DNA of 50,438 bases from positions 1 to 50,438 of the forward strand of contig JBNGIO010006212.1 of the NCBI GenBank assembly GCA_049999805.1, written 5' to 3'. Position numbers and translations under genes: made by a program. Positions 1 to 50,438 of this stretch are shown here, piece after piece. The stretch's first letter is position 1, and each line of letters starts with the position of its first letter. The DNA is from Folioceros fuciformis (Eukaryota). The notes beneath the pieces were generated by a model. That model was given only the letters and a program-made list of their open reading frames with translations, did no database searches and had not been told where the DNA came from.

Positions 1-111
1 TCTTGAGTGTCTCCTTTCAAGACCCTTCCTCTCACACAAGTACTCTTTCTTGCTCAAGTCTTGGTGACACACTAGATCATTCTGTCTGTCTCCTTCAACC
101 CGCACTTCCAG

Positions 112-366
112 ATGACAGAAAATGCCCATGGACCATCCTCTGTACGCACCACCTTTTCCGCATACTTCGGCTACGACGTGGTGAAGACAAAAGGTGCTGG
201 TGGATGTTTTGGTTCAGGAGACTTACACATTCACGATGGAAGATGCAATTTTGTAATGTCAGTGACAAGTGCAGGTGGTCATAGTTTTGACCTTCCTGTC
301 GTCCAGCACCAGCAGCTCAAGTTCATAAAACACCTTTCGTTGAACAACCCCCTTCTCGTGCATTGA
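112..366 (+). CDS. Possible terminal exon of an unidentified gene entering from the left edge
   Basis: Pyrimidine-rich tract ending in TTCCAG directly before 112, then an 84-codon open frame to TGA. No recognised domain. Confidence 0.25.
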   Translation: MTENAHGPSSVRTTFSAYFGYDVVKTKGAGGCFGSGDLHIHDGRCNFVMSVTSAGGHSFDLPVVQHQQLKFIKHLSLNNPLLVH

Positions 367-376
367 GTGATTCGCT

Positions 377-1912
377 CTAATCTTCGGCCATCAACTTCTT
401 CACGTACACATAGCAGTCAGGTCCTCGTCCATCGGTGTAGAATTTTTCGAGCTTTGTTTTGATGGTAAAACCAGACTTCTCGCAGAAGGCCTGTGCTGGA
501 AAATCGTCCGTCGCCACGTAAGCAAAAGCTTCCACAACTCCAAATTTCTTCACGGACAGGTCTAGAGCGATCCTCAACAACTGTGACCCTGCTCAAAGCG
601 ACCGAACACATATCACAAGTCATGCCAGGTGAGGTCAAGAACCGATTCCGTAAGCGCTAAGCACAGTTACAAGAAGTGCTCACCAATGGTCTTTCTCCTG
701 TACGGCTCATTGATAAACACGGACTTGATAAAGAGATGGTACCAAAACTCTGCTGTTCGTACAACTTGACAAGCAATAATCCCCGCCACAGCTTCTCCTG
801 GCCATTCAGCCTTCTTTTCAAATTCTGCAACTACAGTTCCAGCTTCTATCAGGTCGTGGTTTACATTGTCCGGTGCGAATGGACCTAAATTTGCATCCTG
901 ACGGTCTGAGATATGCGCATCCCACCATAGGCCACCTGTAAACCCATCATCACAAACACCTGTAAGGAAAAGCATCTCAGTCAACCTACATGCAAACTAA
1001 AATACACATGGACAGAGCCTACCTCTTTTTGACAGGACAAAGCAATCAGGGTGATCAGTCCCTTGATAATAATCTTGAATCCTTTCCTTCACTGTAAAGT
1101 CACATGTTTGAAAGAATGCTATACTACCATAGTCTGTCGTAGGGACGTATACGTAAGCTTCAACAACATTGTACTCCCGCCTGGCAACACCGAGACAGTC
1201 CTGCACCAGCATGGTCCCTGCCAAGTCCATAGTCCAACGCAGAATTCTTCAGATCATGGAACATAAACAAGTCGAGTCTGGCTATATGCACTCTTTGCCA
1301 ACTGCTGCTAGACCCTCTAAAACACTTACCGACTTTTCGTCTCCGATAGGAAGGATCTACCTCTAACGACTTGATACACAGGTGGAATCCATCCCCATTC
1401 TGCAAAATCAGGCCAACAATCGACCCCGCTAATACATCACCATCATAGGCTTCCCGTTTGAATTCTTCAATCACAGAATCCAGTCCTCCTGAGCCCTGGT
1501 GAGCAGCTGAACTGTCGGATACTGCACATCTACATGCCAAGCTCTGGCGTGGGGCCCGAGAAGGTTGCCCTGCACCACCCCAGAGCTGATTTCTTCGCCG
1601 ATAACCATAAGTGACAGAGACAGGAGAAGACATTCGGCGACCCCTCAGAACCACCTGCTGCATGCCCCTCCCTAGACACCCATGGCAAAAACCAATGCTA
1701 TTGCTTGTGAATGGTAGCAGTTCTCTTGTCTGCGGGGAGCCGGGCCAGACATAGCTACGACAAAAAGCTGCAGAAATTTTGCGAGAGGCAGGAGAAATTC
1801 TAAGGTGACAGGCATAGAGGGGGTGCCTAAATTCTCTTTGAGGCAGGCCCACCCTGACATCGCTTGCGACGTGCGAGCTACGAACTAAGGGTTGGAGGAG
1901 GAGGAGTGCCAT
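377..1912 (-). CDS. GNAT N-acetyltransferase with two tandem RimI/NAA50-like domains and a transit-peptide-like N-terminus; exons 1912-1330, 1217-1023, 959-684, 588-377
   Basis: Three GT-AG phase-1 introns join four ORFs in frame. Acetyl-CoA motif A occurs twice (LEVDPSYRRRKVG-TMLV; VFINEPYRRKTIG-SQLL), as does the C-terminal motif (AYVYVPTTDYGSIAFFQTCDF..IQDYY; AFAYVATDDFPAQAFCEKSGF..LEKFY). Confidence 0.8.
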
Positions 1913-2838
1913 GTCCTTCTAAAAGCAATGATGCTTTTCAAACCAGCATCCAAGCAACAAGCTCAACTGAGTGAGCATGCCGAAAAGCCAGCTGTCTTCC
2001 TGGTACCTAAGACACTCCAGATGGCCCCTCCTGCCAGTACCCAAAAATCTGCGCAGCAATAAATGGCTCAGCTCCACACACACCATCGCCAAGGATTGAA
2101 GAACCCAGAAATGGGTTTCAGGAACGAGTACCGGAATCCAGGAATCGCGGGGCGGCCTGATTGCACATGCTGCCTCTCCAAGGCATCGTGCAACAACACC
2201 ACTGAGAACTTCACCCTCTCTGCCGTTAACAAGTCGCTGCTTCACCACCACCCTGAAGGCCTGAATGCCGTAATCGTCAGATGCTTGCGAAGCGCGTTTC
2301 GAGTGACTCCCAGAAGCTAAAACCCTAAACCTGCTTTCCAAGAGTTTGTAGAACACAGGCCATTTAAATTTCTTCTGGCCAAGCGGCACTTGGACAGATC
2401 GGGCATCGTGTATGCGAAAGTAGGAGGTTGATGAGGGGATTCCATGTTCTCCCGAGGGTATGTGCTGTTGGGCCGGCAGCAGGAAATTCTGTGCTGTGGG
2501 GCTTGGAGTGCACTGTTGCTGCAGATCATAGGCGTTTTCCGCACATTGCAAACAGGTAAGACAAATGCTGGATGGTTTGAACTTGGTTGGCACTCCGTAA
2601 TGTACAAAAAATGCAGGAAGGTGTGAGCTCGGAAAGCTGTTCACTGCTTACAAGAAACGTCCATTGCAGTGCGGAACGATGCAACTGGAACAAGTCATTT
2701 GCGAAAGTGTGTGACGAGATGGTACTTTGGAGGAAGCTTTACAAGGAAATCCGGTACAGAGATTTTCACAGCAGACAAACTTCGCAACACACTAGCAGGG
2801 AGTCTTGTGTGTGTGAACTCACTACAAACTGAACCAGT

Positions 2839-3210
2839 CTACGTTAGCTGCAGCCGCACACCAGGATGCGCGCCCTTCAGAAGACTGACCCCTTTGGTGA
2901 TGCCGTAGAAAATAGCGATAGTGCTCACCACAGCCGTAATTAGGCCACCGACGGTGAAGATAGCCGCGGGCACCAGAATAGGACTAAGAGGGATCAGAAT
3001 CGGCGAGAGCGCCAAGAGAGTAAGCAGGATGCCGCCGATGGTCAATCCTCCAAGCGTCAACACAGTAGCTCCCACCGCCAACAGCGCCAGTACGCCGAGC
3101 ACACTCTTGCCGCTTGGAGCACGACCCTCTCCGATGTCGTGAAACGCGAATTGAGCCTCGCGCTTCGCTTTCTTGGCTCCCTCTTTCACCGTTTCTCGGG
3201 AACGGTCCAT
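2839..3210 (-). CDS. Oleosin (lipid-droplet protein); a further C-terminal exon is possible
   Basis: About 70-aa hydrophobic stretch with the proline knot PX5SPX3P (PILIPLSPILVP), followed by KGAHPG, which resembles the GxHPxG of U-oleosins. Confidence 0.9.
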   Translation of the reverse strand: MDRSRETVKEGAKKAKREAQFAFHDIGEGRAPSGKSVLGVLALLAVGATVLTLGGLTIGGILLTLLALSPILIPLSPILVPAAIFTVGGLITAVVSTIAIFYGITKGVSLLKGAHPGVRLQLT

Positions 3211-3647
3211 CTCACGTCACCTAATCGGGATCTTTGTATGAAATCAGTGAGATCTAATCACTCCGCTTTTAATTCACACGCACAGGCACAAAGCAAAGCA
3301 AGGTGGACATGGATTAGCATGGATTCAAGCTGGTAGGCATCGATTGTCTTGATGAATCATCGAAGGGGAGACCATACCTTGCCAGCAATTCGGCTGAGTA
3401 CCGGCTGATTTGTGAAACGCAAGGAGGAGAGAAGCGACAAAAAAAGGTGGAAGACATGCGCTGCTGGCAGTCCTGGCAAGCAACGTGGGACTCGTCGTTT
3501 GCATGCAGACATCCACGACAAACCGGGGACAGCCGGTGGCGAGAGGACGCAACACAGGAACTGGATGTTCGTCAGATCAGACACGGCCACACCAATCACA
3601 CACATCACTGCCTGCGCGAGCGGGATGACATGACGATGTTATGGATG

Positions 3648-4129
3648 TCATGTATCCCGCAGGAGAGGAGAGAGTCTACGAGGAAGGAGTAGGGAGCTGG
3701 TTTGATGAACCAAAACCACTCCCTTCACAGCAAAGAAAGATGGATGCACGACGCTCACGATGTTCTCGCCCAGTTTGAGGGAAATGCTGCCTCCTTTCAC
3801 CAGCACTTGGAGTTTGGCACCTCCCAGAGTTCGTAAGGAATGGCCGCTGTGCTTCAGCAGACGTTCTGGGGGCCAGAAGCCATACACCAGTTGCAGGAGT
3901 GCCACCTCCGTGGTGAGGGAAGAGAAGTCTTGCAAGATATCCTGCCTGAGCTGATGCTGAACTGTGGCCTCTGTGGGGACGAAGGCAGTGACAGCCCCGA
4001 AATTGCTGAGGAAGGTTGTTGGAAGATTGTTGAGAATGTCGGCATTCCTAATGAGTTGCAGAAGCTGAGGATACTCTCCCGAATTCTGCAGCGTTTGAAC
4101 GAGATTGGAGGCTATTCGGCTGATTTTCT
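3648..4129 (-). CDS. Fasciclin (FAS1) domain exon, probably the last exon of the GDSL gene
   Basis: H1-like motif VTAFVPTEAT, central SLRTLGG, H2-like motif VVLVHQTSSLLLP. No signal peptide of its own. Acceptor TTTGCAG ends at 4130. Confidence 0.75.
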
Positions 4130-4212
4130 CTGCAAATGACATGGCAGTGGAGGGGTTACGGGCTGAGCTAGAGTGGAAAGCAAGTGGCAGGAAGTGGAAT
4201 GGTTTCGGTTAC

Positions 4213-5655
4213 CCGGATTTGTGTATTTTGGTTTGTTGGCGAGGTTGAGCGTGTTGAGCCAGGCGAAGAGGTTGGGAGAGAATCCGGTGATGTTGAAGCC
4301 TGAGAAGAGGAGGTTTGTGGCTGCTTCCCACCCTGCATCGGAGGGGTGCTCGTCGTCCCAGAAGACGTACTGCTCAGGGTTTGCGCACACGGTGTAGAGA
4401 GGGTTGCCACTTGCGTCATTGTCTCCGCACATTTTGCCTGGGGTTGTGCCACTGCAGCAATCTGTCAGGGGGTGTGCGAAACCTGCAGAGGAGGAAGAAT
4501 TAGACGCACGCATACGCAGTTGTGGAGTTAGAAGGGGTTGTGAGTCTGTCTTACCGAACCACTGTGGGTTTTGGAAGATGTAGTTGAATGCCTTGCTCTC
4601 GTCCAGCTCCACTAGCTTTGCTTCTGGCAGTGATGTCTCCAGAGTTTGGATGACGGCAGACAGTTTGTTGTTATGGTAGTTGCTCAGAACTTCATAGAAT
4701 GATCCCGAGAGACAAGCTGTGTGATTGGGGCCAGTATTGCTCGGAATGCACTCCAGTTGTATCAAGTTGCCTACTGCGAAGTAGCGAAAGCCTGCATTGT
4801 ACAGCTCCTTGATGTTCTCGTCATGTGCCAAGGCTACTTTGTCCGCCAGGGCCAGAAAGTCCTGCAGGACACTAACACATAAGCTGAAGCCAACCAGGAA
4901 AAGAGGCGAGGTAGAGAAGGAGACGTGAAGCTTACAGCGCCGGTGGCAGAGGAATTTTGTGCAAACAAGCGGGCATAGTCGTTGCCATTGCTGAATAGAA
5001 AGACGATGGAGTGTTCAGGGGCAAAAAGCTGCTCATTCTTGCTGATGATGCCCTTCAACTGCTCCACTTGCTGGTACAGGCTGGCAAGATTAAGATTTGG
5101 GAATACTCCTGACTGCGAAACAGCGAAGTTGATGCCATGCTTGAAGTGATCTGGAGGCGTGCCGCTGGTGATGGATCTATACGGTACGGGAGACGGAAGT
5201 CCAATGAGGTCCGCTGCAAACCGAGACCCACGTTTGTCTCAGTGCCACTTCCAGCTCTGGCATTGAAGGTTGCTATTTCTCAGGAGGAAAGCTGGAGAAT
5301 GGAAGGAACCTACCAAGGAAGTCTGTGGAAACTTTGCCATTGGAGAAGCGGCCGGCAGGATGCCCAGGCCAAGTGATGCCATATGGGTGCCTCCAGGGAC
5401 GATTGAAAAGAGGATCAGTCCTGTTGGCATTTCCAGTGTCTGAAAAGGAGTCTCCAAACACGAAGATAGCAGATGGCTTTCCTGCAGCTGCAGTATTTCA
5501 GACATCATTTCCAGAGCTTTCAGAGCACCAAATCCTGCAAACAGCAATTTCCGCATGCCTGCAGATCCGTCAACGAAAATCTCACCAAGGGCAGTACGGC
5601 AATGGAGCAGGGCAAGTGCAGTAGCCAGGAGCAAATACATTCGAATTCTCCCCAT
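4213..5655 (-). CDS. Secreted GDSL esterase/lipase; exons 5655-5586, 5481-5314, 5213-4936, 4861-4555, 4482-4213, continuing into the FAS1 exon
   Basis: Signal peptide (MYLLLATALALLHCRTALG), block I FVFGDSFSDTGN, PYG..PAGRFSNG, GINFA, block III GNDY, block V YVFWDDEHP. GT-AG introns of 72-104 nt, all frame-consistent. Confidence 0.92.
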
Positions 5656-6193
5656 TTTTTGCTATCTCGGCGGAAGTAGGAACCTTTCTTCCCCCTTCAC
5701 TGCAATGTGGTTGCATGGGAATGTGAAGTCAATCCATATTCTATTCTTGATGTACATTTGGGTACCTTTTCACTGGTGAGCGAAAGTTCCGCTGTCGTGC
5801 TGACGAACGTTCTTGGAGTTTGATACATATGTTTGATATTTATTCTTGGGATATTGGATGTGTAGTGGAAGGAAGGGTCACATTGCGAACTGTAGACGAG
5901 AAGCACGCTATGTACGCATACAGTCTTTCGATCGAGAAAAGAACAAGCTGTCTTCAAGGTAACTTTTAGCAATTTTCAAGAGACAATCCCAAAGGCCTTT
6001 TACTGTACGGGATGGATATATCCAAAACATCCCAGTGCAATAGTGATCGAACTTTAGGCTGCTCATCCTCTAATTTTCATATAAGTGCCCCATTCCATCC
6101 AGTGTAGAGAGTGGCTAGTGATGTACAGATTTATATACAAGGTACTATCACGTCAACAGTAGCGGATGTAAGACGGCGGAAACCTATCATTTT

Positions 6194-8715
6194 TTACACT
6201 CTCACGTCCATCCCACATAAGAAGAATGCTAACGACTGGAGACACAAGGAAATGCGCAGCGGCCAAAACAGTGGGGATGGGAAATTGGACGGAGACGCAC
6301 AAAATGCGGAGACGAAGAGAAACACACCCATCAGCAGTTCGAAGTAGAACAGACCCCTGTCGACATAGAAACAAGTCACAGTCAGCACCAACTCCTTTGT
6401 ATGCCATGTTTTCTCTTCCAGTTGGATGTCAGGTTGCAGTGCAATTCACAGTTTGCGTAACATCGCTAAATCTTACGTATCGTCTTTGCGTGTATTGTCT
6501 TTCTGTTTCGATTGAGGTGATTTCGTCGACCGCTTTGTTACGATCCAAGTTGTTGAAGGAAACCCCAGAAGTGTGAGCAACGTGACTCTGGCTTTATAGA
6601 TGCCTCTGACGTTCTCAAAGAAGAGCCACCCGAAGACGTGGCAAGATGGCCTGCAGTGATGTCAGCAACTGATCAGTAATGCAATTGCAGTCGTGGAGGC
6701 ATGAGCGGTGTGTGAGAATGACCAATACCTAGGCGATAGCATAAACGCGGCAGTGAGGAGAAACAGAGTAGGCCCGATCAGTACAGCTCCTGGGATGTTG
6801 ATGTCTGGAACTAACAATGCCGTGGGAATGAGTACGCCCCAGAGAAGCAGTGCAGCAAGACCTTCGTACAAGAGGAAGCCGAAGAGGTCACACAGGATGT
6901 AGTACTTTGTGCCCAGGCTCAAAGTCTGCACAGTCCAGAAGGTCGCAAACATCAGAAACCTTGCGCTGAAGGTTGGTCAGTGTTGTGGTCTTGAGTATCA
7001 GGCTTTCGATGCACTTTTCCATGTCGTTCCACCGTTCCATTCAATGGACAGCCTTACCTTGCTCCTGAGCACGTCGAGGGAATGGAGCTGTAGTAGGTTT
7101 GCGACCCCACCGGTCCATCGAGTTGTCTGGATGCGGTACGTCTGGTAAGCCGCTGCAACTTCAAACATGCCCTGCCATTGACAATGAACAATCTATCAGA
7201 CATCACCCCGAAAAGGCCTTTTCCTCAAGGGGACCAGCTGGTCAGCTGCACAATTCAGTTTACTTACAGGAAAATCCGGCACGTACACAGACTTCCAACC
7301 CTTCAGGCAGGAGCACAGGCTCAAGTCAGTGTCCTCAACAAGAACTCTGCTTTGCCATCCTCCCGAGTCCTGGATGGCTTTCATCCTCCATATTCCTCCA
7401 GTGCCTGACGCACAGAAAACAGCCTTGAAATTTAGACTCGGCAAGTTGCAGATAAGCAATACGACAACATACAATGCACAGGATGTGTGGTTCTCCACGC
7501 ACTGCGATCAAGCTACAAACCATACCGTAAAAGACAGCGATGCCAAAGAATGCCGAGCCAATTTCTTCACTCAGTTTACCAGCGAATGTAAATCCCTGTA
7601 ACTTCGTTACCAGGCATTCGTCTGGGTTCACTGTCACAACACACGCGCACACCAAGGCAGTTAGAAAAGACGAGTGCCTGAGTCGCTAGATCCACCGGAG
7701 CGAAAGTGCTCTGTCCGTGGATACAGAAAGGAATTCGTAGGAAGCAGATATGAACAGCTCACCAGGTTTAACCCCGCCCATGAGATGCCCCAGCTGTGGA
7801 TTATGCACAAGGAAGGGGATACCTCGCTCTAAGAAATCAGGGCGAGGCTGGAAATCGGCATCAAAGATAGCCACGTAGTCGCAGTCTCTGACATAGATGT
7901 GTCGCAAACCCGCTCGCAGATTACCTGCTTTGTAGCCTTCTCTACCCTCACGAGTCTCATATTTAACATTGACTCCACGCTTCTGCCACATCTCACATTC
8001 GGCCTTCACCAGAGCCTGTTCACAGCCATGGTCACAGCTCGCGTCAGACAATGCACGGAAAACCACCAGAAATTTTCATCATCTTCGGATCCATTTGGCA
8101 CCGTCAGCTAGCACAGTCAGTTGGTGAGTGAACGCACCTTGATTTCGGCGTCCGTGGAATCATCAAGAACCTGAACGATCAGTCGGTCCTTTGGCCAGTT
8201 CAGCTTGCAAGCCGCACCAATGGAAAGATGGTAAACCTGTAAGGAAAAATGCCAGTCATCGAATTGGAGGCGTACAATGTGATCAAACGAGAAGCTATCG
8301 CCATGTTCTGGCGAAGCGTATGGTAAATGCTCCACCCTTTCGATCGAACAGCTGGTTGAGCACCCACCTCTCGCTCGTTGTACATGGGTATTTGAACCAA
8401 CACCGTCGGAATGTGAGCCAGATTGGACCCGTCTTCCCATTTTAGTGGCTCATGCTTGTAGAGCGTTTGGGGAGTTATCCCCCGGTACTTGGCCACATAG
8501 CGCAGAACAACAGCAACGAGTCTTTGGAAGTAGACCAGAGAGACGAAAATTGCGAAGATGTAGGTGACAAGGTGGAGAACGGAAATGCTCCATCCCTGCA
8601 TCAATCGCAACCAGTACAGCGATCTCGCCGCAGCAGCATGGCCGTCCAGCCTGCCGTAATGCCATAAACGCTCCGGCAGCGGAATTCTTCCCGAATGGGG
8701 TGTGAGATCCCACAT
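6194..8715 (-). CDS. CSLA: Cellulose synthase-like A (GT2 mannan/glucomannan synthase family), divergent; about 9 exons
   Basis: [73 protein letters not shown], and a C-terminal TM exon ([10 protein letters not shown]...[10 protein letters not shown]). Short N-terminus as in CSLA rather than CSLC. Confidence 0.85.
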
Positions 8716-9269
8716 TGTGTGCCTGAATCGGAGCGTCCTCGGAATCAGCAATGCGGTTCCTGCTAAGTAGAGCTTGCAATGCAGTTATCGACAGGAGTCA
8801 AACTTCTGCAACCTCGCGGACTTACTCAAAGGGAAAGCCTAGCTGCACTGCTACCTCTATGGGGGAGAATCTGTTTATAGAATATGGCTCTCAGTTCGAT
8901 CCCCCGGACGAACACAGCGTTTTCCTGTTTCATTGGAATACGTGGCAATGCTGCTGTGGTTACACCAAATCAGCTTCCTCCTTCAAGTGGCGGACTGTGC
9001 TTTTGACACTTCATTCTGCTGACACCTTAACATCCGGGCAGGGTTTGGAGCCGACAGGTGTTTTGCAAAGATGCTAATACGATGGCATCTTGATTACCCC
9101 CACCCAGCCGACAACACCTGGCCTCTCGCAACAAATTTTCATGCTCCACGGTACGCATGACACCCACGTTTGCGTTTTCGCTGTGGCAGGTGCGTGCCGC
9201 ACTGCACTTGGTTACAAGGGAGGGGGAGGGCTGTAATCTAATAGGATTCACGAGGGCGGACAAGTGTTG

Positions 9270-12200
9270 TCAAACTGTGCTAATGCAAAGATGTTTCGGG
9301 CTGGTCCTTCCTTGTTCCATTGAAAGTTGCAGAGAGGTGGAATGGAGATTCTCTCTGCTTGCATCTTCTGCATCTGAGAGTCCTTTCTTTGTGTACTTAA
9401 CGGAAATGTGATGGGCAACACATAATCGGAGTCTTTTCAAAGAAATTATGGAGGTCCCTTTGGGTGTGATGTGTCGCCAGTTGGCATCTAGCATAGGTAG
9501 TTTCTGGCTGTGCCTGGACAGATGCTCTTCTGTATCATCACAGGATATGTCTGCCGCAATCCTTCCTTGGTTCATTTTGAATAACCGTTGTTTCGTTCTT
9601 GCTTGACTCTTTGGTTGATTCTTATACCCAACCATAAAGCTGTGCACCATCCCGTCCATGTCTGTCCACCAGCTCTGACCAGGCTCCTTCCTGGCCCTGA
9701 TTCCTTTTCTCCTTGCCTGCATCTCCCGTGCCTGCTCCCACATCTGGGCACCGGTGTAAATGTTTGATATCAGCACATATGCAGCAGCGTCGTTTACGTT
9801 CACCTTCAGTGCTTCGTCGAAAGCATGGCGTCCCACCTCCACATTGCTCCACTTTTGAGAAGCATTCAGCAGAGAGTGCCAGATTGCAGCGTTCGGCTGT
9901 ACAGGCATTGTGCTTGCCATGGCAAGTGCCTCGTCCAGGTGGCCTGCGCGGCCTAGGAGATCTACCATGCATGTGTAGTGCTCCACTGTGGGACTGATAC
10001 AGTAATCTCTGCTCATGGAATCAAAGTATTCTCTCCCCTTGTTCACCAAACCCGCATGACTGCAAACTGATAGTAAACTGAGGAATGTGATGCCGACTGG
10101 TTGTATGCCATCCTCCGTCATTTTGTGGACTAATTCAAAGACCAGTTCACTGTCTCCTTGACATGTGTACCCTGCAATCAGAGTGCTCCAAGCTACGACA
10201 TCCTTTTCAGCTAGCATGTCAAACAACTGCTGTGCATCAACCATGCTGCCAGCCTTCGCATACATGTTTATTAGACTGCTGGCTACAAACGTATCCGTTA
10301 AAAGTTCGTGTTCGATTATCTGTGCATGTAGTTGCCTCCCCAGGTGCAGAGCTGCGACATTTGCACATGCTTGCATCAGGCAGACAAATGTAGCAGCGCT
10401 GGGGACAGCGATGCCTTCTTCTTGCAAGGCAATGTAAAGAAAGAGGGCGTGTTCGCCCATGCCCAGCTGGGAATACCCTGTGATCATGACATTCCAGGAC
10501 ACCACGTCTTTCACAACAAGTGTGTCAAACACTCTACGGGCGTCTTCCAGGCTGCCGCACTTTACATACATGTTCACCAAACTGTTAGCTACAAGCACAT
10601 CAGCGTCATGTCCTTGTTCCCTAACTTGCGCATGAAGCTGCTTCCCCATCTGCAAAGCTGTGGTGCCCATACTTGAACATGCCAGAAGGAGGGACACAAA
10701 AGTCACAGAATCAGGCACAGCAATGCCTTCTTCTTCCATGACATTGAAGAGAAGAAGCGCTTCACGGCCCATGCCATGCTGTGAATAGCCTCCTATCAGG
10801 GAATTCCATGTCACCAGATCTTTTCGACCAAGTCCGTCAAACACTTTTCGGGCATCGTCCAAGCTACCACACTTTGCATACATGTTTACCAAACTGTTCG
10901 CTACAAACAAATCTGCCTCGTGTCCTTGTTCTCTAATCTGTGCGTGAAGCTCCTTCCCTGTCTCCAAAGCGAGGGTGCCAACACTTGCACATGCTTGCAG
11001 GAGGTATGAAAAGGTCACAGAATTGGGTAAAGCGAAGCCTTCGTCTTGCATAACGCGGTAAAGACGAAGGGCTTCTTGACCCATGCCCTGCTGGGAATAC
11101 CCTGCAATTAACGACGTCCACGTCACCACATCTTTCTGCGCACACCCATCAAACACTCTTTGAGCGTCTTGCAAGCTGCCACACTTTGAATACATGTTAA
11201 CCAAACTGTTGACTACAAACACATCCGCCTCAAGCCCTAGTTCTATGATCTGCGAATGAAGCAGCTTCCCCGACTCCACAGCTGGGGTGCCTACACTTGC
11301 ACATGCATGCAAGAGGCAGACAAATGTCGCAGAATTGGGTACAGCAATGCCCTCGTCCTGCATAACATTGTAGAGAGAGAGGGCTTTCTGCCCCATCCCC
11401 TGCTGGGAATACCCTGCCATCAAGGCATTCCACATCTCCACAGGCTTTTGACTAACTCTGTCAAACACTGCCTGGGCAGCTTCCAAGCTGCCACACTTTG
11501 CATACATGTTCACCAAGCTGCTTGCAACAAACACATCAGCCAGATGTCCTTGTTCTCCAATTTCCCCATGAAGCTCCTTTCCCATCTCCAATGCTGGGGT
11601 GCCCACACTTGCACATGCCTGCAAGAGGCACACAAACGTCACAGGATCAGGTACAGCCATGCCTCCACCTCGCATAGCACTGTAAAGAAGGAGGGCTTCC
11701 TGTCCCATGCCTTGCTGCGAATATGCTGCTATCATGACAGTCCAAGTCACCACATCTTTCTGTCCAAGTCCATCAAAGACTCTCTGAGCATCTGCCAAGC
11801 TGCCACACTTGGCATACATGTTCACCAGACAATTACAGACAACCAAATCATCCCCAAACCCACTGGCCAGCAAGTCAGCATGCACCTGCTGCCCAGACTC
11901 CAAGTCCGAACCTCTTGCACACGCCTGAAGGGCCGCCACAAAGACATGCCCATCTGGCTCCACACTTGACCTGAGCATTTTACGATAGAGTGTTATGGCC
12001 TGCCTGTCTTGTCCGTGTTTAACATGCGCAGAAATTATGGAAGACCACATATAGACGTCGGGCTCAGCAACCACTCCAAAGACATCCAACGCATCTTGCA
12101 ACCTGCAATGTAAAGCATACATGCGCAGAATGTGGTTGCACAGGAACGTGTCCATCTCATAGCCCGCTTTCACCACGAAAGCATGCACTCGACGACCCAA

Positions 12201-12560
12201 CACAAGATCCTTGTTCACTCCACATTTCTTAATAACAGGATAAAACAGAAACCTGGAAAGAAAACCGCCTCTCAGCACCAGCACTCCCAAAGCCTCAACC
12301 GCCTCAGTGACACGGCCATGATCACATAGCTTGTTCACGAGTTTAGCCGTTACCACGCTGTCACATCCTGCATGCCTACCAGGGATGGAATATTCAGGCA
12401 AGCTACAGCTGGAGGTGCTGGAAGATCCTTGTCCAGTCACACATCCACCTGCTGGGCCTGGCAAATTTGTGGCACATGATCTGCCCTCTGTGACTTTGCT
12501 TTTTGCCAGCAATTCATCCCTTGGAGTCAGGGAAACGGGAAGCGGAGCCCTCCTTGCCAT
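9270..12560 (-). CDS. PLS-class PPR RNA-editing factor with E domains and a degenerate WW-type DYW domain (intronless, 1096 aa)
   Basis: Repeated P-L-S triplets (NSLVNMYAKCGSLEDARRVFD, VVTWTSLIAGYSQQG), HYTCMVDLLGRAGHLDEA, PG box KEPGQSWWTDMDGMVHSF, and a decayed deaminase (HSQKL...CVAHH). Confidence 0.93.
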   Translation of the reverse strand: MARRAPLPVSLTPRDELLAKSKVTEGRSCATNLPGPAGGCVTGQGSSSTSSCSLPEYSIPGRHAGCDSVVTAKLVNKLCDHGRVTEAVEALGVLVLRGGFLSRFLFYPVIKKCGVNKDLVLGRRVHAFVVKAGYEMDTFLCNHILRMYALHCRLQDALDVFGVVAEPDVYMWSSIISAHVKHGQDRQAITLYRKMLRSSVEPDGHVFVAALQACARGSDLESGQQVHADLLASGFGDDLVVCNCLVNMYAKCGSLADAQRVFDGLGQKDVVTWTVMIAAYSQQGMGQEALLLYSAMRGGGMAVPDPVTFVCLLQACASVGTPALEMGKELHGEIGEQGHLADVFVASSLVNMYAKCGSLEAAQAVFDRVSQKPVEMWNALMAGYSQQGMGQKALSLYNVMQDEGIAVPNSATFVCLLHACASVGTPAVESGKLLHSQIIELGLEADVFVVNSLVNMYSKCGSLQDAQRVFDGCAQKDVVTWTSLIAGYSQQGMGQEALRLYRVMQDEGFALPNSVTFSYLLQACASVGTLALETGKELHAQIREQGHEADLFVANSLVNMYAKCGSLDDARKVFDGLGRKDLVTWNSLIGGYSQHGMGREALLLFNVMEEEGIAVPDSVTFVSLLLACSSMGTTALQMGKQLHAQVREQGHDADVLVANSLVNMYVKCGSLEDARRVFDTLVVKDVVSWNVMITGYSQLGMGEHALFLYIALQEEGIAVPSAATFVCLMQACANVAALHLGRQLHAQIIEHELLTDTFVASSLINMYAKAGSMVDAQQLFDMLAEKDVVAWSTLIAGYTCQGDSELVFELVHKMTEDGIQPVGITFLSLLSVCSHAGLVNKGREYFDSMSRDYCISPTVEHYTCMVDLLGRAGHLDEALAMASTMPVQPNAAIWHSLLNASQKWSNVEVGRHAFDEALKVNVNDAAAYVLISNIYTGAQMWEQAREMQARRKGIRARKEPGQSWWTDMDGMVHSFMVGYKNQPKSQARTKQRLFKMNQGRIAADISCDDTEEHLSRHSQKLPMLDANWRHITPKGTSIISLKRLRLCVAHHISVKYTKKGLSDAEDASRENLHSTSLQLSMEQGRTSPKHLCISTV

Positions 12561-12879
12561 ACTCGATAATTCACCGCTCGGTGGAGGCCACCACGGCTCC
12601 TGTTGCCCTCAATGTGCTTCAGTGGCATAGAGGAAGACAACGAACCTCGTCTTGAAGGTGCGCGCGCAGCACAATCCCACATGGAACATTTTACTTACTG
12701 TACTCCGTGGGTTCACAGCGAGTACACCACCAGAGTTTGGAGACTTTATTAGAAAACAAGAGATAGAAACCGTCTACCCGTTGAAGGAAGGAAGGGAACA
12801 ACTTCGTGAAGGGCACCGAAACCAAGGGGAGGAGTCCCTGCAATGACGTCTCTCCCAAATGATCAATCCTCCAAAGAAC

Positions 12880-13300
12880 CTCGAGATTAAGCATTTCAAA
12901 GGTCTATGCAACGTAAAAAAAATGCCATGGTGTTCACTAGGAACATAGGCGCTCACATGCTGATGATGGTCTTCACGTGGACTATTTGATTAATATGAAT
13001 TTCAATAATGCAAAACACCTAGCAGAATCTAAAGCTATATTTATTCATAAATTCTCTATGATATAGAATGGCACCATATATTCTACTTGGGTATGTAAGT
13101 GAAATATGATTCCCCTCAAACTAGATATCAAGAACACTACATTGTTGAAGTCTTGGACAAGTTCAAGGTGACACTCCTCTGGAGACAAGATGCTCTCCTT
13201 AACAAGATTATCCCACAAAACAAGAGGACATGAAGCTTATTCCATATGCTGGAGCTGTTGGCAATCTTTATCATCTAGTGCCAAATACAATACAAGACAT
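12880..13300 (+). mobile_element. Highly degraded Ty1/Copia reverse transcriptase fragment
   Basis: Around 13230-13300 it translates to MKLIPYAGAVGNLYHLVPNTIQDI, similar to Copia RT PYxxAVGSLMY...TRPDI. No long ORF. Confidence 0.55.
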
Positions 13301-13447
13301 AGAGGTCCTTAGACGTTGAGATCCCCATTTAGCTCCAATGGTAGTTAGCCCCATTGTCATCATCCTATGCAAAATACAATACAAGACATAGCTCTTTTGA
13401 CCTCATCGAGATCCTAATTTCGCTCCAATGATAGTTAGCCTCATTGG
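13282..13447. repeat. Imperfect direct duplication (~75 bp copies, ~90 bp period)
   Basis: AAATACAATACAAGACATAG...GCTCCAATG(G/A)TAGTTAGCC occurs twice. Confidence 0.7.
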
Positions 13448-13741
13448 GTTGCAGTAAAGCACTTGCACACTCTTCATGGCTCGAACACCAAGTTTGAGCT
13501 GCTCGTTCATGGCTAATTAAACTCCTCAATGTGAGGTTATTAGGTGCTTCTGTTAAAGTTCTTGACACGAGATTCTTAGGTGATATTAAAATTTATTTTG
13601 CAATCGTACATGATGTTTTCTCATTCATGGTCGATTAAAGTCCTTAACGTCAGGTTGTTGGGTGCTACGACCATTAATTTTGTAGTTGTACGCGATGTTT
13701 TCTTCTCTTATTTAGGATCTTGTAGTTCATGCTTCAATAAT

Positions 13742-15595
13742 AACATAGACTACACTCGCATCCTAGCCTTTGATTGTGTAGAGACAAAGACTACTAGTGA
13801 GAGTACATCCTTGTCTATGATTGTGTACAAACATAGACTACTAGTGCGAGTGCATCCTCATTTATAATTGTGCAGAAACATAGACTACTAATGCGAGTGC
13901 ATCTTTGTGTACGATTTTGTAGAAACATAGACTACAAGTAAGAGTGCATCCCCGTCTATGATTGTGTAGAAACATTGACTACCAAATCATCCTAGCCTGG
14001 TGTATGATTATGTAGAAACATAGACGACGACACTCTAGCCTAGTCTATGATTTTGTAGAAATATAGACTATTAGCACATCCTAGCCTAATCTATGATTCT
14101 CTATTGACATAGACTATGAGCACAACCTATTCTATGATTATGCAAAAACATAGACTAAGAGCGCATCCTAGCTTAATCTGCTGTGAGCACATCCTAGTCT
14201 AAGGTTGTGTAGAAAAATAGACTACTAGTGCATCTTAGTCTATGCTTCTATAACATGGACTAGGAGTGCATCCTAGTTAATATTGTAGAAACATAGACTC
14301 CGAGCACATCCTAGCCTAATTTATGTATTTGTAGCAACATAGACTCCCGATCGCATCCTAGTTTATAATATAGGAACATAGACTTCAAGTGCATCCTAGT
14401 CTATGATATCCTAGAAACATAGACTTTGAGTGCATACTAGTCTATGATATAGTTGAAAATAGATTTCGAGCGCATACTAGTCTACGATATTGTCGAAACA
14501 TAGACTTCGAGCGCATGCTAGATTTTATACCGTAGCGATAGACATTGAGTGCATTCTAATTTATGATATTGCGAAACATAGACTTCAAGCTCATCCTAGT
14601 CTATGATATTGTAGAAACATAGACTTCAAGTGCATTCTAGTCTATGATATTGTGAAAACATAGACTTTGAGCGCATCCTAGTCTATGATATTGTAGAAAC
14701 ATAGATTTAGAGCGCATTCTAGTCCATGATATTGTAGAAACATAGACTTCGAGCCCATGATATTGTAGAAATGGAGACTTCAAGCACATCCTAGTTTATA
14801 TTGTAGAAACATAGATGTTGAGTGCATCCTAGTCTATGATATTGTAGACATGTAGACTTCGAGCACATCCCAGTCTATGATATTGTAGAAATATAGACGT
14901 CGAACACATAGTAGTTTTTATTGTAGAAACATAGATGTCGAGCATATCCTAGTCTATGATATTGTAGAATCATAGATTTCGAGCGCATCCTAGTTGTAGA
15001 AATATAGACTTCAAGTACATTCTAGTTATATTATAGAAATATAAACTTCAAGTATATCCTAGTTTATATTGTAGAAACATAGACTTCGAATGCATCCTAG
15101 TCTATATATATTGCAGAAACATAGACTTCGAGTGCATCCTAGTCTATATATATTGTAGAAACATAGACTTCGAGTGCATCCTAGTCTATATATATTGTAG
15201 NNNNNNNNNNNNNNNNNNNNNNNNNNNNNNNNNNNNNNNNNNNNNNNNNNNNNNNNNNNNNNNNNNNNNNNNNNNNNNNNNNNNNNNNNNNNNNNNNNNN
15301 ATATTGTAGAAACATAGACTTTGAGTGCATCCTAGTCTATACATATTGTAGAAACATAGACTTTGAGTGCATCCTAGTCTATACATATTGTAGAAACATA
15401 GACTTCGAGTGCATCCTACTCTACATTATAGAAACAAAGACTTGGAGCGCATCCTACTTATAGAAATATAGACTTCAAGTACATTCTAGTTTATATTCTA
15501 GAAATATAAACTTCGAGTACATCCCAATTTATATTTTAGAAACATAGACTTCGAGTGCATCTAATCTATATTATTGTACAAACATAGACTTCGAG
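13742..15595. repeat. Tandem satellite with a 41-42 bp internally palindromic unit; spans the assembly gap at 15201-15300
   Basis: Consensus ATATTGTAGAAACATAGACTTCGAGTGCATCCTAGTCTATG, dozens of copies. CATAGACT and AGTCTATG are reverse complements. Confidence 0.95.
15201..15300. other. Assembly gap (100 N) within the satellite; true array length unknown
   Basis: Run of N flanked by near-identical satellite units. Confidence 0.99.
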
Positions 15596-16042
15596 ACGTA
15601 GACGTGCTGGAGCTGCTAGAGACCGGTGTTCTATTTAGCACGGGCTTTGTTTGTACGTGTCTGCATGGTTTCATACTACGTCTAGCGTGAAGCTCATTTT
15701 CTCAAAACACTCACTCACATTTATGGACGATACAAAAGTGAAATTGCCCATTTCAAGAAACAACAGCCACCTCCCAAACTAACCACTAGCCTAGGGGACA
15801 TCAAGGTGGCATCGACTACCATGCCGCAATGCGGCCGCAAATCCAGACCCCGCTCCAAACGACAGACCCGGGATCAAAAATGAATTCGTGGTCCCCCAAC
15901 ATCTGGATTTGTTGGTGACTGATCGAGCTAGGCAGCCAGTTGCATCCATGTCAGAGGGACCTAAAGCCAGGACTCTGCACCAAGAACAGCCACGAGAGCA
16001 GGCTCGAAGTAAGAAAAAGAGTTACCATACCTGACGAGCCCA

Positions 16043-17719
16043 TTATGCTGCAGCAACTGATGCGGTTGCCGCTCCTGGTATGTTATCAGTCTGTTTCTGT
16101 GGAGCACGACCACCTCGCTCCCCACCAGCACGCTTCCCTCGCTGGCGTCGGCGGCGTTGAACAACTGGTTCAAAGGAGTCAAGCTGCACAGGAGGGTTTC
16201 CAGGACCAAAATGCCTTAAACTCATCATCTGCTGCTGCTGATCACCAAACTGCGTAGGCTGAAAAGGACTGATAGGAGGTGAGTGCTGTCCGCCGAAGAC
16301 ATGCTGCTGGTCACCAAAGTGCGTAGGCAAAGGAGGGATGATCCAGGGTGGGTACTGTCCGGGGAAGATCTGTGCATGCGAAGGGTCAAGGATGATCCCA
16401 TGCGGGTGCTGGTCATTGACCATCTGCTGTATATTCCCCAAGCCAGGAGCAGGATAGTAGCTGTGCATGCTAGCAGGCACAGCAGGAGCAACTCCAGCTT
16501 GTGGTGCTTGCATTGGAGCAGATTGTGCCCGATGCGCTAGCATTGCCCTGCGCTCTTCCTTGGATTGAGCCACAGCCACATACAGCGGCTTTGTTCCCAC
16601 CATTCGGCTATTCATTGCAAGCATCGCACGGCTTGCCTCCTCAGGGGCTGAGAATGCCACAAATCCTGAACCCCTACTCCGTCCCTGAGGGTCTCTCGTA
16701 ACCTTGCATGAGGTTATGGTGCCGAAATCTGCAAATAATTCTCTCAACCTCTCATCATCCACGTTGTCGTCCAGGTGCTTAAGGTAGAGATTCGAAAACT
16801 TTTGCCTGGCAAGCCGCTCCTGCCATTCGTGATCAAACTTAGCACGTAGCTCTTCCTCTCGCTCAGCTTTCTTCTGGGCTCTTCCGACATACCACTTCTT
16901 ATCGTTGAACTGCTTTCCATTAAGCTCAGCCACAGCTGTTGCAGCGTCCTCCGGGTGTTCGAAGTCGACAAACCCAAAGCATTTCGACTTCCCTTCAATA
17001 TCCCTCATTACAACAGCACTGGCAATGTTCCCATAAGCTCTAAAGATGTGCCCGAGCTCCTCCTCGGTTGTGCTCTCAACAAGGTTCTTCACATAGACAT
17101 TGGTGAACTCCGACGCAGCACTAGCTTGAGCCCTCTCCCCACGCGGTACAAACGGCCCCACAAACACTTGCTTGTCGTTCAACAGCATGCCGTTCACGCT
17201 CACAATGGCATTCTGGGCATCCTCCTCCTGCTCGAACTGCACAAACCCATACCCTCTGGATTGGCCTGAGCAATCGGTGGCCACCTTGCAGGAGAGGATT
17301 GGCCCAAAGTTTATGAACGTGTCGTAGAGAGCTCTGTTATCAATGGAGCTGTCTAGGTTCTTGATGAAGATGTTGGCAGCTCCGCTCTTCCGAACACTAG
17401 AGTCCCTGTGCGAATACATAATCCGAATAGGTTTTCCTCTCACATGGGTGAAGTTCAGGACATCCAGGGCGCGCATCGCATCGTTAGCACTCCTGTAATT
17501 CACATAAGCGTACTTCAGCGAGCGTCGGGTTATGCTATCCCGACAGACTCGGATAGAGAGTACAGTCCCAATCTGGCTGAAGATCTCGTAGAGATGAGCT
17601 TCGGACACACTGGGCTCTAGGTCCCCCACGTAAAGAGGAGGCGCCAGCAACACCGGGAGAACCAACTCCGATCCAGACTGCGGAAGAGTCTGATGGGACA
17701 GCGCCTGAACCTGAGCCAT
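16043..17719 (-). CDS. Cytoplasmic poly(A)-binding protein-like, four RRMs, intronless, no MLLE domain
   Basis: Starts MAQVQ like plant PAB2 (alternative ATG at 17731). [81 protein letters not shown], then a P/Q-rich linker. Confidence 0.92.
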
Positions 17720-17861
17720 AGCCGACTCCATGTGTCGAACACGAACCTGCTCGCTCCACACACAGGTCCGGAAGGGCTCCAAACGGCGAGTCACAACCTA
17801 AACGGCGCTCCGAACGACGGGTCACCCTAAACGATTGTGTGGGATGAAGACTACACTCCGA

Positions 17862-17869
17862 ATATATAG
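17862..17869 (-). promoter_or_regulatory. Putative TATA box of the PABP-like gene
   Basis: CTATATAT on the minus strand, ~140 nt upstream of the ATG. Confidence 0.35.
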
Positions 17870-19619
17870 TGGTGCAGATTCAGTTGTCGAGACTTCCTCC
17901 CCTATACCGAGAAACCTATGAAGCATGTTGTTACACAGCACTTGGTGTCAGAGGTGTTCCAGATACATATTCGACTGACTCTGATTCACTTCAGTTCAGG
18001 CTGTCAGGCATCCTGGTGTGTTTCCTTCCTGGTTAGTACCACACGCTTCATCCTGCCATAGCTGTGACTCCATGTCCGCAAGCTGGTAGAAGCACAGTCT
18101 TCCCCTCTCCCCAGCGCGGTGACAGTTTCAGATTACCTTCAAAAAAACGCAGCCAACCGAGTCGTTTTTCGAAGGAATGATCGCAGCACACTCTGCGCCT
18201 CATCCAATCGTCCAAAGAAGATCAACCATGGAGTTGTTGGTCTCGAGGATTGGCATACACCATGGACGAGGGGCGACCACCTTGCGAGAGTGAGGAACCA
18301 AACTACAATCAGCCCCCTCTACAGGGCACACAGGGGCCAGGCAAGCCAATCTTGTAGTGTGTGCAATGGATCAGAAATGGAGGGCAGCCAGGGCTTGCCG
18401 ACAAACACGATGTCAGGCGAGGCAGAAATGGAGCCAAAATCGTGATAGCGGCAAGCACCCGGCGTGGTACGGCAGACTTTGAGACGGCTCAAAGTCTGCC
18501 TGCGATGTCTCGAAGCGATGATTCATGGATTTCTTGTCCGCTCTGCAGACAGAGTAGTAAGCTGTTGCTGTCTAGGCTAGCCAAGCGATGTGCTGCGTTT
18601 GCTCGAGCATCCGCATCCAACTCGTCTGTGTGCATCAACCGCTCGCCATGTTGTATCCATCCACATGCACACAAGTTCTACACACGTCGGTTGGGTGCTC
18701 CAAAGATCAGCCAAGAAATCACATCTGCACCCGTCCGCCTTGAACCACCGTGAAACAGGGTTACTGGGCCTGCTAATCGTTAAGTGGGTGCCACATATTC
18801 CGCACGGTTTGCATAGGTCTTAGTAGCATTTGCAAACAAGGTGAATATAATGTTCTCCACAATGGCGGGACATTCTTGTAACCCTCTTGTAACCTCGCGA
18901 AAGCAAGAGTATCTGGAACCTCTATTGCAATGGAGGCCACGGGGTCATTTGTGTAATTGCAGTAAAGACCAGACACGCCTCATGTACACAGCCGAGCAGA
19001 CGTTGGAGGTTAACACGTGAAAGGAAGCATAAATTAACAGAGCCAGTCTGGCTTCGGGTTATCTAGTTCACGCAACACAACATGCAGGCGGCCTGACGAA
19101 GGAGAAAATGCTCTATTTTCACATCAGTTCGCAGAATCCCGGGATGCTTACATGCTAGTCGCAGAGACAGGTGAAGGATTTGAAGGCGTGATGTAAGGTT
19201 GCATCCAAACCTTTTGTAAAAGGAGATTGGATTCCTCTCACGCCGGACAGACCAGAAGGAAATGCTCAGTCGGATAGTCGGCGACAGCAGTACTGGATCC
19301 GCATGGGCCGCGGTTTCAGTCACATAGGATGGGCTTGGGCTCACTGGTGGGAAGTAAAATCCGTGTTTTGAATGGAGATTGTCTTCAGCAGGAGGAATTT
19401 GGAGGTGATGCTGGCCCACTCCGACGTGCTACCAAACCTTGCTGCGACAGCAATCCAAACCGGTTAACCAAGCTCAAGCTGGTGAAGACAATGCAACGAA
19501 ACTCACTTAGGAGGAATGAAGCAGCTGGATGTGAATGTTGCATATGGGCCCACAAATCTGGGGTGGAGGCGTGGTCATGATGTAAGCAGGAGCAGCCAGA
19601 GCAGCCGCCTCAAGCAAGC

Positions 19620-20672
19620 GGTTAGCCCCTGGGCATGTCCAACAATGACCAAAAGACAAAACCGAAACGGCGGTGCGGAGGTTCGAGCCTGGCTGGTTGC
19701 AAAACTCCCATGTGCTCGCTTAAAAGCTCGACGTCCAGGGCAGACCGAGTAACCAAGTGTGAGGTCTACACAGAGAATGTCTCTACAAAGTATGGCACGG
19801 CAGGGCCTCATGCACAAAGCAGGCTCAAAAGGAATGTTGGGGCAAGAGAGCCACGACCGCGTAGGAAAAGGATGGTCTCGCGTCAAACGAAATAGAGTCA
19901 ACCTTAGATCGCTCCACAGAATCGAACCAAGAGTAGAAAAACAATATAGAATCGAGCCCAAGCATAGAAAAACAGTCAAACTTGAATCACTTGAGCCAAA
20001 GCATAGAAAAACAGTCAAACTTAGATCGCTCCGCAGAATCGAGCCAAAGCGTAGGAAAACAATATAGAATCGAGCCAAAGCATAGAAAAACAGTCAAACT
20101 TAGATTGCTCCGCAGAATCGAGCCAAAAGTTTCTGAGTGAGTGTGAAATCTTTCATCTCTGCATAGGGGGCAACAGAAGAAGAACCGCCGCAGAAAAACC
20201 GTCAACCTTAGATCGCTCCATTGCATAACAATTAGAACTACTTCAAGATTGGTGACAATGCATGGGAAGCGCACTGCTGCCATTCTCATAGATCTTGAGT
20301 TCAACATATGATGCGACTACGTGTATAGGTGTCATCCATTCGCTTTTGGTCCCAATCTGTAGATGGGTTTCCATTGCTTTCCGAGATGCAAGGGTAGGAT
20401 TATAGCCAATGTGAGACTACGAGGTTTCCAATTGGTAGATCTATTCGATAAAGCTGCTCTATTTCGAAGCCCATCCATGGCTGCACGAACCTCTAGGTTC
20501 CGCGGTCCTGAACAAGTTGGGCGCCTGCTGTACAGAGCAACACCTCCCTACACACCTCATCCTCTCCCATTGCCCGTAAGCCGATCCAACACAAGCACAT
20601 GCTGATTCGATTCTTACCGAACGCAAATAGAGTGGTCTGTAGTACTTTCTTTACCTGAGATCGTCTCAGCCA
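19620..20672 (-). repeat. Inverted copy of the unclassified repeat family (matches ~27920-28930)
   Basis: CGAGCCTGGCTGGTTGCAAAACTCCC at ~19685 is the reverse complement of ~28836-28861. Translations 20363-20605(+) and 27999-28346(-) align. Confidence 0.85.
19890..20225. repeat. Minisatellite expansion within the inverted copy
   Basis: Modules GAATCGAGCCAAAGCATAGAAAAACA and GTCAAACTTAGATCGCTCCGCA recur several times. Confidence 0.85.
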
Positions 20673-20984
20673 TAAATCGGTGCTTGGGTGGGATTCGCTT
20701 AGGGGAATTAGAAGGGATGAGCTGTAAGGGACCAAGTCCTGTAGACCACTCTATTTGCCCTGAGACAGGGCGGACCCTGGAATCGAATCAATCGGTGCTT
20801 GGGTGGGATTCGCTTAGGGGCCATTGGAAGGGATGAGCTGTGCAGGGAAGTGTTGCTCGGTATAGCAGGCGCCCCATTAGTTCAGGACCGGTGAACCTAC
20901 AGGTTCGTGCAGCCATGGACAGCATTGAGTGAATGTTAGTTGCAGGAGAAGGTGAGAGGGAATTCACAAGGTACCTGAAGGTAC

Positions 20985-22378
20985 GCTTTCAAAGATATTC
21001 CATCTCTTTGAAAGCGCTCGTTTCCACTCTTCATTTTGCTGTTTGCATTAGAGCGTTCGCATAGCAGGCTTCAGCCTGGTCTCCAACGGTGATTGGTTGT
21101 GGTTGCAGAGACGGAGAGGTTCTTTACAGGTTGCGCTTTGCAAGTTCACGACCGTCTTTACCAATCGCTTCTGAAGCGAGTCGAGATCATCATTTCATTA
21201 AATGAGGAGCGACTCGAGATCATCCTTTCATTAAAATGTGTGTGGCAACGGCCGAGCATTTCTGGTACCTCCTGTGCTAGAGATGCCGGCAAAGGGGAGA
21301 AAGATCTTTACAATTTTTTGCGGTAACTCCGGTGTATTAAGTTACTGATCGGGACTTGTGGACGTGGACTACGACGGTCCTCGTTCTTAGAACACGGAAC
21401 TTTCCATTGAGTGCAGTGTGGAAGTGTACAAGGGGCATGCGGTTGAGGCCATTGGGTGAAGGTGCAAAAGGGGTTGTGGTTGAGGCGATCCCAGGTAAAG
21501 AAAGTCCTGTAGACCACTCTATTTGCCCTGAGACAGGGCGGACCCTGGAATCGAATCAATCGGTGCTTGGGTGGGATTCGCTTAGGGGCCATTGGAAGGG
21601 ATGAGCTGTGCAGGGAAGTGTTGCTCGGTATAGCAGGCGCCCCATTAGTTCAGGACCGGTGAGCCTGCAGGTTCGTGCAGCCATGGACAGCATTGAGTGA
21701 GTGTTAGTTGCAGGAGAAGGCGAGAGGGAATTCACAAGGTACCTGAAGGTATGGTGCACCCTTCCAGCCTGGTAAGCCCTGCTACATCATACTTGTTCAA
21801 TACAAAACGTTAGATGCAGATCAATTAACAGGAAAATAATTGTTCTCCGCCATGGCCACATATGTGGCCCTGATTGTACCACTTGCCTGTGGTTGGCGAA
21901 TGCTACATATGTTGCGCTCAGGAGAGATGCATCTGTACCCACATTCCACACTCCTTCTTAGGAACCAGCGCTTTCTGCGCTTTCTGTCAATCCATGAGTC
22001 AGGCTAGGATGCGTCATGACAGAACTGTGTGGGCCGGTTGCTTTGGTAGTTCTCGAAGGCTCTAGCTCAAATACCCCTTGTACAAGTACACTTACAAAAG
22101 AGTGGAGATCTGTGAGAATCCTTCCGTGCAATACTATTAGCCTGTGTGGGGTACCGGTTGCTATGGCAGTTCTCGCTGGCTCCAGCTCACATGGCCGTTG
22201 TTGAAGTACGCCTCTAAACACAGTGAGAGTTGGTGAAAGTTCTTGCTAGTGACACTACCTTATGAGGAGACGAACACGGTCAGAATGGTCCGTGCCCTAC
22301 CGCGTGTCGCTTATGTAGCTTGCTTCCTCCCTCATCCTCTCCCTAAGATCGTTGTTTGCAAGGTTTGTGCAACACTTG
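20985..22378 (+). repeat. Near-identical direct duplicate of ~48997-50438
   Basis: ORF translations are almost identical (21308-21592 vs 49320-49604; 21958-22221 vs 49970-50233). One ~50 bp indel near 22342/50352. Confidence 0.95.
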
Positions 22379-22944
22379 CTTGCAAACTTGACACCTCGTA
22401 GCGCCATGGCTGCTTCCGGCAATCTTTGAGTCAAACGATGTTTCCGTGCGTGTTTGTGCAGCAGAATACAGATTGTGCAGACTCTGCCGATGAAGAAGAT
22501 GAAAGCTGGTATAGCCCCACAAAGATTGCAGCGGCTGCCTGAGAATTCGGCGGAAGATCCTGTCATCATTCCAGCACACGGCTATGGGCATGGTAATGGT
22601 TGGAGCGTCCCGCAAGTCTTGCTGCAGACCGGTCGTCTTGTCCTGATACTGCTCCATCCGGTATAGTCGCTTGCTTGCCAGGCCACAAGAGCACCTGAAG
22701 ATAGTTTGAATCTGATGGGGACCCTGGCCCGGCGGGTTTTTAGGCAAATGCAATGCACATGATGCAGCATGGCAGGACTGGAATTGATGTGGTTGGATCG
22801 GTGGTTGAGCTCCTGCACTTCTTCAACGACCGTGTGGGCACGTAGTGGGCAGGTCTTCAACATGGGACACGTCCTTCTTACACGCGGTGGCAGGGTTCTT
22901 GTGGCTGGCGCCCGCTTCTAGGCCTCGCACATTCTTGTGGGGAG

Positions 22945-23245
22945 ACTTAATTTTAACGACCACAAGCTGGTCTTACCGCTCTTCAAAGCCTTGAATATCG
23001 TCGACGGTGGAGACTCTTCGAACGACGACGTGAATGGGTGGTTGCAAGAATCGCCCAGGCTTGTGGTGATACTTGCTTTGAACGGTCATGAACCGGTCTT
23101 ACAGCTCTTGAAAGCCTGTATGCGGAGGTGAAGCTTATTCAACGATCATGTAAGTGGGTGGTTCCAATAATCGCTCATGTTGGTGTTCATACATGGTTGG
23201 AACGACCATAAGCTGTTCTTACAGCTCTGAAGAGCTTGCGTGTGG
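22945..23245. repeat. Degenerate ~120 bp unit, about 2.5 tandem copies
   Basis: AACGACCA(C/T)AAGCTG.TCTTAC(C/A)GCTCT recurs at ~22955, ~23080 and ~23200; GAATGGGTGGTTGCAAGAATCGC and AAGTGGGTGGTTCCAATAATCGC are paired copies. Confidence 0.65.
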
Positions 23246-23599
23246 AGTTGATGCGGATTGGAGCTTCACTTGCTCCACCCACAGGAAGCAGCTCCTCCCA
23301 CCTCTCTCGGCAAAAGTATTGTCAGCGGGTACTCGCTCCAATATGCCTTTCACCTCCTAGCTAGGATTTCCAGATTTTATGTTCCAGCCCTCTTCCAAGC
23401 TTTGGTGGTGACGTGTTCCAAGGGCTACATACCCACTGGTATTAGACCTCTGAAGTACGCATTGCCAGGCCTGGCCGAGTCCTCGCATGGCCAGGCCTGC
23501 TTGGCCGTAAATCTAGATTCCTGTCTGATTCAGAGCTTCAGTTGCAAACTTTGCCTTGAGCTTACAAGCATGGATCGGGCATAAAAAAAACTGCAGTTT

Positions 23600-24340
23600 C
23601 GATGTCTCGAGCGAATGCACGGATGTTTGATCCGAGCATGCTGCACAGGCTGATATCCAGAATATTCTGATGATTTTTCCCGGGCAGGCTACATACAGTA
23701 GTTTTCCATGATGGTTGCCCATGTTTGGCAAGGACAAGATAAGCAGGCGGTAAGCCTTTGTGAAGTGTGCAGTGTGAAGCCGAATAGTACTGTTTTTTGT
23801 CTCTTGCCTTCAGGCTTGTGGAAGGAAAGGAGATTTGGAAGACTGGGCACGACTTGCTTGCTGATGTATTGGCCAGTGGCTTTAACGCTGAGATCCTAAT
23901 TTTTTCATCTGGAATAGCTCGGAGGACGTACATGTTTGCAATTTGTGGGGAATTGGAAGACGCTCAAAGAGTCTTCCGACGGAGACGGACTTGCTCAAAC
24001 AGATGTGATGGCAGAGAAGCCATGACATGAGGGGATTCTCAGCAGGGTATGGGCCATGAAGGTCTTCGTCTGTACATTGTGACGCAAGTGGAAGGCAAGC
24101 TTGGTTGAACCAGATACTGTGGCATTTGTTTGCCTTCTTAAAGCATGTGGAAATGTGGCACCTTTGCATCTGGGAGCTTAGGCAGCTTCGTCCAGCCGTC
24201 AGCACGAGAAGAGAGTTTTGTTACTGGGAGCCAAGTGATTGCAAAGCACACTCGTCGAGGAGACACTGAGGAGGTCTTCGTCTTGTTTGAGAAAATCATA
24301 AGGGATGGCGTACAGCCCGGCGGCTCCACTTCCTTTGCTG
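23600..24340 (+). pseudogene. Fragmented PLS-PPR pseudogene related to the PPR at 9270-12560
   Basis: Frameshifted pieces AHVWQGQDKQAVSL, ADVLASGF, MFAICGELEDAQRVF, SQQGMGHEGLRLY and GDTEEVFVLFEKIIRDGVQPGG are collinear with AHVKHGQDRQAITL, ADLLASGF, MYAKCGSLADAQRVF, SQQGMGQEALLLY and GDSELVFELVHKMTEDGIQPVG. Confidence 0.8.
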
Positions 24341-24514
24341 CGTGGCATACACCGAAGCCTATACGTGGCAGTAGACGCAGAAGCAACGCTTTTCGGTTTA
24401 AGGATAGGATTTCTTCTGAGAATGAGCTATTCTGGACAATGTGGAAAGACAATGTATATACATGTAGCTTTTTCAATAGCAGATTCATCGGATGATGGGA
24501 AGGAAGACCATGTG

Positions 24515-27500
24515 TTCAAGAGATTCCTCTCTCACCCCCATTTCTTGAGGGCATTAATACGGAGAGACTGAGGTGGAAATAGATTTGTCGACCTTCACCA
24601 GAAGTCCCGAAGTCTCAACATCCTCAAGTGAGCTGCCCCTTCCGCTAGTCTGGTCTGGTGTGGTATATTTGGCAAGGGAAACCCTTTTGTATTTTTGCAC
24701 CGACCGCCTGTTGCACCGCCACTGGATCGTCGAGCCCTGAGTCAGTCTGCGAGGCTGTTGATTCGTTGTCATGAGGAGCTCCCTGGGGGGTTCATGACAT
24801 GGATTCGTTATGGACTTGGACTGGAGCCGGTGGCGACCCTGTGCTCACTGCCTGAAGAGTTTGTCTCGTATACATATGTTGCCTTCCCATGTAGCAGCAA
24901 CCCGGGCGGGCTTCTCATTGACAACTTTTCTGACATGAGAGTGTGTGCGGTGTCGAGATCCACGGGTTCACTATGCTCTCTGTGATTTTGCCTCTCACGT
25001 CGTGAAGGGAGCAAGCCCTGCGGATCTCAAGTGTGCAAAGAGCTGGCAAGGCCAATTTGTAACAGCGCAGTCGTGTAGACTAGGTCTAGCTTGCACCCGG
25101 CTAATGCATGATACAAGCGTGTTTCCTCTTTCTTGTTCTGTTTGAGGCACTCAGCGATCATGAAACAGGTCCCTCTCTTGCTTGAGCAGCATGGAGAGCA
25201 TGAAGCCTAGCGGGCACGGAACACATTTAATGTCCTATCAGGCCGGCCACAGTGTTGCAGATTCAGCCTGCAAACAGGCCTTCTCATGACTTCCACCCGT
25301 CGCACACGTGGTGGTGTCATATGGCCGCTGTGTTGAAACAATTGCTTGTTTTCGTTATTCTTGTCGGGGAACTCGGCTACGGTCAGCCTAATCTGTTCTC
25401 GCAACAGCACGTGATTGCAATGTTGGAGCTGCCCATAAGCGCTAGCCGGTCTGTGATCGGCCTGTTGGCATAGGAGCAGGAGAGTTAGAACAACCCACAG
25501 CTTGAAGTTGTGTGGATGGGTTGGCCCAGCAAGCCAACGTGACTGCCCCTCCATGAAGTTAAGTTTGACACTCAGCTTTTGATAAAGTCAGTTGTGAAAC
25601 TTGTATTTAGATGTGTGGCACCGAGTGCTTCGGATGCACTCAGCTTTCGATGAAGTCAGTTGTGAAACTTGTATTTAGATGTGTGCCACCGAGTGCTTTG
25701 GATGCAAATTGTAGATGGCTGGGATTAATGGGAGTGAATGCAAGGAAAGCTGGATTGTGAAGGGAAGAGAATCTTTGTATCCAAGTGGTGAGGCTAAGTA
25801 TGGTGGATGGGCATTCTTTTGCGCAGAGATTACATATCCCTTGTGTCGTGTCGAGAGAGACTAAGTGGGGTAGGTGAAAGTCCTATCCTGCCAGAGATTT
25901 GCATAGGTTCTCTCCCTTGTATTGTATTATATCGGGAAGTGAGACCCTAAGTGGAGTAGATGAGAGTTGTTTTGTGCAAGACTACGAACCATTGGACACA
26001 CGCTCAGGATCGTCCGTGCCCTACCCCGTGGCTCCCCACACGGCCTCTATATTCCTTCTTCCACCAGCCAGCTGGAGTCGACCAGCCTGGTGTTATGGTG
26101 CAGTCTCCTTGTGGAGAGACTCCGCTCATCACCTCCCATTACTCTCCTTGTGTAGCGGAATGCGCTAATCGCCTCCCTGCGGCCAAACGCATGGGTTGCC
26201 TTGGTGGCTAGAAACATTACATCCGTGGACTTCGCTGGTGGTTTCTCGTCTGCCTTGGATGCCAGACTTGTAAGCGAGCTGGAGCGCCCGGAGCCTCGCA
26301 ATCTCTTGCCGCTTCGGTTCCGGTAGATTTGTGCCCAGCACGGACATGGGGAGCTTTTGTTGAGGCAGGTAGCCTGGGGCTGTTCCCGCTCGTATTCATG
26401 ACCAGGCCTCCATCGCAGGCCTGTAGGCCTGTCTGCAGCCTTCACGTCCATGTGCTTCCTTGCTCTCAGGTGATTTCCGTTGCATGCCCAGCTCTGCCTG
26501 TTTCCGCTTTGGTCTTGTCTTGTGTTCTCCACAGAGAGTGGTGTGTTGGGGCTTGTGTAACCTAGTGCTGCAATGTGTATACCGGGTCCCGTCAGCCCAG
26601 CGGCGGTTATGATATGTCATACTGCTAGCCTGTTGTTTGCACTATTTCGATTTATTCTCGTGGTGCGGCGGTCGAGGTCGTGGTTCGAGTACGTACTTTG
26701 CAGCAATGGTCGTTCGCCCGTTAGGAAGTTGACTTGTGTTGAGTTTGTGGGTTTCCTAACGATAATAAAAAGTTGCTGCAGACATCTACCGTTCTTCCTC
26801 TTCTTGCTTAGAGACCTGAGTATGCTGTTATCATCATGATGGTTTGCTTGGAAGACACGGAGAAGAAAATATAGGGTGTTGTTTGCAGGGACTGTGCAAA
26901 AGTTGCTTGCAATCTTAATACTTGTTGATGTGGTGAAGCTAAAATATGTGCCGTGTGGTCTTTGTGCAGAAGGCACATTGTGTTGTGGGGTCCCCAGACG
27001 AGCCCGTTGGAAGCCTCACAAGGATCACAGCCCGTTACTTGGGCGGAAGATGTCTTGCACAAACATTTTATCGCAAGCCTGCCAGCAGCCGCCTGTGCAT
27101 ATGGCTGGAGCGACAACCAGTGTTGCAACAGCAGCCGCCTCAACGTGGGCGCTGTTACGACAAAATCGAGGGATGGAGGAGGAGCCCAGAAGCAGACGCA
27201 GCTCCTTTCCTCCATCGTTGTCCAGAAGGCGCAGGAGGAATAGCCTTTCTCCAGAAGGAAGAAAGACGATAACTTGCAGGCATGCGCAGAACATTCACAA
27301 ACCTTTCTCGAGGGGAGAGACAAGCCGAGGAGCAACTTCGTGGAATTGTCCTCCCTTTCGTTAGACGATTGTGAAGAACGGGAGCCGGTTCGTATTCTTC
27401 TGCCATCTTTTTCTTTTCGGGTCGTAGGTTTGACACAGTTCAACTCTTTGAAGGGTTCGTTTTCAGAAATTTCATCTCTTTCAAGCGCCCGTTTCCACCT

Positions 27501-28930
27501 CTCCATTGCGCTGATTGCGTCAGAGCTTTTGCAGAACAGGCTTAAGCCTTGCCTTTACATTCATGACGAACCCGTCATTTCTTGTGGTTGCAGTGACGAA
27601 GAGGATCTTTCCAAATTGCGTCTTGCAAGCTGAAGATCTTCTTTCACAATCGCTCCTAAAGGCACCCGAGATCATCACTTCATTAAAATGTGTGTGGGAA
27701 CCGACGAGCATTTCTGGTAGCTCTTGTGGTAGAAACGTCGGACGAGGAGATCATTCCATATATTTTTGGTCCCTTTTGTGCATTAGGTTACCTACCGATA
27801 GGGGCTCGTAGACATGGACTACGACGGTCCACGTTCTGAGAACACGGACCTTTCCATTGAGTGCAGAGAGGAATTGAACAATGGGTTTGTTGTTGAGGCC
27901 ATTGCGTGGAGGTGTATGAGGGGGTTGTGGTTGAGACGATCCCTGCTAAAGAAAGGCCTGCAGACCAGTCTATTTGCTGGCGGTCAGAATCGAATCAATC
28001 AGTCGGTGCTTGTGTTGGATTCGCTTACGGGCAATGCGACGGGATGAGCTGTGCAGGGAGGCGTTGCTGGGTATAGCAGGCGCCCAACTTGTTCAGGACC
28101 AGTGAACCTCGAGGTTCGTGAAGCCATGGACGGGCGTCGAAAGAAGGCAGCTTTATCGAATAGATGTACCAATCGGAAACCTCGAAGTAATTTCACATTA
28201 GCTACAATCCTGACCCTTGCATCTTGCGACGCAATGGAAACCCCTGTGCAGTCTGCGACCAAACCCGAATTGATGACACCTGTACACGCAGTCGCATCAT
28301 ATGTTGAACTCAAGATCCATGACAACGGCAGGAGTGCGCTCTCCATCCACTGTGACTGATCTCTAAATAGTCCTAATCGTTATCGAATGGAGCGATCTAA
28401 GCTTGACGGTTTTTCTACGGGGGACCATCCTTTCCCTTCGGTCGACATGCAGGGATGGAACATTTCACACTTACTCGGAAACGTTTCACTCGATCTCTTA
28501 TTGACTCCACACGCAGGGACGGAACATGTCACACTCAGAAACGTGTGGCTCTTTCAGAATCGTCCCTGCCCTACCCGGCGCCGGGCGGCGGCTCCCACGT
28601 CGTCTCCATTACCCTCCTTCCACCGGATATCTTTTGGGCTACGATGTTTCAATCTGCCACGGCGCTGTCGTGGCTCTCTTGCAAGTGGAATGCGCCATCA
28701 TTCCTTCCTGTGGAGCCCGCGCTGTGCATGAGGCCGTGCCACGCCTTGCTTTGTCGAGACACTCTTTGTCTGGACCTCACACTTCATTCCTCGGTCTGCC
28801 CTGCACGTCGGACCTGTAAGTGAGCTCGCGCCTGGGGAGTTTTGCAACCAGCCAGGCTCGAGCCTGCCCGCAGCGGTTCCTGTTTTGTGTCTTGGGCAGT
28901 GCTGGATGTGCTCAGGCTGTGGCTGCTTAC
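24515..28930 (+). repeat. Longest copy of an unclassified dispersed repeat family, with a ~0.9 kb extra segment at ~24785-25705
   Basis: Collinear similarity to 29694-30360 and 47320-49700 (direct) and to 30425-32400 and 19620-20672 (inverted). No conserved intact ORF. Confidence 0.8.
25568..25706. repeat. 69 bp tandem duplication
   Basis: CACTCAGCTTT.GAT.AAGTCAGTTGTGAAACTTGTATTTAGATGTGTG.CACCGAGTGCTT.GGATG twice. Confidence 0.9.
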
Positions 28931-29693
28931 CTTACCGAGGCTATATAGAAAATGCAACAACTATAACCATTTCATAAAGTTATTTTTTTATTATTGAGAT
29001 GAAAAGTCCCATCTACTCTTGGTAGAGGACAACGCGAGCTAGGCCCAAGGCCAACCACTCCAGCAGGGCCCAAGCCCAACAACTCCAGCAGGGCCAAAGG
29101 TACGAGCTCCTTCGAACACTTCGAGAGGTTAGATCCGCCTAACAAAATAAGGCAGAAAAGAGACATGTTCATAGAGGTACCAAGGGTCTAAAATTTCAAT
29201 CTGGGAGGGAAGGGTCTAAACTTTCGAGAAGGCCTTCCACACTTGCTTGGACGGTATTTTAAACGAAGGTGGACCAGAGATGCTAAGCCCTTCGGGTCAT
29301 TGGACGAAAGAGACCAAGCTCTCTACCGGAGAATGTGTCAAAGTTTGGTTTAGCGGCGTAGTGGCATTCTATTCCATGCATATTTCGAGGACCCGATTGA
29401 TCTAAACCCCAGAACTCCGAACAAAAATTCGCATGACCGAAATAGGGCTAGCTAAACATTGTTAAAGCTCCACTTTCCCGGCCTTCGTTCAGTGTTTCAT
29501 ACCAGTACTGCAAAAGCGGATGCCATTGGCCACCATCGGTCAGCTGTCAAGAGGATAATTTGGGGAAAGTGTGAGAAACAAATATCTAAGTGTTTGAATT
29601 GTGCTAGCATTACCTTCAGCAATCCTCCACTTGCCCGCGCTTCAACTTGAGCCTCGGCATCAGCTTTGTAAAGCAATTGGTCTTGTCCATTCA

Positions 29694-30360
29694 CGAGATT
29701 CCTCTCTCACGCACATTTCTTGAGGGCATTAAGACGGAGAGACTGAGTTGGAAATAGATTTGTGATTTGTCCACCTTCACCAGAAGTCCCGAAGTCTCAA
29801 CTTCCTCAAGTGAGCTGCCCCTTCCGCTAGTCTGCTCTGGTGTGGTATATTTGGCAAGGGAAACCCTTTTGTATTTTTGCACCGACCGCCTATTGCACCG
29901 CCACTGGATCGTCGAGCCCTGAGTCAGTCTTCGAGGCTGTTGATTCGTTGTCATGAGGAGCTCCCTGAAGGGCAACGGCACCCTCCATTGCAGTTTGTAG
30001 ATGGCTGGGATGAATGAGGGTGATTGCAAGGAAAACTAGGTTGTGAAGGGAAGAGAATCTTTGTATCCAAGTCGTGAGACCAAGTCTGGTAGATGAGCAT
30101 TCGTTTGAGCAGAGATTACAGATCCCTTGTGTCGTGTCGTGTGGCGTCGCGTAGAGGAACGAGACCAAGTGGGGTAGGTGAAAGTCCCTTCCTTCGAGAG
30201 ATTGCATATGATTCTCTCCCTTATGTTGTGTTGTGGAATGAGACCAAGCTTTCATGCAAGACTACATCACTCCTGACGGGGACGAGCATAGATTTACTCA
30301 AACTCAGAAACGTTAGACGCACACTCAGAATCGTCCGTGCCCTTCCCGGTGGCTCCCCAA
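29694..30360 (+). repeat. Partial direct copy of the unclassified repeat
   Basis: 29694-29967 is nearly identical to 24515-24785, then runs into the GTAGATGGCTGGGAT...GTCCGTGCCCT block. Confidence 0.85.
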
Positions 30361-30424
30361 AGTTTGCAGCGCCGGGTACCTTGAAAATTCCCTATAGCCT
30401 TCCCCTGCAACAAAACACTCACTA

Positions 30425-32400
30425 AATGCTATCCATGGGAACACCAACGTCGAGGTTCACAAGATCCTGAACAAGTCGGTCGCCAGGTATCCCAAGCAAC
30501 GCATCCTTGCACAGCTCATCCCGGAATGAGGACCGTGATAGTCCACGTGCAAGAGTCCCCATCAAGTAACTTGATACACCAAATTTATCGCAAATGTATG
30601 TAATTTGATCGTCTCTTCGTCCAGCATCTCCACCACAGCAGCTACCGACAATGCTCGGTTCCCACATAAATTTCATTCAAATGATGACCTCGAGCAACTT
30701 CAGCTGGGGGATGTCGAAGAGAAGACGATCTTCAGCTTGGAAGACGCAATCTGGAAAAGAACCAACGGGATATCGAAGACGATCTTCAGCTTGGAAGACG
30801 GAGTCCCAAAACGAAGCCTATAGGTCACTGCAACCACAATGAATCACCGTGTGAAGGGAAGGCTCAAGCCTGGTCTGCAAAATCTCTAGTGCACACAACA
30901 GAATGAAGAGTGAAAACGAGCGCGCTTGAAAGAGATGAAACTTGTCATAGCTAGGAACGGGGAAGGTGAAGGAAGATTACCATCGGACTCCAATTCTATA
31001 AGCCTTCGGTTTTTTCGGACTCCAATTCTTCCCGATCGTTTAATGAAAGGGAGGGCAATTCCTGGGAGCTGCTCCGCTCCTCTTCCCCCCTCAAGACTGT
31101 GAAACTCTCTATGCATCTAGCTCCCGAGTTTTCACGTCTTTGTCTCCGCTGGTTGCTACCACCGTACCCGCTATTGCTCCTGCTACTCCTGCGCTTGCTA
31201 GCAGGCCCCCAATAGACGGTTTGTGAGAGGCATCTTCCGCCCAATTCACGGGCTGTTAGCTCTGTGGGGCTTCCATCTTGCTCGTCCGGAGAGCCCACAC
31301 AATCTGCCTTCTGCACAGGAACGCACACGAGCAACGTTTTAGCTTAACGATTTCCGGGCACACCATGCCACAACAACGCCACAACAAGTATTTTGAGTGC
31401 AAGAATCTCTTGCCAAGACCCGGCAACAACACTCTATATTTTTCTTCTCCCTGCAAAACATGATCACGATAACAACATACTTAGGTCCGTGAGCAAGAAG
31501 GAAGAAAGCTAGATATTCTCCTTCAACTGTGTGTTAAGCTTACAAACTCAATACCAGTCGTACTCGATCCGCGACCTCAGCCCGCCACACCACAACAAAA
31601 AATCAAAGAGTGCAAACGACAGCCCAGAAGGTATGACGTAACATAACCGCCGCCCGGCTGGCGGGTATGCGCATTGCAGCACTAGGACACACAAGCCCAA
31701 CACACCACTCTCAGCGGAGAACACAGGACAAGAGCGAGGTAGGAACAGGCAGAGCAGAGTATGGAACGCAAATCACCTCAGAGGAAGGCAGCACATGGAC
31801 GTGAAGGCGGCAGACAGGCCTACTGGCTTGTGGTAGAGGACCGGTCATGAACACAAGCGGGAACAGCCCAAGAGTACGCGCGTCAAGCAGGCGGGGAGAA
31901 GCTTCGCATGTTCGTGCTGGATACAGATTTCCTTGCAAGATTCAGGACGCTCCAGCTCGCTTGCAAGTCTGGTATCTAGTACAGACTCACGAATCGAAAG
32001 CCCTCTCCAGACGGAATGTTTCTACACAAGGAGGAGATAAGCGCATTCCGATCCACAAGGAGACTTGCACAGGAACACCAGGCTGGCCAATTGCTGGCTG
32101 GTGGAAGAAGGAATATGGAGGACATCAGCGAGCCGCCGCATAGGGCACGGACAATTCTGAAGGAGCGTCTAACTCCTTTGAGTTTGCGGAAACCTATGGT
32201 CTTCCGCCCGACACGAGTCACGTAGTCTTGCACGGAAGGACTTTCACCTACCATACTTTAGTCTCACTCTCTCACCACAACACACCATAAGGGCTATATA
32301 ATCTCTCTCGTGAAAAGAACTCTCAACCATCTTACTTGTTTCACTCTATATAACACAAGGATATATGTTCTCTCCGCAAAAGTAAGCCTGTCCACAGTCT
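30425..32400 (-). repeat. Diverged inverted copy of the unclassified repeat
   Basis: Reverse-complement matches to ~25770-28130; for example ORF 31711-31938(-) aligns with 26329-26565(+) and 47896-48141(+). Confidence 0.8.
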
Positions 32401-32840
32401 CATCACCCAGATAGCAAGGTTATCTTCCCTTCAAAAGTGAGTTTTTCTTGCCATGTACATTGTGCATCCAACACACTTGATAATATTTAAGGTCAATGCA
32501 CCAATCATGATTTTTAGAATAATTAAAATTTATATTATTTCTTTTAAAATTTTAACTCCTAACAATTTATGGTAATATACCTTGGAAATATACCTTTTCA
32601 TGCATAAGCAAAGAAAAATTCTATTAGAATTGACTAGAGATGGATCACTTCATGGGACTTGGTACTATACCAACCAATGATGCCATCATGGGACTTCGTA
32701 CTTAGTAGCTTGTACTAGTATTAGTGGATTCCAATCTTGGAACTTGGTACTTAAGAACTTCAACAACTCATACTAATGATTTATGAAACTTAGTAGTGGA
32801 TTTCCACCTTGAGACTTGGTACAGAACAATGTTCAACAAC

Positions 32841-33625
32841 TATGGGCGAGCAGGTATGGTACCCCTACCAGACACCCGCTCACATGTATCATGGCTACAT
32901 CAATCCTACGGTCATAGTAGGCTTCCCTGGATGCTCCCTTCAAGTCTTGTCAGCTCCCTCCAACTACGTCTATCGTTCCCCTATGACAGTCAGCACTCCC
33001 AATCACAGACTTACCAATCCTGCAACACGTCCAAACAATGAGAGAGCACCATTTCCTCATTTAGAAAGACCCTAGTACTCCCCTTACCAATTTACCTATG
33101 ACATCTTCCTCAACCTAACAAAGTAGCTGCTTATCTCCCTATGTTCAACAACCAACAAATTTTTTCCTTGGCCGGTTGCTGCATGCTTGCACCTATTAGC
33201 AAGAACTTCCAAGGAGTCTTTCCCTAGAGTCTACCCTCAAGCCAACAATCATAAAGGTATCGCCACACAACTACGGCAAAGCAACTCACACAACAACCAT
33301 TCACAAGGGAAGCAACTTGCAAGGATGCCCATAGAAAAATGTGAGCCCTCCACCAAGCACTTCAACCACTGCAACTCTAGCCACAACCAGGTGTTATGAT
33401 GGCACACAGCTGGCAACGAGATTCCTATGCTCTACTAAGCATGAGGACTCACCATGAGTAGAGTGTAGAATGTGATGGTTCATTTCTTTATGTAGCCTCG
33501 TCTTATAGGAGAGATCGACACATGAACCCTCCCCTAAATGTAGGTGGTGGGCTAGCCCCCTGTCACACTACCCGCCACCAACTTCAATTACGCACACCTA
33601 CCAAGAGACTAAAACCTAGCAATAA
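32841..33625 (-). mobile_element. Truncated, diverged inverted copy of the ~2 kb LTR (family X)
   Basis: Starts TATGGGCGAGCAGGTATGGTACCCCTACC, close to the reverse complement of the LTR 3' end at 42214 and 47111. Confidence 0.8.
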
Positions 33626-34820
33626 TGCTAAGTGAGTGCGAGCCACTGAAAATTAGGACCTCTCCATTACTGGGTTCCGTCTTCTCTTGGATTTGCAAGC
33701 TTCCACCATACCTTCCTTTGTGTGGATCTCTTGAGACATCTATTCACCACTATTACGGGACAGTTAATCTGACCGCAACCCTACCCAGTAGTTACTTGCT
33801 ACCCAACAATGCTATCCACACGCACAACGACCAGCTTGCAAGTTGTGACTGTTAACTAGTATGCTTGTAGGGGGTATTCATACTAGAAAGTTGGCACAAG
33901 CAATGAGATTACCCAACATGACTGGCGCAAGTGTTGGAAGAGGTGGCTCTACTACACCTACAGAGGAGGGGATGCTGATTAAATATGGAGGTTATAGCAA
34001 AGAATGAGGTGGGGAGGGAGACACCTGTAGGAAATGTGAAGTGAGGTGGAGACCTTGGAACGTTAACGGAGAAGTGACGACCCTAGCACAGCAGATGCAA
34101 ATTCTTGAAGGTCTTGGAATTGTCATTTCCATAACCTGAAGAAGGCCACAAGCTGAGGACAATGTGTTTTCGTAGAATGCTTGGTGTTTGCGAGGGCGCA
34201 AACAAGTGAGGTGGGGAGTAATGTGGAACGGAAAAGTTTGATAATCGGTCTAGGAAAGTCTAACTTGGTTTCTTTTCGTTCAGAATAGTTCAAAGGGAGG
34301 CATGTGGAAGGTATGATTCTGGGCAAGTGCCCATGGTAGGTAGTGAGTGGCTGGTGAAGGTTTTTAGTTCTATTCTAGTAGGTTAGGATAAGAAGATATC
34401 TACGTAGTAGGATGTCTACCTACATACGTAGAGAAAGTACCTATGTGGGGAAAATGGAGGATATCTACGTAGATAGGGAAAGTACTTATGTAGATACCCC
34501 ACCTATAGCAACGGCAATGGGGTAGGCAACCTATCTACGACAATGGGTGCGAATGGTAGGGAACCTACTTACGAGAGGAGGGGTAGGGAACCTACCTACG
34601 AAGGGAGCAATAGGGACCCTACTTACGAAGAGGACATCCTCACCCTACGTAGGGAAGGGACCTCAAGTTGAATGACAAGTGGAGGTCCCTTCCCTACCAA
34701 ACTTGTAGGTGGTAGTGAAGGGATGTCCCAAGAGATCCACATAGAGGAAGGTGCAGTGGAAGCTCTGTAAAACTTGTGGAAGCATATTTCACAAAGACAA
34801 TCATAATAGTAATGAACAAT

Positions 34821-34864
34821 CTAATCTCCTAATCTCCTAATCTCCTAATCTCCTAATCTCCTAA
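34821..34864. repeat. (CTAATCTC)n microsatellite at the LTR truncation point
   Basis: About 5.5 perfect 8-bp units. Confidence 0.9.
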
Positions 34865-34939
34865 CCATTTCTCTCCAAAATTCATTCAGAGATTCCCAAA
34901 AAAAGAAACCCCACCATTTTCCAGGGGTTTGTAGACTCC

Positions 34940-36040
34940 ACAAAGCGCATCATGAAATACCTCAGGAAGCTTGGCTTTCTCCAGTCCCCTACCGATAGCA
35001 ATATGTCCATCCTGGTTGTTGGAGCCCTTTTCGTCATATTTGCCCTTTATGTAGACGATTGTGTTCCTCTCAGCAACAGCACAGAATAGCTCAATAAGGT
35101 TAAAGCTATGCCTAGACAGATTTGAGATGACAGATTAGGGGGATCTTCAGTTCTGTCTAGGTATACAGATTTTGCGGGACATGACAGCTGGACAAATCAC
35201 CCTACGTCAGACCAAGTACTTAAAGGAAATTCTTAAGCGCTTTAACCTACAAGATACACGACCTGTTGCTACTCCCTCGTCAGTGGGGGTAAAGTTGACT
35301 GCTGAATACTCACCTCATAGTCAAGCTGAGATTGATGACATGGCCGCAGCCCCTTATGCTGAGGCAGTTGGCTGCCTAATCCTTTTGGCTAACTTGACTC
35401 GCCCTGACATCAGCTACTCGGTTAGCATGGTTTCTCAGTTTCTTAAGCAACCAAGCCGATTGCACTGGGCAGCAGTTAAACATGTCTACATATATCTTAA
35501 GGGCACCATCAACTATGGCCTGCAATATTCAGCAAGTGGGAGACTGAGCATGGAGCTTATCTCATATGCAAACGCTGATTGGGCTTCAGATGCCGACACC
35601 AGAAAAAGTCAATCAACTTACTGTTTTATTCTTGCCTCTGGAGCTGTTAGCTTGAGTTGTAAGAAACAGACTTCCTTGGCGCTTTCCTCCACAGAGGTAG
35701 AGTATAAGGTGTTGACTAATGCTTGCAAAGAAGCTGAGTGGCAGCACCAGTTCTTGGAATCTGTTAAACAAGCCCAACCAGGTCCAACCAAGTTAATGTG
35801 TAATAAAATGAGTGCCATTGCACTTGTTTCAAACCCTAGATTTCATGCTCGCACAAAACACATAGAGTTGTACCACCACTACATCAAGGATGTGGGCTGA
35901 AAGGGGTGCAATCAAAGTGGAGTATGCGAGTACACATGATAATACCGCAAACATTTTTACAAAAGGGCTGACCAAGAGCAAACACTTTCAGCATCTGGCA
36001 GCCTTAGGTGTGCGTGAGTTTGCATATCCAAATCAGTCTT
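34940..36040 (+). pseudogene. Copia RT C-terminal half and RNase H, opposite in orientation to the surrounding elements
   Basis: ALYVDDC, PYAEAVGCL..TRPDISY, YANADWASD, LSSTEVEY, FHARTKHIE; with stops and frameshifts. Confidence 0.9.
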
Positions 36041-36519
36041 AGTGGCAATTGTCTATGCAGGGAAAACACATGTCACTAGCCTATCTTGTCTATGTGCCTA
36101 CTAGCTGCCACTATAATGATAGTGTAATGAAGTGTTAACATGATATGCTTGCAAAGCCATGGAAATCATTCCAAGGCATATGTACAAGGGATTGCAGTCA
36201 GCAAATTTTGATCTTAGCTCTAGTTGGACTTATGAATCTCAAGGGCATGGATGGTGATATCATCCTTGAAAAGAAAGTTTGCATTATTCAAGTGGCGATG
36301 GCAAATCATCTCGGTGTTCGAGCTTCGACGAGAGTACCCCCAGCATTCACCGAACTGTAAGGGGCTTGCAAGATATGGAGTGGCATTTGTAGGAAAGGTA
36401 GGAATCATAAACACTGCTATGAACAGACCTCTCTCTTTGCAAAATGAGTCAACAAAAAGTATCAAATGTAGCTATGTGTTGCATGCCCTTTGGGCAATGA
36501 ACAAGGTGCTCATATCTAC

Positions 36520-39408
36520 AAAGTCCCTTCACTGCTTTAGGATCCAGCTTCCTACGCTTCTCATCAGGTACATGCACATATGCAATGCACCCAAACACTT
36601 TCAAGTGCTTAATATCCGGCTTATAGCCATACAGTCTCTCAATTGGTGTAGCATCATGAATTCCTGCCGTAGGAGTTCGATTCAGTACATACACTGTTGT
36701 CATCACTGCCTCTGCCCAATTATCATTAGGTAAGCACTTCTCATTTAGCATTGCCCTTGCTGTTTCCATGACTACCCTGTTCTTCCTCTCTGCAACACCA
36801 TTCTGTTGTGGTGTGTATCTGCAAGTCAGCTGTCTTCGTATACCATGATCTGCAAGATACCTGTCAAACTCATTTGAGACATATTCTCCCCCTCCATTTG
36901 ATCTTAGACAAGAGATGGAGCAGCTGAATTCATTTTCAGCATGCTTTTTGAAGTCCTTGAAAGACTCGAACACTTCATCCTTATGCTTCAGTATGTACAG
37001 CCACGTGTACCTGCTGAAATCATCAATGAAGGAGACATAGTAGTGGGCTCCTCCAAACGATGCATTCTGTGAAGGACCCCATACATCAGAGTGTATCAAT
37101 TGCAAAGGTCTCGAGCTGTTCTGCATGTGTCGCACAAATGGAAACCTTGACTGTTTTCCAAATTGACATGCATAACACACATGACCAAGATCAGCATACT
37201 TGAACTTGGGCAATCCTTCCACCATGCTTTTCTGTTGCATAGATTTCAGCTTCTCTATGTTCACATGCCCAATCCTCTTATGCCATATTTCAACATCACG
37301 TATGGCACCTGCATCATTTGCAAACATTGCTGCATTTAGCTCTGGAATGGATGCATCCAGAGTGAACATCCATCCATTCCTACTACCTTTAGCAATCAGT
37401 TTGCGCCCTCTGTCATATTCTTCAATAAAGCATCCATCTTTATTGAATCGAACTTGCAGATTTTGTTCAGCCATCTGTCCAACAGACAACAGGTTCTTCG
37501 TAATGGTTGGAACATGCAACACATCTTGCAGACTCTTCTGCTGACCATTAGGCATCCTAAGAGGAACAATTCCTCTGTGCTTTATATCTGTTGTGTGTCA
37601 TCTCCTATACACACATGGCCATGGGGACCTACATCCATCTTGTTAAACCACTCGCCATGCGGAGTCATGTGGTTTGATGCTCCTGAATCAATGTACCATC
37701 TCTCATCATTCTGCCCATCCTGTTCAGAGAGATGTTGCATGGCAAAAACCCTATCCTGGTCATTTCCAGCATTACTAGAGGAGGCATAGTTCCCATGCTG
37801 CCTTCCTTTTTCTCTCATGTCTGCTTGCTGCTTATAGTAGTCCTTAGCAATATGACCAACCTTACCACAGTAGTGACACTCCTTGTCTCTATTGGAATGG
37901 TCATGAGATTGAAAAGAACCATCTCTTCCTCTTGTGGCTCTACCTGCGCCTCTAAAACTTCCAGATTCTCTTTGGCCTAGCGCATTTCCTCCACGCCAAT
38001 TGTCTTGCTGATTGTACGTGTTCCGAGCATCACCCCGTCCTCGGAATGAACCACGACCTCTGTGGCCTCTCCCACGCTGGTTAGAAAACAAAACAATGTC
38101 TCTCCCTTGAGATATACCTGAACCTGTGTTCAGACCAAGCTTAACTTCCTCATGCAGCAACAAAGCAACCAATTCATCCCAACTTGGGAACTCAACTCTC
38201 ACAGAGATTGATGTGTCAAAGGACTTGTACTCCTTGCCAAGTCCGTTCAGAGTAACTGCAACCATGTTATCTTCCGTCACACTTGCACTAATTGTAGCAA
38301 GCTGATCAGCTATGGTCTTCACCTCTGTTGTATACACGAGTATGGATCTGCTACCTCGTGACAAGTTGTTGAACTGCTGCTTCAACTGGATTTTCCTAGC
38401 ATGTGTGACATTTCCATAGTTCCTCATGAGTATGTCCCATGCATCCTTCGGAGACTCACATCTTGTGATCTGTATGACCATAGCATCTAAAATGCTTAAG
38501 GAGAGCCAGTGTAACACTTAACATGCTCTCTCAGTCCAATGCTTGTGAGCAGTCTTTTGCTCCTGTGATGGAGTACGATCCATCTCTAGTTCACTCTCAT
38601 CACCTGTGCAGAGGTCCCAATAGCCTCTACCTACCAAGAAGTTCTTCATCCTGAACTTCCACAAGGCAAAATTCTTGTTATCCAACTTCTCTCCCACGAC
38701 CTGAGAGATATTGTCTGATCCCTGCACATTAGCCATGATTCAGGCTCCTTTACGCACCAACACTTTTCCTGTAACTCCCTCCACTGCTGCAGAGCTCCAG
38801 CACTCCACAAGCCTCAATCAAATCTCAACAATTCCTGAATGTGCAACTAACTCTTCGCTAAGCAAAAACAGCCTTTGCTCAAGCTTTTAAAAAACAAAAC
38901 ACTTTTTGCCAAGTTCAGGCCTTCCTCCTCGCAAATCCTAGGCCTGCTATGGCTTCCACGGCTTGGTTGCCTCCAATAGTTGCTGCTCCTCCTGAGTCTC
39001 TCTCCCTCTTGTGTGCTCTTGCGCCTGTAGCGCCTGTAGCGCCTGTCGCGGCTTCCTACGCCGCTGCACCTCCTGCGCCTCTCAATGGCTTGCATTGCCA
39101 ACCACCTTCACGCTCACGGCCATAGCCTCAAACCCCCGCCATAGCCACCGGTGGTACCGGCACTCTCTCTGGCTCTGATACCATGTTGAAATAGCACCAC
39201 AACCTTAGAAGGACTCCACAGTTCCTTACTTATGGTGCACAGGATGCTACATATATAGCCTTCATGCGGGGCAACCCTCGATAAGGTAAGCCTTAGTCTC
39301 AAGGGTGCAATATCCTAGTATATCCTGATAACACTTAGGTGATAGATAACTACGAGTTCAATATGGGATAATCTACACTATCCTAAGTGTTGTATGCTCA
39401 TAATAACA
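36520..39408 (-). mobile_element. Nested Ty1/Copia element N: 5' LTR, PBS, gag-protease-integrase; 3' half missing
   Basis: LTR 39184-39408 (TGTT..AACA), PBS 39172-39183, gag (KLDNKNFALWKFRM, CHYCGKVGHIAKDY), WYIDSGASNHM, integrase (HSDVWGP, PQQNGVAERKNR, KLDPKA). Interrupts the RT of element M at 39409. Confidence 0.9.
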
Positions 39409-40265
39409 ATTCAGTTAGAGCTTGATTTCTAACAAGCTTGACAACAGGGAAAAATTATCTCCATAATCTATACTAGGTATCTGACTAAGTCCTTGAGCTA
39501 CTAGTCGAGACTTATACCTAGCAACAGTGCCATCAAATTTGAGTTTAGTCTTAAACACCCATTTGCAACTGATAGGTGGCAGATCAGGTGGCAGATCCAC
39601 CAACTCCCAAGTTTTGTTCTCTATAAGGGAGGCATATTCCTCATCAATCGAAGCACGCCATTTATCTCCATCAGAGCCATTAATGCCATCTTCATATGAC
39701 TAGGGGTCAGGACAAACTCCAAGTACATGTAGATTCGACACATTCACCTATGATCTTTGAAAGTCTACAGACGGATAAGGTGGTTCCTCCCACTCATCCC
39801 TTGGTCTCCTTTCTATGATAGGATACCGTGGCTCTGGAGGTAGAGGTTCAGCAGGTTCCTCAATAGCATCAACAACTTCAAAAACACCCGCATCCTCTTC
39901 TTCAGCAGCTTGACCAGCTTCATCATCGAAGTTAGGATCAGAACCACTGTTCTGCTCATCCAAATGTTCTGAAAGATTGTCTTGTACCCCTCCAGGCACA
40001 ACAGCAAAGAACCCAGGTGCTGGTGGTTGCTGCCTGTGAAGGTCCTAATCTCGACCTTCATCGTCCTCCAGATGAGATAAGTGATCCACCGACTCTCCAT
40101 CTAAATCTGGATATTGACCAACAAGAGCTAGCAAATGTGTAGGATCAGGTTGATTTTGATCAGCAGAGGCGACCAAGCTATCAACTAGAGAATCTGAGTC
40201 CTCTCCTGTATCATCAATCTCCAACAGTGAAGTACTAGGACCAGACCTTGGTGAGGTTGGTTCGT

Positions 40266-42214
40266 TGTCGAACAGAAAAGTTTGATAATCGGTCTAGGAA
40301 AGCCTAACTTGGTTTCTTTTTGTTTAGAACAGTTTGAAGGGAGGCATGTGGAAGGTAGGTTTCTGGGCAAGTGCCCATGGTAGGTAGTGAGTGGCTGTTG
40401 AAGGTTTTTATGGATTTTTTTAGTTCTATTCTAGTAGGTTAGGATAAGACGATACCTACGTAGTAGGATGTCTACCTACATACGTAGAGAGAGTACCTAC
40501 GTGGGGAAAATGGAAGATACCTACGTAGGTAGGGAAGGTACTTATACGGTAGACACCCCACCTACGGCAATGGGGTGGGCTATCTACCTACGACAATGGG
40601 TGGGAATGGTAGGGAACCTACCTACGAGGAGAGGGGTAGGGAACCTACCTATGAGGAGAGGGGTAGGGAACCTATTTACGAAGGGAGCAACAGGGACCCT
40701 ACCTACGAAGGGGACATCCTCACCCTACGTAGGGAAGGAACCTCAAGTTGAAGAACAAGTGGATCCCTTCCCTACCAAACCTGTAGATGGTGGTGAAGGG
40801 ATATCCCAAGAGATCCACACAGAGGAAGGTACAGTGGAAGTTCGTGGATCCAAAAGAAGACGAATCCCAATAATGGAGGGGGGCCGAGTAGCTCAACCTT
40901 CAGACTCTACCTCCCTTCAGGAGCAGTCCTAGCCACACCTTTTTGGAGAGAGGGTCAACGAATCTTCTATGGCAGCGCCGACAGTCCTAATCTTCAACGG
41001 CGCGCACTGCCCTAGCAATTATTGGTAGAACTTAGCCTCTTGGTAGGTGAGCGCAGTTAAAGTTGGTGGCACCTAGTGTGAGAGAAGGGTGGCCCACCAC
41101 CTACATGTAGGAGATGGTTCATGTGTCAATCTCTCCTATAAGGAGGGGCTACACAAAGAAATGAACCACCACATTCTGCACTCTTCTCATGGCAAGTTCT
41201 CATGCTTAGCAGAGCGTAGGAATCTCATTGCCGGTTGTGTGCCATCACAGCGCCTGCTTATGGCTAGAGTTGCAGTGGTCAAAGTGCTTGGCGGAGGGCT
41301 CATATTCTTCCATGGGCACCCTTGCAAGTTGCTTCCCTTGTGAATGGTTGTTGTGCTGCTGTAGGTGTGTGGCAATACCTGTGTGACTGTTGGCTTGAGG
41401 GTAGACTCCAGGGAAAGACTTCTTGGAAGTTCTCGCTAACAAGCACAAGCACGCAACAACCAGCCCAAGGAAAAACTTGTTGGGCCGTTTTTTGGATTGT
41501 GAGTGTTTCGTGACGAATAGTGAACCAACTTTCGTAAGCCTGTGTGGACGTCTTGGCGGAAGGGGGAGCTACTAGTGCCCTTTCTTTTGCCGATTGCAAA
41601 GGTTCTTGTGGTGTCTGGTTGGGAGTGTTGAACACATGGAGACGAGTAGTTGGATCACTGTGGAAGGTGTTGTGAGGAGACTTGTGAGGAAGGGGTGTTG
41701 GATGTAGGTAGTTAGAAATCGGTAGGGGAAGGTACTGGGGCCCTTCCAAGTAAAGGAATGGTGCATACCTACTGACTAGATGTGTTGAAGGTATGCGCTA
41801 GGGAAGGTTGAATGTCAAAGGTGAGCGATAAACACTGTTGGAGGGAGCGAAGCAGGCTCGGAGGAAATTTTGGTCGTTGGGCGTAAGAAGACGAACAACT
41901 AGCTGGTGGGTTGAGGAAGGTGTTGGAGGGAGCCTTGTGAGGGAAAGGCATTGAGTGTAGGGAGGTAGAAATCGGTAGGGGAGGTACTGGGGCCCTTCCA
42001 AGTGAAGGAATGGTGCATACCTACTGACTGGACGTGTTGCAGGATTGGTAGGTACGTGGTTAGGAGGGTTGACTATTGTAGGGGAACGATAGACGTAGCT
42101 GACCAGGCTTAGAGGGAAGCGATTCTGGGGAAGCCTACAACGACCGTGGGTTTGATGTGGCCACGCTACATGTGAGCAGGTGCCTGGTAGGGGTACCACA
42201 CCCGCTTGCCCACA
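40266..42214 (+). mobile_element. Solo LTR (1949 bp, family X) with TSD TTCGT, inserted in Copia M pol
   Basis: TG...CA termini; TTCGT at 40261-40265 and 42215-42219; removing it restores ...RSVTFDE-PTSPRSG. Confidence 0.92.
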
Positions 42215-45001
42215 TTCGTCAAAGGTCACACTCCTGGCAAGGACAACACGTAGAGATTTTGGGTCAAACAGCCTATAGGCTTTGGAAACTTCAGAGTATC
42301 CTAGAAAGAGGTAAGGCTTAGCCCTGTCATCCAACTTTCGACGTCTCTGTTTTGGTATATATGCAAAGGCCAAGGACCCAAATACACGCAGATGTAACAG
42401 GCTGGGTTTCTTTTTCCAGAAAGCCTCATAAGGAGTTCTACCAGGAACTAAAGTAGTGAGCACTCTGTTCAGGATATTGGCAGTAGCAGAGACGGCTTCA
42501 CCCCATTATTTCTTTGGTAAGCTAGCCCATCTCAACATTCTCCTTGTCATTCCCATCAATGTCTGATTTTTACATTCAACTACGTTGTTTTGCTGCTAAG
42601 TGTATGGAACACATAGTTGTCTAATAATGCCTTTAGCCTGAAAAAGTGTATAATACTTGTGTCCAATAAATTCACCTCTGTTGTTTGTTCTGAAACATTT
42701 CACCAAGTGCCCTGTCTGTCGCTGTACCATGGGTATCCATACTTTGATGCAGTCGAAGGCATCACTCTTAAGCTTGAGTGGAAACACCCATGTATATCGA
42801 GAAAAATCATTCGTCAGAGTAAGGTAATATTCAGCTCCTCCCAACGATTTCACTTGTAACTTTCCAGCTATATCTGCATGAATTAGTTCGAGGACTGACT
42901 GTGCCCTTTTTGCTTGCTTATTTTTGAAGGGTAACTCCTTCTGTTTTGACAACACACAAGAGCTGCAGATAGGGAGGTGCTTGAAACAAGCAGGAAGCTT
43001 CTCTCTAAAGCAATCAACAGATGACATTAGGTTCAGTTACTCTTTGTTCACGTGACCTAGCCTAGCATGCCACAAATTTGCCTTTGAAACTGATGAGGAA
43101 GCAAATGCTGAACTAGAATGTGAACAGGGGTACAATTTATGCAAATCATTAACCAATTCCCCTTTGGCTATGCAATGTCCAAGTGAAGACAAAGCATAGA
43201 AACAGCAACTGCCACGCTCAAAGGTGAACCCATAACGACCTTGCTTAGTAGCAGCCCTGACTGACAGAAGGTTCTTTAACATGGCAGGAACGAATAGGAC
43301 TTCCTCCAGTAGAATGTCATCACTTCCAGACAAGGTAATACTGACTGTACCAGATTTGTGTACTTCTAGTCCTCTATCATCCCCCACGTAAACTAACTGG
43401 GTAGTTGTATGTGGATTGAAGGACATGAAGAGACTACGACTGTTATGGACATGTGATGTGGCACCAGAATCAATGAACCAGGAGGAGGAGGACTCCCTTG
43501 TTAAAGGGAGGCAGACAGTAAGAACAGTTAAGGCTGCTTTTATGAAGGGAGACCGTAGAGCCCTTGTTCTTAGCAGCGACATGAGCTTCTGTCCTAGCCT
43601 CCTTCTTTGGCTCTCCAGCTTTCTTTTTTCGACAATCTCTCTCCCAATGCCGAGGAGTCTGGCACCAATTGCAGCTACCTTGCCGTTCGGTTGAAGAACT
43701 TGAAGCCGGACTTGGATGAGGTGATCTCGTTCCTTTTCCTTTCCCCTTCGCAAACGAGTTTTCCTCTGGCAGCAAGCATAACTTTCTCACTTTTCACTTG
43801 CTGTCCTTGTCCTCCAAGTCTGTGGCGGGACTGCTCTTCTTGAAAGAGTGCACTTGTGAGCTCACTAAGAGTGAGCGTATGTGCCTGTCCAGAAGTGACA
43901 GCTGCAACCGAAAATCGTAGGGCTGAGTTATGAGATGAGACGAAGTTCTAATAAGACGGTGGAAGACTGGACAGTAGTTGAGCAACTGCTTCATTCTCCG
44001 TCAACATGCTGCCAAGAGAGGCCGGCTGTGCTCTTAGGAATCGAAAGCAGCTCACATGAGCTTCGACAGAGTCCCCTTCTTGCATCCTAAGCAAGTGGAA
44101 TTCATTCCTAGCAGTCACAAGGGTTAGTATATTCTAAACCTGGTATGTATCTTTCAACTATTTCCAGACTTCAGCAGCTGTTTCCAAGTAGTCAACTTTT
44201 GTGACCATGGTTTCATCCAAGCCAGAGAGAAGGATAGCATAAGCAATTTTGTTGCCTTTATACCACTTGGATTTTTCATCTACAGTCGGCTGAACAGCTG
44301 CGGAGGTTGGGATCTTATTGGGATCAGTCAGAGAACCATCAACGTACTCCCAGACATCTCTAGCATTGAGAAATGCCTTCATCCAAGCTCTCCAGCTTTC
44401 ATACCAGGTCTGCTTGCCATCAGACCTATCTTTTTCTTTGAAGTCACCTAAGTAGGTGACTCCAATAGAAGTAGAAGTTTGTGCTGATGTTGTCATATTT
44501 GCAGGAGTCTGCCCAGGGATCTGACCAGGTTGAACATTGAGGTATGAAGCCAAATGGCCCAGTAATTGAACTGTTCAAATAGCTTCTAAGGAAGTATGAG
44601 ATCTTGGACTCCTCTTCCTGATCAGAATCGACACTGCTAATTGACGCAGATCGTGTGGGCGAGAAATATGTGTTCAGCTCACTATCTTCAGTGGACATGC
44701 TCTAGATAATCCCAAGTATCTGCAAGAGAAGACTAGACGGCCTGGAACTTAAGCGAAACAGTAAGTACCTCTCCATGATGGTTGGTTTTCAATTAGTTTT
44801 CAGCTGGACCCTAAAAACGAAAATTGAATGGACACTACTGAGCTCAAAACGACCTGTGTACGTAGGTGGGTGTGCTGAGTTGGCTGACAAATGGAAGGGC
44901 AAGGTTGATCTTGACAGCCCTTGAGATGCAAATGCTGCAGGGCTAGCATACGAATGAACCGGTGCCACTCACAAACGTGTCTGTACAAGTATGGAATGAA
45001 A

Positions 45002-45511
45002 TTAGAGTGGAATTGAGCAAATCTGCTCACGCACAGGGATCTGCATTGCAGATTGAATTGATGTTGTTTGATCCCTTGCTAAAGCTCCACTTCTGTTGCT
45101 TGCAGATGCACCACTCAACGACCCCACAACGTTGTTGATAGAATCATGAACTGTTGAGATCTGGTTTGTCAGCAGTCTATAGTGGCGATTAAAATCAGCA
45201 AGTGCATGCTCCTCTTGGTTAGTGAATGTCGTCAAAAGGTGAGCCTCAAAAGTTGACAACCACGCCTCCAGCACTCTCAGGCAAAGATCTAAATTTGCAA
45301 AACTGGGATTTCCCTGTTTTAGTTCTTCCTTGTCGTTTAAGTACTGAGGCTGTTTGAAATTGTGATTGCAGCGGCACTGGTTGGTAGAAGTTCTTCGCCA
45401 CGATGAAATTGGCTGAGATCGTGTCACAAATTGGGTTTGGTGACCCCTGGAGTATTGGTTCCCATCTTGTGTAGAGAACCCATTAGGGCACCTTGCTCCT
45501 CGGCGTGCCAT
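45002..45511 (-). CDS. Putative extra ORF (169 aa) between the PBS and gag of Copia M
   Basis: ATG-initiated, same strand as gag, helical-looking centre. No recognised homology. Confidence 0.35.
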   Translation of the reverse strand: MARRGARCPNGFSTQDGNQYSRGHQTQFVTRSQPISSWRRTSTNQCRCNHNFKQPQYLNDKEELKQGNPSFANLDLCLRVLEAWLSTFEAHLLTTFTNQEEHALADFNRHYRLLTNQISTVHDSINNVVGSLSGASASNRSGALARDQTTSIQSAMQIPVREQICSIPL

Positions 45512-47319
45512 TGCAAAATAGAATTAGGATCATTTGTAGTTTTCCATAGTAACTTGATTTAGAAGTTTTATGAACAAACTGCTTGTGTTGATTCTAGGAT
45601 GCAGGTGTAGAGTGTCTGCTCTGGCACACTATACTACATCTATCAAGGATGACAGATGTATATAATGTGCTTGTGTAGTCTATGTGCACTTGACCTCAAA
45701 ATCATATTTATGTGCTCTGATACCATGTAAAACTTGCAGAAGCATATTTCACAAAGACAATCATAATAATAATGAACAAGAGTTTACATAGCAAAATTGA
45801 AAGTGTCTCTTGATTAGTTAACCTAACCCTAAGTTATATGTTTAAAACATGTTAGGGTTTCATACCCCAACAAGCTCGTTGATCCAAGAGAAGACGGATC
45901 CCAATAATGGAGGGGGGCTCAATAGCTCAACCTTCATAGTTTGCCTCCCTTCAGAAGCAGTCCTAGCCACACCTTTTTGGAGAGAGGGTCAACGAATCTT
46001 CTATGGCAGTGGTGATAGTCCCAATCTTTAGCGACGCACACTACCATAGCAATTATTGGTAGGTCTTAGCCTCTTGGTAGGTGTGCGTAGTTAAAGTTGG
46101 TGGCGCCTAGTGTGAGAGAAGGGTAGTCCACCACCTACATGTAGGGGAGGGTTCATGTGTCGATCTCTCCTATAAGGAGGGGCTACACAAAGAAATGAAC
46201 CACCACATTTTGCACTCTTCTCATGGCGAGTTCTCATGCTCAGCAGAGCATAGGAATCTCGTTGCCGGGCTGTGTGCCATCACAACGCCTGGTTGTGGCT
46301 AGAGTTGCAGTGGTCAAAGTGCTTGGCGGAGGGCTCATATTCTTCCATGGGCACCCCTGCAAGTTGCTTCCCTTGTGAATGGTTGTTGCGCTGCTATAGG
46401 TGTGTGGCAATACCTGTGTGGCTGTTGGCTTGAGGGTAGACTCTAGGGAAAGACTCCCTTGAAGTTCTCGCTAACAGGCACAAGCACGTAGCAAATGGCC
46501 CAAGGAAAAGCTTGTTGGTCGTTGAACATAGGGAGACGAGCAGTTGGATTGTTGTGGAAGGTGTTGTAAGGAGACTTCTGAGGAAAGGGGTGTTGGGTGT
46601 AGGTAGTTAGAAATCGGTAGGGGGAGGTACTGGGGCCCTTCCAAGTGAAGGAAAGGTGCCTTCCTACTCACTGGACGTGTTGAAGGTACGCGGTAGGGAA
46701 GGTTGAATGTCATAAATGAACGATAAACACAGTTGGAGGGAGCTGACTAGGCTCGGAGGAAAACTTGTTGGTCATTGGACGTAGAGAGATGAGTAGCTAG
46801 ATTGTTGGGTTGAGGAAGACGTCGTAGGAAGCCTTGTGAGGAAAGGGTATTGAGTATAAGCAAATAGAAATCGGTAAGGGGGAGTACTTGGGTCCTTCTA
46901 AATGAGGGAATGGTGCCCTCCCACTATCTGGACATGTTGCAGGATTGGTAGGTACGTGATTGAGAGTGTTGACTATTGTAGGGGAACGATAGACGAAGCT
47001 AACTAGTCTCAGAGGAGCGATTCCGGGGAAGCCTATAGAGATCGTGGGATTGATGTGGCCACGATACATGTGAGCGGGTGCCTGGTAAGGTACCATACCC
47101 GCTTGCCCACAGCACCCTCCACAAATGACTCAAAGAATGACCATAACTTGAAGTTCTATGGATGGGTTGGAGCTGCAAGGCAAAGCAACTACAAGGATTT
47201 AGAGATCCTTGGTGGATAAGAGCAATAGCACCCTCACGAACAATGTTTCACACTCAATTTTTAATCAAGTTAGTTGTTGTAAAACTTAGTGGCTGTATGT
47301 ATGTGCTCTGTACATGGTT

Positions 47320-50300
47320 GGATTTGTAGATGGCTAGGATGAATGACAACTAGCTTGTGAAGGGAAGAGAACCTTTGTATCCAAGTGATAGAGACCAAGT
47401 TTGGTGGATGGACATTCGTTTGCATAAAGATTACATATCCCTTGTATCGTGTCGTGTCAATGGGGGGAGACTGAAGTGGGGTAGGTGGAAGTCCTTTCCC
47501 TGTGAGAGATTGCATATATTCTCTGCAATGTAGTGTGTTGTATGGGGTGAGACCAAGTGGGGTAAGTGAGAGTTCTTTCATGCAAGAAATACATCAATGC
47601 ATAGATTTGGGCCAACTCAGAACCGTTGGACGCACGCTCATAGTCGAATCGTCCGTGCCCTACCTGGTGGCTTCCCACACGTCCTCCATATTGCTCATTC
47701 CATCAGCCAGCAGTCGACTAGCCTGTTGTTCTCCTCCCTGCGACCAAAGGCATGGCTTGCCTTGCTGCGTAGAAACATTCCCTATGTGGACTTCGCTGTT
47801 GGTTCCTCGTTTGGCCTTGGATGCCAGATTTGTAAGTGAGCTAGACCGCCCGGACCCTTCAAGGGCAAGCGCTTGCAGGATCGGTTCCGGTAACTTTGCA
47901 TCCACCGCGGACATGCGGAGCTTCTCCTCGCATGCTTGAGGCAGGTACTCTGCGGTTGTTCCCGCTCGCATTCATGACCAGGCCTCCACCGCAGGCCTGT
48001 AGGCCTGTCTGTTGCCTTCGAGTCCATGCGCTTCTCTGCTCTCAGGTGATTTCCGTTCCATGCTCAGCTCTGCCTGTTTCCGCCTCGCTCTTGTCTTGTG
48101 TTCTCCGCAGAGAGTGGTGTGTTTGGGCTTGTGTAACCTAGTGCCGCAATGCACATACCCGCCAGCCCGGCGGCGGTTATGTTATGTCATACGGCCAGGC
48201 TGTAGTTTGAACCCTTTGATGTTTTCTGATGGTGTGGCGGGCGAAGGTCGTGGATCCAGTTGTTTGCAACAATGGTCGCTCGCGAGTTAGGATGATGGCT
48301 GGCGTTGAGTTTGTGACTTATTCAGTTTGACAACCAGTTGCCGTTGCCGGAGAATATCTAGCTTTCCTCTTCTTGCTGAGAGACATGATTGACCTGAATA
48401 TGCTGCTATCATCATGATGGTTTGATTTGATGACATGGAGAAGAAAATGTATAGCGTTGTTTGCAGGGTCTGTGCAGAAGTTGTTGCTTGCAATCTCGAT
48501 ACTTGTTGATGTGGCTTGGTGCGCCCGGGAATCGTGGAGGTAAAATGTGTGCTGTGTGTTTCGTTTTGTACAGAAGGCACATTGTGTGGGGTGTCCGGAC
48601 CAGCAAGATGGAAGCCCCACAAAGATCACAGCCCGTGAATTGGGTGGAAGATGTCTTGCACAAACATTCTATCGGAAGCCTGCCAACAACCGGCAACCAG
48701 TGCTGCAACAGCAGCGGGCTAAACGTGGGCGCCCTTACAACAACGTCAAGGGATTGAGGAGCTTCATGTTGTGCTGCACGAGCATTATCTCATTCTCAGA
48801 AACGGGAGGGATGATGATGTGCCAGCATGCCCAGAACCTTCACAGTCCTCTGGAAGGGGAGGGAAGCGGAGGACCACCTCCCAGGGATTGTCCTCCCTTT
48901 CGTCAGACGATGGGGAAGAACTGGAGCCCGGTTTGTAATCTTCTTCCATCCTTTCTGTTCCTAGCTTTGACAATGTTCAACTCTTAAAAGCGTTCGTTTT
49001 CAAAGAGATTCCATCTCTTTGAAAGCGCTCGTTTCCACTCTTCATTTTGCTGTTTGCATTAGAGCGTTCGCATAGCAGGCTTCAGCCTGGTCTCCAACGG
49101 TGATTGGTTATGGTTGCAGAGACAGGAGAGGTTTTTTACACGTTGCGCTTTGCAAGTTCACGACCGTCTTTACCAATCGCTTCTGAAGCGAGTCGAGATC
49201 ATCATTTCATTAAATGAGGAGCGACTTGAGATCATCCTTTCATTAAAATGTGTGTGGCAACCGCCGAGCATTTCTGGTACCTCCTGTGCTAGAGATGCCG
49301 GCAAAGGGGCGAAAGGTCTTTACAAATTTTTGAGGTAACTCCGGTGTATTAAGTTACCGATCGGGACTTGTGGACGTGGACTACGACGGTCCTCGTTCTT
49401 AGAACACGGAACTTTCCATTGAGTGCAGTGTGGAAGTGTACAAGGGGCATGCGGTTGAGGCCATTGGGTGAAGGTGCAAAAGGGGTTGTGGTTGAGGCGA
49501 TCCCAGGTAAAGAAAGTCCTGTAGACCACTCTATTTGCCCTGAGACAGGGCGGACCCTGGAATCGAATCAATCGGTGCTTGGGTGGGATTCGCTTAGGGG
49601 CCATTGGAAGGGATGAGCTGTGCAGGGAAGTGTTGCTCGGTGTAGCAGGCGCCCCATTAGTTCAGGACCGGTGAGCCTGCAGGTTCGTGCAGCCATGGAC
49701 AGCATTGAGTGAGTGTTAGTTGCAGGAGAAGGCGAGAGGGAATTCACAAGGTACCTGAAGGTATGGTGCACCCTTCCAGCCTGGTAAGCCCTGCTACATC
49801 ATACTTGTTCAATACAAAACGTTAGATGCAGATCAATTAACAGGAAAATAATTGTTCTCCGCCATGGCCACATATGTGGCCCTGATTGTACCACTTGCCT
49901 GTGGTTGGCGAATGCTACATATGTTGCGCTCAGGAGAGATGCATCTGTACCCACACTCCACACTCCTTCTTAGGAACCAGCGCTTTCTGCGCTTTCTGTC
50001 AATCCATAAGACAGGCTAGGATGCGTGATGACAGAACTGTGTGGGCCGGTTGCTTTGGTAGTTCTCGAAGGCTCTAGCTCAAATACCCCTTGTACAAGTA
50101 CACTTACAAAAGAGTGGAGATCTGTGAGAATCCTTCCGTGCAATACTATTAGCCTGTGTGGGGTACCGGTTGCTATGGCAGTTCTCGCTGGCTCCAGCTC
50201 ACATGGCCGTTGTTGAAGTACGCCTCTAAACACAGTGAGAGTTGGTGAAAGTTCTTGCTAGTGACACTACCTTATGAGGAGACGAACACGGTGAGAATGG

Positions 50301-50438
50301 TCCGTGCCCTACCGCGTGTCGTTTATGTAGCTTGCTTCCTCCCTCATCCTCCTGGCAGACTTGAATATGGTGTTACCTTGCTCGTAATTTGTGATGAAGA
50401 AACTAAGATCGTTGTTTGCAAGGTTTGTGCAACACTTG
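47320..50438 (+). repeat. Direct copy of the unclassified repeat family, running off the window end
   Basis: Collinear with 25706-28130, then with 20985-22378. Confidence 0.85.

Follow-up and report, generated by a model that had tools for sequence, protein, structure and literature searches.

Folioceros fuciformis likely encodes a GDSL esterase and a fasciclin (FAS1) domain within one secreted polypeptide of about 524 amino acids, the product of a single land-plant gene with six exons on the minus strand (5655-3648) of the window, i.e., the 50,438-nt stretch of contig JBNGIO010006212.1 (assembly GCA_049999805.1) that was analyzed here; this judgment extends to the origin and working proposed for the protein below. 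A sequence-only reading of the window had proposed that the gene joins a GDSL esterase to a FAS1 domain by way of an 83-nt intron. The same architecture occurs in a transcript-derived open reading frame (ORF) from the hornwort Nothoceros aenigmaticus, which shows that a fused GDSL-FAS1 mRNA exists in nature. It is probable that the GDSL-FAS1 fusion is real, and that it is both rare and as yet undescribed.

Gene structure and the intron between the two domains

From 5655 to 3648 on the minus strand, six exons separated by GT-AG introns join into one ORF of 524 amino acids (Table 1), or of 526 amino acids if the alternative acceptor of intron 1 is used (a tandem acceptor, CAG/CTGCAG/, in which the 98-nt alternative adds Ala-Ala; slashes mark splice sites). 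Read from its N-terminus, which resembles a signal peptide, the 524-aa model continues into a GDSL/SGNH domain and a short linker and ends with a single FAS1 domain. The N-terminus, in which the second in-frame Met is codon 6, has a hydropathy peak of 2.38 at residues 6-9 (Kyte-Doolittle, sliding window of 11), and it aligns with the N-termini of P0011, the two-domain Nothoceros protein, and of P0029, a GDSL protein from Cryptomeria japonica (374 aa). The introns measure 104 (or 98), 100, 74, 72, and 83 nt, and GC3 is 0.61 vs. 0.58 between the two halves of the gene. The residues that read-through of intron 4 would add have no counterpart insertion in the alignment with P0011 or P0029. The FAS1 exon was also considered as the 5′ part of a downstream oleosin gene, and this was rejected because its stop codon precedes the oleosin ATG at 3210.

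Table 1. Features of the GDSL-FAS1 gene model, with positions numbered along the window.
Feature	Position	Strand	Description
Exon 1	5586..5655	(-)	ATG at 5655-5653; signal-peptide-like N-terminus (MGRIRMYLLLATALALLHCRTALG)
Intron 1	5482..5585	(-)	104 nt, phase 1
Exon 2	5314..5481	(-)	SGNH block I (FVFGDSFSDTGN, Ser35) and block II (GRFSNG)
Intron 2	5214..5313	(-)	100 nt, phase 1; stop 13 codons into read-through
Exon 3	4936..5213	(-)	SGNH block III (GNDY, Asn157)
Intron 3	4862..4935	(-)	74 nt, phase 0
Exon 4	4555..4861	(-)	Middle of GDSL domain
Intron 4	4483..4554	(-)	72 nt, phase 1; stop-free and in frame, 24 extra residues if read through
Exon 5	4213..4482	(-)	SGNH block V (FWDDEHPS, Asp317/His320), end of GDSL domain (...WLNTLNL), linker NKPKYTNP
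Intron 5	4130..4212	(-)	83 nt, phase 1; "hidden" intron
GDSL-frame stop if intron 5 is kept	4112..4114	(-)	GDSL-only product with 33-residue unrelated tail
Exon 6	3648..4129	(-)	One FAS1 domain, residues about 366-524; stop at 3650-3648

The GDSL and FAS1 ORFs overlap in different frames, as had been recognized from the sequence: the GDSL frame runs on to its stop at 4114-4112, and the open part of the FAS1 frame extends only from 4208 to a stop at 3650-3648. Because the two frames differ, only splicing of 4212..4130 joins both. The donor of this intron is CGG/GTAACC (first intron base 4212) and the acceptor is TCATTTGCAG/AG (TTTGCAG/AG; last intron base 4130; 66% pyrimidine). When re-derived at these coordinates, both sites are phase 1, in agreement with the sequence-only reading, and the spliced product reads ...NKPKYTNP-E-KISRIASNLVQ.... 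Two further points of that reading, that the 83-nt intron resembles the others of the gene (72-104 nt) and that the FAS1 part has no signal peptide of its own, also hold: the acceptors of all five introns end in TGCAG, and the sole ATG upstream of the FAS1 part lies inside intron 5, four codons before the acceptor (4138). Seven GT-AG pairs at the junction preserve a single ORF, namely donor 4212 with acceptors 4162, 4129, 4111, and 4075, and donor 4159 with acceptors 4085, 4073, and 4064. The pair 4212/4129 fits best: its acceptor has the TGCAG ending, and the resulting junction leaves only a one-residue length difference from P0011. An 83-nt phase-1 intron (4212..4130) joining both halves is supported, with the exact junction placed by homology. 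Retention of this intron would give a possible GDSL-only isoform.

The GDSL/SGNH and FAS1 domains

SGNH hydrolases are defined by block I (GDSxxDxGN), a Gly in block II, the Asn of GxND in block III, and DxxH in block V. By pattern match, four of the four blocks are present in the window protein, as GDSFSDTGN (Ser35), GRFSNG (67), GNDY (156), and WDDEHP (316-321), and P0029 has the corresponding blocks at the aligned positions. The catalytic Ser (GDSF) and DxxH (DDEH), previously noted as intact, correspond by motif match to Ser35 and Asp317/His320; judged from these motifs, the GDSL/SGNH hydrolase of the window gene is predicted to be catalytically complete. The Pfam profile PF00657 scores 26.7 bits (cutoff 23.6) on 4214-4861, which covers exons 4-5 through the in-frame intron 4, and 20.9 bits on exon 2 alone, under the same cutoff. 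Sequence searches of the PDB with pieces of the GDSL domain returned only distant bacterial SGNH proteins. Similar to the window protein, P0029 has a signal peptide, the four SGNH blocks, and a C-terminal WxNxL motif, and the identity to window exon 2 is 64% (tblastn). Its source labels it "At5g03610"-like, a name applied to P0029-type GDSLs that is not an orthology call. In the accessible text of the literature, At5g03610 itself appears in expression or proteome lists, and no defined substrate was found there.

The FAS1 identity of the last exon rests on Pfam and on a confident predicted model that matches solved FAS1 domains. The profile PF02469 scores 24.6 bits, only 2.6 above its cutoff of 22, with profile positions 3-116 of 123 covered. 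An AlphaFold2 model built from a 22-row alignment of FAS1 sequences has a pLDDT of 86.9 and a pTM of 0.80 (a 6-row alignment gave an unusable pLDDT of 46). A Foldseek search with this model yielded 35 PDB matches at E ≤ 0.001, the top ones being FAS1 domains (including 2ltb, 5nv6, 1o70, 2vxp, and 1w7d; probability 1.00, TMq 0.60-0.71). Structure prediction, which had been suggested as a check, recovered the FAS1 fold for this part. The hallmarks of FAS1 domains are the H1 region (TxFAPTxxAF), the H2 region (GxxHxIDxVLxP), and a central YH motif. In the window protein, H1 (VTAFVPTEATV) and H2 (GVVLVHQTSSLLLP) are both recognizable in the alignment, and VYGFWP stands in place of the YH motif, a replacement common only to P0001, P0002, P0022, and P0011 among the relatives described below. 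The FAS1 domain of the window protein is a divergent member.

Like the fasciclin-like arabinogalactan proteins (FLAs), the window protein is a predicted secreted plant protein with a FAS1 domain; unlike them, it has an enzyme domain in place of the AGP region. A C-terminal signal for a GPI anchor is present in many FLAs, though not all. The window protein ends in ...LLLPRRLSPLLRDT, with no hydrophobic tail in a crude test for a GPI signal, and the sole hydropathy peak among its final 30 residues corresponds to a FAS1 strand. Pattern matching found zero AGP glycomotif runs in the 524-aa model; such runs are given, in the accessible part of a hornwort AGP survey, as at least three [STAGV]P dipeptides no more than six residues apart (PMC12209756). 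With neither an AGP motif run nor a GPI-like tail, identity as an FLA was rejected.

A fused homologue and the distribution of the architecture

P0011 and P0028 (533 aa each) are EukProt sequences from Trinity transcripts of the hornwort N. aenigmaticus, labeled "ORF type:complete", and each carries both PF00657 and PF02469 (in a profile search as well as in precomputed annotation). They share with the window protein (524 aa) a signal peptide, a short linker between PF00657 and a single PF02469 domain, and the lack of an AGP region, and the FAS1 domains of all three fall in one supported clade. When P0011 is searched against the window (tblastn), it matches in four collinear pieces (residues 23-95, 93-185, 196-363, and 369-501), the last of which starts at 4127, the first whole codon past the proposed acceptor. 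The MAFFT alignment of P0011 with the window protein is likewise collinear through the linker. Because P0011 has both domains in the same order and is collinear across the junction, the fusion is more than a splice-site coincidence.

The two proteins are also distinct in several respects. Identity per exon ranges from about 30 to 48% (48% in exon 2, and about 30-33% over most of the length; tblastn), and P0011 has nine N-glycosylation sequons vs. four in the window protein. In the SGNH blocks, P0011 and P0028 read GGGYGDTGN where GDS... is expected and GDDY for GNDY, and P0011 has WWNSIHPT for WDxxHP; the nucleophile Ser, oxyanion Asn, and catalytic Asp are thus all replaced. Taken at the level of motifs, this apparent loss in P0011 speaks against a simple reading as a "tethered enzyme", and the feature that is kept across the GDSL-FAS1 family may be something other than catalysis.

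An exhaustive phmmer search with the FAS1 part gave 27 hits, 24 of which match PF02469 at E ≤ 0.001 and 23 of which reach its cutoff (P0010 and P0022 have no PF02469 match, and P0001 scored 20.2 bits). The per-domain phmmer scores are 98 for P0001, 86 for P0002, 43 for P0011, 38 for P0022, and 37 for P0028, with the other 23 proteins at 29 or less. A tree built from 26 FAS1 domains places the window sequence with P0001 and P0002 (support 99/96), and then with P0011/P0028 (96/87). P0001, P0002, and P0022 are FAS1-only ORFs, called on Logan contigs without splicing. For P0001 and P0002, similarity upstream ends in the alignment where exon 6 begins, a pattern that would be expected for a last exon with an intron before it, and these two contig-derived ORFs may be the last exons of two-domain genes.

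The fused form was found in one further lineage, as a single two-sequence cluster among the 27 phmmer FAS1 hits. A search with P0011 returned five proteins, and both domains occurred only in the cluster of P0011 itself. Word-index searches for longer relatives gave none among 1327 candidates for the FAS1 part (E ≤ 0.001) and none among 1054 candidates for GDSL exons 4-5, each of which is weak evidence. In the ESM Atlas, P0011 retrieved ordinary GDSL clusters only (scores 0.78-0.79), none with both families. No description of a GDSL-FAS1 architecture was found in the accessible text of the GDSL, fasciclin, FAS1-SGNH, and hornwort literature searched, and look-up of terms found no mention of the fusion in the accessible portions of a FAS1 review (PMC6032426), of the hornwort AGP survey and one of its supplements (PMC12209756), or of PMC13415971. 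The earlier statement that no described GDSL-FAS1 protein is known stands for this literature, but it does not extend to databases, as EukProt already holds P0011 and P0028 with both Pfam domains.

Proposed origin, alternatives, and role of the fusion

The GDSL half is proposed to be a relative of the seed-plant "At5g03610"-like GDSLs, and the fusion may have arisen when a single-exon FAS1 module was captured downstream of such a gene. P0029-type GDSLs end about 12 residues past WxNxL and have no FAS1 domain, whereas the window protein continues at this point into the linker, and for this reason the new donor is placed just before the old GDSL C-terminus. The protein would then enter the secretory pathway and act in the apoplast, where its SGNH domain could hydrolyze esters or transfer acyl groups. 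With neither an AGP glycomodule nor a GPI signal, the FAS1 domain may be a binding module that localizes or orients the enzyme on a partner at the cell surface or in the wall. The sequence-only reading had suggested a secreted esterase that FAS1 would tether to polymers of the wall, cuticle, or mucilage.

It is unlikely that the locus instead makes two products, in which an intron-retaining mRNA encodes the GDSL part only and the FAS1 part is an exon in decay, 3′ untranslated sequence, or a small gene of its own starting from the ATG at 4138. Such a reading is favored by the unspliced frame, whose product would be a plausible GDSL ending in a 33-residue tail, by the canonical GDSL P0029, which ends soon after the same WxNxL motif, and by the three FAS1-only ORFs in the protein sets (P0001, P0002, and P0022). 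Those ORFs, however, are calls on unspliced contigs whose N-terminal extensions are without homology; moreover, the FAS1 ORF is intact across 160 codons with a GC3 like that of the GDSL part, and the transcript-derived P0011 and P0028 hold both domains in one complete ORF. The extracellular location of FAS1 domains is treated as established in the accessible text of a review (PMC6032426), and translation of FAS1 from the internal ATG would yield a product without a signal peptide; for this reason, and because the homologue is fused, an independent FAS1 gene was rejected. Fusion through a different junction, e.g., 4212/4162 (a 50-nt intron that lengthens the linker by 11 residues) or acceptor 4111, is highly improbable. 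These donor/acceptor pairs likewise hold one open frame, but their acceptors (CTCAG/ and AATAG/) are without the TGCAG common to the other four introns, the 50-nt intron would be the shortest of the gene, and the junction at acceptor 4129 comes nearest to P0011 in length.

Two other readings accept the fusion and differ in what it does. In Triticeae, GDSL enzymes esterify xanthophylls, and the FAS1 domain of the fused protein could be a hydrophobic-ligand module similar to AstaP instead of an adhesive or tethering one, retaining a lipophilic substrate or acyl acceptor for the SGNH site or delivering it there, a suggestion to which we give little credence. AstaP of the Scenedesmaceae, described in the accessible text as a neofunctionalized, carotenoid-binding FAS1 protein (PMC10147662), is similar to the window protein in being secreted with a single FAS1 domain, and differs in having no enzyme domain. 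The highest TMq in the PDB fold search belongs to AstaPo1 with astaxanthin (8c18; 0.71, rank 13 by E-value), AstaP-pink1 (22iy) has a TMq of 0.68, and a GDSL esterase/lipase has been linked to carotenoid esterification in the available part of PMC7971304. Against this, the spread of TM values among the FAS1 matches is small (0.60-0.71), and ligands of small size are uncommon for FAS1 domains according to the accessible text of PMC10147662. A FAS1 subfamily profile run against the PDB found Fdp, periostin, and TGFBIp, and no AstaP chain at E ≤ 1; on this result the domain is not counted as AstaP-type, the similarity being one of general fold and not of specific sequence kinship. There is also a slim chance that the conserved role of the family is non-catalytic, with the GDSL fold serving a binding or scaffolding purpose and the catalytic residues simply still present in the window copy. 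The replaced Ser, Asn, and Asp of P0011/P0028 favor this possibility; however, the window protein retains each of the four blocks exactly as in P0029, which would argue for selection on catalysis in this copy, and P0011 may not be the orthologue but a paralogue (about 33% identity in exons 4-5).

For a fused, secreted GDSL-FAS1 enzyme, it is conceivable, if rather doubtful, that the gene is a "Rosetta stone", in which hornworts merged a FAS1 domain with an apoplastic SGNH esterase/acyltransferase in a single chain because both act on a common target. If this were true, plant FAS1 domains would recognize esterified wall, cuticle, or lipophilic substrates, or present substrates to GDSL enzymes, and the separate GDSLs and FLAs of vascular plants, which are frequently co-listed, would cooperate likewise. 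The fusion thereby offers a hypothesis of functional linkage between the GDSL and FAS1 families, which often appear together in papers; the two names co-occur in 176 of them. In addition, a GDSL-FAS1 protein would be a compact test object for FAS1 ligands and GDSL substrates, free of the heavily glycosylated AGP regions that hamper the study of FLAs. With respect to annotation, a reading of this locus ORF by ORF splits what is probably a real two-domain gene.

Gene structure and the GDSL-FAS1 junction

The exons of the predicted GDSL-FAS1 gene (see table) were derived by reading positions 5700–3600 and locating splice signals. Its five GT-AG introns measure 104, 100, 74, 72, and 83 nt, TGCAG ends all five acceptors, and the joined coding sequence (1575 nt) encodes 524 aa. 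Intron 1 has a tandem acceptor, CAG/CTGCAG/ (5482–5487, minus strand), in which the other site, 6 nt upstream, gives a 98-nt intron and two more alanines (526 aa). Because both acceptors preserve the frame, 524- and 526-aa products are possible, which would differ in an Ala-Ala pair following the signal peptide. Intron 4 (4483–4554, minus strand, 72 nt) is in frame and stop-free, so that its retention would add 24 residues to the GDSL domain without truncation; no matching 24-residue insertion occurs in the homologues.

The sequence-only reading had proposed that the GDSL and FAS1 reading frames overlap out of frame and are joined by an 83-nt phase-1 intron, and the positions of frames and stops bear this out: the FAS1 frame does not open until 4208, and the two frames are joined only by removal of the intron. 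The GDSL frame runs through the 83 nt to a stop at 4114–4112, and an intron-retaining, GDSL-only isoform from this locus is possible. Enumeration of the GT/GC...AG pairs at the junction that preserve a single ORF gave seven with a GT donor, among which only 4212/4129 has the TGCAG acceptor typical of the gene. One gene with a predicted phase-1 junction is strongly supported.

Coordinates of exons, junction splice sites, and neighboring features in the window
Feature	Position	Strand	Basis or content
Exon 1	5655-5586	minus	splice signals
Exon 2	5481-5314	minus	splice signals
Exon 3	5213-4936	minus	splice signals
Exon 4	4861-4555	minus	splice signals
Exon 5	4482-4213	minus	splice signals
Exon 6	4129-3648	minus	splice signals
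Donor 4212	acceptors 4162, 4129, 4111, 4075	minus	single ORF kept
Donor 4159	acceptors 4085, 4073, 4064	minus	single ORF kept
Adjacent stop-to-stop ORFs	1163-2647	minus	252 and 242 aa
Oleosin gene	2842-3210	minus	PF01277, 37.2 bits
PPR protein with E motif	9273-12608	minus	single 1112-aa ORF; PF13041, PF01535, PF20431
AT-rich region	14001-16000		GC 0.36 (~0.50 elsewhere)
Assembly gap	15201-15300		100 N
Four-RRM_1 protein	16046-17797	minus	584-aa ORF
Copia-type ORF fragments, two sets	35139-38517, 41303-43786	both	gag, Pol_BBD, integrase, SH3_retrovirus, RVT_2

Domain content and the fused homologue from Nothoceros

Pfam places PF00657 (GDSL) on exons 4–5 with 26.7 bits against a cutoff of 23.6; on exon 6 it places PF02469 (Fasciclin), with 24.6 bits against a cutoff of 22. 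Every SGNH block is present in the predicted protein, namely FVFGDSFSDTGN (Ser35), GRFSNG, GNDY, and FWDDEHPS (Asp317, His320), in agreement with the earlier claim of intact catalytic residues, and the predicted catalytic set is strongly supported. A hydrophobic core is present in the N-terminus, MGRIRMYLLLATALALLHCRTALG, which can be aligned with the N-termini of P0011 (a fused Nothoceros protein) and P0029 (a single-domain GDSL protein from Cryptomeria japonica); its signal-peptide-like character is also strongly supported. The protein contains four N-glycosylation sequons.

By Pfam score the FAS1 call is borderline, but phmmer hits, a PDB profile search, and a structure model back it. A phmmer search with the FAS1 part against 1.84 billion representatives returned 27 hits, 24 of which match PF02469 at E ≤ 0.001 and 23 at or above the cutoff; P0010 and P0022 have no PF02469 match, and P0001 falls below the cutoff (20.2 bits). 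Searching the PDB with a profile of this FAS1 subfamily gave periostin, TGFBIp, and the Rhodobacter fasciclin-like protein 1w7d (E 2e-6). Structure prediction, suggested by the sequence-only reading, gave an AlphaFold2 model with a pLDDT of 86.9 from a 22-row alignment made up of FAS1 sequences (only 46 from six rows), and its top Foldseek matches were the solved FAS1 domains 2ltb, 5nv6, 1o70, 2vxp, and 1w7d (TMq 0.60–0.71). One FAS1 fold at the C-terminus is strongly supported.

Two other identities were considered. That of a fasciclin-like arabinogalactan protein (FLA) was rejected, as the protein nowhere shows three or more [STAGV]P dipeptides in a run, the criterion in the accessible text of PMC12209756, and its C-terminus (...LLLPRRLSPLLRDT) lacks a hydrophobic tail. 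An identity like that of AstaP, a carotenoid-binding FAS1 protein, is not demonstrable, the similarity being in fold only and the profile search giving no AstaP hit.

The decisive result on the reality of the fusion is P0011, hit 11 of the FAS1 phmmer search, a 533-aa protein with one FAS1 match (residues 370–529). Pfam finds both PF00657 (residues 68–335) and PF02469 (residues 405–523) in it, and both also in P0028, its mate in the 90% cluster, from which it differs at 51 of 533 positions. These are Trinity transcript ORFs of the hornwort Nothoceros aenigmaticus in EukProt, tagged 'ORF type:complete'; as they come from assembled mRNA and not from a genome gene model, one assembled transcript ORF holds both domains in that species. 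With tblastn, P0011 matches the window in four collinear pieces corresponding to exons 2, 3, 4–5, and 6, at low identity to the predicted protein (48, 40, 33, and 31%), and the last piece begins at 4127, the first whole codon past the proposed acceptor. In the MAFFT alignment of the two proteins, ...FSGFNITGFSPNLFAWLNTLNLANKPKYTNPEKISRIASNLVQT... is aligned over ...FSGYGFTDFTPNLVIWFNLLNLTDNPS-RNEGRVSRDVVQAVAA... with one gap. This was the only fused cluster found by the FAS1 search and a further search with P0011, and two word-index searches for longer proteins gave no matches.

Whereas all blocks are kept in the window copy, the Nothoceros proteins read GGGYGDTGN, GDDY, and WWNSIHPT (the last in P0011) at the SGNH blocks, so that substitutions affect the nucleophile Ser as well as the Asn of block III and the Asp of block V. 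With these residues lost, the only fused homologue resembles a pseudoenzyme; its members may be either inactive paralogues or holders of a non-catalytic role conserved in the family. These losses count against a straightforward reading of the fusion, as do the low identity, the single fused cluster, the empty word-index searches, and the possible GDSL-only isoform.

Possible origin and role of the FAS1 exon

P0029 (NCBI name 'At5g03610') ends ~12 residues past the shared WxNxL motif, which places the FAS1 exon at the normal GDSL stopping point. Per-domain phmmer scores were 98 for P0001, 86 for P0002, 43 for P0011, 38 (partial) for P0022, and 37 for P0028, with other FAS1 domains at most 29. 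In a maximum-likelihood tree built from 26 FAS1 domains (P0022, P0004, and P0010 were excluded, with fewer than 90 query residues covered), the window domain grouped with P0001 and P0002 (99/96) and then with P0011/P0028 (96/87), values that are rough because the bootstrap was incompletely settled and several rows deviate in composition. The motif A-L-x-x-x-V-Y-G-(W/F)-W-P is invariant in the window (3651–4127), P0001, P0002, P0022, and P0011, where it replaces the YHV region of usual FAS1 domains, and could be a signature for finding this subfamily. P0001, P0002, and P0022 are FAS1-only ORFs called on assembled contigs (Logan); their similarity to the window starts at the start of exon 6, with unrelated sequence upstream, the pattern expected of a last exon read without splicing.

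The predicted protein may be exported to the apoplast, where its SGNH domain would hydrolyze or transfer esters and its FAS1 domain would localize or orient the enzyme via a surface partner; the accessible text of PMC6032426 and PMC10147662 describes FAS1 domains as modules for adhesion and interaction. Binding of a lipophilic small molecule by the FAS1 domain appears less likely than a surface partner, although it would have precedents in AstaP (PMC10147662) and in GDSL enzymes that esterify xanthophylls (PMC7971304), as far as the accessible portions of these sources go.

The claim that no GDSL-FAS1 protein had been described held for the accessible literature searched: the available text of the main FAS1 review (PMC6032426) has zero mentions of GDSL, lipase, esterase, or hydrolase, and the same terms are absent from that of a bryophyte AGP/FLA survey (PMC12209756; 14 genomes, 12 hornworts) and one supplement. 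The architecture itself, however, can already be found, without comment, in a public protein collection for which both Pfam domains had been precomputed. We rate it as a lineage-restricted domain fusion.

Surroundings in the window

The window is land-plant DNA, and its short introns, GC content of ~50%, and homologue in a hornwort are consistent with a compact bryophyte genome. Neither of the adjacent 252- and 242-aa ORFs has a Pfam match at E ≤ 0.001. The oleosin gene starts 435 bp downstream of the fusion gene stop on the same strand, a very tight spacing. PPR proteins with an E motif belong to the type associated in plants with the editing of organellar RNA. The 584-aa RRM protein resembles poly(A)-binding protein, and a PABC domain is absent from its ORF. 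The assembly gap falls within the AT-rich region. Both copia-type sets carry stops or frameshifts and look like degenerate elements.
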